NCBI GenBank assembly: GCA_934149515.1
Contig: CAKPFD010000005.1
Location: 696-64,695 of the forward strand
DNA length: 64,000 nt
From: an uncultured Bacilli bacterium
GTDB lineage: Bacteria > Bacillota_I > Bacilli_A > RF39 > UBA660
Direction: 5' to 3'
In this document: positions 1 through 64,000 of the stretch, in pieces
How positions within the stretch are numbered: position 1 is the stretch's first letter
How the letters are laid out: every line of letters starts with the position of its first letter
Made by a program: the position numbers and the translations under genes
Notes under the pieces: generated by a model
Seen by the model: the letters and a program-made list of their open reading frames with translations, nothing else
Databases searched by the model: none
Told to the model about the DNA's origin: nothing

Positions 1-171
1 AAACAATTAAATAATAAAACTTTAATTGTAATAGCTCATAGACTAGAAACAATTAAAGATGTAGATAAAATATATGTTTTATCTGATGGCATTATCCAAG
101 AACAAGGAAAATATGATGAATTACTTGATAAAAACGGATATTTTACAAAATTGTATAAATCAGCAAAATAA
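1..171 (+). CDS. ABC exporter ATP-binding domain, C-terminal fragment (5' end outside window)
   Basis: Frame 1 is open from base 1 to TAA at 169-171. The translation ...LIVIAHRLETIKDVDKIYVLSDGIIQEQGKYDELLDKNGYFTKLYKSAK has the H-loop (IAHRL) and C-terminal tail typical of MsbA-type ABC ATPases. Confidence 0.75.
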   Translation, partial: KQLNNKTLIVIAHRLETIKDVDKIYVLSDGIIQEQGKYDELLDKNGYFTKLYKSAK

Positions 172-258
172 AAGTGAATATAATCTTTTGAGTCCAGGAA
201 ACTACATCATAGATTTTGATGTTGCAATAATTAATTATTAATAAATAATATAATTTTA

Positions 259-286
259 GGCGGATAAGAACAAAATCCGTCTTTTA
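259..286 (+). terminator. Intrinsic terminator after the ABC gene
   Basis: Stem ggcggat / atccgtc (one G-U pair), 9-nt loop, followed by a T run. Confidence 0.6.
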
Positions 287-358
287 TATGCTATAATTGA
301 GTAGATTTAAATCTTTAAGGAGTGATTTTATGAACGAAAATAAAACTAATATTAACTG
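287..358 (+). repeat. 72-bp direct repeat, copy 1 (decoy copy of the rbgA -10 box, RBS and first 9 codons)
   Basis: tatgctataattgagtagatttaaatctttaaggagtgattttatgaacgaaaataaaactaatattaactg matches 1283-1354 with a single mismatch. The ATG at 330 opens only a 24-codon ORF here. Confidence 0.9.
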
Positions 359-589
359 TCTGACAACAGTTTTTCCCATACTCCTTAAAAACTCCGTAAA
401 ATAAGGAAAAATAAAGGATTTGATATTACACGTTTTTTACAAAAAAAGCGTTTTTTTATGCATTTTTTAAAAATTTAAGGATTTTTATATGAATAATGCA
501 ATAAGAATTATTGAACTGATAACGACATCCCATACCTGTTTTCTAAAATAGGAAAATAGTGTATAATTATAATTGAAAGAAGTGATGAT

Positions 590-1174
590 ATGAAAGATTT
601 TATATTTATTATTGGGCCAAGTGGTGTTGGTAAAACAACATTAGCAAAAGAATTATATAAGCATTATAATGGAGTATACTTTGAACAAAATATGATACCT
701 GAATTTGGAATACCTGAGAATGTTGATGAAGGAAAGTATGAAGAAGAAAACATGTGGAATTGCTCATTAAAAATTTTAGAATATTTTTATAGTCAAGGAA
801 TAAAAAATATTATTGCTTTAGATTTTAATGATTTGAGAACAAGAGAAATTCCAACTATATTTAAAGGAAGAAATTTTATTACTTTGAAATTAATTTCAAC
901 TGACTTTGAACAAAATAAAAATCAAATGCTAGAACGTGGTGAAAATGGTTTGGTTGATTTAGAACTATTAGAAAATTCGACTAGAAAAATTATGAATAGA
1001 GATTTATTACCAAATGAAGTATTATTGGATGTTGCAAATAAATCTAAAGAAGAAGTTTTAAAAGAAGCAATTTCTTTAATAGATAGTTATCAATCATTAT
1101 TAGAATATGATTACCAAGAACCATCAAGAGAATTATTTTATTCATGGGTTCAGAGTGATGGGTTAAGAAAATAA
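590..1174 (+). CDS. P-loop NTPase / nucleotide-kinase-like protein
   Basis: 194-aa ORF with a Walker A motif GPSGVGKTT at the N-terminus. RBS-like gaaagaagtga lies upstream. The gene sits inside the segment bracketed by the 72-bp repeats. Confidence 0.6.
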   Translation: MKDFIFIIGPSGVGKTTLAKELYKHYNGVYFEQNMIPEFGIPENVDEGKYEEENMWNCSLKILEYFYSQGIKNIIALDFNDLRTREIPTIFKGRNFITLKLISTDFEQNKNQMLERGENGLVDLELLENSTRKIMNRDLLPNEVLLDVANKSKEEVLKEAISLIDSYQSLLEYDYQEPSRELFYSWVQSDGLRK

Positions 1175-1252
1175 CATTTGCCATGTGACCGGGAAAGGTA
1201 ATGATAAAAGTTTGATAACAGTTTATCCCATGCCATAAAACATATTTAAATT

Positions 1253-1283
1253 AAAGCATATGAGTTTAAAATATGCTTTTTTT
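1253..1283 (+). terminator. Intrinsic terminator of the P-loop cassette
   Basis: Perfect 9-bp stem aaagcatat / atatgcttt, 9-nt loop, T run. Confidence 0.7.
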
Positions 1284-1354
1284 ATGCTATAATTGAGTAG
1301 ATTTAAAACTTTAAGGAGTGATTTTATGAACGAAAATAAAACTAATATTAACTG
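1283..1354 (+). repeat. 72-bp direct repeat, copy 2 (functional rbgA promoter and 5' end)
   Basis: See copy 1. This copy continues in frame into full-length rbgA. Confidence 0.9.
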
Positions 1355-2189
1355 GTACCCAGGCCACATGGCTAAAGCCAAAAGAGAAATGAAAGAAAAG
1401 ATGAATTTAATTGACATCGTATATGAAGTGATCGATGCTAGAATGCCATTATCCTCAAAAATAGTAGATATCGATGAAATCATCAAAGAAAAACCAAGAA
1501 TATTATTGATGACAAAATATGATTTATGTGATCAGGTTGAAACAGATAAAATCAAGGACTATTATGAACAACAAGGATATCAAGTTATTCCACTAGATTT
1601 AGCTAAAGGAACAAATGTTAATACTATCTTTACCAAAAGTGAGATTATTTTACAACAATTAAATGAAAAAAGAGCCAACAAGGGATTGAAACCACGTAAT
1701 TTGCGAGCCTTAATTATTGGTGTACCTAACGTTGGTAAAAGTACCTTGATCAATCGCCTTGTTGGCAAAAAAGCAGTTCAAGTTGGAAATCGTCCTGGTG
1801 TAACCAAAAGTTTAGGTTGGATTCGTATTAACAAAAATATTGATTTACTAGATACCCCAGGAATTTTATGGCCTAAATTAGAAAATCAAGAACATGCTTA
1901 TACATTAGCTTTATTATCATCTATTAAAGAAGAAATTCTAAATCAACAAGACTTAGCTATTTTTGCTTTAAATAAATTACAGCTACTATATAGCGAAAAA
2001 TTAAAAAAACGTTATGATTTAACAGATGAGCAATTACAAGACCTTGAAAAAACACTACAAGCTATTGCAACAAAAAGAGGTGCTATTAAAAAAGGGAATC
2101 AAATAGATGAAGAAAAAGTCTATCAAATTATCTTACAAGACTTAAAAAACAATGCCTTTGGAGCTCTAACACTTGATAGATTATCCTAA
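1326..2189 (+). CDS. rbgA: Ribosome biogenesis GTPase A (YlqF/RbgA, circularly permuted GTPase)
   Basis: MNENKTNINWYPGHMAKA... start, then GVPNVGKSTLINRL (G1) and DTPGILWP (G3). RBS aaggagtg lies 7 nt before the ATG at 1326. The ORF-track start at 1293 has no RBS. Confidence 0.9.
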   Translation: MNENKTNINWYPGHMAKAKREMKEKMNLIDIVYEVIDARMPLSSKIVDIDEIIKEKPRILLMTKYDLCDQVETDKIKDYYEQQGYQVIPLDLAKGTNVNTIFTKSEIILQQLNEKRANKGLKPRNLRALIIGVPNVGKSTLINRLVGKKAVQVGNRPGVTKSLGWIRINKNIDLLDTPGILWPKLENQEHAYTLALLSSIKEEILNQQDLAIFALNKLQLLYSEKLKKRYDLTDEQLQDLEKTLQAIATKRGAIKKGNQIDEEKVYQIILQDLKNNAFGALTLDRLS

Positions 2190-2198
2190 CACAAAAAA

Positions 2199-2229
2199 AG
2201 AAATGTGCGTGTACACTATCCACATTTCT
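2199..2229. terminator. Bidirectional terminator between convergent rbgA and rpsT
   Basis: Stem agaaatgtg / cacatttct, flanked by an A run and a T run. Confidence 0.7.
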
Positions 2230-2233
2230 TTTT

Positions 2234-2497
2234 TTAGTCTAATTGATTAACTGCTTTAGTTAGTCTTGATTTTAAACGAGCAGCTTTGTTTTGATGAACA
2301 AGTCCACTAGTACAAGCCTTATCAACTCTTTGTAATGCAATATTTAACTTAGTAGCAGCTTCTTCTTTATTACCAGCTTTAATAGCTTTTTCGCAATTTT
2401 TGATCGCTGTTCTCATGCTAGAAGTAACAAGTGTATTAACAGTTTGCTTTTTAGCATTGCTACGAACTCTTTTCTTTGCACTTTGAATATTTGGCAT
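2234..2497 (-). CDS. rpsT: 30S ribosomal protein S20
   Basis: MPNIQSAKKRVRSNAKK... is the canonical S20 N-terminus. RBS gaggtg lies upstream of the ATG at 2497, so the GTG extension in the ORF track was rejected. Confidence 0.95.
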   Translation of the reverse strand: MPNIQSAKKRVRSNAKKQTVNTLVTSSMRTAIKNCEKAIKAGNKEEAATKLNIALQRVDKACTSGLVHQNKAARLKSRLTKAVNQLD

Positions 2498-2611
2498 ATA
2501 TTTCACCTCACTTTTGTAAACAAATCTATTCTACCAAAAAAAACACTCTTTTGCAAACATTTTTCATAGGAAATCATAATTTTGCACAAACTAAAAACGG
2601 TGAGAAACAAT

Positions 2612-3637
2612 ATGAAACACGAAATAGATTTAAGTAAATATCAAACAAGAACAGACTTGATAACTGAAACCATTAAAGAAGATACAAATGCAACAAGTTA
2701 TCACAAAGAAATCGAACAACAAAATGGAATTACCATTGAAACACTTTATTTAACTAAAGAAGCAGAAGAAATTCTTCACAAAAAAGAAGGCATCTATAAA
2801 ACAATTTTTTTTGAAGATGTTACCGATGAGACTAATCAAAACAACGTTCAACAAGCCTTTGAAAAAGCCATACAAGACATATTACAAAAAGAAAAAATCA
2901 AAAGTGATGCAACTTGCCTAGTAATAGGACTTGGTAATCGCAAAGCAACACCAGATGCTTTAGGTCCCCTTACAGTAGATCAAATAACTATTACAAGACA
3001 TCTTTATACCTTAGGTTTAGCAGATGAAACATATCGAAATGTAGCAGCGATTGCTCCTGGTGTAATGGGTACAACAGGTATCGAAACAAAAGACATCATA
3101 CTAGGGCTACTACAACAGATAAAGCCAGACTTTTTAATTGCCATTGATGCTTTAGCAGCAGGATCCATCGCAAGAATCCATAAAACCATTCAAATCACAA
3201 ACACTGGAATTCACCCAGGAAGTGGTATTGGTAATAATCGCCAAGAACTAAGTAAAGATACCATTCATATTCCTGTCATTGCCATTGGAATTCCAACAGT
3301 AGTAGATGCTGTAACCATTGTTAGTAATACCATTAGCTATCTATTTGAACATCTAACTTATGAAAAAGAACATCAAAACGATGCTACTTTAAAATTTATC
3401 ACACCATACCAGCAAAAAAAACATCCGCAAAAAGATAATTTAACTCAAGAAGAAAAAGAAAAAGTACTAGGACAAGTCGGTATGTTAGATGAAACTACTA
3501 CCAAACAATTAATTGCAGAAGTCTTAATGCCATTAGGATATAATCTCATAGTAACTCCCAAAGAAATTGATTTATTAATCGATAAACTATCCCAACTTTT
3601 AGCAAAAGGCTTAAATAAAACACTTCATCAACACTAA
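2612..3637 (+). CDS. gpr: Germination protease (spore endopeptidase GPR, peptidase A25)
   Basis: MKHEIDLSKYQTRTDLITE... start, then GLGNRKATPDALGP and IAIDALAA motifs. The position after rpsT matches Bacillus. Confidence 0.9.
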   Translation: MKHEIDLSKYQTRTDLITETIKEDTNATSYHKEIEQQNGITIETLYLTKEAEEILHKKEGIYKTIFFEDVTDETNQNNVQQAFEKAIQDILQKEKIKSDATCLVIGLGNRKATPDALGPLTVDQITITRHLYTLGLADETYRNVAAIAPGVMGTTGIETKDIILGLLQQIKPDFLIAIDALAAGSIARIHKTIQITNTGIHPGSGIGNNRQELSKDTIHIPVIAIGIPTVVDAVTIVSNTISYLFEHLTYEKEHQNDATLKFITPYQQKKHPQKDNLTQEEKEKVLGQVGMLDETTTKQLIAEVLMPLGYNLIVTPKEIDLLIDKLSQLLAKGLNKTLHQH

Positions 3638-3695
3638 TTCGACAGGATAAATCATTTCCTTATGTTATTTTATAGAAAAAGGAGAAGAAAATAAG

Positions 3696-4661
3696 ATGAA
3701 GAAACGATTTATAGCCAAAAAAAAGATCAAAAAACATCATTTTAAACAATATTGTCTTATTTTTTGTCTAATAGCTTCTTGTTTTTTGACTATTCGCCTT
3801 TTAGCACACTTTACTTTAAACACTTCTCAAGTTGATTTTCTTACCTTTTTACTAGAAAACCAAAATGCTTTTATGAAAAATACCCGTTCTAATTATAGCT
3901 ATTTTCATCAAGCCATCGCATCCATTATCGAATTTGATATCACCGATCCGCTACATGCCTTAAAAATGACAACTTCTAAAAAAACAAGCAGTGATGGAAC
4001 CGAAGATTCTACCAAACCAATTACCAAAATTGAATCTAAAGAAGTCACAAATCCAACAATTTATCTATATAACACCCATCAAACCGAAGAATACAAAGCT
4101 ACCTCCTTTGCCGAATATAATGTTCAACCAAATGTCATGATGATAGATTATATCTTAAAAGAACAATTATCGAAAAAAAACTACCAAGTCTTCATTGAAG
4201 AAGAAAATGTTGCCAAGAAAAGAAGCGAACTAGGCTTAAATTATGCCGGAAGTTATCAAGTAACAAGAAAATTAATGGAACAAGCCAAGAAAAACTATCC
4301 AAGCCTAAATTACTTTATTGATCTACATCGAGACTCTATTTCCAAAAACAAAACAACCATTACCTACCAAGACACAACCTATGCTTCCATTTTATTTATC
4401 GTAGGACTAGAAAATGAATCCTATCAAGAAAACCTAGACTTTACAACCAAAATTCATCAACGACTAAATCAAAAAATAAATGGTCTTAGTAAAGGAATTT
4501 ATAAAAAAGAAGGACCAGGTGTCAACGGAGTATATAACCAAGACTTTTCCAACAGAACCATTTTAATAGAACTAGGAGGAATGGAAAATACGATTGATGA
4601 AGTATATCGAACTACAATTTTGTTAAGTGAAGTATTAGATGAGGTGATCCAAAATGACTAA
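3696..4661 (+). CDS. spoIIP: Stage II sporulation protein P (SpoIIP amidase family)
   Basis: N-terminal TM segment, then IYLYNTHQTEEY, IDLHRDS and ILIELGG motifs. It lies downstream of gpr as in Bacillus. Confidence 0.85.
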   Translation: MKKRFIAKKKIKKHHFKQYCLIFCLIASCFLTIRLLAHFTLNTSQVDFLTFLLENQNAFMKNTRSNYSYFHQAIASIIEFDITDPLHALKMTTSKKTSSDGTEDSTKPITKIESKEVTNPTIYLYNTHQTEEYKATSFAEYNVQPNVMMIDYILKEQLSKKNYQVFIEEENVAKKRSELGLNYAGSYQVTRKLMEQAKKNYPSLNYFIDLHRDSISKNKTTITYQDTTYASILFIVGLENESYQENLDFTTKIHQRLNQKINGLSKGIYKKEGPGVNGVYNQDFSNRTILIELGGMENTIDEVYRTTILLSEVLDEVIQND

Positions 4662-4980
4662 AGATTCTATTGCAAGAGTTGTTTTCTTAATTCTTTTTTT
4701 CCTATTTATGATTTTGTATTCCATGCAAGCAGCAGGTTATAACGAATATAGTCAAAATAGAAAGAAAATGTTAACAAATACCCAACTTCAACAATTCGAA
4801 CAAGATATTCAAAATGGCAAAGATGTCAGTATAGAACAATATTTAAAAAAACAAGAAAAACAATACAATAATGCTGTCTCTAAAGCAGGACTTAGTGTCT
4901 CTTATGGTATTGAAAAAGCCTTTAATGACACAATGAATGCCTTATTTCAAATGTTAAGCGAAGCCATGGAACAAAAATAA
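4654..4980 (+). CDS. Small membrane protein in the position of Bacillus yqxA
   Basis: 108 aa with one N-terminal TM segment. The start overlaps the spoIIP stop (translational coupling). The assignment is by position only. Confidence 0.45.
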   Translation: MTKDSIARVVFLILFFLFMILYSMQAAGYNEYSQNRKKMLTNTQLQQFEQDIQNGKDVSIEQYLKKQEKQYNNAVSKAGLSVSYGIEKAFNDTMNALFQMLSEAMEQK

Positions 4981-5041
4981 TCCTTTTCAAAAACCTCACT
5001 TTGTGGTATAATATAACAGATTTTAAAAAGAGGGGATAAAA

Positions 5042-5845
5042 ATGGAATTATTACCAGATAGTTTTGAACATTTAGAAGTATTACAAGCCAAAGGAGCGAA
5101 TGGAATTCAATACTTAGATAAAGAAAAAGGGGTTTTATTAAAACGGTTTAAATCCTATGCACAACTAGAAGAAAGAGAAAAAATGCTAGATTATTTACTT
5201 CTATTTTCACCAATTAAAGGAAGTGGCTATCCAAAAGAAATTTTATCTATCAATGGAGAAACAGAAGGATATGTTAGTACTTACTTTGAAAATAGCACAC
5301 CATTTAATAAAACAAACCATTTTTGTTTTTCTGAAAAAATAAAAGCTATGAAAGATGTAACCTTTCAATTGCAAGAAGTACATAAAAGGGGAATTATCTT
5401 TCATGATATGAATAGTGCAAACCAATTAATCAATCAAAATGGTGGACATTTAGTAGATTTTGAAGATACTTATATACCAACAAGACGATATCCAGCTAGC
5501 GTCAAATATTTTCTTTACTATAAAAAGAAATATTTAAAAACCAGCATGAAACAAGATCAAATTAAACAATATATCTCTAATATTGGCTTATTATATGATA
5601 TCGATTTAGAAAGTTACTTCTACAAACGAGGAAGTCTAGAAGAATTACCACAACTAGTAAAAGAAGAACCATCTCTTGCTGCTTTCTTACAAGAAAACAT
5701 TGAAAAATTAGAAGATGAAAGTATAGATACACTTGATTATTTTACCGACTGGAAAGAAGATTTAAACGACGAACAAAAGCAAGCATACTATCGCCAAAAA
5801 CTACAAGAAAACACTATATTAAAGCCATTGATCCTTAAAAAATAA
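5042..5845 (+). CDS. Protein-kinase-fold protein (CotS / choline-kinase-like)
   Basis: HDMNSANQL (HxDxxxxN-type catalytic loop) followed by VDFEDT (DFG-like). RBS agagggg. Confidence 0.55.
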   Translation: MELLPDSFEHLEVLQAKGANGIQYLDKEKGVLLKRFKSYAQLEEREKMLDYLLLFSPIKGSGYPKEILSINGETEGYVSTYFENSTPFNKTNHFCFSEKIKAMKDVTFQLQEVHKRGIIFHDMNSANQLINQNGGHLVDFEDTYIPTRRYPASVKYFLYYKKKYLKTSMKQDQIKQYISNIGLLYDIDLESYFYKRGSLEELPQLVKEEPSLAAFLQENIEKLEDESIDTLDYFTDWKEDLNDEQKQAYYRQKLQENTILKPLILKK

Positions 5846-5893
5846 TCATTTTCTCTTCCTATATAATATGATATACTAATAGCGGTGATAGGA

Positions 5894-7693
5894 ATGACAA
5901 AACAAGAAAATATACGTAATTTTTCCATTATAGCACATATAGATCACGGAAAAAGCACCCTAGCTGATCGAATTTTAGAAAAAACAAATGCTGTATCAAA
6001 AAGAGAAATGAAAGCACAATTACTAGATAATATGGATATTGAAAGGGAACGTGGAATTACAATCAAATTGAATGCTGTGAACATTACCTATCAATATCAA
6101 AACGAACAGTATTTACTCAACTTAATCGATACCCCTGGACATGTTGATTTTAGTTATGAAGTAAGCCGTAGTCTTGCTTCTTGTGAAGGGGCATTGTTAG
6201 TAGTAGATGCTGCCCAAGGAATAGAAGCACAAACCTTAGCAAACCTATATTTAGCACTAGATAACCATTTAACCATTATTCCAGTGATTAATAAAATAGA
6301 TCTACCAAATGCTGATATTGAAAAAGTAACTGAAGAACTAGAAAACTTAGGATTCACCAAAGAAGAAATTATTTTAACAAGCGCTAAAACCGGTGTTGGC
6401 ATCGAAGACTTATTAAAAGCTATCATCGAAAGGATACCATCACCAAAAGGAAATGCTAAAGCACCATTACGTGCCCTTATTTTTGATAGTATTTTTGATT
6501 CTTATAAAGGTGTACTAACAGCAATTAGAGTAGTAGATGGCGCTATAAAAAAAGGCGATACTATCTATCTATTAGAAAGTAAAGCATCTTATGAAGTATT
6601 AGCAATTTATCTTAACACACCAAAAGAAGAAGAAACAACCATCTTACAAACTGGACAAGTAGGCTATATTTATGCATCCATTAAAAGTGTTGCCGATGTT
6701 CATGTCGGAGATACCATTACAACTTTAAAAGAAAAAGATACGATTATTCCATTACCAGGTTACAAACCAATGAAAAGTGTCGTTTATTGTGGTTTATATC
6801 CAATTGAAACAAGTAAGTTTGAAGCATTAAGAGAAGCAATTGGTAAATTACAACTAAATGATGCTGCGCTAACTTTTGAACCAGAAACCTCACTAGCTTT
6901 AGGGTTTGGTTTCCGTTGCGGTTTTTTAGGTTTGTTACACATGGAAATTACAATCGAAAGGATTGAAAGAGAATTTGGAATCGATTTAATAGGAACAACA
7001 CCATCAGTAATTTATCAAGTTTTGTTACAAGATAACACCATCTTAGAATTAGATGCACCAAACAAAATGCCAGATAAAACTAAGATCAAAGAAATCAAAG
7101 AACCATTTGTAAAAGCTCACATCTACGTACCAAAAGATTATATTGGACCCATAATGGAGTTAACAACCGATAAACGTGGCGCTTTTTTAAATATGAGTTA
7201 CCTAGATGAAAAAAGAGTTTGTCTAGACTATGAAATACCATTATCAGAAATTGTATATGACTTTTTTGATCGTCTAAAATCAATTACCAAAGGTTACGCT
7301 TCTTTCGATTATGAAATCGTCGGCTACAAACCAAGTAAATTAGTAAAATTAGATATCTTGCTAAACGGTGAATTAATCGATGCTCTAAGTGTCATCGTCC
7401 ATCAAGATATCGCTTACAAAAGAGGAAGAGAAATTGTAGAAAAACTAAAAGAAGTCATTCCACGACAACTATTTGAAGTACCAATCCAAGCAAGCATTGG
7501 TGCCAAAGTCATTGCAAGAGCAGATATCAAAGCCATGCGCAAAAACGTATTAGCAAAATGTTATGGTGGAGATATCACCAGAAAGAAAAAATTACTAGAA
7601 AAGCAAAAAGAAGGAAAGAAAAAAATGAAACAAATCGGTTCTGTATCCATTCCTCAAGAAGCTTTTTTAAGTGTACTATCCCAAGGAAAGTAA
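5894..7693 (+). CDS. lepA: Elongation factor 4 (LepA)
   Basis: [41 protein letters not shown], and a LepA-specific C-terminal region. The ATG at 5894 has ggtga 5 nt upstream. Confidence 0.95.
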
Positions 7694-7757
7694 AACATTG
7701 CTTTCTTTTTTTTATAAATTCTGTTAAAATGAATACAGTAGAAAGCGGTGTCAGTGT

Positions 7758-10706
7758 ATGTACTTGAAAGAAATTATTACCAATGGATTTAAATCCTTTG
7801 CAGATAAAATGAATATTAAATTAGATGATGAAACAACTTGTATTGTCGGACCAAACGGTAGTGGTAAAAGTAATATTGTTGATGCTATTCGTTGGGTATT
7901 AGGAGAACAATCAGTAAAAAACCTAAGAGGCGATGGTACTATGAGCGATGTTATTTTCGCCGGAAGTGCCTCAAGAAATGCCAAAAATGCTGCCAGTGTA
8001 GAATTAGTATTTGATAATAGTGATCACTACCTAAACATTAACTACACAGAAGTATCCATCAAAAGAAGAGTCTTTCGTACTGGCGAAAATCAATACTACA
8101 TCAACCAAGAAAAATGCCGCCTAAAAGATATTATTGATCTATTTTTAGATAGTGGAATCGGAAAAGAATCCTTCAACATCATCTCACAAGGAGAAGTACA
8201 AAAAATTCTAAGTGAAAGTAAAGATGAGCGAAGAATCATTTTTGAAGAAGCAGCTGGAATATTAAAATACAAAAAAAGAAAAGAAGAAGCCCTAAGAAAA
8301 TTAGATAGAACCAACACTTCTCTAGATAGAGTAGAAGATATCATTCAAGAATTAGAAAGCCAAGTAACACCTTTAAAACACCAAGCAGAACAAGCAAAAA
8401 AATATCAAGAACTAAAAGAAAATCTAGAAAACTTAGAAATTTCTTTACTAGCATTTGATATTTATAACCTAGATCAAGAGAAAAAGCAAACAGAAACAAC
8501 ACTTCAAAAAATCGAAACAGAATTAACACAATTACTAAGTAACAGTAGTATTTTAGGAAGTGAAGAAGAAACTTTAAAACAAACACAATTAGAACAAGAA
8601 AAACGTATCAACGATAAGCAAACAAACTTATTAAAAATAACAGAAGAAGTAGCAAATTTAAATGCTCAATTAACACTTTTAAGATCTCAAAAACAAACTT
8701 CAAATCCATCAAAACAAGAAAAACTAGAAACAAACTTACGAATCGAAAAAGCAACCCTTGAAAAAGAAATGTCTTTATTAAAAGAGCAAACTAACGAAAA
8801 TAAACAAACATTGCTACATCACCAAGAAACTAGGCTAAAAAAAGAAAAAGAACTAGAAAATATAACCTCTATTAAAAAACAATTACAACAAGAATATAAT
8901 CAAACGGATAGAGAAAAAGTCTCTAACGAACATAAAATAGAGTTATTAAAACAAGAACAAGAAAGAATAACACTATTACCACGACCACTGCAAATATTAT
9001 TACAAGAAAAACAAATAACAGGGCTATTAGATGTTATCGGGAAAATCATAACAGCAAAGAATGGTTATGAACAAGCCTTAGCAACTGCTATAGCTGCTAG
9101 CAAAAACTTCATGGTCACCAAAGATGAACAAGCAGCAAAACAAGCTATTTATTATTTAAAAGAGAAAAAACTAGGAAGGGCAACTTTCTTCCCACTAGAT
9201 ATTATAAAAGCCCGTATGGTAGATGACATGACCATCCAAAAGTTACATCATCAAGAAGGATATCTTGGCATTTTAGCAGATCTTGTAGAATATGATAGTA
9301 AATTCCAGTCCATTGTCTTCAATCAATTAGGGCAAATTATTATTGCTGACAATTTAGATAATGCGACAAAAATAAGTAAAGAAATCAATCGTCGTTATAA
9401 AGTTATCACCCTAAAAGGAGATGTCATCAATGTCGGTGGTTCACTAACTGGTGGAAGTAGCATAAGATCACAAAGTGTTATTACTATCAATCAAGAAATA
9501 GAAGCCTTACAAAGAACCATCAATCAACAACAACTTCATTTACAAGAACTAATTACCAAATTAGAAAATAATCAAGAAGCACTAACGAAACACCAAGAAG
9601 AATTATTTGCTATTTCTAATCAACAAGAACAATTACAACAACTAAATAAACAACAAGAAAATAAAAAAATAGAACTCTTGCAAAAAATAGAAATCATCAC
9701 CACGCAACTAGATAATATTCAATCAACAAGTAGTGATTTAAATAAAAAAGAAGCTAAACTAATTGAAAACTATTATCAAAAAGAAACAGAAAAAGAACAA
9801 TTAGAAATCAGTTTGAATAAAGAAAAAGAACAACTAGAAAAAACCAAACAAACGCTAGAAGAAAAACAAGCAGATAATAAATACCAAAACAATCAATTAC
9901 GTGCTCAAGAAGAAAAGAAAAATAAATTGATCATTAATTTAAATAAAATTGATTTACAATTAGATACAATGCTAGAAACATTAGCACAAAACTATACCAT
10001 GACTTATGAAAAAGCAAGAGCTAACTATCCTTTAGAAATAGAAGTGGAATTAGCAAGAGCAAAAGTGGCAAATTATAAAGCAAGTATCAAACAACTAGGA
10101 ATGGTCAATCTAGCAGCAATTGAAGAATACAAAAAAGTAAGTACTAGATATGAATTTTTACTACATCAAAAAGAAGACTTAGAAAATGCTAAGAATACCT
10201 TATTTGAAATCATGGATGAAATGGATGAAGTCATGAAAGAAGAATTTATGAAGACTTTCCAACAAATAAAAGTAGAATTTAAGCAAGTTTTCAAAGAATT
10301 ATTTCACGGTGGCCAAGCAGACTTAATCTTAACGAATGAAGATGATATTTTAACAACAGGTATTGATATTGTTGCAAGCCCTCCAGGAAAGAAACTATCT
10401 ACCATCAATCTTTTATCAGGAGGAGAAAAAACATTAACGGCCATCAGCTTGTTATTTGCTATATTAAATGTTAGAACCGTTCCTTTCTGTATTTTTGATG
10501 AAGTAGAAGCAGCACTTGATGAAGCAAATGTAGATCAATTTGGAAAATATTTAAACCACTATAAAAATAAAACACAATTTTTAATTATAACGCATAAGAA
10601 AAAAACAATGGAATATGCCGACACCTTATATGGAATAACCATGCAAGAGTCAGGTGTATCGAAACTAGTCAGTGTCAAATTACAAAATAAAGAAGAATTA
10701 ATATAG
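7758..10706 (+). CDS. smc: Chromosome partition protein SMC
   Basis: N-terminal GPNGSGKSN, long coiled coils, a hinge, and a C-terminal LSGGEKTLTAISLLFAI...IFDEVEAALD. At 982 aa it is shorter than Bacillus SMC, but both head halves are present. Confidence 0.95.
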   Translation: MYLKEIITNGFKSFADKMNIKLDDETTCIVGPNGSGKSNIVDAIRWVLGEQSVKNLRGDGTMSDVIFAGSASRNAKNAASVELVFDNSDHYLNINYTEVSIKRRVFRTGENQYYINQEKCRLKDIIDLFLDSGIGKESFNIISQGEVQKILSESKDERRIIFEEAAGILKYKKRKEEALRKLDRTNTSLDRVEDIIQELESQVTPLKHQAEQAKKYQELKENLENLEISLLAFDIYNLDQEKKQTETTLQKIETELTQLLSNSSILGSEEETLKQTQLEQEKRINDKQTNLLKITEEVANLNAQLTLLRSQKQTSNPSKQEKLETNLRIEKATLEKEMSLLKEQTNENKQTLLHHQETRLKKEKELENITSIKKQLQQEYNQTDREKVSNEHKIELLKQEQERITLLPRPLQILLQEKQITGLLDVIGKIITAKNGYEQALATAIAASKNFMVTKDEQAAKQAIYYLKEKKLGRATFFPLDIIKARMVDDMTIQKLHHQEGYLGILADLVEYDSKFQSIVFNQLGQIIIADNLDNATKISKEINRRYKVITLKGDVINVGGSLTGGSSIRSQSVITINQEIEALQRTINQQQLHLQELITKLENNQEALTKHQEELFAISNQQEQLQQLNKQQENKKIELLQKIEIITTQLDNIQSTSSDLNKKEAKLIENYYQKETEKEQLEISLNKEKEQLEKTKQTLEEKQADNKYQNNQLRAQEEKKNKLIINLNKIDLQLDTMLETLAQNYTMTYEKARANYPLEIEVELARAKVANYKASIKQLGMVNLAAIEEYKKVSTRYEFLLHQKEDLENAKNTLFEIMDEMDEVMKEEFMKTFQQIKVEFKQVFKELFHGGQADLILTNEDDILTTGIDIVASPPGKKLSTINLLSGGEKTLTAISLLFAILNVRTVPFCIFDEVEAALDEANVDQFGKYLNHYKNKTQFLIITHKKKTMEYADTLYGITMQESGVSKLVSVKLQNKEELI

Positions 10707-10723
10707 CTATTCGTAAGGAAAAA

Positions 10724-10879
10724 TGCTAAAATAATGTTAGAAAGATAAAGCGTAGGTGTTAGATATGAAAGTATTCTCTATAGTAAACTTAAAGTTAACC
10801 TGGGGGGGGGTGCTTTAATCAAACACTTTATCTTTTACCATGTCAAAAACATCAGGATATAAATGTATTCTGGTTTTTT
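10724..10879 (+). promoter_or_regulatory. Conserved leader, copy L1: extended -10, sORF with G9 tract, intrinsic terminator
   Basis: tgctaaaat (10724-10732). RBS taggtg plus ATG at 10765. G9 tract at 10802-10810. Stem atcagga / ttctggt plus T6 at 10851-10879. It aligns over about 150 bp with 59290-59440. Confidence 0.6.
10765..10818 (+). CDS. Leader sORF L1 (17 codons as read: MKVFSIVNLKLTWGGVL)
   Basis: RBS plus ATG. The peptide motif N-x-K-L-T/A-W-G/E-G-G is shared with the sORFs at 45549 and 59315. One additional G would extend it to MKVFSIVNLKLTWGGGALIKHFIFYHVKNIRI, stopping inside the terminator loop. Confidence 0.35.
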   Translation: MKVFSIVNLKLTWGGVL

Positions 10880-10903
10880 GGTGTTAAAAAAACAGAAACA
10901 GAT

Positions 10904-11269
10904 ATGAATACGATGTTCCAATGCTGTTATAAATTAACAAATTTAGATGTAAGTCATTTTGATACTTCTAAAGTGACAGATATGGGGTGGATGTTTTTCG
11001 GATGTATAGGTTTAACCTCTTTAAATGTTAATAATTTTGATACCTCTAAAGTAACAGATATGTCTTATATGTTTACTGATACTGCTGGTTTAACAAGCCT
11101 TGATTTGAGAAATTTTGATACATCTAAAGTAACTAATTTCCAAAAAATGTTTAAGAATAGTTCTAACTTAAAAGAGATTAAAGTAAGTAGTAAATGGGTA
11201 GTTTCTTCTTCTGCTACAATTACTGATATGTTTACAAATTGTGGTGTATCAAGTGTTACGACTGTTTAG
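10904..11269 (+). pseudogene. BspA-type leucine-rich repeat (DUF285) gene, 5'-truncated remnant
   Basis: Three-plus repeats of FDTSKVTDMxxMF...LTSLD(L/V). There is no signal peptide. The ORF begins inside a repeat unit, and repeat-like sequence (TDMNTMF) runs up to the junction with the leader. Confidence 0.55.
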
Positions 11270-11276
11270 CTAAGAT

Positions 11277-11308
11277 AAGAAAGTTTGATTTTACTTACTT
11301 TCTTTTTC
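11277..11308 (+). terminator. Intrinsic terminator after the DUF285 fragment
   Basis: Stem aagaaagt / actttctt plus a T run. Confidence 0.6.
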
Positions 11309-11398
11309 TTTGGTTCCTTTGTCCAAAATTTATTGCATCTTTTGCTTGTGTTTTAAATATATCTTATGTATAATAAAAAGTCCACGAAAGGATGATGA

Positions 11399-12097
11399 AT
11401 GATGCCATTTCTAATAGCTTGGATTAGTATAGGTGTTGTAGCGAAAATGATAACGAAAGCAACAGAATATAAAATCAATCATATGTTAAAAGAAAAAGGA
11501 TATCAAGCAAGAGAAATTATGATGCATTTACCATTTGCTTGTTATTTATTTGCTCCCGTTGGTTTGTATTATGCTATTGATCAATATAAAAAAATAGAAC
11601 AAAATGTAGAAAAAATAATCAATCAATTTGATCAACAAGAAGAAAAAAAAGCATCTTATGTTGTTACAAATCAACAAACAGAAGAAATAAAACTAACTCA
11701 TACCTCACAAAAGATACTAGTAGTAAAACATTGTGGCGAAAAAGAAGAGGACTCCATTTGTTATATTGTACAAGACAATACACCAATTATTGTCAAATCA
11801 ACTGGTGTGTTTGATAAACTTAGCCGAAAGGAACAATATGATAGGATTGAAAAATCTTATCAACAACTACAACAGGAAACAGAAAAATATATACCATTAG
11901 CATCACTTCCTGAAATGCTAAACCCAGAAAAACCAATTTATAATATTGCTGGTTTACTAGAAAAGGAAAATGTACAACCAATAGAAGAACAAGTATTGCT
12001 AGAAACCTACCGTCAAACTGCGCTGCTTTTAAGAGAAATCAAACGAAACCACGAAGAGAAAAATAGCAATACAAGGACTTATACAAAGAAAAAATGA
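11399..12097 (+). CDS. Hypothetical membrane protein
   Basis: 232-aa ORF with two N-terminal hydrophobic segments. Its stop overlaps the next start (ATGA). Confidence 0.5.
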   Translation: MMPFLIAWISIGVVAKMITKATEYKINHMLKEKGYQAREIMMHLPFACYLFAPVGLYYAIDQYKKIEQNVEKIINQFDQQEEKKASYVVTNQQTEEIKLTHTSQKILVVKHCGEKEEDSICYIVQDNTPIIVKSTGVFDKLSRKEQYDRIEKSYQQLQQETEKYIPLASLPEMLNPEKPIYNIAGLLEKENVQPIEEQVLLETYRQTALLLREIKRNHEEKNSNTRTYTKKK

Positions 12098-13014
12098 GCT
12101 ACTATAAAATAAATAATTTAAAAATTGGAAACCCCTGGGTGAAACAACCAGTAAAATTACTACAAATAGCAGATTTACATCTTCATCCCAAAACGAATTT
12201 CAAAACTTTAAATCAAATAACATCTACTATCAATACTTTAGAAAAAGATTATATTTGTATGGTAGGTGATATGATTGATCATCCTGATTTTTTAAAGCAG
12301 CCATCCTTTCAGAAAATGTGTCTTGATTTTTTTAATGCCCTTGATGGGAAAATTTTATTTGTGCTAGGTAGTCATGATTATATGAAACACCAAAATCAAA
12401 TTGTAGAAAATGCTCTAGATTTCTTTGTGAATTTAGAAAAGACTTTACCAAACTTTTATCTTTTAAATAACAGTAGTTATGAAGATAAGAATATCTATGC
12501 TTTTGGTTATACAATTGTAAAAGAAGGATATCAAAAAGATGAAATTCTTTCTAATAATGCCATAAAAAAAGACATTTTAAGAAGAAAACAACAGCCATCA
12601 CAAAAGAGAAAACCACAACTTTTTTTATTACATTCTCCAACTATCTTTACAGATGAAAAGTTGCTTTCTTGTTTTGCTAGTGATGATTTAATTCTAGCAG
12701 GACATATGCATAATGGCCTGGTACCACCACTTCTTGATGAATTATGGGCTTCTACTGCCGGATTGATAACGCCGACAAAAAGATTTTATGCTAAGTTTGC
12801 AAGAGGCTTTCGTTCCTATTCAAACGATCAAACCATTGTAAATGTCACTTCGGCAATGACAAAACTAGCAAAAAGTAATCTCATCTTAAGTCATTTAAAT
12901 CCCATTTATCCAATAGGAATAGATACAATAACCCTTGTGAAAGCACCAAAATCTAAGATTTACACCTATCAGCAAAATTACAAAATCACCCCAAACAGGA
13001 TTGTCAAAAAGTAA
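12094..13014 (+). CDS. Metallophosphoesterase (calcineurin-like)
   Basis: DLHLH, GDMIDH, GSHD and GHMHNG motifs in the canonical order. Confidence 0.8.
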   Translation: MSYYKINNLKIGNPWVKQPVKLLQIADLHLHPKTNFKTLNQITSTINTLEKDYICMVGDMIDHPDFLKQPSFQKMCLDFFNALDGKILFVLGSHDYMKHQNQIVENALDFFVNLEKTLPNFYLLNNSSYEDKNIYAFGYTIVKEGYQKDEILSNNAIKKDILRRKQQPSQKRKPQLFLLHSPTIFTDEKLLSCFASDDLILAGHMHNGLVPPLLDELWASTAGLITPTKRFYAKFARGFRSYSNDQTIVNVTSAMTKLAKSNLILSHLNPIYPIGIDTITLVKAPKSKIYTYQQNYKITPNRIVKK

Positions 13015-13055
13015 ATATTTTGTTATTCTAATCATAGAAGAATAGAGGTAATAAA

Positions 13056-14951
13056 ATGAAAGAAACAAAGAAGGGGAATGGCTTTACCTTAATTGAATTA
13101 TTAGCAACCATTATTATTCTTGGAATTTTATCAACTGCTGTTTTTGTAGGCGTCAATTATTTGTTGAAAAACTCCCAAGCAAGATACTATGAAACATTAG
13201 AAGATATGATTATCCTAGCAGCAAAAGATTATTATTCTGATTATCATAGTCAGCTACCAACAGAAACAGGAGCAATGAGTGAAGTATCTGTTGAACAATT
13301 AGTAAAACTAAAATATCTAGATCCTGTTTATGATCACAAGAAAAAACTATGTGATGTAGAAAACAGCTTAGTAAAAGTCGTTAAAGAAAAAAATAATCAC
13401 TATGCTTATTATGTCGCCTTAATTTGTGACAATCATAAAAGTGATGAGATTACTATCAAAGATAATACAATACCAGATATTATCTTTAGCGATACCAAAG
13501 AAGGAGAAGTAGGATACAAAACCTATGAAGAAGATACAACTTTGGTAAAAGAGCAAAAAGGAACTACCAAAATAATAGTGACAATGCACTTAAAAGATAA
13601 TGATATGCTAGATAGTTATTACTATGTAGTACGTAATGATCAAAATAACATTATAAAAAGTGTTAAAGGTGTAATAGAAAACAAGCAAGAAGAAACTTTA
13701 ACTTATACAATTGAAGAAGATGGTAGTTATCAAATTGAAATACAAGTAAAAGATAAAGAAGGAAATAGAAAAGTACAAGTTAGTCCTACTTATATCTTAG
13801 ATAATAAAGCACCAGATTGTAGCATAACAGTAGAAAATAGAAGTAATTTATCAACAAACATTGATTTTACTTTTGATAAAGGAAAGCAAAATACTAAATC
13901 AACCACTTGGCAAGTAAAAAACTGGTTAACCCAAGAACCAGCAGCCTACGTGGCAAGTAAATTAAATAACCTAAAAGCTTCTATAACGGCTTTTGGAAGT
14001 AATAAAGGATACTTTAAGAGCGTTGATACCTATGGGAATTACTGTGAAATTACCACGAAAACATATAAAAGAGTACCAACAGCACCAACGATTAGTGAAT
14101 CAAGTAATGGTAGGTGGATAGATGATGATATCAAAGTAACAGGTAAAACCACTGTAAGTGTTGGCGTTGATCACTGGGAAGTAAAATCAGGAAATGGTTC
14201 ATGGAAAAGTTTGACTGGTACTACAACTACTTCTGATACAATTATTGCACCAGATAGTGGTGTTATCAAAACAGATTATTCTTATCGCTACTGTTTAACC
14301 AAAGATAGTACCTATTGTTCTATTGAAAAAACATTCCCAATTAAAATAGACACTGTAAAACCAACTGGCTCACTTATTTATACCTATAATTATGATTATT
14401 TATGCAATGGAACAGTCGTTACAAGCGATCCAGTTATTAAAGCATTTGGAACTTCATTAACAACTTGTCCGAGTGGAGTAGGAACAATTAATGATAACTG
14501 CTTTAAGTTTTCCATTAAATATCCCGAAATAAAATTACATGATGATGGAGCTGGAATTATATCAGTATCAACCAATTTTGCACCAACAATACTAGCAAAC
14601 GCAACAGATCGAACTTTCGGAGATGAAGGATATATAATTGATACTTATAGTCAAGGCGTTAATGATTACTATTATGATGGTAGTAAAAGAAATAAGGAAT
14701 ATACAGCTTATATTCCAGTTTCTAAGAAATTTACAAGTTCAACTTTATTTCAAATAGACTGGTTATTTGATTTACAAATTATAGATGGTGCTGGAAATAG
14801 AGAACAATTTATTATGGCTTCCGGTGCACAATGTGCTGTATCAACAGATTATCAAGTTAAAACTTATTGCAATAAAACCAGTCAATTTAAGCATGGTAAT
14901 ACCATTTACGCTGATTATAAAGCTTATCGAGATAAAGGATGTCCAAATTAA
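13056..14951 (+). CDS. Giant prepilin-type (type IV pilin / pseudopilin-like) protein, 631 aa
   Basis: N-terminus MKETKKGNG|FTLIELLATIIILGILSTAV is a class III signal peptide with Glu at +5. A long Thr/Asn-rich, beta-rich extension follows. Confidence 0.75.
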   Translation: MKETKKGNGFTLIELLATIIILGILSTAVFVGVNYLLKNSQARYYETLEDMIILAAKDYYSDYHSQLPTETGAMSEVSVEQLVKLKYLDPVYDHKKKLCDVENSLVKVVKEKNNHYAYYVALICDNHKSDEITIKDNTIPDIIFSDTKEGEVGYKTYEEDTTLVKEQKGTTKIIVTMHLKDNDMLDSYYYVVRNDQNNIIKSVKGVIENKQEETLTYTIEEDGSYQIEIQVKDKEGNRKVQVSPTYILDNKAPDCSITVENRSNLSTNIDFTFDKGKQNTKSTTWQVKNWLTQEPAAYVASKLNNLKASITAFGSNKGYFKSVDTYGNYCEITTKTYKRVPTAPTISESSNGRWIDDDIKVTGKTTVSVGVDHWEVKSGNGSWKSLTGTTTTSDTIIAPDSGVIKTDYSYRYCLTKDSTYCSIEKTFPIKIDTVKPTGSLIYTYNYDYLCNGTVVTSDPVIKAFGTSLTTCPSGVGTINDNCFKFSIKYPEIKLHDDGAGIISVSTNFAPTILANATDRTFGDEGYIIDTYSQGVNDYYYDGSKRNKEYTAYIPVSKKFTSSTLFQIDWLFDLQIIDGAGNREQFIMASGAQCAVSTDYQVKTYCNKTSQFKHGNTIYADYKAYRDKGCPN

Positions 14952-14966
14952 TGAGGTGGTGAAAAA

Positions 14967-15401
14967 ATGAAAAAGAAAAAAATTGCAATAGTATTAATTA
15001 TCATTGCCTTTATTCTTATCATTATAGGTGGCAGTCTTATTCTGTTTTATCCAAAAACCAAAAAAGAACAAGACATAAAAACCTATCCTTATGAATACAC
15101 TTCTTCCATCATAAAAAAAGATCATTGTGGCGATGATTTTTGCCTGACCAACTTAACAGTATATTCTACCAACACGATGGATGCTATCATTCAAGTCGAT
15201 ATTTATAATAAACAACAAACCATTAACAGTGGACAATATATGCTCATCTTTTTAGACGAAAATAAAGAACCACTAGAAGGTAGATACTTATCAATTAACG
15301 AACCAATCAAAAAAGGAAAAACCAAAACTATTAAAATCAAAACGCTTGGTGTTTACAATTTAAACTTTACCGATTATAAAATTTTAAAATTAGAAACATA
15401 G
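14967..15401 (+). CDS. Hypothetical membrane-anchored protein
   Basis: 144 aa with an N-terminal TM segment. RBS gaggtgg. Confidence 0.5.
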   Translation: MKKKKIAIVLIIIAFILIIIGGSLILFYPKTKKEQDIKTYPYEYTSSIIKKDHCGDDFCLTNLTVYSTNTMDAIIQVDIYNKQQTINSGQYMLIFLDENKEPLEGRYLSINEPIKKGKTKTIKIKTLGVYNLNFTDYKILKLET

Positions 15402-15413
15402 GAGTTAAGCAGT

Positions 15414-16970
15414 ATGAAAACAAGAAAGGAACTAAAAAAAACAGCACAAAAGACAATGAAACAGCATTACTTTCGCAATGTTATTCTTGTTTTTTTGTGT
15501 ACTTGTTTGTTAGCAGGAGGAGTTAGATATACAACTAAAAATATTTTAAATATTTCTATTCAAGATACAAAAGTAAACCAATTAATTAACCATTCAAAAC
15601 TATCAAATAGTGAAATTATCGATGAAATCCTCCAAAAAAGTACCAAAGAGAAAAAAATAGAGCAAACTCTTCAAAATAAATATACCAATGGTGTCCTTTC
15701 TTATTTAATTAATGCTACTACCAGTAGTCGTTCCTTTGTTTTTGTTATTTTAAATGGTATCAATCAGTTTATCTTCGAAGACAAAATAGCACTTGGTGTT
15801 ATCATCATATTAAGTACCATTGTAGTAGCAATTTTAGAAGTCATTTTTGTTGACACTCTAGAAGTAGGAAAAAAACGTTATTTTTTAGAACAGCGATGTT
15901 ATTATGATACGAAATTTGATCGATTGTTATTTCCTTATAAAGTAAAGAAAACTTGTCATATCGCATTCATTCTTTTAAAAAAGAAACTATTAGAATTTTT
16001 ATGGTCTTTCACTATTGTTGGTGGCTTTATAAAACACTATGAATATAGCATGATTCCATATTTACTAGCAGAAAATCCAAAAATGTCTAGTAAGGATGCA
16101 TTTCGATTATCAAAAGAATTAACAATGGGCAATAAATGGTACTTATTTACAATAGATATTTCTATGCTTGGATGGAGTCTTTTAAGATTATTAACATTTA
16201 ACTTAAGCGGCATTTTCTTTTCTGATGTTTACTATGAAGTAATATTTGCTGAAGTTTATATGAACCTAAGAAGCAAAGCTTTAGATTGTCACACTATACA
16301 TCTATTATCCGATCACCTATTAGAAGTGGAACCAAAAGAAGCAACCTATCCTGAAGAAAACTATATTGTTCCTGCTAGAAAGTGGTTGCAAGTAGATTAT
16401 CGTAAAGATTATAGCGTAACAACATATATTCTATTTTTCTTTACCTTTGCTATGATTGGTTGGGTATGGGAAGTAGTACTTCATCTATTAAATACTGGAA
16501 CATTCGTCAATCGTGGAACGATGTATGGACCATGGTTACCAATCTACGGCTTTGGTGGGGTTCTAATTTTAATTTTACTAAGGAAATTTCGTGATCAACC
16601 ATTCCAATTATTTATTGCTGCCTTTATTTTATGTGGCATTTTGGAATATTCAACAGCCTGGTACTTAGAAACTTTCAAGCATCTAAAATATTGGGATTAT
16701 ACCGGCTACTTTTTAAATATTCAAGGTCGAATTTGTTTAGAAGGACTTTTAGTGTTTGGACTTGGCGGTTGTGGTTTTACCTATATCGTTGCACCATTAC
16801 TTGATAATCTTTATCAAAAAATACCAAAAAACATCACCAACATTATTTGTGTGCTCCTGCTTAGTTTATATTTTATAGATCTAGCTTATACGAAAGTTCA
16901 TCCTAACACCGGGCAAGGAATTTCTAAGCCAGTAGCAGAAAGTGTCCTGCAAACCACTAAAAAAGTATAA
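15414..16970 (+). CDS. Polytopic membrane protein: DUF975-like N-terminal half fused to a CmpB-like (putative ABC-transporter type IV) C-terminal half
   Basis: The C-terminal segment MIGWVWEVVLHLL...NRGTMYGPWLPIYGFGG parallels VIGYLIEIINCSI...NRGFCLGPYLPIYGVS of the ORF at 20353. Confidence 0.55.
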   Translation: MKTRKELKKTAQKTMKQHYFRNVILVFLCTCLLAGGVRYTTKNILNISIQDTKVNQLINHSKLSNSEIIDEILQKSTKEKKIEQTLQNKYTNGVLSYLINATTSSRSFVFVILNGINQFIFEDKIALGVIIILSTIVVAILEVIFVDTLEVGKKRYFLEQRCYYDTKFDRLLFPYKVKKTCHIAFILLKKKLLEFLWSFTIVGGFIKHYEYSMIPYLLAENPKMSSKDAFRLSKELTMGNKWYLFTIDISMLGWSLLRLLTFNLSGIFFSDVYYEVIFAEVYMNLRSKALDCHTIHLLSDHLLEVEPKEATYPEENYIVPARKWLQVDYRKDYSVTTYILFFFTFAMIGWVWEVVLHLLNTGTFVNRGTMYGPWLPIYGFGGVLILILLRKFRDQPFQLFIAAFILCGILEYSTAWYLETFKHLKYWDYTGYFLNIQGRICLEGLLVFGLGGCGFTYIVAPLLDNLYQKIPKNITNIICVLLLSLYFIDLAYTKVHPNTGQGISKPVAESVLQTTKKV

Positions 16971-17018
16971 AAAAAGAAAATTATGTGATATAATTTACAA
17001 AGGAAATGAGGGAAAGCA

Positions 17019-18641
17019 ATGCAAAAAACATACATATTTGGACATCGTAAACCTGATACAGATTCAGTAGCAAGTGCGATTAGTTTATCATATTTAAAAA
17101 AACAATTAGGAGAAAATACCGAAGCAAGAATATTAGGAGCTATCAATAAAGAAACAAAATATGCTCTACAATATTTTAACGTAAAAGAACCAAAATATCT
17201 AAACGATGTAAAATTACAATTAAAAGATACAGAATATCATCGTCATTATTTCTTAAAAAGAACAAGTTCTATTTATGACAGCTATTTATATATGTTAAAT
17301 CAAGGATTAACAGGAGTTCCAATCGTCAAAGAAAATGATATTTTTGAAGGAATTGTTACTATCAAAGATTTAGCACATCATTTCATTAGTGATGATATTC
17401 AAACCCTAGAAACATCCATGGCTAACTTACTAGCTGTTTTAAAAGCAGAAGTTATTAATCAAAGTGATGAAGAAATAAAAGGGGAATTATTGACAGCTTC
17501 TTATCGTAGCACAACATTTATCAATAACGTTGAGCTAAAAAAAGATCAAATCATCATTTTAGGAGATCGTCATAGCTTGATAGAGTATGCCATTCAATCT
17601 GGTGTTAAAATGTTGATCATCTCTGGTAACGGCGAAGTAAAAGAAGAACACATTGCACTTGCGAAAGAGAAGAAAGTAAATATTATTCGAAGCAAATATG
17701 ACACCTATCATATTGTTCGTTTAGTAAGTTTAGCAAACTATATTGGTACTATGACTAGAACGACAAAAGATGCAGTTGTCTTTGATGAAAATGCTTATGT
17801 AGATGATATCCTTGAAATCAATAAAAAACTACGTCATACCAACTATCCAGTGGTCAACGCCAAAACGGGAAAATGTCTAGGACTTCTAAGAATCACTGAT
17901 TTAGAAGCAACCAATCCTAAAAAAGTAATTTTAGTTGATCATAACGAAAAAGTACAAAGTGCCGAAGGCTTAGATGAAGCAGAAATTCAAGAAATTTTTG
18001 ATCACCACAATCTAGGTAGCATTACTACAACAGCACCAATCAACTTTAGAAACATGGCAGTAGGTTCTACTTGTACCATTGTATATACACTATTTAAAGA
18101 AAGAAAAGTAGAAATACCAAAAGAAATTGCTGGTATGATGTTATCTGGAATCTTATCAGATACATTAGTATTAAAATCACCAACTGCTACAAAATTAGAT
18201 GTCGAAGCTGTCTATGAATTATCAGCGACTGCCGATGTAGACTACAAATCATATGGACTAGAAATGTTAAAAGCTGGAACTTCTTTAGAAGGTATGAGTA
18301 AAGAAGCTGTACTATATAATGACTTTAAATTATATACAGTAGAAGATAAAACCTTAGGAGTAGGGCAATTCTTTACGACTAACTTTGATGAAATAAAAGC
18401 ATCACTAAAAGAATATGTTCAAACCTTAGATGAAGTAGCAGAAGCCAATAATTACACCGTTGTATCACTATATATTACTGATATCATTACAAACGGTTCT
18501 TATGTTTTATATAATACTAAAGCTCAAGAAATATTCAACTTAGCATATCATGATAACTTCCAAGAAGGAGAATATCTTGAAAATTGTGTTTCAAGAAAAA
18601 AACATGTTATTCCAGTATTAATGGAAGTATTAGAAAAGTAA
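17019..18641 (+). CDS. ppaC: Family II (DHH) inorganic pyrophosphatase with inserted CBS domains
   Basis: GHRKPDTDSVASA, VDHNE, DHHNLG and a DHHA2-like C-terminal region. An insert of about 250 aa sits between the DHH motifs. Confidence 0.8.
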   Translation: MQKTYIFGHRKPDTDSVASAISLSYLKKQLGENTEARILGAINKETKYALQYFNVKEPKYLNDVKLQLKDTEYHRHYFLKRTSSIYDSYLYMLNQGLTGVPIVKENDIFEGIVTIKDLAHHFISDDIQTLETSMANLLAVLKAEVINQSDEEIKGELLTASYRSTTFINNVELKKDQIIILGDRHSLIEYAIQSGVKMLIISGNGEVKEEHIALAKEKKVNIIRSKYDTYHIVRLVSLANYIGTMTRTTKDAVVFDENAYVDDILEINKKLRHTNYPVVNAKTGKCLGLLRITDLEATNPKKVILVDHNEKVQSAEGLDEAEIQEIFDHHNLGSITTTAPINFRNMAVGSTCTIVYTLFKERKVEIPKEIAGMMLSGILSDTLVLKSPTATKLDVEAVYELSATADVDYKSYGLEMLKAGTSLEGMSKEAVLYNDFKLYTVEDKTLGVGQFFTTNFDEIKASLKEYVQTLDEVAEANNYTVVSLYITDIITNGSYVLYNTKAQEIFNLAYHDNFQEGEYLENCVSRKKHVIPVLMEVLEK

Positions 18642-18757
18642 AAGAAAAAAGGAAAGTAAAACAAGAAAACTTGACACTTACTTTCCTATTATTTTGATCG
18701 GAAGTTTTCATTTGGAAAAAATTCTGTTATAATGAAAAAAGAAAAGAGGATAAAATT

Positions 18758-19573
18758 ATGAATCATATTGTATCTGCTATTATTCTTGGAATCATTCAAG
18801 GAATAGCTGAATTTTTACCAATCTCATCAAGTGCTCATTTAATTATCTTTAGAGATATTTTTAAAATCGGTGCTACCATGAGTACCAAAGCAGCACTTTG
18901 CTTTGATTTGAGTCTACATCTTGGAACTTTACTTGCCATCGCTATCTTTTTCTTCTCTGATTTTTGGAAAATGGTAACACAAGGGTTAAGTAAAGGAACC
19001 AAAACAAAAGATGGAAAACTATTCTGGCAGATCGTTTTAGCGACGATACCAGCAGCATTAGCAGGTGTTCTTTTTGAAAAACCAATCGAAAATTTTATTC
19101 GAACTAACTATATTTTAATTGCTTTTGCCTTATTGATTATGGGTATCATCATCTATGCAGTAGATAAAGTAAGTAAGCAAACCAAAAAAATTGAAGATAT
19201 TACTTTTAAGGATGCACTCCTTATTGGTTGTTCTCAAGTATTTGCTTTAATTCCTGGATTTAGCCGTAGTGGTACCACAATTGCAGCTGCAAGAGCTTTA
19301 CAAGTAGATAGAGAATCATCTGCTAAATTTTCCTTTTATTTATCAGCACCAGTTGTTCTTGGAGCCTCTATGCTACAATTATTAAAAAAAGAAACATTCC
19401 AAATTATTGCTGGCAATCTATCCATGTTTTTAATTGGTATTATTGCAGCATTTGTCACCGGAATTATTTGTATTAAATTCTTATTACAATACTTGAAAAA
19501 ACATGACTTTAAAGCCTTTATGATCTATCGAATCATCTTAGCTTTGATCGTTTTGTTGACAATGATTTTCTAA
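18758..19573 (+). CDS. uppP: Undecaprenyl-diphosphate phosphatase
   Basis: GIIQGIAEFLPISSSAHL and PGFSRSGTTI motifs; 8-TM profile. Confidence 0.9.
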   Translation: MNHIVSAIILGIIQGIAEFLPISSSAHLIIFRDIFKIGATMSTKAALCFDLSLHLGTLLAIAIFFFSDFWKMVTQGLSKGTKTKDGKLFWQIVLATIPAALAGVLFEKPIENFIRTNYILIAFALLIMGIIIYAVDKVSKQTKKIEDITFKDALLIGCSQVFALIPGFSRSGTTIAAARALQVDRESSAKFSFYLSAPVVLGASMLQLLKKETFQIIAGNLSMFLIGIIAAFVTGIICIKFLLQYLKKHDFKAFMIYRIILALIVLLTMIF

Positions 19574-19584
19574 GGAGGAACAAT

Positions 19585-20343
19585 ATGAGCACAACGCTAG
19601 CCTTATTTATTACATTTTTATTAGGTTTATTCATTGTACTAGGAGCCTTGTTAGCTTTCTTTTTTCATAAAAAACAAGCAGTTTTAGATTTTCTATTTGC
19701 CCTAGCATTATCTTTAATTGCCATGTTGATCGTAACAGATCTCTTACCAGAAATTATGGAAGTATTAGGGCTTACTTATTTATGGTTATTTCTAATATGT
19801 GTTGCTATTGGTTTCTTTTTATTTAAAATATTAGATGAATTTATTCCAGAACATCATCACGAAGATGAAAAACTAACCAAAAAACAAAACCAAAAAAATA
19901 TGACCCATATTGGAGTTTTAACAACCATTGCTTTAATCATCCATAATATCATAGAAGGATTAGCGATTTTCATTACTGCTAGCAATGATTTATCCTTAGG
20001 TATTATGATGAGTTTAGGAGTTGGCTTACATAATATTCCCCTAGGAATGATCATCAGTACTACCTTTTATCAAAGTGAAGAAAAGAAAAACAAATTAGCC
20101 TTATATTTGACCCTTCTTTGCTTATCAACCTTTTTCGGTGGAAGTATTGGTTATCTTTGTCATTTAAAAGATATACCAAACTTAGCAATGGGAAGCTTAT
20201 TATCTATTACTCTTGGTATGCTAAGTTATATTGCCTTTATGGAATTATGGCCTAGAATCAAAGAAACTAAAAATCAAAAAATGACGATTGCTGGGTTGAT
20301 AACTGGTCTAGTATTGTTAATTGCCACATTATTTTTAAAATAG
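19585..20343 (+). CDS. ZIP family metal (zinc) transporter
   Basis: HNIIEGLAI and GLHNIPLG motifs, with a His-rich loop EHHHEDE. Confidence 0.8.
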   Translation: MSTTLALFITFLLGLFIVLGALLAFFFHKKQAVLDFLFALALSLIAMLIVTDLLPEIMEVLGLTYLWLFLICVAIGFFLFKILDEFIPEHHHEDEKLTKKQNQKNMTHIGVLTTIALIIHNIIEGLAIFITASNDLSLGIMMSLGVGLHNIPLGMIISTTFYQSEEKKNKLALYLTLLCLSTFFGGSIGYLCHLKDIPNLAMGSLLSITLGMLSYIAFMELWPRIKETKNQKMTIAGLITGLVLLIATLFLK

Positions 20344-20352
20344 GAGTTTATT

Positions 20353-21060
20353 ATGCTATATCAATTATGTTATTTGTTTTTAATGTTTTTTCTATATTCT
20401 GTTATTGGCTACTTAATAGAAATTATCAATTGCTCCATTCATTCTAAGGAGATTGTTGTAAACCGTGGTTTTTGTCTTGGCCCTTACTTACCAATTTATG
20501 GTGTAAGTTCTATTATCATGAGTTTATATCTTATCCGCTATCAAAAAGATCCAATCGCCTTATTTGTGATGTCAGCTTTAGTTTGTACTATCATTGAATA
20601 CTTTACCAGTTACATTTTAGAAAAAATATTTAAAGCAAGATGGTGGGATTATAGTGAAAAAAAATTTAACATTGAAGGAAGAGTATGTTTATTAAATGCC
20701 ACGTTGTTTGGAGTAGGAGGATTAGCTTGTGTCTATCTTATCAATCCTTTTTTAACAAGCATTTTAAATCTTTTACCAGATAAAGCCTTAATCATCATAA
20801 GTATTATTCTTTTTGTGGTTTTTGCAAGTGATGTTATTGTTACCTTTATCACATTATATCAAGTCAAAGTAGCTAGCTTAAAATTTAAAAACAAAGATGC
20901 TACAAGTGAAATTAGCAAAGTAAGACAAGAAAACATCAAAAATTCCACCTTGATTCGTCATATGTTAAATGCTTTCCCTAGAATTGATATTCAAAAGCAC
21001 AAAGATCCATTAGCTAAAGTAAAAGCTTATTTAGATCATCAAAAAAAGAAAACAAAGTAA
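20353..21060 (+). CDS. CmpB-like membrane protein (putative ABC-transporter type IV family)
   Basis: FLYSVIGYLIEI...NRGFCLGPYLPIYG...WWDYS motifs. It is a paralog of the C-terminal half of 15414-16970. Confidence 0.6.
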   Translation: MLYQLCYLFLMFFLYSVIGYLIEIINCSIHSKEIVVNRGFCLGPYLPIYGVSSIIMSLYLIRYQKDPIALFVMSALVCTIIEYFTSYILEKIFKARWWDYSEKKFNIEGRVCLLNATLFGVGGLACVYLINPFLTSILNLLPDKALIIISIILFVVFASDVIVTFITLYQVKVASLKFKNKDATSEISKVRQENIKNSTLIRHMLNAFPRIDIQKHKDPLAKVKAYLDHQKKKTK

Positions 21061-21103
21061 AAGCGATACTTTCGATCGCTTTATTTTATTATGCTATTTT
21101 TTT

Positions 21104-21745
21104 TTAACATATGTTTTCACTTTTTCTTCTTGATGATATGCTGCTTCCATTTTGCTTTTTACTAAGAAAGTAGCCTTTTTGGGTTATTTGTGAAATTTTT
21201 GGTTGGGCATAATGATATTTTTGGACAATTTCTCGTTGTTTATATCGTTTACCTTGATAAAATCCATAATACATTTTCAACATATCTTTTTCTACATCTG
21301 GTAATTCTTCTAATGTCTTTCTAGCAACTTGATATTCTTCTTGATCTAGATAATCATATTCAATATCAACACTATAAAAGTTAGAAATGGTGTTGAAATC
21401 AACATACAATGATCTACTTGCTTTTGTATAGCTTCTAAATATTTTGTCATCTCATTTTTGATATGACTATAAACATAAGTCCCAAAAGGTGTTTTCATAG
21501 AAATATCATAACAATTAACACCATTAATTAATCCCATAAAGCCAGAAAAATAAGAACAGTTTGATCAATTACCTCAATATCATTTAAAGCTTCTGCTATT
21601 TTTAAAACCAAAGGAATCTTAGATTCAATAATCAAATTTCTAGTTTGAATATCACCTTGGTAAGATTTTTCTAAATCCTCCTTTACTTCTCTAGGATTTA
21701 AAGTATTTTCAAGTTCACGAAGAAATTCAGCTATATTATCTATTT
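21104..21745 (-). pseudogene. Sigma-70 family sigma factor, disrupted by at least two frameshifts and lacking a clear start
   Basis: Three consecutive minus-strand frames read: ...DIQTRNLIIESKIPLVLKIAEALNDIEVIDQTVLIF (region 2.1); GLINGVNCYDISMKTPFGTYVYSHIKNEM (region 2.2-2.4); and ELPDVEKDMLKMYYGF..GKRYKQREIVQKYHYAQPKISQI (region 4 HTH). The first shift lies at an A5/T5 run near 21546. Confidence 0.65.
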
Positions 21746-21824
21746 ATATAACTTATATAACATACCATTTTATAGAAATCAAGTTCAAAAAAAAGCAGCT
21801 TTTTAAAAAACCACTTCTTTAATC

Positions 21825-23126
21825 TTATATAATTTGTAAATCATCTAATAGGGGAGGATCGGATAAAACTGGTATAGGAGCTGTTTTTTCTTCATCCTTC
21901 TTTTTATAACCTTCTACTTCTAATTGAATTGCTAAATCATCATCAATATCAATAATTCGATAAATTTCATCAAAAGAAGTAATTCCATCAATAACTTTAT
22001 ATAATCCATCTTGTAACATTGTAATAACATCAGATGTGTATACCATTTTTCTTAAATCATCTTTTTCTAAGTGCTCTTGATTTAAAGCATTACGAATTTC
22101 ATCGTTAATCATCAATACTTCCTGAATAGCAACTCGATCACGATAACCATTATTACAAAATTCACAGCCATCAGGATTTGCTACATAAGTTTGTTCTACA
22201 TTTTTTCCAATTGCTTCCTTAAAAACTTTCTTCTGATAAGGTGTCGTAGCTGCTAACTTTTTACAATGAGGACATAACATTTTCGCAAGTCGTTGAGAAA
22301 TAATACCTGTTAAAGCGCTAGATAATAAATATCTTTCTACATTCATATCAAGTAATCTCTCAATCGTTGCTAAAGAGTTGTTAGTGTGGACAGTAGATAA
22401 TACTAAATGTCCAGTAATAGAAGCACGAACTGCAATTTTAGCTGTTTCACTATCACGAATTTCACCAATTAAAATAATATTAGGATCCTGTCGTAAAATA
22501 GAACGTAAAACAGTAGCAAAATCAAGACCTATCTCACTATTAACTTGTACTTGATTCAATCCTTCAATGTTCATTTCAATCGGATCTTCTACTGTAATAA
22601 TATTTGTTTCCTTTTTATTTAGCACCTGTAAAATAGAATAAACAGTCGTTGATTTACCACTACCAGTAGCACCAGTAACTAAAATAATACCATTTGGTTC
22701 CATGATCATTTTTTGTAATTTTTCAAAATTAGATTCATTAAAACCAAGAGATTCAATTCCTTCCAAACTACGAGAATAATCAAGAATACGAATAACACAT
22801 TTTTCACCCTCATTTGTTGGAAGGGTAGAAACACGGGTTTCTACTTCAACGCCTTTAATTTTACCCTTGATAGAACCATCTTGTGGTAAACGACTTTCTG
22901 TAATATTCATATTAGCTAATAACTTAATACGAGTAATCAAGTTTCTCTCATACATTTTCGGAATTGTTGTATAATCTTTTAAATCACCATCAATTCGTAA
23001 GCGAATTAATAAAAAATCATCTCTTGGATCGAAATGAATATCACTAGCGCCTTGCTTAGCAGCATTAGAAATAATATCATCCGCAACATCAATCACCGGC
23101 ATTTTACTCATATCATAAGTAACCAT
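21825..23126 (-). CDS. Type IV pilus / type II secretion assembly ATPase (PilB/GspE/ComGA family)
   Basis: Walker A VTGATGSGKSTT, Asp and His boxes, and a tetracysteine CPHC...CEFC motif. Confidence 0.85.
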   Translation of the reverse strand: MVTYDMSKMPVIDVADDIISNAAKQGASDIHFDPRDDFLLIRLRIDGDLKDYTTIPKMYERNLITRIKLLANMNITESRLPQDGSIKGKIKGVEVETRVSTLPTNEGEKCVIRILDYSRSLEGIESLGFNESNFEKLQKMIMEPNGIILVTGATGSGKSTTVYSILQVLNKKETNIITVEDPIEMNIEGLNQVQVNSEIGLDFATVLRSILRQDPNIILIGEIRDSETAKIAVRASITGHLVLSTVHTNNSLATIERLLDMNVERYLLSSALTGIISQRLAKMLCPHCKKLAATTPYQKKVFKEAIGKNVEQTYVANPDGCEFCNNGYRDRVAIQEVLMINDEIRNALNQEHLEKDDLRKMVYTSDVITMLQDGLYKVIDGITSFDEIYRIIDIDDDLAIQLEVEGYKKKDEEKTAPIPVLSDPPLLDDLQII

Positions 23127-23214
23127 CTCATCAACCCCTTTTTTCTTTGACTATGGTATTTTACTATAATTTATTATATAATAATTATAGAATAGTTGCA
23201 AGGGGTGAACCAAG

Positions 23215-24741
23215 ATGAAAAGAAAGAAAAAATTAGACAATTCTGGTTATTTATTAATAGAAACTTTAATTGTCAGTGTTTTTATTATGAGTGTTTTTAC
23301 ACTATTGTACACTAACTTGTTGCCATTGATGGGAGAGTATGATAGAACCAAAGATTATAACACACTAGAAGCAACTTATGTTGCCCACTGGGTCAGAAAA
23401 ACAGCACTATTAGGACTATCGGATGCTGCCTTTTATCAAGCTAGTATCAACGGTTATAGTGATATTTCTGATTGCAGTCAATATAGTAAAAATAATAGTG
23501 CTACCTGGTGTGAAAATCTAAAAGATACCATTCACTTAAAACAAATGTATCTAACACCTTATAGCTTAGATCAAATGAAAACTTATGTTCATCAAAACAA
23601 ACAATTTGATAGAGGATGGAAAGAATATATCAGCAATTTACCAACGTATAATAAAAACACCAACAAAACACCAACCCAAGGTTATTATCGAATATTAATT
23701 TCTTATGAAGAAGCTAATAGAACCAAATATGCAACAGTAGAAGTTCATAAAAAAGAAACAACCAAACAGCAATATCAAATTCAAGTAGAAAATCAAACCG
23801 GAGGAACCCTTACAGTCAGTAAACAACAAGCAATCGCTGGTGATACGATTACAATTCAAACAGCAGCTATTGCTAATTACAAATTCCAAGGTGCTACAAT
23901 TTATGATGAGACTGGTACCATTTTATCAACTTTATCTAGTACTTCAACTGAATTTATCATGCCTAGTGCTTCTATTAAAATCGTTCCCATCTGGGCCCAA
24001 GATGTAATTTATTACAAAGCAGGGTTAGAAACTGTAACTGGTGGAACCATAAAACTTACAAATATCCAAAGTGAAGCTGGAAAAACCGTTTCATTTACAG
24101 TAATCCCTAATTCAGGTTTCACTTACCTAGGAGCTTACGTTTTGGATGCCAGCAACCCAGATGGCAAACCATTAATGAGTTTAGGTCAAGGACAAAAAAG
24201 CTTTACCATGCCAGCCAAAGATATTATTATCTCTTCTAAATGGAAATATCAAAACACTTCGATTTTATACTTAGATAATGCCTCAATTGCAACATGGACT
24301 GTTACAAAACAAGATGGTGCAACCATTAATTATCAATATTTTTCTAACCGAAAATACATAGATTTTACAAGTAACACGACAGCCAATGGCAGAATCGCTA
24401 TTTATACAGATCAAAGCTTTGATTTAACTTATTATGATCAAGTACAATGTAATACTTATGCTTATGACAATAGTAAAAACATTACGGTATCTTGTGGTAT
24501 TTCCCAAAATAAAAATCAATTTGTATCAAGTCTTGGCGCAAATCAAGCAACCGCTTCTGTCGGCTCCACACCATATCTTGTCAATCTATATCCAAATGTC
24601 ACAGGTAAATATTATATTGGGTTTGAACTTTTATCAAATTCTCAAACAACCCATTGCATTTTACAAGGCGTTAGTATTTATGGTAGAGAATATGGTAGAA
24701 GTTATGATCAAAATGGAAATTTAATAGAGAAGGTGATGTAA
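23215..24741 (+). CDS. Large prepilin-leader protein with repeated Ig-like (Listeria-Bacteroides-type) repeats, 508 aa
   Basis: N-terminus ...KLDNSG|YLLIETLIVSVFIMSVF with Glu at +5. There are two repeats of the G(G)T(L/I)xx(S/T)...AGxT(I/V)...(N/G)(Y/F)...G type. Confidence 0.6.
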   Translation: MKRKKKLDNSGYLLIETLIVSVFIMSVFTLLYTNLLPLMGEYDRTKDYNTLEATYVAHWVRKTALLGLSDAAFYQASINGYSDISDCSQYSKNNSATWCENLKDTIHLKQMYLTPYSLDQMKTYVHQNKQFDRGWKEYISNLPTYNKNTNKTPTQGYYRILISYEEANRTKYATVEVHKKETTKQQYQIQVENQTGGTLTVSKQQAIAGDTITIQTAAIANYKFQGATIYDETGTILSTLSSTSTEFIMPSASIKIVPIWAQDVIYYKAGLETVTGGTIKLTNIQSEAGKTVSFTVIPNSGFTYLGAYVLDASNPDGKPLMSLGQGQKSFTMPAKDIIISSKWKYQNTSILYLDNASIATWTVTKQDGATINYQYFSNRKYIDFTSNTTANGRIAIYTDQSFDLTYYDQVQCNTYAYDNSKNITVSCGISQNKNQFVSSLGANQATASVGSTPYLVNLYPNVTGKYYIGFELLSNSQTTHCILQGVSIYGREYGRSYDQNGNLIEKVM

Positions 24742-25245
24742 ATGAAAAGAAGATTAAAAAACAAAGGAATGACTTCGATTGAGTTGTTAGTAAGTTTTGT
24801 TATTGTTGCCGCTATTGTTGTCAGCCTTTTTAATGTCGTTATGAATTATAAAACCAAAGAGCAAATCCAATCTATTGAAAATTCTGTTGTTGAATACACC
24901 AATAATTTAGAAAAAGTCATTCAAGATGATTTAATCAAAAAAAACGTCACCAGTGTTGTGGTTGCAAACGATCAAAAAAGTGCTAATTTCACCCTTCAAG
25001 ATAATACAGTTACACATTTGGAACTAGATGATGTCAATCAACAAATTCGCTATGGAACCTTAGATAATATTATTACTTACCAACTACCAGCTATTACTGA
25101 ATTAACACTTTCCTCAAAATCAACCATCGAATTACATGAAAATGGAGTATCTGTTGTCAAAATCATCATCATCCTAACACATCCCAATTTAAAAAATGAA
25201 TCTTATCAAACAACCATTATCGCACCAATAAATTTTAATGCCTGA
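24742..25245 (+). CDS. Pseudopilin-like protein (prepilin-type N-terminus)
   Basis: MKRRLKNKG|MTSIELLVSFVIVAAIVVSLF with Glu at +5. The ATG abuts the stop of the upstream gene. Confidence 0.65.
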   Translation: MKRRLKNKGMTSIELLVSFVIVAAIVVSLFNVVMNYKTKEQIQSIENSVVEYTNNLEKVIQDDLIKKNVTSVVVANDQKSANFTLQDNTVTHLELDDVNQQIRYGTLDNIITYQLPAITELTLSSKSTIELHENGVSVVKIIIILTHPNLKNESYQTTIIAPINFNA

Positions 25246-26165
25246 GACAGGATAAGAAATAAAACACAAGCAACTCCCGTTTGTAAAATACGCCCTTTTA
25301 AGAAAGAAAAATAAGAAATATCTGTTTTTTCTAACGCATAAATCACTTGTAAATGAACAGACATACCACCAAAAGTAATAAAACAAAGCATAATAAGTGC
25401 TATCTTATGACTAGAAAGTGGAAGAAATGTTGCTAAACTAACACCAGAAGTTAAATCGAGCAATCCAGTAATCCACGTTTTTTCAAAATATGAAAATGGA
25501 TAAAGCTTGCAAATAACCTGTGAACAAAACATAAAAAACATAATAGAACCAAGCATAAATAAAATAACACCCATAGCCTGTTCGATAGCATCAACTAAAC
25601 AAGAAAGAAAAGAATCTGTCACTATAGGTTCTTTTGTTGTTACTAGATAATCATTTTTTACATTGTTAGGACGCATCAAAAACCCAATAATAAAATTACT
25701 AAGTAATTGACAGATAAAAATAAGAAAAGCTAAAACCTGATTTTTTAATAATAATCCACAAGTACCTAAAATAAATAAAGGATTAGCAAAATGAGTAAAA
25801 GAAAGCAAAAATGTAGCTTCTTCTTTATTTAGTACTTTATCTTGATAAAAAAGACTAATATATTTCGCTCCAGAAGGAAATCCTGAAATAATACTCATCA
25901 AAATCACAAAGACACCATTGTTAGAAACATGAAACAAAAAAGAAAAAAGTGGTTGAAACAAAGAACACAATTGCTTTCTTAATGGTAGATGAAATAGTAA
26001 AAAAGATAAGACAAAAAAAGGAAATACAGAAGGAAATAAACGTTCTTTAAAAATAGTAATTGCCATGCTACCACTAGTAACAATTGTTTTCGGAAACAAA
26101 AAAATACCAAGATAAAGTGTCAAAAGAATCATGATACTAATTAATTCCTGTGATTTTCTTTTCAT
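25206..26165 (-). CDS. Sporulation integral membrane protein YlbJ-like (nucleoside-recognition/Gate domains)
   Basis: Polytopic, with an LFPSVFPFFVLS motif. It lies next to a ylbL-like gene, as in Bacillus. Confidence 0.55.
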   Translation of the reverse strand: MKRKSQELISIMILLTLYLGIFLFPKTIVTSGSMAITIFKERLFPSVFPFFVLSFLLFHLPLRKQLCSLFQPLFSFLFHVSNNGVFVILMSIISGFPSGAKYISLFYQDKVLNKEEATFLLSFTHFANPLFILGTCGLLLKNQVLAFLIFICQLLSNFIIGFLMRPNNVKNDYLVTTKEPIVTDSFLSCLVDAIEQAMGVILFMLGSIMFFMFCSQVICKLYPFSYFEKTWITGLLDLTSGVSLATFLPLSSHKIALIMLCFITFGGMSVHLQVIYALEKTDISYFSFLKGRILQTGVACVLFLILSQALKFIGAIMVV

Positions 26166-26209
26166 AAAACCTCCCAGTTCTGTTATAATTGTAATAAAAG
26201 GATGATGTT

Positions 26210-27226
26210 ATGTTTACTAAACTATATAAAAATACCAAACAATTTATGAAAGAAAACTATCGATCAGCCATTATTTTATTATGTTGTTATATAATATTTA
26301 CCATTCCTTTACCTTATTATATTTATTCAGGTGGTGGTACCATTAATGCAAGTGATAGAGTAGAAGTGGAAAAGCAAAACAAAACCAAAGGATCGCTTCA
26401 TTTTGCTTATGTCAAAGAGTTAAAAGGAAATGTTGCAAGCTATCTATTAGCAAATCTTCTGGGATGGGAGATCGAAAAAGAAGAAGCCCAGAAATTAAAT
26501 CAAAATGAAAAGACAGAAGATATAGAATTTAGAAATCAGATTTATTTAAAGCAAGCCAATCAAAACGCCATCTTCACTGCTTATCAAAAGGCAGGAAAAA
26601 AAGCCATGATCGAAAATCGCCATTTTTATGTCTTATATATCAATGATCAAGCAACAACCGATTTAAAAGTTGGCGATGAAATTATCAAAGTAGAAGATCT
26701 TACAATGAATGATATTGCTACTTACAAAGATATTGTTGATACGAAAGAAATAAGTGAAAAAATAAACATAACAGTGAAACGAAATGGGATTGAAAAAAAA
26801 GTACAAGCTACTGTCCAAAATATTGAAGGAACAAAATTAACAGGTATTTCCATTGCTAAGATTTATGATTATCAGACAACCCCTAAACTAACCCTTCATT
26901 TTAAAGCAAGTGAAAGTGGACCATCAGGAGGATTAATGTTAGCACTTGCTATTTACAATCAACTCGTAAAAGAAGATATCACGAATGGAAAAAACATTGT
27001 TGGAACAGGAACCATAGAAGAAGATGGAACTGTCGGTGAAATTGGTGGCGTAAAATATAAATTACAAGGCGCCGTAGCTGAAAAAGCCGATTTATTTTTA
27101 GTACCAGCAGGAGATAATTATCAAGAAGCAATCAAGGAAAAGAAAAAACATAATTATAAAATTACCATCAAAGCTGTATCTACATTTGATGAAGCCTTAA
27201 AAATTCTAAAAGAAGAAACGAAATAA
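26210..27226 (+). CDS. PDZ plus Lon-protease-C-terminal (S16) domain protein, YlbL/SepM-like
   Basis: N-terminal TM segment, a PDZ-like segment (GDEIIKVED), then ESGPSGGLMLALAIYN and GTGTIEEDGTVGEIGGVKYK. Confidence 0.8.
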   Translation: MFTKLYKNTKQFMKENYRSAIILLCCYIIFTIPLPYYIYSGGGTINASDRVEVEKQNKTKGSLHFAYVKELKGNVASYLLANLLGWEIEKEEAQKLNQNEKTEDIEFRNQIYLKQANQNAIFTAYQKAGKKAMIENRHFYVLYINDQATTDLKVGDEIIKVEDLTMNDIATYKDIVDTKEISEKINITVKRNGIEKKVQATVQNIEGTKLTGISIAKIYDYQTTPKLTLHFKASESGPSGGLMLALAIYNQLVKEDITNGKNIVGTGTIEEDGTVGEIGGVKYKLQGAVAEKADLFLVPAGDNYQEAIKEKKKHNYKITIKAVSTFDEALKILKEETK

Positions 27227-27270
27227 AATATTCTATCTTCACATAAAATAACTACCAGGAGGTAGTTTTT

Positions 27271-29178
27271 ATGTTTGTAAAAAAAATAGATAGTAGAATT
27301 AAAATTATATTACTGATTTTTTCTTTGTTATTATTGTTAGTTGTAATAAGAGTCTTTTATGTACAAGTCGTCGAATATAAAAAATTATCTAGCTTAGCAA
27401 GTGATTTATGGAGTCGTAACCTTCCCATTGAAGCAAATAGAGGACTAATACTTGATCGAAATGGCAAAATACTAGCAGATAATTTAACGACCACATCATT
27501 AGTGTTAGTACCAAATCAAATCAAAAACAAAGAAGAAGTAACCAAAAAACTAGCTGAAATTTTAAATGTTAGTTATGAAGAAATGAAAAAACATGTATTT
27601 AAAAATACATCCATTGAACGAGTACATCCGGAAGGAAGAAGATTATCCTATGAAATAGCTGACAAAATAGAAGCTTTAGGGTATGATGGTGTTTATTTAT
27701 TGAAAGAGGCCAAAAGAAATTATCCAAATGGCAAATTATTATCACATGTATTAGGGTATGTTGGTATTGATAATCAAGGGTTATCTGGCTTAGAGTTACA
27801 ATATGATAAATACTTAACCGGACAATCTGGTGCTATCAAATACTTCTCTGATGCCAAAGGAAATAAATTACAATTAAATGATGTTTACTTAAAGCCGCAA
27901 GATGGAATGAACTTGCAATTAACCATCGATTTAGATATTCAACAATCTGTAGAAAGAGAATTAGATAATGTTGAAAAAATGTTTCAACCAGATATGGCTC
28001 TAGCACTGGTAATGGATCCAAATACTGGTGAAATACTTGCCATGAGTTCAAGACCAACTTTCGACCCAAATAATTACAAAGAATATAGTAAAGAAGTATT
28101 AAATAGAAATTTACCTATTTGGGCTACGTACGAACCAGGTTCAACCCAAAAAATCATTACCACAGCAGCTTCTATTGAAGAAAAAACAATTGATATTTAT
28201 AATGAGCATTTTTATGATAGCGGTTCCGTTCAAGTGGATACTGCAAGAATTAAATGTTGGAAAGCAGGAGGACATGGTGACCAAACCTTCTTACAGGTTT
28301 TACAAAACTCTTGCAACCCAGGTTTTGTTTTAATGGGTCAAAGGCTTGGCAAGGAAAAATTATTTTCTTATCTTGACTTATTTGGTTTTGGACAAAAAAC
28401 AGGAATTGATTTAAATGGGGAGGGTAGTGGTATTTTATTCCCTTTATCAAAAGTTGGAAATATTGAACTTGCTACCACCGCTTTTGGACAAGGTATCAGT
28501 GTAACACCTATTCAACAAGTAACAGCCATTTCAGCTATTTTGAACGGAGGAAACTTATATCAACCTTATGTTTTAAAAAATATTCTGGAACCAGAAACCA
28601 ATAATATTATGTATCAAAAAGAAAAGAAACTAATCAGAAAAACAATCAGCCAAGAAACAAGTAATACAATGCGCTATGCCCTAGAAAGTGTTGTTGCTTT
28701 AGGTGGTGGTAAAGCCGCTTATATTGATGGTTACCGTATCGGTGGTAAAACAGGAACAGCACAAAAAGTACAAAATGGAACTTATTTAGTGAATAACTAT
28801 ATTATGTCATTTGTTGGAATTGTTCCAAGTAACGATCCCAAAGCAGTTTTATATATTGCCATTGATAATCCTAAAAATACAGCAATGTTATCAAGTTACA
28901 CCACGACACCAATTGCAAGAAGAATTTTACTAGACATCATTGATGCACTAGATATAGAAAAACAAGAAGGTGCCATTGAAAAAGATTGGCAATGGGATGA
29001 CAAAGTTTATTATGAAGTAGCCAATGTCGTTGGAAAAACACCAAAAGAAGCCAAAGAATTATTATCTCATTTCGCCTTAGAATATGTTGGAACTGGTAAT
29101 GTCATTATCTCTCAATCACCAACTGCCAATCAACGCTTAGAAGAAGGAAGTACAATCAAATTAATGCTCGGAAATTAA
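27271..29178 (+). CDS. Class B penicillin-binding transpeptidase with one C-terminal PASTA domain (SpoVD/PBP2B family)
   Basis: STQK (SxxK), SCN (SxN) and KTGTA motifs, plus a PASTA-like tail. Confidence 0.9.
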   Translation: MFVKKIDSRIKIILLIFSLLLLLVVIRVFYVQVVEYKKLSSLASDLWSRNLPIEANRGLILDRNGKILADNLTTTSLVLVPNQIKNKEEVTKKLAEILNVSYEEMKKHVFKNTSIERVHPEGRRLSYEIADKIEALGYDGVYLLKEAKRNYPNGKLLSHVLGYVGIDNQGLSGLELQYDKYLTGQSGAIKYFSDAKGNKLQLNDVYLKPQDGMNLQLTIDLDIQQSVERELDNVEKMFQPDMALALVMDPNTGEILAMSSRPTFDPNNYKEYSKEVLNRNLPIWATYEPGSTQKIITTAASIEEKTIDIYNEHFYDSGSVQVDTARIKCWKAGGHGDQTFLQVLQNSCNPGFVLMGQRLGKEKLFSYLDLFGFGQKTGIDLNGEGSGILFPLSKVGNIELATTAFGQGISVTPIQQVTAISAILNGGNLYQPYVLKNILEPETNNIMYQKEKKLIRKTISQETSNTMRYALESVVALGGGKAAYIDGYRIGGKTGTAQKVQNGTYLVNNYIMSFVGIVPSNDPKAVLYIAIDNPKNTAMLSSYTTTPIARRILLDIIDALDIEKQEGAIEKDWQWDDKVYYEVANVVGKTPKEAKELLSHFALEYVGTGNVIISQSPTANQRLEEGSTIKLMLGN

Positions 29179-29298
29179 ATGAATTAGATTATATTTAAAT
29201 TATTACAATATTAACCTAGAGAATAGAATAAAAAATCTATTCTTTTTTATAAAAAATACTAATTCTATGTTAAAATGATATTAAGTAAATAAGGTAAG

Positions 29299-30483
29299 GT
29301 GAGAAATTTGAGTAAAAGGTTAGATGCTCTAGAAAATTCTTATTTAAGAATATTCGAAAAATATGGCGACCCAAATGAACATGTAGAAAAATATCAAGAA
29401 CTTTTTCACAATGTTAAAATAAATACGTTAAAATATTTGTACCAAGAAATGAAATTGGGTGAGTTAAGGGAAGCTATTGTCTTTTTCTATAGTGATATAG
29501 AAATAGCAAATGATAGCGATAAAACAGAACTTATAGATACAATTGATCAGCAAAAAAGGACAAAAGATGGTCCTTCAATGATTTATATAACCGGTAATGA
29601 AATAAATGATTTAAAGATGTTAGAAACATTGAAGAAACGTTACCTAGATGATGATATTCTTATGCACTGGAATAACACATATGCTATGCTAGACGATGTA
29701 ATTTCAGTAAGATATATGATTGATTATTTAAAATCTCTTGTTGATGAAAATTTATCACCTTTAGAAAAAGTAACATTAGTTTATGACTTAGTAAAATCAA
29801 ATTACTACAAAGAAGAAGAAAAAGATAGTGGATCAACCTTAAGTAGATACATTACAAAAATGGTTAACAACACATCCATTGTTTGTGTAGGATATGTAGA
29901 TCTTTTAAATAGAACATTAAAGGAAATGGGTTTTGAAACTTTTCCTGTATTTCTTAAGGTAAAATCAGAAAATGAACCAGAAGGTCACGCAAGAATTCTT
30001 ATCGATATAAAAGACGAAAAATATGGAATTGATGGATATTATTTTTTTGATCCAACTTGGGATAATGCTAAAAATAAACAAAAATTGGGAATTTTTTTTA
30101 AAAATTATACACCAATTAACCAATTTGCAGATGCCTTATCTTCTTATGAATATTTTTTAGTATCACGTTCTAATTATGAAGCAGTTTTTGGTAAAAGCTA
30201 TGATGAAACATTTAGAATTACAAAACAAGATGGTTCTTTTATAAACAAGCCTTTTTCAGACTTTTGCCATAAGGACCAAAAAGAAAATATAGTAAAACCA
30301 TTAACTACTTACGAATTTACTAAATTGCTATCCGTTGTCAAAAAAGAAGAAGGGTATAGCCAAGAAGAAATACCTGGATTAATTCAAGAATCACTTTATC
30401 TATCTGGCTATGGTAAGTATAAAATTGATGCTATTGAAAAAGTAGTAAATGAGCCAAAAAATATAGAAAACAATAAAAAGTAA
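29299..30483 (+). CDS. Transglutaminase-like (Cys-His-Asp) domain protein
   Basis: VCVGYVDLLNRTLKEMG...EGHARILI...YFFDPTWD reproduces the C...H...D(PTW) core spacing. The start is uncertain (GTG 29299 or TTG 29308). Confidence 0.5.
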   Translation: MRNLSKRLDALENSYLRIFEKYGDPNEHVEKYQELFHNVKINTLKYLYQEMKLGELREAIVFFYSDIEIANDSDKTELIDTIDQQKRTKDGPSMIYITGNEINDLKMLETLKKRYLDDDILMHWNNTYAMLDDVISVRYMIDYLKSLVDENLSPLEKVTLVYDLVKSNYYKEEEKDSGSTLSRYITKMVNNTSIVCVGYVDLLNRTLKEMGFETFPVFLKVKSENEPEGHARILIDIKDEKYGIDGYYFFDPTWDNAKNKQKLGIFFKNYTPINQFADALSSYEYFLVSRSNYEAVFGKSYDETFRITKQDGSFINKPFSDFCHKDQKENIVKPLTTYEFTKLLSVVKKEEGYSQEEIPGLIQESLYLSGYGKYKIDAIEKVVNEPKNIENNKK

Positions 30484-30498
30484 AAGGAGAACATAATA

Positions 30499-31581
30499 AT
30501 GAATAACAAAGAAACCGAAATCGCTCTAGTAAGAGCAACTAATATCATTCCATTTGATGGCGTTGTAAGACCAATTAGCAATGTCTGCTATCTTACAAAA
30601 AATATAGGCTTAGAATTTTCATCAAGATTATCAGATTTATTAAAAAGCGAAAAAATTATTCCACCTTTAGATATAACAAGAATGTTTGAAGAAGGATACT
30701 ATGAAAAAGCTGCTGTAGAAAATGCCAATATTTTACGAAATTATTTACCCTATGTTTCTGATTACAATTCAACGGTATTATTTTCTTTGAATGGCTTATG
30801 TCCTGATGATAATGAACATGGGTTTGCAAATAATGTTTTTTCCAATAAAAAATGTGCCATTATCGAACCTTTAAAGCCACATCTATCACAACTAGTTTCA
30901 ATTCATCCAACAGATACAGCAGTCAAAGGTGACGTTATTTTATCAAACGATGCCATTGTTTTGATTGATCAAGAAACCTATCAAAATTTACCAGAAGACA
31001 AAAAACAATCACTTCAAAATTCTATTACTAATATTCAATTATTTTCAGGTTCTTTAAAAGAAAATGTTAATCAAGCTTTACAAAATAGTAATCGCTTTTC
31101 ACAAGAGACTCTAACACTATCAAGTAATCATAATGGTATTGTACCATCTGCTACCAGTGAAACCTTACAACAACAAATAGATAATATTGCAACAGTTTAT
31201 AATCTTTCAGAACAAAAATATTTTGATCTATTAACAAAACCAGATACAACAACAGCAAGTTATGAAAAAATGGAAGGTGAATATGCCAATATGGTAGAAG
31301 TACAAGAATATTACATGAGCAATTTTCTTACAAGTCTTTTAAAAGAATTGAAAGCCGACGATGACATGATAAAAGAAGTACCAACGCAGCTATATAATCG
31401 TATCTATATGGAAAGCATCACAGCGAAAATTAAAGAATATGGAATCAATAACTATAAAACATTTGTTGATAACTATAATGCTACATTACTAACCAAAAGC
31501 CAAAATCATACCTTACCAACACCTAGTGAGATCATTCAACAAAAGCAAGAAGAAAACCTTTCCAAAGTACATCACCATTAA
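30499..31581 (+). CDS. Hypothetical protein (no recognisable motif)
   Basis: 360-aa ORF with RBS aaggag. Confidence 0.5.
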   Translation: MNNKETEIALVRATNIIPFDGVVRPISNVCYLTKNIGLEFSSRLSDLLKSEKIIPPLDITRMFEEGYYEKAAVENANILRNYLPYVSDYNSTVLFSLNGLCPDDNEHGFANNVFSNKKCAIIEPLKPHLSQLVSIHPTDTAVKGDVILSNDAIVLIDQETYQNLPEDKKQSLQNSITNIQLFSGSLKENVNQALQNSNRFSQETLTLSSNHNGIVPSATSETLQQQIDNIATVYNLSEQKYFDLLTKPDTTTASYEKMEGEYANMVEVQEYYMSNFLTSLLKELKADDDMIKEVPTQLYNRIYMESITAKIKEYGINNYKTFVDNYNATLLTKSQNHTLPTPSEIIQQKQEENLSKVHHH

Positions 31582-31597
31582 AATAGGAGCATTGAAA

Positions 31598-32038
31598 ATG
31601 ATACGATATGAAGGATTGTTTTTTGAAACAGCGGCAACTAGTCTTATTCATTTGCTAGAAGAAAATCCAATTCCCATAAAAGCTGCACAAATATTGCATT
31701 GTACTTTCAAATATCATCCTAATGAAAAAGAAATTTTTAATGATATTGTTGGTAAAGAATTTGAAATAGAATTAATCGATTATGCTTGTAATGGGGAAAA
31801 TAGTGACTTTGAAATAGTACTCCCAAAACAGTTAGAAAACTATTATATAAATTATGATCCATCAACCAACAGCTTAATAGCACCACATATAACAGTATTT
31901 CTTCCTTTCAATGCTATATCAGTAAATACAACTAATCTAGAGTTTCAATCACTATCAAAGCCAGTAAAAGTAATAGGTAATTTTGGTTATTGTATCGAAG
32001 AAAATAACCAAGAAATTATTTCTTTTCTACCACTATGA
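31598..32038 (+). CDS. 2H phosphoesterase-like protein (two H-x-T motifs)
   Basis: LHCTF and PHITVF lie about 75 aa apart. RBS aggag sits before the ATG at 31598. The ORF-track start at 31526 overlaps the upstream gene and lacks an RBS. Confidence 0.5.
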   Translation: MIRYEGLFFETAATSLIHLLEENPIPIKAAQILHCTFKYHPNEKEIFNDIVGKEFEIELIDYACNGENSDFEIVLPKQLENYYINYDPSTNSLIAPHITVFLPFNAISVNTTNLEFQSLSKPVKVIGNFGYCIEENNQEIISFLPL

Positions 32039-33124
32039 TCGTTGTTGTGTACTGATATTTAAAAGAATACCAATACTTATCATACTGATTAACAAACTAC
32101 TACCACCATAAGATAAAAAGGGAAGTGTAACACCAGTAACTGGTATTAAACCAACAACGACACATAAGTTCATGACAGCTTGAAATAGCATTTGAAAAAT
32201 CATACCAAAAGATAAATACTTAGCAAATGGATCAGATGCTTTTAGGGCAATTTTAATGCTACGATATAAAATAATGAAAAATAAAAAGCAAACAAAGAAA
32301 GCACCTAAAACTCCAAATTCTTCACAGATAATGGAGAAAATAAAATCAGTTTGAGGTTCTGGTAGGTAAAAATGTTTCTGTCTAGATTGTAAAAATCCTT
32401 GCCCTAACAGTCCACCTGGTCCTATTGCATACATAGATTGAATCATCTGAAAGCCAGTTCCTAATGGATCTTGCCAAGGATTTAAAAAAGAAGTAATTCT
32501 ATCCATTCGATAAGGTGCAATAATAATTAGCACAATAACACCAGCGACACCAATAATTCCCATAATGTAGAAAAATTTCATATTAACACCAGCAATAAAC
32601 AACAAAGAAATCACACTCATCATCAATACTAAACCAGTTCCAAGATCTGGTTGAAGCATAATCAGACCAAATAAAAGAATAGCAATCAATAAAATAGGGA
32701 AGACACCCTTGCGATAACTTTTTAAAAATTTATTACTGTAACTTAAATATTTACTAGTAAAAATAATCATCCCTAGTTTTGCAAATTCACTAGGTTGAAT
32801 ACCAAATGATCCAATTCCAAACCAACTTCTGCTACCATTACGAACACTACCAATAAAAGGAACTAATACTAGTATCAATAATAAAAAGCAAATACCTAAA
32901 ATGATATTTGCCTTTTTTAAATAGATTCGATAATCTATCTTACAAACAATAGCTACTAATAAAAGCCCTGCTACAGTAAATAATGATTGTTGTTTCACAT
33001 AATGAAATGCATCGTGAAACTTATATTCTGCCCAAATACTAGAAGCAGAATAAATCATTACAAGTCCGAATAATAGTAAAAGTATGACTGCAATAAGTAA
33101 AGGCAAGTCTTGCTTTTTCCTCAT
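32033..33124 (-). CDS. SEDS glycosyltransferase (FtsW/RodA/SpoVE family)
   Basis: 10-TM profile, QPSEFAK, and PEPQTDFIFS...LPFLSYGGSS motifs. Confidence 0.9.
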   Translation of the reverse strand: MRKKQDLPLLIAVILLLLFGLVMIYSASSIWAEYKFHDAFHYVKQQSLFTVAGLLLVAIVCKIDYRIYLKKANIILGICFLLLILVLVPFIGSVRNGSRSWFGIGSFGIQPSEFAKLGMIIFTSKYLSYSNKFLKSYRKGVFPILLIAILLFGLIMLQPDLGTGLVLMMSVISLLFIAGVNMKFFYIMGIIGVAGVIVLIIIAPYRMDRITSFLNPWQDPLGTGFQMIQSMYAIGPGGLLGQGFLQSRQKHFYLPEPQTDFIFSIICEEFGVLGAFFVCFLFFIILYRSIKIALKASDPFAKYLSFGMIFQMLFQAVMNLCVVVGLIPVTGVTLPFLSYGGSSLLISMISIGILLNISTQQRS

Positions 33125-33139
33125 TCCAAACACCTTTCT

Positions 33140-34120
33140 TTATAACCAAACTCCAAAAATGATACCACCCATGGCAAGTAATAAACCGAATGTACCAAAT
33201 AGTTTAACAATATCAGTTTCTTCCCAACCAAGTTTTTCAAAATGATGATGTAAAGGGGACATTAAGAATAATTTCTTATGAAATAATGTGACCCAAATAA
33301 CTTGTAAAATAACAGATAATGTTTCAATAACAAAGACACCAGCAACAACCAATAAAGTTAATTCTCGATGAGTTAAAATAGCAACAGCACCCATCACACC
33401 ACCAAGTGCTAGGCTACCAGTATCTCCCATAAATACTTTTGCTGGATGTGTATTGTAAATTAAGAAACCAACCAAAGCTCCAACAAGAACCAAACAGAAA
33501 ATGCCAATTTCTTCAAATCCAACCATAAATGAAATAAGAGCAAAAGCAATAAAGGCGACAGCTGATAAACTACCAGCAAGTCCATCTAGACCATCTGTAA
33601 TATTAACAGCATTAGAAGAACCAATTAAAATAAATAAAATAAATAATCCATAAAGCCAGCCCAGTTCTATATCAATATGCAGTGTTCCGACAACCCAAGA
33701 AGTTTGTCCACCATTTTTCATATAAATATAAAAGAAAATCGTAGAAATAATAACTTGCCCAAATAGTTTTTGATAGGTTGTTAGACCTTCGTTATTATGA
33801 TGCTTAATCGATAAGAAATCATCTAAAAAACCAATAATAGCAAATCCCACAAATACCAATAAGACAATTGCTAAATTATCTGAAAAACTAATCTTATGGA
33901 ATAAAGCCAGTCCTAACGTTACCAGCACTGCAGGTAAAATAAAGATTAATCCACCCATGGTAGGAGTACCTTCTTTTTTACGATGAGACTCTCCTACAAA
34001 GACACTAATTCTTTGTCCAACTTTCATCTTTTTTAATATTGGTAATAAGATAAGACCTAAACAGGCACTAAATAAAAAACCAATCATGACGGCAAATACC
34101 GATTTTGTTAACAATAACAT
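33140..34120 (-). CDS. mraY: Phospho-N-acetylmuramoyl-pentapeptide transferase
   Basis: PTMGG, NAVNITDGLDGLA, FMGDTGSLALGG and PLHHHFE motifs. Confidence 0.95.
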   Translation of the reverse strand: MLLLTKSVFAVMIGFLFSACLGLILLPILKKMKVGQRISVFVGESHRKKEGTPTMGGLIFILPAVLVTLGLALFHKISFSDNLAIVLLVFVGFAIIGFLDDFLSIKHHNNEGLTTYQKLFGQVIISTIFFYIYMKNGGQTSWVVGTLHIDIELGWLYGLFILFILIGSSNAVNITDGLDGLAGSLSAVAFIAFALISFMVGFEEIGIFCLVLVGALVGFLIYNTHPAKVFMGDTGSLALGGVMGAVAILTHRELTLLVVAGVFVIETLSVILQVIWVTLFHKKLFLMSPLHHHFEKLGWEETDIVKLFGTFGLLLAMGGIIFGVWL

Positions 34121-34242
34121 ATATTCACTCTCCCGTTTCTTCTTTATGTATTATAACATACTAACGAAACATCTTCATCTACTAAATTGCAAAGAACATA
34201 CATTTCCTTGACATTTTTTACTATTCTATGTAAAAAATACCA

Positions 34243-34265
34243 AAAAAAGACTATTTCTAGTCTTC
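34243..34265. terminator. Bidirectional-looking terminator downstream of the 34305-34865 gene
   Basis: Stem aagacta / tagtctt, flanked by an A run and a T run. Confidence 0.5.
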
Positions 34266-34304
34266 TTTGAAGGGATAAATTTTACAAAACAGAAATAATA
34301 AAAA

Positions 34305-34865
34305 CTAAATATTAAAGTATTTACAAAATGCGTGCAAATCATGTTTTAATAAAGCAAGAGAAACAATATCACTGCAACCATATACCATCATCATAATTCC
34401 AAGTACGAAAGAAATGGCATTATAACTAATAGCAGGATATAAAATAAGTAAAATACCACAAACCAATGATAGAATACTCATGATAAAACTAGGAATCCAT
34501 GAAGTCTCATCTATTTTTTGTAAAATAAAAGCAATACGCATTTTCACAACACTACTCATAATGTAAAAACATCCAAGTAAAATAGGGATTAAATGACGTA
34601 AAATATTAGGATAAAGTATCAACATGCAACCTAATAGAATATGTAAAATAGCTAATAGTAAAAAAGTAATATGGAAAGAAGGAATTATAAAATCACTTTG
34701 TACACAAAGAAAATAAATACCACTTCCAATAAAAATAAATGCAAGACTATAAGCTAGAAACAATAAAGAACAATTAGGTAAGAAGGTAAAAATAGCACCT
34801 AATATTACCCATAAAATAGAAATAAAAATGCCAACAAAAATGCAATGATTCAATCTTTTTTTCAT
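34305..34865 (-). CDS. Small polytopic membrane protein (HdeD/DUF308-like)
   Basis: 186 aa with six hydrophobic segments and repeated LGxxxILxP-type motifs. Confidence 0.4.
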   Translation of the reverse strand: MKKRLNHCIFVGIFISILWVILGAIFTFLPNCSLLFLAYSLAFIFIGSGIYFLCVQSDFIIPSFHITFLLLAILHILLGCMLILYPNILRHLIPILLGCFYIMSSVVKMRIAFILQKIDETSWIPSFIMSILSLVCGILLILYPAISYNAISFVLGIMMMVYGCSDIVSLALLKHDLHAFCKYFNI

Positions 34866-34882
34866 CTTTTCAAATTCTCCTT

Positions 34883-35455
34883 CTAATAAATTTCATCTGG
34901 TACTAAAACCGTTAAATAGTTTAAAATATCTTCTTTATGATATTGTTTTGGATCGCGAATATAACAAAGGCATACTGTTGTAACTGCACTAACATAGAAA
35001 TTGGTAATAATCGAAATAGGAACACCGCCTTTTACGTCTTCCTGTTTTGCCAAATGATTTTCAACATCCTTAATAAGGGTATCTTGTAACATATCATAAG
35101 CAATACTATGATTATTATTCTTGACAATAGAAGCATAAATCATACGATTTTCTTCAATATGATCAAACAATAGACCAATCATCTTCATGTAATATTCTTT
35201 AGGAGTCTTTAAATCATGATTTTCTTCTAGTTTTTTAGTAAGCTCATCCTTTAAAGTTTGAATGAAAGCAGCAAGTAGCTCATATTTATCATTAAAATGA
35301 TCATAAAATGTAGAACGATTTGTTAAAGATATCTGACAAATATCAGAAACTTTAATTTCTTCAAAAGGCTTATCTTTCATCAACTTTAAAAGACCATCAT
35401 ATAAATTCCGTTTTGTTTTTATCACTCGTAAATCTTCTTTTTGTTTCAAATTCAT
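34883..35455 (-). CDS. TetR family transcriptional regulator
   Basis: RVIKTKRNLYDGLLKLMKDKPFEEIKVSDICQISLTNRSTFYDHF is a TetR HTH. RBS gaggtg sits before the ATG at 35455. The 64-codon upstream extension in the ORF track was rejected. Confidence 0.8.
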   Translation of the reverse strand: MNLKQKEDLRVIKTKRNLYDGLLKLMKDKPFEEIKVSDICQISLTNRSTFYDHFNDKYELLAAFIQTLKDELTKKLEENHDLKTPKEYYMKMIGLLFDHIEENRMIYASIVKNNNHSIAYDMLQDTLIKDVENHLAKQEDVKGGVPISIITNFYVSAVTTVCLCYIRDPKQYHKEDILNYLTVLVPDEIY

Positions 35456-35631
35456 CACCTCTGATAATAGTATATAACAAATGATACAAAAGTAAAGATA
35501 AACAACATATAGTTCGCTAAATAGCAATACATAATCATAAAAACTGTTGGATAAAAGGCAAACTTTGGGATATGTTGCTGGATTTTTTTTAAAATTTTCA
35601 TACAATGTAAAGCGATAGACAGGAGGGAAAA

Positions 35632-37710
35632 ATGAAAAAATTTTCAAAATGGATAGTAGATCATAGCCTGTTCATTGTTGTTATCAGTCTTTTATTACTG
35701 ATTCCAACCATGATAGGGTATGTCAAAACTAGAATTAACTATGATATTTTAATATATCTACCAGAAGAAGTAGATACCATTAAAGGAGAAAATATCTTAA
35801 CCGATGAATTTGGGTTAGGATCCTATGCCTTTGTTATGGTCGACAAGATGAGTAATTACGATATATTAAAACTAGAAGACAACATCAAAGCTATCGAAGG
35901 TGTTAATCAAGTAGCTAGTGTCGCTGATTTACTAGATACAACATTGCCATATGATATGTTACCAGATGAAGTTGTCGACAAATTATATAAAGATGGTGAA
36001 ACAATCGTCTTTGTTACCTTCGATAAAACAACATCAGAAGATAGCACAATCGCTGCCGTAAGACAACTACGACAAACAGTAAAAGATGCTTCCAAAGTAA
36101 GTAGTATGACTGCAATGGTAATTGATACCATGGATTTATCTAATCAAGAACTACTAGCTTATGTCGTCATCGCTGTAATATTATGTTTGGTAGTATTAAT
36201 CTTTGCTACTGATTCTTATATCGTACCAGTTTTTCTACTAACAAACATTGGACTTGCTATTTTATATAACCTAGGATCAAATGTTTTCTTAGGGCAAATT
36301 AGCTACATCACCAAAGCAATTACAGCAATATTACAACTAGGAGTTACTACTGACTTTTCTATTTTCTTATATCACAAATACGAACAAGAAAAAGAAAAAA
36401 CAACGAACAATAAACAAGCCATGCAACAAGCAATTATACAAACATTTCAATCTGTAATTGGTTCATCTTTAACAACATTTGCTGGATTCTTAGCATTATG
36501 TACCATGGATTTAACTTTAGGAACAGATATCGGAATCGTCATGGCCAAAGGGGTATTACTAGGTTTAATTTGTGTATTGACAATATTCCCAGCACTATTA
36601 TTAGTATTTGATAAAATAATCGAAAAAACAAAACACAAAAATCTATGTCCAGCATTTAAAAAAGTACAAAAATTCTCCGTAAAGCACTATTTAGTAGCAT
36701 TTGTTCTTTTCTTACTACTATTAATACCAGCGTATATCGGAAATAAAAACTATGAAGTATATTATAAACTAGATGATTCCTTACCAGAGACATTGCCATT
36801 TCGCCAAGCAAATCAAGAATTAAAAGAAAAGTTTAATATCATTTCACCAGAAATTATTTTACTAGATAAAAATATGAAACAAGATAAAGTAGAACAATTG
36901 GTAGATGAAATCAAACAACTTGATGGAATTGATTTAGTAATGGCACCATCTATTCTTTTACAAAATGGAGAAGAGCAGCTATTAGATGAAGAATATCAAA
37001 AATTACTTCAAAATGATGATTATCAATTAGTTATTACTAATTCTACTTATGAAATTGCATCAGATGAGTTGAATAACCAAATAAAAGAGCTAGAAAAATT
37101 AGTAAAGAAATATGATAGCAAAGCCATTGTAGCAGGTGAAGGAGCCTTGATGAAAGACTTAGTAACGATTGCTGATCATGACTTTAAAATGGTAAATTAT
37201 ACATCCTTAATTGTTATCTTCATCATTATGTTATGTGTGTTAAAATCTATTGGTTTACCAATTGTCTTAATTGCAACCATTGAATTTGCCATCATGTTAA
37301 ATATGTCTGTTGCTTATTATACAGGTACCAAACTACCATTTATCGCATCCATTATCGTAGGAACGATTCAATTAGGAGCAACCATCGATTATGCGATTTT
37401 AATGTCAACAACTTACCTAGAACAGCGAAGTAAAATCAACGATAAAAAACAAGCCATGACCAAAACATTAGCTTTAACGGTACCATCTATCATTACCTCA
37501 GCACTTTGTTTCTTTGCTGCAACGATCGGTGTTGCCTTTTATTCTAAAATCGATATGATCGGATCTATTTGTAAACTATTAGCACGTGGATCATTAATTA
37601 GTATGGCCGTTGTCATTTTGATTTTACCATCCATGTTAATGTTATTTGATACATTTATTTTAAAAACAACCAAAACAAAGAAAGAAGGAATTTCTTATGA
37701 AACCAAATAA
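35632..37710 (+). CDS. MMPL/RND superfamily transporter
   Basis: 692 aa with two 5-6 TM bundles, each preceded by a soluble loop. It is divergent from the TetR gene. Confidence 0.8.
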   Translation: MKKFSKWIVDHSLFIVVISLLLLIPTMIGYVKTRINYDILIYLPEEVDTIKGENILTDEFGLGSYAFVMVDKMSNYDILKLEDNIKAIEGVNQVASVADLLDTTLPYDMLPDEVVDKLYKDGETIVFVTFDKTTSEDSTIAAVRQLRQTVKDASKVSSMTAMVIDTMDLSNQELLAYVVIAVILCLVVLIFATDSYIVPVFLLTNIGLAILYNLGSNVFLGQISYITKAITAILQLGVTTDFSIFLYHKYEQEKEKTTNNKQAMQQAIIQTFQSVIGSSLTTFAGFLALCTMDLTLGTDIGIVMAKGVLLGLICVLTIFPALLLVFDKIIEKTKHKNLCPAFKKVQKFSVKHYLVAFVLFLLLLIPAYIGNKNYEVYYKLDDSLPETLPFRQANQELKEKFNIISPEIILLDKNMKQDKVEQLVDEIKQLDGIDLVMAPSILLQNGEEQLLDEEYQKLLQNDDYQLVITNSTYEIASDELNNQIKELEKLVKKYDSKAIVAGEGALMKDLVTIADHDFKMVNYTSLIVIFIIMLCVLKSIGLPIVLIATIEFAIMLNMSVAYYTGTKLPFIASIIVGTIQLGATIDYAILMSTTYLEQRSKINDKKQAMTKTLALTVPSIITSALCFFAATIGVAFYSKIDMIGSICKLLARGSLISMAVVILILPSMLMLFDTFILKTTKTKKEGISYETK

Positions 37711-39340
37711 ATTGTTAATTGCCAGTATGAGTATTTTATTACTTCAACCATTATCAACAGTTGCTATGACCAAAAAAGAAACAGTTTACGTCCAATTAAA
37801 AAATGACGGAACACCAATCAAAACAACGGTTAATAATCATTTATTTTTAACAAGTGAAGATAAAAAAATTACTGATCAAAGTATTTTAAAAAACATTACC
37901 AATACTAGTGGTGATGAAACATTCGAACAAAAAAATAATATTTTGACATTTGAAAATAAAGGAAAAGATATTTTTTATCAAGGAACAACAGAAAAAACAT
38001 CTCCAATTCAAATGAAAGTCAAATATTATCTAGATGATAAAGAAATGGCCGTTAAAGATATGATTGGTAAAAAAGGAACTGTTAAAATAGAAATTAATTA
38101 TGAAAATGAAGCAGTCGATGGTACTACTTATCCATTTGTTGTTACAACAGCAACTATCTTAAAAGATAAAGATAATAAAGAAATAACTATATCAAACGGT
38201 AAAGCCATTGATACAGGTAGTAAAACTATCATTGTTGGTATTGCTGCTCCTAGTTTAGATAAAATTACAAATATGAGTGATTTTTCTAACCTTAATAGTA
38301 CCGAAATTACTTATCAAACAGAAAACTTTTCTTTAAATAATATTTATATGATAGCAACACCAAAACTATTAAGTGAAGAAGATTTTACGATTTTCGATAA
38401 AGTAGATACACTAACATCATCAATTGCGACAATGGATGCAAGTGTTGGAAAATTAATAGAAGGATCAACCAAATTACAAGATGGTTCTAAAACACTAGAA
38501 GATGGCTTACAAACTCTTCAAGAAAAATTACAACAAATTAATGCAGCAACAGAACAATTAGAAAATGGTACCATTCGTTTAGATGCAGGACTTGCCCAAA
38601 TGATGGAAAAATTACAAAATGTAAAAGCATCACTAGAAAGTAAAGATATGAGTGAAAAACTAAGTAAAATAGATTATTTACAAAGTCAAAATGAAACAAC
38701 TATCAATACTTTAACAACAACAAATCAAATTTTAAAAACAACTTATGATACTTATCAATTAGCAGCATTTCAAACAACAGAAGCCTTAAGTACTTACTTT
38801 AGTAATTATTTTGAACAAAAAGGTTTAACAAAAGAAGAGTATCAATCAAAAATAGAAGAATTAATCAAATGTAAAATAACCTATGAAGCAATTTATTCTT
38901 CTAATCAAAATTTAATTACACTACTAGCAAGTAATAAAGAAACAATTACAACCTTAAAAGCAAGTGTCATAGAATTAACAACATCTATTACAGATTTATT
39001 AGAACAATCTCAAACTGGTATTTTAACCTTACAAGAAGGAAGTAAAACCCTAAAAAATGGCATGTCACAAGTAAATGCTGGTGCAAAAGCTTTACAAGAA
39101 GGAGCAAGCACCCTAACACAAGGACAAGCAACCTTAGGAAATGGTATTGCAAGTTTAACAACTGGTCTAACAACCTTTGATAATCAAGCAATGACACCAC
39201 TGACAACTTATGCTAATAAAATAGCAACTTATAAAGATACATTAGAAAAAGTAACCAACTTATCTAATACCTATAAAGGTTTCTCTACAGATAATGCCAC
39301 AATGACAACCTTTGTTTATAAAATGCAAGCAGCAAAATAA
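37697..39340 (+). CDS. Secreted protein with YhgE/Pip-type LxxG heptad repeats
   Basis: Signal peptide, then repeated L(I/Q)EGSTKLQDGSKTLEDGLQTL / LQEGSKTLKNGMSQVNAGAKALQEGASTL. The start overlaps the MMPL stop by 14 nt. Confidence 0.55.
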   Translation: MKPNKLLIASMSILLLQPLSTVAMTKKETVYVQLKNDGTPIKTTVNNHLFLTSEDKKITDQSILKNITNTSGDETFEQKNNILTFENKGKDIFYQGTTEKTSPIQMKVKYYLDDKEMAVKDMIGKKGTVKIEINYENEAVDGTTYPFVVTTATILKDKDNKEITISNGKAIDTGSKTIIVGIAAPSLDKITNMSDFSNLNSTEITYQTENFSLNNIYMIATPKLLSEEDFTIFDKVDTLTSSIATMDASVGKLIEGSTKLQDGSKTLEDGLQTLQEKLQQINAATEQLENGTIRLDAGLAQMMEKLQNVKASLESKDMSEKLSKIDYLQSQNETTINTLTTTNQILKTTYDTYQLAAFQTTEALSTYFSNYFEQKGLTKEEYQSKIEELIKCKITYEAIYSSNQNLITLLASNKETITTLKASVIELTTSITDLLEQSQTGILTLQEGSKTLKNGMSQVNAGAKALQEGASTLTQGQATLGNGIASLTTGLTTFDNQAMTPLTTYANKIATYKDTLEKVTNLSNTYKGFSTDNATMTTFVYKMQAAK

Positions 39341-39371
39341 CATAAAAATCTAAAAAAATACAATAAATGAC

Positions 39372-39577
39372 TTGCGTTTAGAAATAAAATACATTATACT
39401 AGTTTCTAGTAAAAGGGCTGAAGAAATAATGGATATAAGAATAATTCTTTAAAAGAAATCGCCCATATCTTTTACAGGTATGTTTATCTTATACTATTAA
39501 AAAAAATACTATCAAATATCGCCTTTTTACTATTTTGTAAAGTAATTGTAAAAGCTCTAAAACAAAAGAGCTTTTTT
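39372..39577 (+). ncRNA. Candidate orphan transcription unit (about 170 nt) with no credible ORF
   Basis: ttgcgt-17 nt-tatact promoter (39372-39400) and a perfect 8-bp stem aaagctct / agagcttt plus T6 (39551-39577). Only 6-7-codon ORFs lie between them. Confidence 0.25.
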
Positions 39578-39631
39578 CTTTTCCTTTAGATTTTAATATG
39601 TTATGATGAAGATAATAAAGGAGAAAAAAGT

Positions 39632-40405
39632 ATGGAAACAAAAAAACCTAACAAAGGAATCATTATACTACTTATTATCATCATTTTAGGATTAGTAGGT
39701 TATATTATCTTTGATAAAATGCCAAAAGAAAAGAAAGAAGATAAAAAACAAACAGAAACGACCACCGAAACAACACCTAAAACAACAACACTAGCAACAA
39801 CCGATCCTCTAGTAATAAAGTTATTTATGATCGCAAGAGAAGATTTAGGGTATAAACATCTAGAGAAGAATGACTCGTTACAAGATTATATGGGTACGAT
39901 TGCACTTGCTCAATTACCACAAAGCGTCTTTTTACCTTATTCTTCATGTCAAAATCTAGATCCACTATCTACAAGAGGAAATTATTGCGGACTACAAATG
40001 AATGATGCTATGTCAAAAGCTTACGGTTCGGCGGATACAGAAGCCTTTAAACAAGCAGCAAAAACCAATTCCACAACCGTTGTTGATGCTACGATTTTAG
40101 AAAATAAAATAAAAGAAATTTTTGGACAAGATATTAATTTTGATCGTAAAGATTTTGAGGGTTTGGGCTTTGGACCAGTATGGCACTATAATCAAAGTGA
40201 AAATGTATATGCTGAATATGGTTGTGAATGTGGTGGAACACATCCTGCTAGAGATCAAGTCATTAATAGTGCAACCAAAGATAATGATACAATTACTCTT
40301 GTAACAACCTTTACCGAAGGCGAAGAAAAACAAACCATTACGTACACCTTCACCTTAGAAAAAGAAACTAATAACTATATTTATAAAACTAGAATTGTAA
40401 ATTAA
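39632..40405 (+). CDS. Hypothetical membrane-anchored protein
   Basis: 257 aa with an N-terminal TM segment and a Thr/Glu/Lys-rich linker. RBS aaggag. Confidence 0.5.
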   Translation: METKKPNKGIIILLIIIILGLVGYIIFDKMPKEKKEDKKQTETTTETTPKTTTLATTDPLVIKLFMIAREDLGYKHLEKNDSLQDYMGTIALAQLPQSVFLPYSSCQNLDPLSTRGNYCGLQMNDAMSKAYGSADTEAFKQAAKTNSTTVVDATILENKIKEIFGQDINFDRKDFEGLGFGPVWHYNQSENVYAEYGCECGGTHPARDQVINSATKDNDTITLVTTFTEGEEKQTITYTFTLEKETNNYIYKTRIVN

Positions 40406-40456
40406 TCTTACCAACAAGAAAAACTTATGTTATACTACTACTAGGAGAGATAAAAC

Positions 40457-40657
40457 ATGGGTCAAATCGTAAAGAATACAACATTTGATATAGGATGTGA
40501 CGATTTAAACGTCAACGATACCATTAAGGTGATCACCACCAAAGAAGAAGGAATCATCGTTTTAAAAGCCATTTCATTATATCAAGTAAAACTAACAACT
40601 GGCGCAAACAAAGGAATGGTGCGCTCTTATACTCGTGCCGAATTAGAAAGAATATAG
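40457..40657 (+). CDS. Hypothetical small protein
   Basis: 66 aa; RBS aggagag. Confidence 0.4.
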   Translation: MGQIVKNTTFDIGCDDLNVNDTIKVITTKEEGIIVLKAISLYQVKLTTGANKGMVRSYTRAELERI

Positions 40658-40732
40658 TGTTCTTTCTTTTTCTGTTTTTACCATAATTTTATCTTCTAGA
40701 ATAAATAAACAAGCAAAAAGGAGTAAGAAAAC

Positions 40733-42628
40733 ATGTCAAAAGAAACTTATTATGATGTAGATAAATCAGTCTACGAATTCCAAAAAGAACATACGAAAGA
40801 TTTTAAGCATAATAAAGCTTATCGATACTATGGTAGAAATATTTCCTATAACACCTCTCATAAAAATATTGAAAATATCGCCAAAGTAATGCAAGCTCAT
40901 GATGTTAAAAAAGGAGATATCATACCAGTGATTGCCCCAATGTTACCAAGCGTTGTCGATAGCTTTTATGGAATTAATAAAGTAGGAGCCACTTTCTTTC
41001 CAATCGATCCTAGAAATAACGCCACTAGAATTCGTGATTTTTTAAACTTAACCGGAGCAAAACAAGTTATCATGCTTGATCAAGCCTATGGGAAAATAGA
41101 TGCTATTATCGATCACACCAACGTTCAAAACGTCCTTGTTATTACACCAGAAGAAGCAATGTTTCCTTTCTTAAGATTATCGTATCGTCTTGATCAACAA
41201 ACTAAAACTAAGAAATACTATGATGCCGTAAAAGCACTTGGAACAGAATCTAGTGAAAAAGTTGCAAATATAATAGAAAACCATAAAGATATTTTTGAAA
41301 TGTCCGATGAAGAGTATGAACAACTCTATCAAGCAAACATCTTTCAAAAAACAAAAGATATAGCTATGAAAAATCTATATTATCAATTTCCCCCAATAAA
41401 AGGCTATGAAGATTTAAGAAGCGAAATTAAAAAAGTAGCACCAGAAAAAGAAGTCGAATCTATCTATGATAAAGCAATACCAGCGTCCCTAACTATGACG
41501 AGTGGAACAACTGGAAAACCAAAATTAGTACCAACAATGAATCGTAGCTATAATGTCAAAGTAAGAGATTATGCTAAAACGACGATGCCAATTGAGAAAA
41601 AAGATAGAATTCTAAGTATGCCACCTTTTATCTTATATGGAGAAATATTCATGCATATGGCCTATGTTCGTGGAGTTCAAAACGTCATCATTCCAGATAT
41701 TACCGCCTATTATTATCCAGGAGTTATCAAACAAGAAAAAATAGCACATGCTGTTGGTGTACCATCTCAAGCCCTAGAATTAGCAAACGATCGTCATTCT
41801 TATGGTGTTGCAGGTCAAAGTGAAAAATGGTTAAGACAAATGCGTCATTTAAAAAGCGTTTCCACAGGTGGTACTAAAATGTTATTAGAACACGAAAAGA
41901 AAATTAATAAAGCCTTAAAAGAACTAGGAATAGAAGTCACTCAAGGATATTCTATGACAGAACTAACACCAGCATCCATGACGAACATGCCAGGCTTTTC
42001 TAAAGAACAAAGTGTTGGAAGACCAATTGGTGATACCAAATGTAAAATTGTTGATCTAGAAACAAATGAAGAGAAAAAAGTCAATGAAATTGGTAACTTA
42101 TTAGTAAAAAGTGAAACACAATTTACAGGATATTACAAAAATGAAGAAGCAACCCAAAAAGCCCTTATTCAATATGATGGAAAACAAATGGTCAATACTG
42201 GTGATTTAGCCTTTGTTGATGAAGATGGTTATTATCATATTGTTGGAAGAGAAAAAGAAATGATCATAAGACCAGATGGCCATAATAATTTCCCATCAGA
42301 AATGGAAGAACTATTAGCAAAACATCCAATTGTTGCAGATTGTGCTGTTGTCGGATATCCTTATCCAGGCTATGATAGTCCACTAGGTGAATATCCAAAA
42401 GCACACATTGTCTTAAAAGAAGAATATAAAAACGAACAAGCAGCAAGTGAAGAAATGTTAAAAGAATACTGTCTTGAAAACTTACCAGAACGCGATGTTC
42501 CATACTATTATGAATTCCATGATAAATTACCATTGACACCAGTCTTAAAAGTGGATAAAGAAGCCCTAAAAGCAAGTGATAAACAACAAGCCCTTGAACA
42601 GAAAGCCAAACAAAAAGTAAAAAAATAG
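40733..42628 (+). CDS. AMP-dependent synthetase/ligase (acyl-CoA synthetase-like)
   Basis: MTSGTTGKPKLV (A3), GYSMTEL (A5), TGDLAFVDEDGYYHIVGR (A7-A8), and a K near the C-terminus. Confidence 0.85.
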   Translation: MSKETYYDVDKSVYEFQKEHTKDFKHNKAYRYYGRNISYNTSHKNIENIAKVMQAHDVKKGDIIPVIAPMLPSVVDSFYGINKVGATFFPIDPRNNATRIRDFLNLTGAKQVIMLDQAYGKIDAIIDHTNVQNVLVITPEEAMFPFLRLSYRLDQQTKTKKYYDAVKALGTESSEKVANIIENHKDIFEMSDEEYEQLYQANIFQKTKDIAMKNLYYQFPPIKGYEDLRSEIKKVAPEKEVESIYDKAIPASLTMTSGTTGKPKLVPTMNRSYNVKVRDYAKTTMPIEKKDRILSMPPFILYGEIFMHMAYVRGVQNVIIPDITAYYYPGVIKQEKIAHAVGVPSQALELANDRHSYGVAGQSEKWLRQMRHLKSVSTGGTKMLLEHEKKINKALKELGIEVTQGYSMTELTPASMTNMPGFSKEQSVGRPIGDTKCKIVDLETNEEKKVNEIGNLLVKSETQFTGYYKNEEATQKALIQYDGKQMVNTGDLAFVDEDGYYHIVGREKEMIIRPDGHNNFPSEMEELLAKHPIVADCAVVGYPYPGYDSPLGEYPKAHIVLKEEYKNEQAASEEMLKEYCLENLPERDVPYYYEFHDKLPLTPVLKVDKEALKASDKQQALEQKAKQKVKK

Positions 42629-42698
42629 AAAGTTAGTTTCTTTCAATCAAAAGGTATGCTATAATCTAAATAGAATAAAAAAGAATAGAGGAAGTAAT

Positions 42699-44546
42699 AT
42701 GAGTGTTGGATTTACATTTTCAGCTTGTAGCTTATTTTATAGTATCTTATTGACAACCATTTTCTTTTCCAAAAAACGCTTAGATACATTAGAAAATAAA
42801 ATTTATGGTCTTGCTATTATTGCCAATTTAATAGGAATTATCTTTGCCTTAGGCAGTTACTTTGCCATTATTGTCAAAGATCAAATTCCACTGTTAAATA
42901 CCTTAGTATCCAAAACTTTAATTGTTTACTATCTGATTTATTTATCGATCTTAACCGTTTATATTTATGTTATTTCTAACAAAGTAACCTATTATAACAT
43001 TTCTAAAAAAGATAAAATGATCGGCTATAGTAGTTTAGTAATTTTCTTTACTTTATTACTTTTAATTTGTATTTTACCATTATACTTTTATGCCAATGGA
43101 ACGATTGCTTATTCTTATGGTCCAAGTGCAAACGTCATGTATATTTTCTCAGGAGTTGCAATTTTCAGCTGGATTATTTTAATGATAAAACATTACAAAG
43201 AACTAAAAGATAAAAAATACTTACCAATGTTTGCTTTCATCTTAATTGGTGGAATTGTCATGATAATTCAAAAACTAAATCCAGGAGTTTTACTAATGAC
43301 ATCGATGGAGACATTTATTACGTTTTTAATGTACTTTACCATTGAAAATCCTGATTTAAAAATGATTGAAGATTTAAACTTAGCAAGAGAACAAGCCGAC
43401 AAAGCCAACAATGCCAAAACAGAATTCTTATCTAATATGTCGCATGAAATTAGAACGCCATTAAATGCCATCACTGGTTTTTCTCAAGCATTAAGTGAAG
43501 AAGAAAACATGCCATCCTCTGCCAAAGAAGATGTTAAAGATATCCTAATGGCAACAGATAGCTTACTAGAAATTGTCAATGGTATCTTAGATATTTCCAA
43601 AATTGAAGCCAACAAACTAGAAATTATCAACACTTACTATAATCCTTATAAAGTATTGAATGAATTAACTATCTTGACAAAAGCACGTCTAGGTAGTGAA
43701 AAACCAATTGAATTAAGAGTAAGTATCGATGATACAATTCCAAAAGTACTATATGGTGATTATGCAAGATTAAAACAAATTATTTTAAATATTTTAACAA
43801 ACGCTGTAAAATACACCAATGAAGGTTATATTGAATTCAAAGTAACACACTTAGAAAAAGATGGGATCTGTCGGTTGATCGTTTCAGTAGAAGATACAGG
43901 AATTGGTATTAAGCGAGATAAAATCGATAAATTATTTGATAAATTTGAACGTTTAGACGAAGAAAGAAACATCACCATAGAAGGAACTGGTTTAGGACTT
44001 GCCATTACTAAACGTTTAGTACAATTGATGCATGGAGAACTAGTGGTTCAAAGCCTTTATGGAAAAGGAAGTAAATTTACTGTTTCTATTGATCAAAGAA
44101 TTGCCAAAGAACCTGTTAAATCAACAACGCAAGCAGCAAACCAACAACCAACATCAACTACGGATGATACCCTAAAAGGTAAACACCTCTTAGTAGTAGA
44201 TGATAACAAGCTAAACTTAAAAGTTGCACAACGTCTACTTGCTAATTATCATTTTGATATCGATACCGTAGAAAGTGGTTTTGATTGCATCGAAAAAATA
44301 AAAGCTGGTACTTGCTATGATCTGATTTTAATGGATGATATGATGCCAAAATTATCAGGAACACAAACCTTGCAAAAACTAAAAGAAGATCCAAACTTCC
44401 ACATTCCAACCATCGCCTTAACAGCAAATGCTATCGCTGGAATGAAGGAACAATACTTATCAGCAGGATTTGATGATTACCTAGCAAAACCAATCGAAAG
44501 AAATGAACTAAATAGAGTCATTCATACATTTTTAAACAAACAATAG
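42699..44546 (+). CDS. Hybrid sensor histidine kinase (polytopic sensor, HisKA, HATPase, C-terminal receiver)
   Basis: About 7 TM segments, SHEIRTPLNAI (H box), N/G1/G2 boxes (NAVKYT, DTGIGI, GTGLGL), and a receiver LLVVDDN...LILMDDMMP...K. Confidence 0.9.
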   Translation: MSVGFTFSACSLFYSILLTTIFFSKKRLDTLENKIYGLAIIANLIGIIFALGSYFAIIVKDQIPLLNTLVSKTLIVYYLIYLSILTVYIYVISNKVTYYNISKKDKMIGYSSLVIFFTLLLLICILPLYFYANGTIAYSYGPSANVMYIFSGVAIFSWIILMIKHYKELKDKKYLPMFAFILIGGIVMIIQKLNPGVLLMTSMETFITFLMYFTIENPDLKMIEDLNLAREQADKANNAKTEFLSNMSHEIRTPLNAITGFSQALSEEENMPSSAKEDVKDILMATDSLLEIVNGILDISKIEANKLEIINTYYNPYKVLNELTILTKARLGSEKPIELRVSIDDTIPKVLYGDYARLKQIILNILTNAVKYTNEGYIEFKVTHLEKDGICRLIVSVEDTGIGIKRDKIDKLFDKFERLDEERNITIEGTGLGLAITKRLVQLMHGELVVQSLYGKGSKFTVSIDQRIAKEPVKSTTQAANQQPTSTTDDTLKGKHLLVVDDNKLNLKVAQRLLANYHFDIDTVESGFDCIEKIKAGTCYDLILMDDMMPKLSGTQTLQKLKEDPNFHIPTIALTANAIAGMKEQYLSAGFDDYLAKPIERNELNRVIHTFLNKQ

Positions 44547-44557
44547 GAGGGAAAAAT

Positions 44558-45334
44558 ATGAAAGATGTATCATTATTAATTAACAATGGAGTAAATGTTC
44601 AAAAAAGTCTAGAACTATTTGGAGATATGGCAACTTATGATGCAACCTTAGGAGATTTTTTAGCCGATATTGGTGAAAAAGAAATGAAAATCAAGCATTA
44701 TAAAGAAGTAGGGGATATGGCCAATTATTCCATCCTAGTTCATGGCTTGAAAAGTGATGCTAAATACTTTGGATTTGATACCTTAGCAGAACTTGCTTAT
44801 CAACATGAAATGGCTAGTAAAGAAAATAATTTATATTATGTAACAGAACAATTCAACAGCTTAATTCAAGAACTAGATAGAATCGTTCACTTAGTAAAGC
44901 AATACTTAGGACTTGAAGCAGCAGGAACAACGACAACAGTTGTAACACAAAGAAAAGACAAAGCTATCATTGTTGTAGATGATTCAGCAGTTATTAAAAA
45001 CTTTATCCAGAAAATCTTTGATAATGAATTTTCTGTGCTAATGGCAAGTGATGGAAATGAAGCTTTACAGTTAATTCGTCAAAATCAAGATATCAAAATC
45101 GTTGGAATGCTACTTGATTTAAATATGCCAAATGTCAATGGATTCCAAGTACTAGAATATTTTAAAAATAACAATTTATTTGATAAAATGCCAGTATCAA
45201 TTATTACAGGTGTTGGAAACGATGAATTAATCGCTCATGCTTTCGAATATCCAATCGTCGATGTGTTGAAAAAACCATTTAACGAACGTGATATTAAAGC
45301 AGTCGTAGAAAAAACAATTCAATACGCTCATTAA
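44558..45334 (+). CDS. Hpt domain fused to a receiver domain (phosphorelay protein with no output domain)
   Basis: LVHGLKSDAKYFG (Hpt His) in the N-terminal half. IIVVDDS...LLDLNMP...KP receiver in the C-terminal half. Confidence 0.8.
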   Translation: MKDVSLLINNGVNVQKSLELFGDMATYDATLGDFLADIGEKEMKIKHYKEVGDMANYSILVHGLKSDAKYFGFDTLAELAYQHEMASKENNLYYVTEQFNSLIQELDRIVHLVKQYLGLEAAGTTTTVVTQRKDKAIIVVDDSAVIKNFIQKIFDNEFSVLMASDGNEALQLIRQNQDIKIVGMLLDLNMPNVNGFQVLEYFKNNNLFDKMPVSIITGVGNDELIAHAFEYPIVDVLKKPFNERDIKAVVEKTIQYAH

Positions 45335-45486
45335 AAAAAGAATAAACGTAAAAAGGACTTCAGCTAGGTCCTTTTTGTATGTTTTATCATCACCCAATCT
45401 AGAAAAATTTAGGATTTTGGTTCAAAATTAGAAGTTAGACAACAAGATTATGAAATTTCATATTTAACAATATAATTTTTTATTTC

Positions 45487-45709
45487 TTGTTTATTCACTC
45501 TATTTTTGATATGATATATTCATAAGGTAGAAGAAAGTAGGGATGAGTATGAAGAGTATAATAAAAACTTGTCTAACCGAAACTGCAATTAATAGTAATC
45601 CCGATGAGTTGATTAGTATTAACTCAAAGTTAGCCTGGGAGGGGGGAATTTATCTAAGACAATAGAAATATCATTGTAGAATAAACAAGATAATATTATC
45701 TTGTGTTTT
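45487..45709 (+). promoter_or_regulatory. Leader, copy L2 (diverged): promoter, 38-codon sORF with interrupted G tract, palindromic hairpin
   Basis: ttgttt-17 nt-tatgat (45487-45515). sORF at 45549-45665. The tract reads cctgggaggggggaa (G3AG6). A 20-nt perfect palindrome acaagataatattatcttgt (45685-45704) is followed by gtttt. Confidence 0.5.
45549..45665 (+). CDS. Leader sORF L2 (MKSIIKTCLTETAINSNPDELISINSKLAWEGGIYLRQ)
   Basis: RBS aggg 6 nt upstream. It shares SIN-x-KL-A/T-W-x-GG with L1 and L3. Confidence 0.35.
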   Translation: MKSIIKTCLTETAINSNPDELISINSKLAWEGGIYLRQ

Positions 45710-45745
45710 AGCATTATATAAAAACTAAAAAGGGAGTAATAAAAC

Positions 45746-47818
45746 ATGAAGATAGATCAAATCATGAAAAAAATAAAAACAAACAAACAAAAAATATTCA
45801 TGGTAGTAGCAATTATCGCATTATTTGCAGCAGTCGTTGGTGTCAGTTATGCAGCTTTTTCTTATACTAGAACAGGTGAGAAGTTAAATGCTATTACAAC
45901 AGGTGTTATCAGAATGAGTTATGAAGAAAGTAGTAATGTTATCTCTATTGATAAAGCCTTACCAACAACAGATACCACTGGAAAGGTACGTTTAAAAGAA
46001 GGTGAATATTTTGATTTTACGTTATCTACAACCATTCAAGGAACAACCAATGTCAATTGGGAGATTGCAGCACAAGATGTCACAACTGGTAGCAAGAAAA
46101 TTGATGGTAAATATATCAAACTATATCTAACAGAAGTAGATAGTGCAGGAACAGAAACAGAAGTAATGGCGCCAGCAACTTATAGTACTGATGCTAGTGC
46201 AAATGATTATACAGGAAGGCCAGCTAACATGATGAGTTTAGCAATGGGATCAACCTCTACAACTTTTAACAAAAAATACCGTTTAAGAATGTATGTAGAT
46301 GAATCATATAATCCACAAGGGGATGGAGGAAACTTAGTATTTTCCGTTAAAGTAAATGCTTATGGTAAGACAGGAGAGAAAAACACTACTACATCTAGTA
46401 CAGTTACAAAACTCTTATCAGGTTTAGGAACCAATGCTGTTGTTGATACCTCTGATTCAGAACAAACCTTTATTACAGGAATTGATCCTAATAACTATAT
46501 TTGGTATAGTGGAAAGCTATGGAGAGCAGTATCAATTGACCCATCCGATAACAGTGTCAAATTAATAACACAATGGAATATATCAGCAGTACCATACAAT
46601 GCATCAGATAATGCAGCCTTTGAAGGAAGTTATATGCAGCAATGGTTGAATGATACAACGAGAGATGGTTTCTTAGGAAATTTAAGAAATTATCAAGACT
46701 TTATTAAAACTGATAGTGTGTGGAATGCATCAGAACCAACGGTGATTATAAAACCGGCAAAAACAACTATGGTAACAAGTGCCGTAGGATTGTTAAATGC
46801 TTATGAGTATACTATGAGTTATAAAAATACAACAGCTACAAATGGCTATTTAAATAATGACTTATATTGGTGGACATTAACACCCAAACACAACGCTACG
46901 GTTGCCAGCGTCTATTGTGTGGGCAGCAGTGGCAATGCGAGCGGCAGCTGCGATGTTAAGTATTCGGATGGTTGCCGTCCCACGATTAATCTAAAATCTA
47001 ATGTAGAAATCGTATCAGGTTCTGGAACAGCAAGTGATCCATATCGCTTAAAAGGAGATGATGATACACCAGCAGCAGGAACAAAACTAACAACAAGATA
47101 TAGTGGAGAATACATTCGCTTTGGAACCGGAGACAATAATCTCTATCAAATTGTTAGCCATGAAACAGAAGGAACTACTAAAATAGTAAGTGCTACTCCA
47201 TTAAAAGAAAGCGGAAGTTATAAAACAATACAATTTGATAATGGTTCATCATCAACTGCAATAAAAGATTTTTCAAGTAGTATCTATAGAAAAATGAGTA
47301 ATTACGAAAATTATATAGCAGCACCAGACGTAGGAGTACCAGGAGGTACTCCTGATAATCCACTTTATTCAAGTAGTAATACAATAGGAAGTTTCTTGAA
47401 TGGAGAATATCTAACAAGTGGAAATTATCTAACAACTGCTCAAGTAAATATGATCGAAGATAATACAACCTGGTATTTGGGAACAGTAGGAGCTGGTACA
47501 AGCTATAAATTAGCAAAATATGCAAGTGCAACAAGTACTAATTTAACCTCAAATACCACAATAGCAAAAGTTGGACTATTAAGATATGGGGAATTAAATT
47601 CTGGGCAATTTGATAGATTTGGAAATAATACAAATTATTGGACATTAACACCATATACGTCTAGCGTCCATTATGTGAGAAACTATGGCGGTGTGGACGA
47701 CAGTGGTGTTAAGTATTCGAGCGGGTGTCGCCCCACGATTAATCTAAAATCAAACGTTGTGATCACAAGTGGTGATGGTACGAAAAAAAATCCATTTGAA
47801 GTGAAATTAGCAGGATAA
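45746..47818 (+). CDS. Surface/secreted protein A (690 aa): N-terminal signal-anchor, beta-rich module, two lectin-like modules ending ...CRPTINLKSNV..SG.GT...P(Y/F)
   Basis: RBS aaaggga. N-terminus ...IFMVVAIIALFAAVVGVSYAAFSYTRTGE. There are two copies of the pattern YWWTLTP / YWTLTP...(GC-rich patch)...CRPTINL. It is a paralog of 59475-61514. Confidence 0.8.
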   Translation: MKIDQIMKKIKTNKQKIFMVVAIIALFAAVVGVSYAAFSYTRTGEKLNAITTGVIRMSYEESSNVISIDKALPTTDTTGKVRLKEGEYFDFTLSTTIQGTTNVNWEIAAQDVTTGSKKIDGKYIKLYLTEVDSAGTETEVMAPATYSTDASANDYTGRPANMMSLAMGSTSTTFNKKYRLRMYVDESYNPQGDGGNLVFSVKVNAYGKTGEKNTTTSSTVTKLLSGLGTNAVVDTSDSEQTFITGIDPNNYIWYSGKLWRAVSIDPSDNSVKLITQWNISAVPYNASDNAAFEGSYMQQWLNDTTRDGFLGNLRNYQDFIKTDSVWNASEPTVIIKPAKTTMVTSAVGLLNAYEYTMSYKNTTATNGYLNNDLYWWTLTPKHNATVASVYCVGSSGNASGSCDVKYSDGCRPTINLKSNVEIVSGSGTASDPYRLKGDDDTPAAGTKLTTRYSGEYIRFGTGDNNLYQIVSHETEGTTKIVSATPLKESGSYKTIQFDNGSSSTAIKDFSSSIYRKMSNYENYIAAPDVGVPGGTPDNPLYSSSNTIGSFLNGEYLTSGNYLTTAQVNMIEDNTTWYLGTVGAGTSYKLAKYASATSTNLTSNTTIAKVGLLRYGELNSGQFDRFGNNTNYWTLTPYTSSVHYVRNYGGVDDSGVKYSSGCRPTINLKSNVVITSGDGTKKNPFEVKLAG
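46907..46981 (+). repeat. Variable-repeat-like patch VR1 (in frame, module 1 of protein A)
   Basis: agcgtctattgtgtgggcagcagtggcaatgcgagcggcagctgcgatgttaagtattcggatggttgccgtccc. It aligns to 47924-47995 with one extra codon. Over 21 aligned codons, 13 of 20 substitutions fall at template adenines. Local GC is far above the surroundings. Confidence 0.55.
47663..47734 (+). repeat. Variable-repeat-like patch VR2 (module 2 of protein A)
   Basis: agcgtccattatgtgagaaactatggcggtgtggacgacagtggtgttaagtattcgagcgggtgtcgcccc. Over 21 codons, 11 of 20 differences from the template-like repeat are at template adenines. Confidence 0.5.
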
Positions 47819-47820
47819 TG

Positions 47821-47855
47821 TTTTTTCGGTGCAGATGTTCCTGAACCGAAAAAAC
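47821..47855. terminator. Terminator hairpin after protein A gene
   Basis: 10-bp stem ttttttcggt / accgaaaaaa. Confidence 0.65.
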
Positions 47856-47923
47856 ATAAAAATTTAAATTTTAGCTATAATTATAAATGTTAATAGATTA
47901 TAGTAGGGAATGATCAAAAAGAA

Positions 47924-47995
47924 AACGCCCGTTATGTAAACAACAATGGCCATGCGAATAACAACGATGTTACGAATTCGAACGGTGGTCGTTCT
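47924..47995 (+). repeat. Template-repeat-like element (AAC/AAT-rich, non-coding copy of the VR segment)
   Basis: aac gcc cgt tat gta aac aac aat ggc cat gcg aat aac aac gat gtt acg aat tcg aac ggt ggt cgt tct. Adenines make up 23 of the first 63 nt and 9 of the first 21 codons are Asn codons. It is intergenic with no ORF context, in the same orientation as the VRs. Homology starts and stops at the VR boundaries. Confidence 0.6.
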
Positions 47996-48065
47996 ATTTT
48001 CCTTTAAACCTAGCTGTTTACAAAAGATGTAAATAGAATAGCTAAAGGGAGTAGATTTCCTTTTT

Positions 48066-48092
48066 AACGTCAAAATATTTTTGACGTTTTTT
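48066..48092 (+). terminator. Strong intrinsic terminator downstream of the template-like repeat
   Basis: Perfect 10-bp stem aacgtcaaaa / ttttgacgtt, 3-nt loop, T6. Confidence 0.75.
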
Positions 48093-48207
48093 GTTTGATT
48101 ATCCCTACCTAGTCCTTTACATACTAAAACATCAAAAAAAGAACTCATTAAAAGTTCTTTTAGTGTATATTAAGTTCAAACTAAATAGTTCAAACAACAT
48201 TTTCTAG

Positions 48208-48284
48208 TGGTGTCCACGACGTGATTCGAACACGTGACCGATCGCTTAGAAGGCGATTGCTCTATCCAGCTGAGCTACGCGGAC
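48208..48284 (-). tRNA. tRNA-Arg (anticodon TCT), CCA encoded
   Basis: The reverse complement GTCCGCGTAGCTCAGCTGGATAGAGCAATCGCCTTCTAAGCGATCGGTCACGTGTTCGAATCACGTCGTGGACACCA folds as a cloverleaf: 7-bp acceptor stem, GCTC/GAGC D stem, ATCGC/GCGAT anticodon stem with loop CTTCTAA, and ACGTG/CACGT T stem with TTCGAAT. Confidence 0.92.
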
Positions 48285-48432
48285 ATCTGAAACAATATTA
48301 ATATATAACATAAATTAACATTTGACAAGATCTTTTTTTCTAATTTGACAAAAAAGATTGTCAACCACCAATACTTTTGATTGACTATCCACACTTTAAG
48401 CCTTAAAATAAAAAAAGAAAAGGAGTCTTATT

Positions 48433-48987
48433 ATGTATCAAAATTATTACCATAAACACTTAATTAAAAGTGCTTGTATTATTGTGTTTTTATTTTTGTT
48501 TGCAATTACCTCTACCTATATTATTTATCATAAATTTGCAAGTCAAAGAAACCAAGACTATGATAGCGGTCAAATGGAAGTTATCTTTCATGACAAAAAT
48601 GGAAATGAAGTAAATTTAACACAATTTACACCAGTAACAGATGCAGTTGGATTAGCAAGTCCATCTTATACATTTACCGTTACAAATAACACTAATCAAG
48701 AAATACATTATAAAATCGTATTAGTAGAAAATAAAGAAAAAGAGCTTGCTTGTGGTTGTAGTGAGCGAAAAATTCCTCAAGAGCTATTAAAAATAAGCTT
48801 TCGAAAAGATCATAGTGCCCCAAATTCTTATGTGTTAGATGAAATAGAAAATAATATCATTCAAGAAGATGTCTTACAACCAAACACAAAAGAAGATTAT
48901 TCCCTTCGTATTTGGGCAATGAATAGTAACTTTATTGTAGATAAAACTAGTCATTATCATGCTAGCATTCAAGTTGTAGAAGAATAG
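48433..48987 (+). CDS. Hypothetical membrane-anchored protein resembling the N-terminal beta-rich module of proteins A/B
   Basis: 184 aa with a TM segment. The layout (...NLTQFTPVTDAVGL..YTFTVTNNTNQEIHYKIVL...DYSLRIWAMN...) parallels ...ISIDKALPTTD..G...YFDFTLST...KKYRLRMYVDES of A/B. Confidence 0.45.
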   Translation: MYQNYYHKHLIKSACIIVFLFLFAITSTYIIYHKFASQRNQDYDSGQMEVIFHDKNGNEVNLTQFTPVTDAVGLASPSYTFTVTNNTNQEIHYKIVLVENKEKELACGCSERKIPQELLKISFRKDHSAPNSYVLDEIENNIIQEDVLQPNTKEDYSLRIWAMNSNFIVDKTSHYHASIQVVEE

Positions 48988-48996
48988 GAGAAAATA

Positions 48997-49176
48997 ATGC
49001 TAAAGAATAATAAAGGGTTTGCTATTACTACCATCTTATATGCCTTAGTTTTAATGCTTTCACTTATTTTATTTTTATTAATCGGGTTACAAAGCTTTGG
49101 TAAAAAAGCAAATGATGATCTAGTAAAAACAGTAACCAAAGAATTAAATCAATGTTTAGAAGATGAAAGTTGCTAA
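48997..49176 (+). CDS. Mini prepilin-like protein (59 aa; below the ORF-track cut-off)
   Basis: RBS aggag 6 nt upstream. MLKNNKG|FAITTILYALVLMLSLILFLLIG... has a pilin-type leader but Thr instead of Glu at +5. Confidence 0.4.
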   Translation: MLKNNKGFAITTILYALVLMLSLILFLLIGLQSFGKKANDDLVKTVTKELNQCLEDESC

Positions 49177-49276
49177 TTTTAATATTATAAAAATCAAAAA
49201 GCAAGGGAATAGAAAAGCCAAATAAAAATGCCAAGTTGTTTTGGTATTTTTTCTAAAGTTTTTTTAGCAAAAACAG

Positions 49277-49305
49277 TTGACAAGTGCTAACAATAAGCAT
49301 ACAAT
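49277..49305 (+). promoter_or_regulatory. SigA-type promoter of the hrcA operon
   Basis: ttgaca-17 nt-tacaat. Confidence 0.7.
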
Positions 49306-49309
49306 GTTA

Positions 49310-49336
49310 TTAGCACTTGAAAAGAAACAGTGCTAG
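49310..49336 (+). promoter_or_regulatory. CIRCE operator (HrcA binding site), near-consensus
   Basis: ttagcactt-gaaaagaaa-cagtgctag compared with the consensus TTAGCACTC-N9-GAGTGCTAA. It lies immediately upstream of hrcA. Confidence 0.8.
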
Positions 49337-49348
49337 GAGGTAGTTTGA

Positions 49349-50335
49349 ATGCTGACAAATCGCCAAAGTAAGATTTTAAAATTAATTGTAGAAAATTATG
49401 TAAAGCAAGCGAAACCTGTAAGTAGTAATCAAATTTGTAAAACGTTAAAATGCTCTAGTGCCACCATTCGAAGTGAAATGGCTTCATTAGAAGAAGAAGG
49501 TTTACTAGAAAAAACCCATACCTCAAGTGGTAGAGTTCCAAGTGAGGAAGGATATCGTTATTATGTTGATTATCTATTAGAACCAAAGAAAATGAATGGA
49601 GAAGATATGTTAAAACTACAAATCATTTTCCATAATCAAACTTTGGAATTATCAGATTGTATTGCTAAAAGCTTACAAGTAATTTCTGATATGACCTCTT
49701 ATACTGCAGTTGTCTTAGGAAAAGCAAGCCATGATAATCTTTTAAAAGAAATAAACGTTGTTCCACTTGCTAGTAATCAGATGATTGTTATCGTTGTAAC
49801 AGATAAAGGTAAAGTAGAACATAAAACAATTACCTTGGATAATGTCAGTATGGATGATGTAAAAAAGACCGTTGATTTAATCAATCATCTAATTGTTGGA
49901 ACACCAATTGATGAAGTGAGCACAAAACTAGAATTTGAAGTAAAACCAATCATCGGTCAATATGTCAGTCAACACGAAAAGCTATATAATGCGATATATC
50001 ATGTGTTTAGCGATTTTGCAAGCCCTGATATTAACGTTGTTGGCAAAACAAAATTCTTAGAACAACCAGAATTTAGTAACATCGATAAAATAAAACATTT
50101 ATTTAATAAATTAGAAGGAAATGATTTAGTTCAAGAAATAAAACAAGATGACTCCAATAACATTGAAGTCTACATCGGAAAAGAAAATAATATCGATGAA
50201 GATGTAACCATCATCAAGACAAACTTTAAAACCAATAGTGAAGAAGGAACAATAGCAATCATCGGCCCAAAACGAATGGAATACGAAAGGGTAATGAATT
50301 TGCTAGAATTTATGAAAGAAAACATTGAAAGGTAG
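49349..50335 (+). CDS. hrcA: Heat-inducible transcription repressor HrcA
   Basis: MLTNRQSKILKLIVENYVKQAKPVSSNQI... winged-helix N-terminus; the operon context is CIRCE-hrcA-grpE-dnaK. Confidence 0.95.
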   Translation: MLTNRQSKILKLIVENYVKQAKPVSSNQICKTLKCSSATIRSEMASLEEEGLLEKTHTSSGRVPSEEGYRYYVDYLLEPKKMNGEDMLKLQIIFHNQTLELSDCIAKSLQVISDMTSYTAVVLGKASHDNLLKEINVVPLASNQMIVIVVTDKGKVEHKTITLDNVSMDDVKKTVDLINHLIVGTPIDEVSTKLEFEVKPIIGQYVSQHEKLYNAIYHVFSDFASPDINVVGKTKFLEQPEFSNIDKIKHLFNKLEGNDLVQEIKQDDSNNIEVYIGKENNIDEDVTIIKTNFKTNSEEGTIAIIGPKRMEYERVMNLLEFMKENIER

Positions 50336-50341
50336 GATAGA

Positions 50342-52802
<2,461 letters not shown>

Positions 52803-52859
52803 AACAAAAGGAGGTAGTCTTTAAAAAAGGCTACCTCTTACACTAATAAGGGAGAATAT

Positions 52860-54656
52860 ATGGATAAAATCTTAACAAGAGATGAAATAAAAGAAGAAGA
52901 TAAATGGGATGTTGATATGCTTTATCAAACTAAAGAAGAATTTGATAAAGATTATCAGCGAATACAAAACATGATAAATGAATTAGCAAATTACAAAGAT
53001 ACATTCTTAAAAACAAAAGAAAATTTTAAGCAAATGTTGTTGCTAAATGAAAAAACAAGTCGTCTATTAGAAAAATTATATACTTATGCTAACCTAAAAA
53101 GTAATGAAAATATGGATAATCCAATGTATCAAGAATTAATAGGAAAAGCAAGTACGTTATACCAAGACTATCAAGAAAAATTAGCTTACTTCGAACCTAT
53201 GCTATTAAAAGAAAAAGAAGATACTATCAAAGATTATCTACAACAAGAAGAAATTAAACAATATACCCATACCATCTTAGATACCATGCGCTACAAAGGT
53301 CATAGCATGAGTGAAGAAGAACAAAAAGTACTATCTGCCTTTTTAAAAACATTAGAATCAGGTAGTAACGCTGCCAGTTATTTAATGGATGCAGATATGC
53401 GTTTTGGTAATATTATAGACGAAAATGGAAAAGAAGTAGAATTAACAGAAAGTAATTATGGTATTTATTTACGTAGTAAAAATAGAGAAGTAAGAAAAGC
53501 AGCATTCATGAGAATGCAAGAAGTATTTGGAAGTTATAAAAATACACTAACAGCAACGTTATCCGGTGTTGTGTATGAATCTGCAACAAGTGCTAGATGG
53601 AATCATTTTGCTTCCTCTTTAGAAGCGACACTTTATGCAAATGATATACCAGTAAAACTATATGATAATCTAATTACTTGTGTCCATGAACATTTACCGC
53701 TTTTATATCAATATTTTGATCTAAAAAAACAAGCTTTAGATTTAGATGAATTTCATCTATATGATGGTTATGTTAACACAGTAGATACCATTCATACAAA
53801 ATACCCATTTGAAAAAGGAAAAGAACTTGTATTAGAAGCTTTATCTGTATTAGGAGAAGAATATATAGAAATCTTAAAGAAAGCCTTCGAAGAAAACTGG
53901 ATAGATAAATATCCAAATCGAGGAAAAACCGGTGGAGCCTATTCTTCAGGATGCTATGATACAAAACCATATGTTTTACTAAATTACACTAACACATATG
54001 ATGATGTATCTACCTTAGCACATGAATTAGGACATTCAATGCATAGCTATTTTTCAGTTCATAACAATGACTATGCAAACTATTCATATCCCTTATTTTT
54101 AGCAGAAATTGCTTCCACAGTTAATGAATTATTATTTTCATATTACATGGAACAACATACAGATGATAAAAAAGAAAAACAAGCAATTTTAAATGAAAGA
54201 TTAGATATGTTTAAAGCAACTGTCTTTCGTCAGACAATGTTTGCAGAATTTGAACAACACATGCATCATATGGCAGATAAACAAGCAATTCTAACAGCCG
54301 AACAACTAAGCAATGACTACTACGAACTAAATAAACTTTATTTCGGTAAAAACGTTGTAGTAGATGATGTCATTCGCTATGAATGGTTAAGAATTCCACA
54401 TTTTTATCGACCATTTTATGTGTATCAATATGCAACAGGTCTTTCCATTGCTGCCTATATTGCCAAAAATATTCTAGAACAACAAGAAGGATTCAAAGAA
54501 AAATATCTTACCTTCTTAAAAGCAGGAGGAAGTAACTATCCACTTGAAACCTTAAAAATCATCGATGTTGATCTAACTGATACAAAAGTATTTGAAGAAG
54601 CAATGGAAATGTTTAAAAATACAATGGAAGAATATCAAAAAGTAAGTAATAGATAG
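52860..54656 (+). CDS. pepF: Oligoendopeptidase F (M3B)
   Basis: HELGHSMH zinc motif, with overall length and N-terminal pattern typical of PepF. Confidence 0.88.
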
Positions 54657-54667
54657 GAAGTGAAACT

Positions 54668-55813
54668 ATGGCAACAAAAAGAGATTATTATGAAGTATTA
54701 GGAGTTGATAAATCAGCAAGTCAAGACGAAATTAAAAGTGCTTTTCGAAAACTTGCTAAGAAATATCACCCTGATTTAAATAAAGAAGCTGATGCTGCCG
54801 AAAAATTCAAAGAAGTACAAGAAGCCTATTCTGTTTTATCTGATGAATCAAAAAGAAAACAATATGATCAATTTGGTCATGCAGCCTTTAGCGGAGCTGG
54901 AGCCGGAGCTTCTAATGGCTATGGTGGATTCAATGGTGCAGGATTTGGTTTTGATGCTAGTGATTTAGGAGACATCTTTGAAGATTTATTTGGAGGTGGC
55001 TTTGGTTTTGGAGGTAGTACTAGCCGTGGCAGTTCATCAAGAGCACGCCGAGGTAATGACGTTTTAATGGAAGTTGACTTAAGCTTTATGGAAGCTGCTT
55101 TCGGTTGTGAAAAAGATTTTGATCTAGATGTTGTAGAAGAATGTGATAACTGTAACGGTAAGGGTGGTTTTGGAGAAAAAACTTGTCAAACCTGTCATGG
55201 AAGTGGTACTATTACTTCTCAACAAAGAACCATACTAGGATCCTTCATGACAAAATCTCCATGTCCAGATTGTAATGGCAAAGGAAAAACTTTCGATAGA
55301 ACTTGTTCAGAATGCAAAGGAAAAGGTAGAAAGAAAGCAAGAAAAACCATTACTGTCAATATACCAAGTGGTATTGATACGCAAGAACGTTTACGAGTAC
55401 CAGGAAAAGGTCAAGCAGGCGAAAATGGCGGACCAAACGGTGATTTATACTTAGAATTCAAAGTTGGAACCCATCGTTTTTACAAACGAGACGGAAATGA
55501 TATTTATCTAGATGTACCAATTACAATCGTTGAAGCTACCCTAGGAGCCAAAAAAGAAATACCAACACTATATGGTAATGTAACATTGACAATACCAGCA
55601 GGTACTGACAGTCAAACCAAACAGAGAATTCGTGGTAAAGGAATTAAAAACGAAACAACAAAAAGAACCGGCGATATGTATGTTGTATTCCAAGTACAAA
55701 CACCAAAGAAATTAACAAGAGATCAGAAAAAACTATTTGAAGCCTTAAAAGACACCAATTTTAAAGATAGTGAAATTACAAAATTTGATGATTTTACCGC
55801 TCAACAAAAATAG
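54668..55813 (+). CDS. dnaJ: Co-chaperone DnaJ
   Basis: J domain with KKYHPDLNK, a G/F region, and four CxxCxGxG zinc-finger repeats. Confidence 0.95.
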
Positions 55814-55845
55814 ATTAGCACTTTTCTAATCTATTTTCTTTTCTG
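55811..55845 (+). terminator. Intrinsic terminator after dnaJ
   Basis: Stem tagattag / ctaatcta plus a T-rich tail; it overlaps the stop codon. Confidence 0.65.
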
Positions 55846-55919
55846 CCAAGAATGATGGGCTATATTTTTCAAGAAATTTGTGGTAAAATAAAAAAATAAA
55901 TGGAAAAAGGGATGATGAT

Positions 55920-56336
55920 ATGCGTAAATTAACTGATGATGGCTTAATTTTTATTGACAAGCAAGGACAAATAACACGATATGAACGAACAGCAGGAATT
56001 CAACATAATGATCTTTTACATCAATATCAAAAAATAAAACATTATGATGAAGTAGATAGAACAGATATTGCTAAAAATAAACAAGAAATTCTATTTTATA
56101 TCTATAACAAAGATCAAGCAGCAGCCTTCTTACCTAAAACACTAACAGATGAACAACTGTATTCTTTAGAATTACTACAAGAAGGAATGGATAGCTTGCA
56201 ATTATTAGAAGTAAGAAAGTATAAAGAACAAGATTATCAAGATTTTATATTAACAGGAGATGATATTGCAGATCAGTTTTCAAATGAAGTGATCCAGTCT
56301 TATTTTACAAAATCATCAAAAAGGAAGGCGAAATAA
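55920..56336 (+). CDS. Hypothetical protein
   Basis: 138-aa ORF; RBS aaaaggga. Confidence 0.45.
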   Translation: MRKLTDDGLIFIDKQGQITRYERTAGIQHNDLLHQYQKIKHYDEVDRTDIAKNKQEILFYIYNKDQAAAFLPKTLTDEQLYSLELLQEGMDSLQLLEVRKYKEQDYQDFILTGDDIADQFSNEVIQSYFTKSSKRKAK

Positions 56337-56339
56337 TAT

Positions 56340-57005
56340 ATGGTAGAACTATTTGAAAAATTACATATTAAACCAAAAGATTTAACCCTTTACAACATTG
56401 CTTTTTCTCATTCATCTTATGCGAACGAACACAAAGCCAAAAAAGATTATGAACGCTTAGAATTTTTAGGAGATGCAGTGGTTGATTTAGTAGTAGCAGA
56501 TTACTTATACAACAACTATAGTGAAACAGAAGGAGAAATGACAAAAGTAAGAGCAAGTTATGTTTGCGAAAATGCCCTTTATACTTACTCAACGCAATTA
56601 GGCTTAAATCAATACATTAGAGTAGGGCATGGAGAAGAACATAGTGGTGGTAAATTCAAAAAAGCAATCGTTGCTGATATTTTTGAAGCTCTAATGGGAG
56701 CCATTTACTTAGATTTAGGATATGCAACAGTAAGAAATGTCATCTTAAAAATTGTCATTCCCTACATTGAAGATCCAACTATCTCTTTCTTTGAAGATTA
56801 TAAATCAGCTCTTCAAGAAGCAGTGCAAACAACCAAAAAAAGCTTATTTTATGAACTAATAGAAGAAAGTGGACCACCACATAATAAAACATTTACCATG
56901 CAAGTAAAAATTGACAATATCATCTATGGGAAAGGAACTGGCAATAGTAAAAAAGAAGCTGAGCAGGAAGCTGCCAAAAACGCTTTAGAAAAACTAGCCT
57001 CTTAA
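56340..57005 (+). CDS. rnc: Ribonuclease III
   Basis: ERLEFLGDAVV signature, a catalytic E in DIFEALMGAIYLD, and a C-terminal dsRBD (...GPPHNKTF...GKGTGNSKKEAEQEAAKNAL). Confidence 0.9.
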   Translation: MVELFEKLHIKPKDLTLYNIAFSHSSYANEHKAKKDYERLEFLGDAVVDLVVADYLYNNYSETEGEMTKVRASYVCENALYTYSTQLGLNQYIRVGHGEEHSGGKFKKAIVADIFEALMGAIYLDLGYATVRNVILKIVIPYIEDPTISFFEDYKSALQEAVQTTKKSLFYELIEESGPPHNKTFTMQVKIDNIIYGKGTGNSKKEAEQEAAKNALEKLAS

Positions 57006-57013
57006 GACATATT

Positions 57014-64000: not shown

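Follow-up and report, generated by a model that had tools for sequence, protein, structure and literature searches.

The closest described systems are pil1 and pil3 of Streptococcus gallolyticus, where slippage of a GCAGA repeat in a leader-peptide gene moves the stop codon of that gene (Danne et al. 2014, PMC3894217). As described there, expression is low when the stop is located 39-49 nt upstream of the terminator hairpin and high when it lies inside the hairpin or 4 bp upstream, and translation of the leader is required (PMC3894217). This appears to be the only leader-peptide phase-variable attenuator system that has been shown experimentally, and our literature search for a homopolymer version of it returned nothing beyond Danne et al. 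In the trp, his and pheST attenuators, a downstream intrinsic terminator is likewise governed by how far the ribosome has moved along a leader peptide. Poly-G contingency loci are found in Campylobacter and Neisseria, in genes or promoters, and upstream of the tpr genes of Treponema pallidum. In Clostridioides difficile, cwpV carries a phase-variable leader in which a DNA inversion decides whether the terminator forms. Related inversion/termination switches are listed in PMC12360218.

Here we analyzed a leader, L1, located in a stretch of 64,000 nucleotides (the window), together with its paralogs in the source genome and in related species. Our reading, to which we assign a probability of about 0.6, is that the L1 family would function as a phase-variable leader-peptide transcription attenuator that is genus-wide and present in multiple copies. 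As far as pil1/pil3 is described in PMC3894217, both systems consist of a promoter, a short open reading frame (sORF) that has its own ribosome-binding site (RBS) and carries a simple-sequence repeat, an intrinsic terminator and a gene for a surface structure. In both, the short frame stops tens of nucleotides upstream of the hairpin (39-49 there, 23-49 here) and the long frame ends at or inside it, and in both the low state would be that of most cells or loci. The two also differ. The repeat is a mononucleotide tract of G9-10 here and 13-22 GCAGA units there; in most copies here just a single frame extends to the hairpin, whereas both out-of-frame states do so in pil1; and a conserved helix that would sequester the Shine-Dalgarno (SD) sequence surrounds the sORF here, which is not among the pil1 features described in PMC3894217. 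Finally, 13-28 copies per genome head a repertoire of paralogous surface-protein genes, as against two pilus operons.

The other known systems share fewer parts with the L1 family. As in the poly-G contingency loci, a G/C homopolymer of 8-11 nt would serve as a slipped-strand switch of surface antigens at several loci per genome; there, however, the tract lies in the frame of the structural gene or in a promoter spacer, while the L1 family carries it in an upstream leader ORF, where its effect would be exerted via the terminator. With cwpV the family would share a stochastic on/off choice for a surface protein, set in the 5' leader by premature termination, although cwpV depends on recombinase-driven inversion and, unlike the poly-G leader, has neither leader peptide nor repeat slippage. 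Compared with trp, his and pheST, the leaders have no runs of regulatory codons for an amino acid related to the cargo and no antiterminator helix, and the input would be a heritable change of frame instead of tRNA charging.

The L1 leader and the gene remnant behind it comprise the following elements:

10724-10732, + strand: putative extended -10 promoter element TGCTAAAAT, with a predicted transcript start at about 10738-10741
10739-10750, + strand: 5' strand of the P1 helix, AGAAAGATAAAG; adjoins the SD of the sORF and is paired to 10826-10836 in both the MFE and the centroid fold
10753-10758, + strand: SD of the sORF as read from the sequence, TAGGTG, 6 nt before the ATG at 10765
10765-10818, + strand: leader sORF of 17 codons, MKVFSIVNLKLTWGGVL, in its G9 short-frame state; stop at 10816-10818
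10802-10810, + strand: G9 homopolymer, the presumed slipped-strand switch
10826-10836, + strand: 3' strand of the P1 helix, CTTTATCTTTT; would be translated through in the long frame only
10851-10879, + strand: intrinsic terminator predicted from the fold, hairpin 10851-10873 followed by T6 at 10874-10879
10860-10862, + strand: TAA in the hairpin loop, which would terminate the sORF at G10; the stop ends 12 nt past the start of the stem
10904-11269, + strand: remnant of a DUF285/BspA-type LRR gene, 121 codons (Pfam PF03382, E 2.5e-23)

A consensus promoter/terminator scan called neither the promoter nor the terminator of L1, since the former is an extended -10 element with a poor -35 and the hairpin of the latter, which is A+U-rich, has too few G-C pairs. 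The paralogs of L1 have TGnTAnnnT elements at the equivalent upstream distance (TGTTATGAT in L3, TGCTAAACT in C7/C18). The sORF of L1 would end in a different place in each of its frames: with G9, its stop ends 32 nt upstream of the hairpin; with one more G, the peptide becomes ...WGGGALIKHFIFYHVKNIRI and ends at the loop TAA, 12 nt inside the hairpin; with G8 or G11, it passes right through. The sequence GGAGGTGGA recodes the G tract without a homopolymer and leaves the peptide unchanged.

Two further copies are located in the window:

59287-59439, + strand: L3, the comparison copy; sORF at 59315-59410, G10 at 59352-59361, TGA abutting the hairpin
45531-45711, + strand: L2, a diverged copy with the interrupted tract GGGAGGGGGG and a covarying hairpin

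A preliminary description had proposed that L1 is a paralog of the L3 leader, with a shared terminator core, a sORF that stops well before the hairpin and a frame restored by one extra G that ends in the terminator loop. All of this was borne out. The L3 leader, used as a query, matched G000:C5:11433-11579 (window 10738-10884) with 77% identity (E 1.7e-26). The window has just two copies of the 24-nt terminator core ATCAGGATATAAATGTATTCTGGT (10851 and 59410), against 0 expected, and AAAGTTAACCTGG is found exactly at 10791 and 59341 and with one mismatch at 45626, in L2. The only runs of seven or more G in the window are the G9 of L1 and the G10 of L3. A 10-nt indel after the tract separates the two copies and thus places them in different phases, so that the long frame is reached at G10 in L1-type leaders and at G11 or G8 in L3. 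In the vicinity of L3, genes for RNase III and RNase J (window 56340-57005 and 57531-59183) lie just upstream of the leader, whose hairpin is long and nearly perfect (-50 kcal/mol) and would be a plausible RNase III substrate.

The frame geometry was examined in 60 distinct leaders from the source genome and its relatives. With few exceptions, a leader has two post-tract frames that terminate 23-49 nt short of the hairpin. The remaining frame usually ends 7-14 nt into it (with endings such as ...TFFHYDIRAG, ...FFFYHLKMIRI and similar), and several copies pass right through. Across the family, the long frame reads ...FYH.K.IRI with its stop in the loop. The frame now present is short in 57 leaders and reaches the hairpin in the other 3, L3 among them. 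The tract length that opens the long frame depends on the subfamily. It is G10 in the L1-type leaders (L1, C3:70434, C9:12610), in which G8 or G11 leads past the hairpin. L3 has a TGA abutting the foot of the hairpin, where its G10 frame ends, whereas its G11 or G8 frame ends in the loop. For most other species, two G more or one G less than the modal G9 gives the long frame. At C18:12204 and C7:30745, G10 yields only ...GGGTLIK, a peptide four codons longer. Consequently, G10 as the ON state is a local rule and not a family-wide one.

These results change the view of L1 and L3 as snapshots of two switch states, with G10 as the coding ON frame and the G9 of L1 as the alternative. The two copies are indeed in different frames, L1 with an early stop and L3 ending at the terminator, but L3 is the exception and G9 the default: G9 is found in 11 of the 13 uninterrupted leader copies of the source genome. 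The likeness of the peptides, WGGG(A/T)LIK, which had been taken as support for coding, follows from the near-identity of the nucleotides and is not independent evidence. We also asked how unusual a stop-free frame is over the 37-51 nt between tract and terminator. One such frame was not unusual, occurring in 61-91% of shuffles, with only 4 independent representatives available. Hence, the frame argument relies on consistency across homologs, which are not independent of one another.

The source genome (1.08 Mb, 29.7% GC, 22 contigs), that of an uncultured gut bacterium of the Bacilli, contains at least 16 leader copies, and most are followed by only an RBS and then a surface-protein gene with a conserved N-terminal membrane anchor. 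Leader copies account for 14 of the 15 genomic G/C runs of 8 or more, while about 0.5 such runs would be expected by arithmetic from the GC content. The tract is G9 in 11 cases, G10 in two (L3 and C18:12204) and G8 in two; it is interrupted in a few further copies (L2, C2:94856, C4:43093). The remaining long G/C run, C6:5794-5807 (G000, outside the window), is palindromic (CCCCCCGGGGGGGG), unrelated to the leader, and sits between a 1532-aa ORF and a 254-aa ORF on the minus strand. At C4:42994-43149 (G000, minus strand), a decayed leader with the tract GGGGGAGG has kept its hairpin and is not followed by a surface-protein gene, which makes it a second orphan leader.

An SD-like element and an ATG are present in all 16 source-genome copies analyzed for the sORF, as well as in the 60 leaders across species. 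Those 16 copies show at least four unrelated N-terminal sequences of the sORF, and the phase in which the ribosome would enter the tract is the same in all; ten of them share the C-terminus ...VN.KLTWGGVL. Within the genus, the motif T(T)AACCT followed by eight or more G was found in 41 of 53 species, with 1-28 copies each, and the reversed control pattern gave 0. A blastn search for the leader in 16 genomes outside the genus returned no match. The leader is also present in MAGs named 'Candidatus Onthousia' and 'uncultured Bacilli' from human (Hadza), chicken and rabbit gut. An Rfam search of the whole window at the gathering threshold gave no leader match, a tRNA being the only match, and an Rfam search of L3 at E <= 10 gave only chance-level matches (E > 1). 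Many of the genus-wide motifs lie 60-350 nt from the ends of MAG contigs, and contigs L139 and L169 end inside the tract; such assembly breaks could arise from paralogy or from tract heterogeneity.

Next, we compared tract lengths at orthologous loci from independent metagenome assemblies, anchored by the flanking proteins. The preliminary description had suggested comparing related strains for such variants, and these were seen at L3 and two further paralogous loci and not at L1. All five assemblies have G9 at L1, and four of them carry 1-4 SNPs elsewhere. At L3, eight have G10, one G9 and one G8, and the roughly 140 nt of flank compared are identical. The locus C3:70434, an L1-type leader in front of an intact gene, has G9 in three assemblies, G8 in three and G8A in one, and one contig ends in the tract; C7:30745 has G9 in eight and G10 in one or two. 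The tract is invariant at C2:80159 (G9 in 10/10), C9:12610 (G9 in 7/7) and C5:72745 (G9A in 10/10). Thus, at some loci the tract changes more rapidly than the sequence on either side, and each locus has a dominant tract state. Since L1 and these three other loci (7-10 assemblies each for the three) do not vary, switching would be too slow to scramble consensus sequences. As a control for assembly noise we used A/T homopolymers; two A8 runs were found, both invariant, which are too few to be useful. A separate case is L121 (ENA ERZ28615103), a 701-nt contig in which the upstream half of a C9/C3-type leader (TGTCATAAAGATAAAAGGTAGGTG) is joined to the downstream half of L1 and the remnant gene. 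It is either a product of recombination between paralogous leaders or an assembly chimera.

We then examined the structure of the RNA. The L1 leader folds with -39.9 kcal/mol (z = -3.9 against shuffles). In an alignment of 20 leaders, five of the ten pairs of the terminator hairpin show compensatory changes. The P1 helix, which the preliminary description does not mention, is formed by a purine-rich segment at or immediately before the SD of the sORF and a pyrimidine segment that directly precedes the terminator. With a MAFFT alignment as input, RNAalifold recovered the terminator and did not recover P1. We abandoned column-wise counting of P1 pairs because the purine and pyrimidine strands pair in shifted registers between subfamilies, and P1 was tested instead by duplex energies computed for each leader, with shuffle and partner-permutation controls. 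All 60 leaders have an equivalent helix; its duplex energy averages -14.8 kcal/mol, and z averages -3.2 against shuffled partners. Cognate partners outpaired permuted ones in 5000 of 5000 permutations, a count that is no true probability since the leaders are related. The P1 of L1 is below average in strength (z = -1.4). The variants of the helix covary: AAAGATAAAG/CTTTATCTTT in L1, AGATAGA/TCTATCT in L3 and GAAAGTAGGT/ACCTACTTTC in another species.

When a 30-nt ribosome mask was placed at the G9 stop, the folds kept the hairpin intact; when it was placed at the loop stop or at the G10 stop of L3, the hairpin was abolished. We found no antiterminator helix competing with the 5' arm of the terminator in free or ribosome-masked folds, in which P1 and the terminator coexist. 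The G tract itself was considered as a strand of a conserved helix. It pairs with a U/C-rich stretch of the sORF in the MFE folds of the L1/L3-type copies of the source genome, and this candidate was rejected as a general feature, since the pairing is absent in other subfamilies and species.

Regarding the cargo, intact copies have, within 20-35 nt after the T-run, an AAGGAG and a gene of about 590-690 aa with a conserved N-terminal anchor and DUF285 or DUF6273 domains. A surface-structure gene is therefore present at the paralogous copies and absent at L1, where the 121-codon remnant lacks an RBS like that of the paralogs as well as any signal or anchor sequence and begins within the repeats. 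It is 83% identical to the final 121 codons of the 640-aa paralog C3:70542-72464, and homology between the two loci resumes at window position ~10897. This points to a deletion of about 1.6 kb, by which the RBS, the start codon, the anchor and most of the protein would have been lost. The remnant is identical in sequence in 22 contigs from other samples. Since the cargo is a 3' remnant, the state of L1 has no surface-protein output, and as read from its sequence L1 is a relic of a switch, a leader that outlived its gene. At G8 or G11, the sORF of L1 would continue past the terminator, in frame, into the remnant (...FWFFGVKKTETDMNTMFQCCYKLTNL...; window 10765-11269); this fusion is probably a coincidence of the deletion junction. 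Two further observations concern the intact genes: a sortase gene (PF04203; C3:69646-70356) lies directly upstream of the L1-type leader C3:70434, which heads the intact 640-aa DUF285 protein, and the N-termini of the surface proteins (...VGVSYAAFSYT...) look like a specialised signal or anchor.

The anatomy of the leader matches that of pil1/pil3 as described in PMC3894217, and the masked folds reproduce the effect of stop position; for these reasons we take L1 as a poly-G version of that switch. By analogy, we infer that the leader is transcribed, its sORF translated, the transcript terminated and the gene switched on or off as follows. The promoter would drive a leader of about 140 nt, with the sORF and its own SD, the G9-G10 tract inside the sORF, and the intrinsic terminator before the RBS of the surface-protein gene. 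Slipped-strand gain or loss of a G at replication would shift the frame of the sORF. In the default frame (G9 in L1), the ribosome would stop just after the tract, 23-49 nt before the hairpin, allowing the terminator to form and leaving the gene off or low. In one frame, or in two in some copies, it would stop at the foot of the hairpin or inside it, blocking the hairpin, so that read-through would turn the gene on. P1 would pair the SD region of the sORF with the pyrimidine stretch and be unwound only by translation in the long frame. We hypothesize that P1 probably closes the SD once the lead ribosome has left, stopping re-initiation and insulating the terminator in the off state. By the same analogy, L1 would sit in the default off state.

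Could the leader instead be a fixed, non-stochastic attenuator, with a tract that acts at the level of RNA or translation and G9/G10 differences that are near-neutral? In that case the tract might cause slow GGG pausing or frameshifting or RNA-polymerase slippage, or might serve in pairing or in protein binding. Of the Gly codons in the genome, GGG is used least (3.65 per 1000), and a gene for tRNA-Gly(CCC) is absent. Moreover, the nucleotides AAGTTA(A)CCT plus G9 are kept across species in differing codon phases (KLTWGG, KVTWGG, KLPGGG, KVNRGG), which argues for a constraint on the nucleotides themselves; the assemblies agree in tract length at most loci, and the tract does pair within the sORF in the folds of source-genome copies. 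However, this pairing is not conserved in other species, the folds offer no alternative antiterminator pairing, copies with interrupted tracts look decayed, and tract length differs between otherwise identical strains. We therefore consider a fixed attenuator unlikely. A related proposal would leave the phase-variable attenuator in place and add to it: the poly-G might also be a programmed recoding site at the RNA level, a new cis-regulatory class, in which polymerase slippage, or frameshifting on GGG-GGG-GGG without tRNA-Gly(CCC), sends a tunable fraction of ribosomes into the long frame. We regard this addition as distinctly speculative and rather improbable. If it were true, 13-28 surface-protein genes would each get a graded, physiologically responsive output on top of the heritable on/off state, together with the SD-sequestering helix.

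It is also conceivable that each leader constitutes an independent gene, encoding a small RNA or the 17-aa protein, with its own terminator and merely located upstream of surface-protein genes. Promoter, structured RNA (z = -3.9) and terminator do make a complete unit, the C-terminus VN.KLTWGGVL is conserved, and L1 persists without its cargo gene in every sampled strain. Yet intact copies have only 20-35 nt and an RBS between T-run and start codon, leaving no room for a promoter, so transcription of the surface-protein genes has to pass the hairpin; what is preserved between species is the nucleotide sequence, with a peptide motif that shifts according to codon phase, and the Rfam searches gave no match. 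Taken together, this makes a stand-alone gene very unlikely. As to the difference between L1 and L3, homopolymers are error-prone and several contigs of other assemblies break inside or beside the tract, so that an assembly error, which the preliminary description had allowed for, had to be weighed. Against this, G9 recurs at L1 in all five assemblies and G10 at L3 in eight of ten, and one scaffold (L117/L128) carries both loci; an assembly artefact is thus scarcely credible. We retain the phase-variable attenuator as the reading that the anatomy, the frame geometry, their conservation and the observed polymorphism of the tract at paralogous loci support.

The leader family would be a poly-G variant of a known but rare kind of switch, whose switching effect is assigned here by analogy. 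The L1 copy itself matters little in this respect: it would show the default state and a leader that outlives its gene, and provides context instead of a new principle. For annotation, the switch would explain why G9-G10 tracts are kept at 30% GC and why assemblies break there frequently. More broadly, the family would extend the attenuator principle to a mononucleotide tract and to a whole repertoire of surface proteins, with up to 28 loci per genome of about 1-1.5 Mb. It would also bring this principle to the uncultured, Onthousia-like Bacilli of the human and animal gut, where it would be the main visible route of surface variation.

What the first reader, a model, noticed from the sequence alone, without database searches (positions are those of the whole stretch)
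47856..48300. Template-like repeat stands alone: no RT or Avd ORF, closed by a strong terminator, and abutting tRNA-Arg
In canonical DGRs the TR lies next to the RT gene, often preceded by avd. Here the layout is different.
- The TR-like element is followed about 70 nt later by a perfect 10-bp-stem terminator (48066-48092).
- A convergent tRNA-Arg(TCT) follows at 48208-48284.
- The only ORF across the region (47864-48148, minus strand) is an antisense artefact.
- None of the ORFs in the 64-kb window shows RT motifs.
- Upstream there is a consensus -10 TATAAT (47876-47881) but no convincing -35, so the element may be transcribed on its own or by read-through of the 47821-47855 hairpin.

Two explanations fit. 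It could be a compact TR RNA cassette served in trans by an RT encoded elsewhere. Alternatively it could be a fossil DGR whose RT was lost by recombination at the tRNA locus. A TR unit uncoupled from its RT would be unusual.
Basis: inference. Interest (0 to 1): 0.7.

Follow-up and report, generated by a model that had tools for sequence, protein, structure and literature searches.

The report
Orphaned DGR template RNA gene
This is the template-RNA gene of a diversity-generating retroelement that has lost its reverse transcriptase, a kind of degenerate locus already described elsewhere, and this copy looks like a decaying remnant rather than a template served from afar.

Summary
Window 47894-48095 is a real DGR template repeat (TR) unit with a conserved -10 box, a 22-nt leader, an A-rich template, a covarying 3' hairpin and an intrinsic terminator. 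A convergent tRNA-Arg(TCT) follows. No RT or Avd lies in the window, within 10 kb upstream, within about 22 kb downstream, or at this junction in 22 independent contigs.

The TR matches three variable repeats:
- VR1 and VR2 in the adjacent DUF6273 gene.
- VR3 in a second DUF6273 gene 12.7 kb away.

Related gut Bacilli carry the complete cassette (target-TR-orf112-avd-RT). It is intact in L105 and decayed in L019, so the window locus has lost its RT. tRNA involvement is unsupported: Clostridium sp. CAG:451 and a second locus of the same species show RT-less modules without a tRNA.

This TR allele has four or five private substitutions that none of its VRs carries. The VRs are static across samples. 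The one strain difference, in VR3, looks like allele exchange. I therefore favour a recently orphaned, decaying TR (0.6) over an active template served in trans (0.3). The genome's RT, if any, was not found. RT-less DGR loci are already described, for example in Thiohalocapsa. Interest is moderate.

The parts
45746..47818 (+). Target gene A, 690 aa, an N-terminally anchored protein with two DUF6273-type domains, each ending in a variable repeat.
   Evidence: Pfam DUF6273, E 1e-13. In an alignment of 120 homologues, entropy peaks only at aa about 385-410 and 637-661.
46907..46981 (+). VR1 of target A. It is TR-related, has a 3-nt insertion, many mismatches at non-A sites, and an altered 3' GC-rich end (GGTTGCCGTCCC).
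   Evidence: Alignments. It is identical in all strain variants of A.
47663..47734 (+). VR2 of target A. It is TR-related, diverged, and has the 3' end GGGTGTCGCCCC.
   Evidence: It does not vary among strains.
47818..47857 (+). A 17-bp hairpin directly after the stop codon of target A. A hairpin stands at the same place in every related module.
   Evidence: Inverted repeat I22, 94% complementary. Conserved position in L097, L020, L019 and L123.
47876..47881 (+). The -10 box TATAAT, within conserved GCTATAAT. It is the putative promoter of the TR RNA and has no -35.
   Evidence: Sequence. Conserved in L020, L019, L097 and L123, 8-12 nt upstream of the leader. The promoter scan found no -35. 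Transcription is inferred.
47894..47915 (+). Conserved leader TAGATTATAGTAGGGAATGATC. Positions 47905-47915 pair with 48054-48061, enclosing the template and the 3' hairpin.
   Evidence: Identical or near-identical in three species. The helix shows compensatory changes.
47916..47995 (+). Template repeat proper, core 47924-47991. It is AAC/AAT-rich, with 21 A in the 66-nt core 47926-47991.
   Evidence: Alignment to VR1, VR2 and VR3. High-entropy protein columns correspond to the AAY codons.
48001..48048 (+). 3' hairpin of the TR RNA (CCTTTA...TAAAGG), a spacer-like structural element.
   Evidence: RNAalifold on 7 sequences gives compensatory pairs. 94.8% of cells pair, 0-1 of 500 shuffles reach the observed covariation, and slid controls pair at 50% or less.
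48066..48095 (+). Intrinsic terminator that closes the TR unit, with a 10-bp stem and a T run.
   Evidence: The same terminator closes the second RT-less module of the species (L123 9317-9345), where a group II intron sits just downstream.
48208..48284 (-). Convergent tRNA-Arg(TCT), a neighbour and not part of the element.
   Evidence: ARAGORN and Rfam. The CAG:451 module and locus D have no tRNA beside them.
59475..61514 (+). Target gene B, 679 aa, DUF6273, a paralogue of A. Its first domain carries VR3.
   Evidence: Pfam, blastn and alignment.
60609..60680 (+). VR3, the best match to the TR (offset 12685) with an intact GC-rich 3' end (GGTGGGCGCCCC). It holds the only differences between two strains over 14.5 kb.
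   Evidence: 82% identity to the TR. All 14 differences between the window and L009 lie in 60586-60666, and 11 of them lie opposite a TR adenine.

Best explanation
Window 47894-48095 is the template-repeat RNA gene of a diversity-generating retroelement that has lost its enzymes.

**Origin.** The ancestral cassette still exists in related gut Bacilli. Its order is DUF6273 target, hairpin, -10 promoter, leader, TR, 3' hairpin, orf112, avd, RT. In this species the orf112-avd-RT part is gone. What remains is the target plus the complete TR transcription unit, now closed by an intrinsic terminator.

**How it would work.** The RNA would run about 200 nt, from about 47890 to 48095. An Avd-RT complex encoded elsewhere would copy it into cDNA mutagenised at adenines. 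That cDNA would replace VR3 in target B, 12.7 kb away, and formerly VR1 and VR2 in target A.

**What the sequence shows for this allele.** This step is not happening now. The allele has accumulated private substitutions that none of its VRs carries. The adjacent VRs have lost the GC-rich 3' end and are frozen. VR alleles are static across samples.

**Shown and inferred.**
- Shown: identity as a TR, absence of RT and Avd nearby, descent from a complete cassette, and the conserved RNA structure.
- Inferred: transcription, present inactivity, and whether any RT remains in the genome.

The most likely status is a recently orphaned, decaying or dormant TR.
For: **It is a TR.**
- It has AAY-rich codons aligned to three VRs.
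- Hypervariable columns across 120 homologues fall only in the two VR windows.

**No RT or Avd nearby.**
- Pfam, regex and tblastn all find none in the window.
- None lies within 10 kb upstream or about 22 kb downstream.
- The 613-615-nt junction is the same in the four places shown that include the end of target A. Only 6 distinct places were shown for the 22 contigs read.

**It descends from a complete cassette.**
- L105 has target-TR-orf112-avd-RT with YMDD intact.
- L019 has the same order with a decayed RT.
- Homology between RT-less and RT-containing versions covers the whole TR unit and stops just after it.

**The RNA unit is structured.** Covariation supports the 3' hairpin and the helix that closes on the leader.

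**Signs of decay or inactivity.**
- The window allele differs from the other two copies in the species, the L097 allele and TR-D. Those two are identical across the leader and the 5' two-thirds of the template. The window differs from both at 47925, 47928, 47938 and 47951, and from L097 also at 47993.
- All VRs have T opposite 47928, G opposite 47938, a variable base opposite 47951 (C in the window TR) and C opposite 47959.
- The VRs of target A are identical in variants that differ at 4-43 other residues. VR2 is also identical between L097 and L109, which differ at 20 substitutions and 2 indels elsewhere.
- The exact B protein, with VR3w, occurs on 6 contigs.
- The VR3b allele is shared by five different gene backgrounds. 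The window-versus-L009 difference also includes site 60586, which lies outside TR homology.
- Other RT-less copies are visibly corrupt. TR-D has a VR-like 3' third. The CAG:451-like L101 and L104 carry a +1 insertion.
Against: - The whole genome could not be searched. The species is not among the GTDB representatives, so an RT elsewhere is neither shown nor excluded.
- Between the window and L009, all 14 differences over 14,526 bp lie in VR3. Eleven of the 14 lie opposite a TR adenine (hypergeometric p=0.003), or 12 of 14 against the L097 allele. That is also what recent mutagenic homing would give.
- Two loci of this species and CAG:451 all keep the entire TR RNA unit, with promoter, leader, hairpin and closing helix intact. 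The RT-less L102 unit differs by 1 nt in 215 from the RT-linked L105 unit of another species. This could reflect selection for use in trans.
- Within the divergent haplotype block, the TR unit (4%) is more conserved than the adjacent gene (8-14%).
- I infer rather than show that L009's strain carries the window-type TR allele.
Confidence: 0.6

Rival explanations
1. This is an active satellite TR. The unit is a maintained, independently transcribed template RNA. An Avd-RT complex encoded elsewhere in the genome uses it in trans to diversify VR3, and possibly other remote DUF6273 targets. The RT could belong to another copy of this cassette type. It could also belong to the second DGR lineage of these bacteria (target-TR-orf120-avd-RT, as in L061).
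For: - VR3 is the only place that differs between two strains over 14.5 kb, and the differences lie mostly opposite TR adenines.
- VR3 keeps the GC-rich 3' end.
- The full RNA unit is conserved in RT-less loci of two species and at two loci of this species.
- The CAG:451 stand-alone TR (L020) matches its VR with 13 of 14 mismatches at A.
- L102's RT-less unit is almost identical to the RT-linked unit of L105.
- One related MAG carries both DGR lineages, L019 and L098.
- avd, TR and brt are known to work in trans from a plasmid (Wu et al., PMC5758913). Trans diversification of RT-less loci has been proposed in Thiohalocapsa (PMC10907252).
Against: - No RT was found for this species.
- None of VR1, VR2, VR3w or VR3b carries the allele's private substitutions.
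- VR alleles are static across samples and shared between gene backgrounds.
- The 3' RNA element of the other DGR lineage has a different structure and sequence, and its RT is only about 43-50% identical. Cross-use therefore has no support.
- Sister RT-less TRs are corrupted.
Confidence: 0.3
2. This is the 3' stub of a deleted paralogous target gene. On that reading it is a leftover VR, not a template.
For: The genome holds many mosaic paralogues of the target. The element also lies directly after a target gene.
Against: - It holds A exactly where the VRs vary, with 9 AAY codons.
- A conserved non-coding leader precedes it and a covarying RNA hairpin follows it, rather than the coding sequence that follows VRs (...RPxINLKS...).
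- In L105 and L019 the same unit is followed by orf112-avd-RT.
Confidence: 0.03
3. This is an assembly artefact. An RT-avd segment has been collapsed or dropped next to the TR.
For: DGR loci often break assemblies. Many RT homologues sit on short contigs.
Against: Independent contigs from several cohorts and two haplotypes show the same 613-615-nt junction from target A to the next gene.
Confidence: 0.01

Closest known systems
Degenerate, RT-less DGR loci of Thiohalocapsa sp. PB-PSB1 (Dore et al. 2024, PMC10907252)
   Same: These are chromosomal loci that keep the target, and in some cases the TR, but lack RT or accessory genes. They coexist with paralogous loci of the same class. Trans diversification has been considered for them.
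   Different: - In Thiohalocapsa the complete locus of each class is known in the same genome, and the RT was replaced by MITE arrays or transposons.
- Here no complete locus was found for the species.
- Here the deletion leaves a tidy TR transcription unit with its own terminator.
- That unit exists at two loci.
Bordetella phage BPP-1 DGR RNA (3' end of avd, TR and spacer; from my own knowledge of Handa et al. 2018, not read here)
   Same: The template is flanked by an upstream segment and a downstream structured spacer. These pair and are needed by the Avd-RT complex. The leader/closing helix and 3' hairpin here have the same layout.
   Different: There is no sequence similarity. Here the RNA has its own -10 promoter and terminator, and it is not followed by the RT gene. 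Priming and use by an RT are untested.
Trichodesmium erythraeum TR ncRNA (Pfreundt et al. 2014, PMC4143802)
   Same: The TR is made as a discrete, abundant ncRNA of 265 nt from its own start site, and it serves many remote targets.
   Different: That TR lies next to its RT gene. Here no RT lies within about 100 kb.
Treponema denticola isolates with leftover DGR targets (Nimkulrat et al. 2016, PMC4891356)
   Same: The core DGR machinery has been lost repeatedly within a species, leaving VR-bearing targets behind.
   Different: There the RT and TR are lost together. Here the TR is retained.
DUF6273 DGR targets of gut phages and prophages (PMC10743442, PMC11792537)
   Same: The same target domain carries the VR.
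   Different: Those are phage receptor-binding proteins within complete cassettes. Here the targets are chromosomal, N-terminally anchored, multi-copy proteins in a genome inferred to be small (related contigs are 1.3-1.5 Mb).

Membership tests
Diversity-generating retroelement (DGR) | A TR/VR repeat pair whose mismatches fall at adenines of the TR. | tested here: inconclusive
   - Window TR against VR3w gives 12 mismatches, 8 at A. Against VR3b it gives 10, 5 at A.
- VR1 and VR2 are worse.
- The sister allele TR97 against VR3w gives 8 at A, 1 non-A, and the 3' boundary.
- The bias is real, but it falls below usual DGR cut-offs for this allele.
Diversity-generating retroelement (DGR) | A DGR-clade reverse transcriptase in the cassette, with TR-RT or RT-TR adjacency in all surveyed architectures (PMC5758913). 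| tested here: not met
   - No RVT_1 or RT motif occurs in the window or in the flanks of the window species.
- An RT is present next to the homologous TR in L105 (intact) and L019 (decayed).
Diversity-generating retroelement (DGR) | Accessory gene avd. | tested here: not met
   tblastn with both lineage Avd proteins finds nothing in the window. Avd-like ORFs follow the TR in L105, L019 and L061.
Diversity-generating retroelement (DGR) | The VR lies at the C-terminal end of a ligand-binding target domain, and variation is confined to the VR. | tested here: met
   Both targets have DUF6273. Entropy across 120 homologues is confined to the two VR windows, and there are 70 and 68 distinct alleles among 121 sequences.
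Diversity-generating retroelement (DGR) | A GC-rich IMH at the VR 3' end that differs from IMH* in the TR. | tested here: inconclusive
   VR3 and the L097 VRs end GGTGGGCGCCC(C/A) where the TR reads GGTGGTCGT(T/C)CT. The window's VR1 and VR2 are altered. Function is not testable here.
Diversity-generating retroelement (DGR) | Ongoing mutagenic homing, seen as strain- or population-level A-site variation. | tested here: inconclusive
   There is one VR3 difference between near-identical strains. The alleles involved are shared with other gene backgrounds, and every other VR is static.
Degenerate RT-less DGR locus served by a complete locus of the same class | A complete locus (RT, accessory gene and TR) of the same class elsewhere in the same genome. 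| not testable with these tools
   The species is absent from the searchable genome collection. Only about 100 kb around the window and a second locus (L122/L123) could be read, and neither has an RT.
Degenerate RT-less DGR locus served by a complete locus of the same class | Target and TR are retained while RT and accessory genes are missing. | tested here: met
   for the window. for locus D.
Rho-independent terminator | A GC-containing stem-loop followed by a U run at the end of a transcription unit. | tested here: met
   Stem 48066-48088 has 10 pairs and a T run. The same hairpin at locus D has a group II intron (RF02001, E 1.6e-27) downstream. Termination itself was not measured.

The most novel reading that the evidence does not exclude
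These gut Bacilli may run a modular DGR network. In it, compact 'target + TR RNA gene + terminator' satellites lack any enzyme genes. They are duplicated around the chromosome and kept as templates for a single Avd-RT pair encoded elsewhere. One RT would then read several distinct stand-alone TR RNAs, recognised through the conserved leader and hairpin fold.
Probability: 0.25. Interest if true: 0.7.

Novelty: new member of a known kind. Interest (0 to 1): 0.4.

Why it matters
**If the remnant reading is right.** This is a clean natural example of how DGR cassettes decay, with three features:
- The enzymes go first.
- The template RNA gene persists and drifts.
- The VRs freeze, and recombination shuffles their alleles.

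This matters for annotation. RT-anchored DGR finders miss such loci and their targets. TR/VR-only finders would over-call activity.

**What the work adds as a lead.** It defines a covariation-supported fold for the TR RNA of a Firmicutes DGR lineage, made of a leader, a closing helix and a 3' hairpin. This is a testable candidate for the RT-Avd recognition element.

**If the satellite reading is right.** It would show that TR RNAs can be unlinked from their RT and multiplied. That would be relevant to engineering DGRs with several templates.

Tried and rejected
**Searches for the RT that led nowhere**
- An exact scan of GTDB genomes for a 29-mer of the TR gave 0 hits. The protein-anchored scan showed the species is not represented, with a best match of 63%. 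The RT therefore could not be sought in its genome.
- I tried to find the species' RT through RT homologues, cluster members and look-ups. These gave RTs of other species only.
- A search with the N-terminal domain alone returned only short proteins and was uninformative.
- Scans of viral contigs for the leader and for the cassette's RT found nothing closer than 37%, so the cassette is not a known phage element.
- Rfam has no family for the TR unit.

**Ideas considered and dropped**
- The tRNA as the deletion or integration site. RT-less modules occur elsewhere without a tRNA.
- The small hairpin 47980-47994 as a terminator. It is not conserved.
- The other DGR lineage's RT as the obvious trans partner. 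Its RNA elements are unlike this one.
- Faster-than-background TR divergence as proof of relaxed constraint. The TR lies inside a divergent haplotype block.
- My early reading of the VR3 strain difference as proof of current RT activity. I weakened it after finding the alleles shared among other gene backgrounds.

Full report
**Observation**

The region reads as described.
- Target gene A (45746-47818, 690 aa, Pfam DUF6273) ends in a 17-bp hairpin at 47818-47857.
- Next come a TATAAT box (47876-47881) and an A-rich repeat at about 47916-47995. In the VR frame the repeat reads RYVNNNGHANNNDVTNSNGGR.
- A terminator follows, with a 10-pair stem at 48066-48088 and a T run. The scan found 2 terminator-like sites against 0.3 expected.
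- A convergent tRNA-Arg(TCT) lies at 48208-48284.
- The antisense ORF 47864-48148 is interrupted by indels in another strain of the species, so it is an artefact.

No RT or Avd was found.
- Pfam on all 56 ORFs of at least 100 aa found no RVT_1.
- A DGR-RT motif regex found nothing in the window.
- tblastn with the RT, Avd and small-ORF proteins of both DGR lineages of these bacteria found nothing.

The surrounding genes are core genes: hrcA-grpE-dnaK-pepF-dnaJ, rnc, RNase J and cell-wall genes.

**What the repeat matches**

The TR has three cognate VRs in the window.
- VR1 (46907-46981) and VR2 (47663-47734) close the two DUF6273-type domains of target A.
VR3 is the best match, at 82% identity with offset 12685.

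In an alignment of 120 homologues, variability is confined to the two VR windows. It peaks at columns opposite the AAC/AAT codons. There are 70 and 68 distinct alleles among 121 sequences. This is DGR-type diversification of a DUF6273 target, which is a known DGR target domain (PMC10743442, PMC11792537).

**Where the RT is**

No RT lies anywhere near this locus.
- None within 10 kb upstream of the window (L089).
- None within about 22 kb downstream (L006, L009).
- Twenty-two contigs that carry the neighbouring 184-aa ORF were read and 6 distinct places were shown. The four that include the end of target A have the same 613-615-nt gap to the ORF. Misassembly is therefore excluded.

The species is not among the GTDB representative genomes. 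Its full genome could not be searched, and I did not find its RT.

**Related loci give the history**

The organism is a gut member of the Bacilli with about 31% G+C. Its relatives include Clostridium sp. CAG:451 and Ca. Onthousia. Two DGR lineages occur in this group.

*Lineage 1.* Seen in L053, L058, L061, L065 and L083. The order is target-TR-orf120-avd-RT, and all TR/VR mismatches are at A.

*Lineage 2.* This is the lineage of the window's TR.
- In L105 (a metagenome contig, read on the reverse strand) a DUF6273 target is followed by the same hairpin, GCTATAA(T/G) box and leader TAGATTATAGTAGGGAA. Then come the TR, the 3' hairpin, orf112, an Avd-like ORF and an intact RT with GNYTSQ and YMDD.
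- L019 has the same order, but its RT is split and reads YMDN, and its TR and VRs have drifted apart.
- Clostridium sp. CAG:451 (L020, L101, L102, L104) has the target and the TR unit but no orf112-avd-RT. Its neighbour is a Rce1-like gene and nusA, not a tRNA.
- Homology between the RT-less L102 and the RT-linked L105 covers the whole TR unit, with 1 difference in about 215 nt. It ends just after the unit.

*A second RT-less module in the window species.* It sits at another locus, behind target D (P0008; L122/L123). One of its contigs comes from a sample that also holds a window-species contig.
- It has the same hairpin, promoter and leader.
- Its TR has a VR-like 3' third.
- It carries about 110 extra nt that are homologous to the RT-containing versions.
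- It ends in the same terminator as the window unit, followed by a group II intron with no IEP gene called (RF02001, E 1.6e-27). No RT or Avd follows.

The window locus therefore descends from a complete cassette that lost orf112-avd-RT. The RT-less 'target-TR-terminator' module is shared by two loci of the species. The tRNA is just a neighbour.

**The RNA unit**

Seven sequences from three species support a common fold.
- The leader (47905-47915) pairs with 48054-48061, enclosing the template.
- A 3' hairpin spans 48001-48048.

The support is as follows.
- 94.8% of cells pair.
- 7 pairs show compensatory changes.
- 0-1 of 500 shuffles reach the observed covariation.
- Versions slid by 1-3 columns pair at 50% or less.

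The layout recalls the avd-TR-spacer RNA of phage BPP-1 (my own knowledge). Only three lineages are independent, so the support is moderate. Rfam has no matching family. The 3' element of lineage 1 differs in sequence and fold.

**Evidence that could point to use in trans**

Between the window and contig L009 from another sample, 14,526 aligned bases differ at only 14 positions. All 14 lie in 60586-60666, and 11 lie opposite a TR adenine (p=0.003). VR3 also keeps the GC-rich 3' end GGTGGGCGCCCC. RT-less loci preserve the complete RNA unit.

**Evidence against current use**

1. *Private substitutions in the TR.* The species has two alleles at this locus, the window type and the L097 type, plus TR-D.
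   - The L097 allele and TR-D are identical across the leader and the 5' two-thirds of the template.
   - The window allele differs from both at 47925, 47928, 47938 and 47951, and from L097 also at 47993.
   - Every VR (VR1, VR2, VR3 in two versions, and both L097 VRs) has T opposite 47928 and G opposite 47938. Opposite 47951, where the window TR has C, the VRs vary.
   - A homing event templated by this allele would have copied its C's. No VR has them.
2. *Static VRs.*
   - The VRs of target A are identical in variants that differ at 4-43 other residues.
   - VR2 is identical between L097 and L109, which carry 20 substitutions and 2 indels elsewhere.
   - The exact B protein occurs on 6 contigs.
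3. *Shared VR alleles.*
   - The VR3b allele is identical at protein level to the VR of four other clusters that are more than 10% diverged from it.
   - VR3w is one residue from the VR of P0005.
   - The window-L009 difference includes 60586, which lies outside TR homology.
   - Exchange of pre-existing alleles explains these facts better than fresh homing does.
4. *Altered 3' ends.* The window's VR1 and VR2 have changed 3' ends (GGTTGCCGTCCC and GGGTGTCGCCCC).
5. *Corrupt sister copies.* TR-D is partly VR-like. The CAG:451-like L101 and L104 carry a +1 insertion in the template.

One argument I withdrew. The TR unit diverges more between the two haplotypes (4%) than the flanks do (0.3-0.8%). 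However, it lies within a divergent block that includes target A (8-14%). This says nothing about constraint in either direction.

**Verdict**

- I am confident (about 0.9) that this is the TR RNA gene of a DGR cassette that lost its RT and Avd.
- I put about 0.6 on this allele being an orphaned, decaying or dormant template.
- I put about 0.3 on an RT elsewhere still serving it in trans.
- The paralogue-stub and misassembly readings are effectively refuted.

**Comparison with what is known**

- Surveys place the TR next to the RT in all cassette architectures, while remote targets and trans supply from plasmids are known (PMC5758913).
- RT-less degenerate loci that keep their TR, sitting beside complete loci of the same class and possibly served in trans, are described in Thiohalocapsa (PMC10907252).
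- Loss of core components that leaves targets behind is described in Treponema denticola (PMC4891356).
- A TR made as a discrete ncRNA from its own start site is known in Trichodesmium (PMC4143802).

The window adds a new lineage and a tidy example. It does not add a new kind of system, unless the satellite reading proves true.

Noticed in passing
window 59475-61514 (VR3 at 60609-60680): A second DUF6273 target, B, carries the VR that best matches the TR, 12.7 kb from it. All 14 differences between the window and another strain over 14.5 kb lie here.
   Followed up: yes
L122/L123 7001-9900 (same species, different chromosomal locus): A second RT-less target-TR module sits behind paralogue D. 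Its TR has a VR-like 3' third, and its terminator is the same as the window's. A group II intron with no IEP gene called (RF02001, E 1.6e-27) lies just after the terminator. That is where class C group II introns are known to insert (my own knowledge).
   Followed up: partly
L098 3067-6078: In a related MAG, a group II intron with a 439-aa RT-domain ORF (RVT_1) splits the RT gene of the other DGR lineage exactly at the YMDD codons. RT residues 1-260 lie before it and 258-365 after it.
   Followed up: partly
L055 11535-12100: A module of the other DGR lineage has a target and a TR (19 of 21 mismatches at A) but no orf120, avd or RT. Its 3' RNA element is truncated. RT-less target-TR modules therefore occur in both lineages.
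   Followed up: partly
L020, L101, L102, L104 (Clostridium sp. CAG:451 and close strains): The stand-alone TR is a divergence hotspot between strains, at about 9% against about 0.6% in the flanks. Alleles range from pristine (L102, the same as the RT-linked L105) to frameshifted by +1 nt (L101, L104).
   Followed up: partly
window 45746-46375 and 59475-60100; L006; loci L010-L087: The targets belong to a large family with a shared N-terminal anchor and domain of about 200 aa, joined to different C-terminal modules. One MAG has about ten copies. Paralogues are mosaic, and identical VR alleles occur in different gene backgrounds, which points to frequent recombination.
   Followed up: partly
window 48134-48162, minus strand: A hairpin (AAGAAC/GTTCTT) followed by a T run on the minus strand lies just after the tRNA-Arg. 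It is probably that gene's terminator, convergent with the TR terminator. The scan did not call it because it has few G-C pairs.
   Followed up: no
window about 60260-60315 and about 0.7-1.4 kb upstream of position 1: Contigs from several independent assemblies end at these two places. One is inside target B, which is repeated among paralogues. The other is next to a variable island with Bro-N and RhuM genes.
   Followed up: no
window 13056-14951 and 21825-23126: There is a protein with a prepilin-type N-terminal methylation motif and a T2SSE-family ATPase. These are probably a type IV pilus or competence apparatus and are unrelated to the finding.
   Followed up: no
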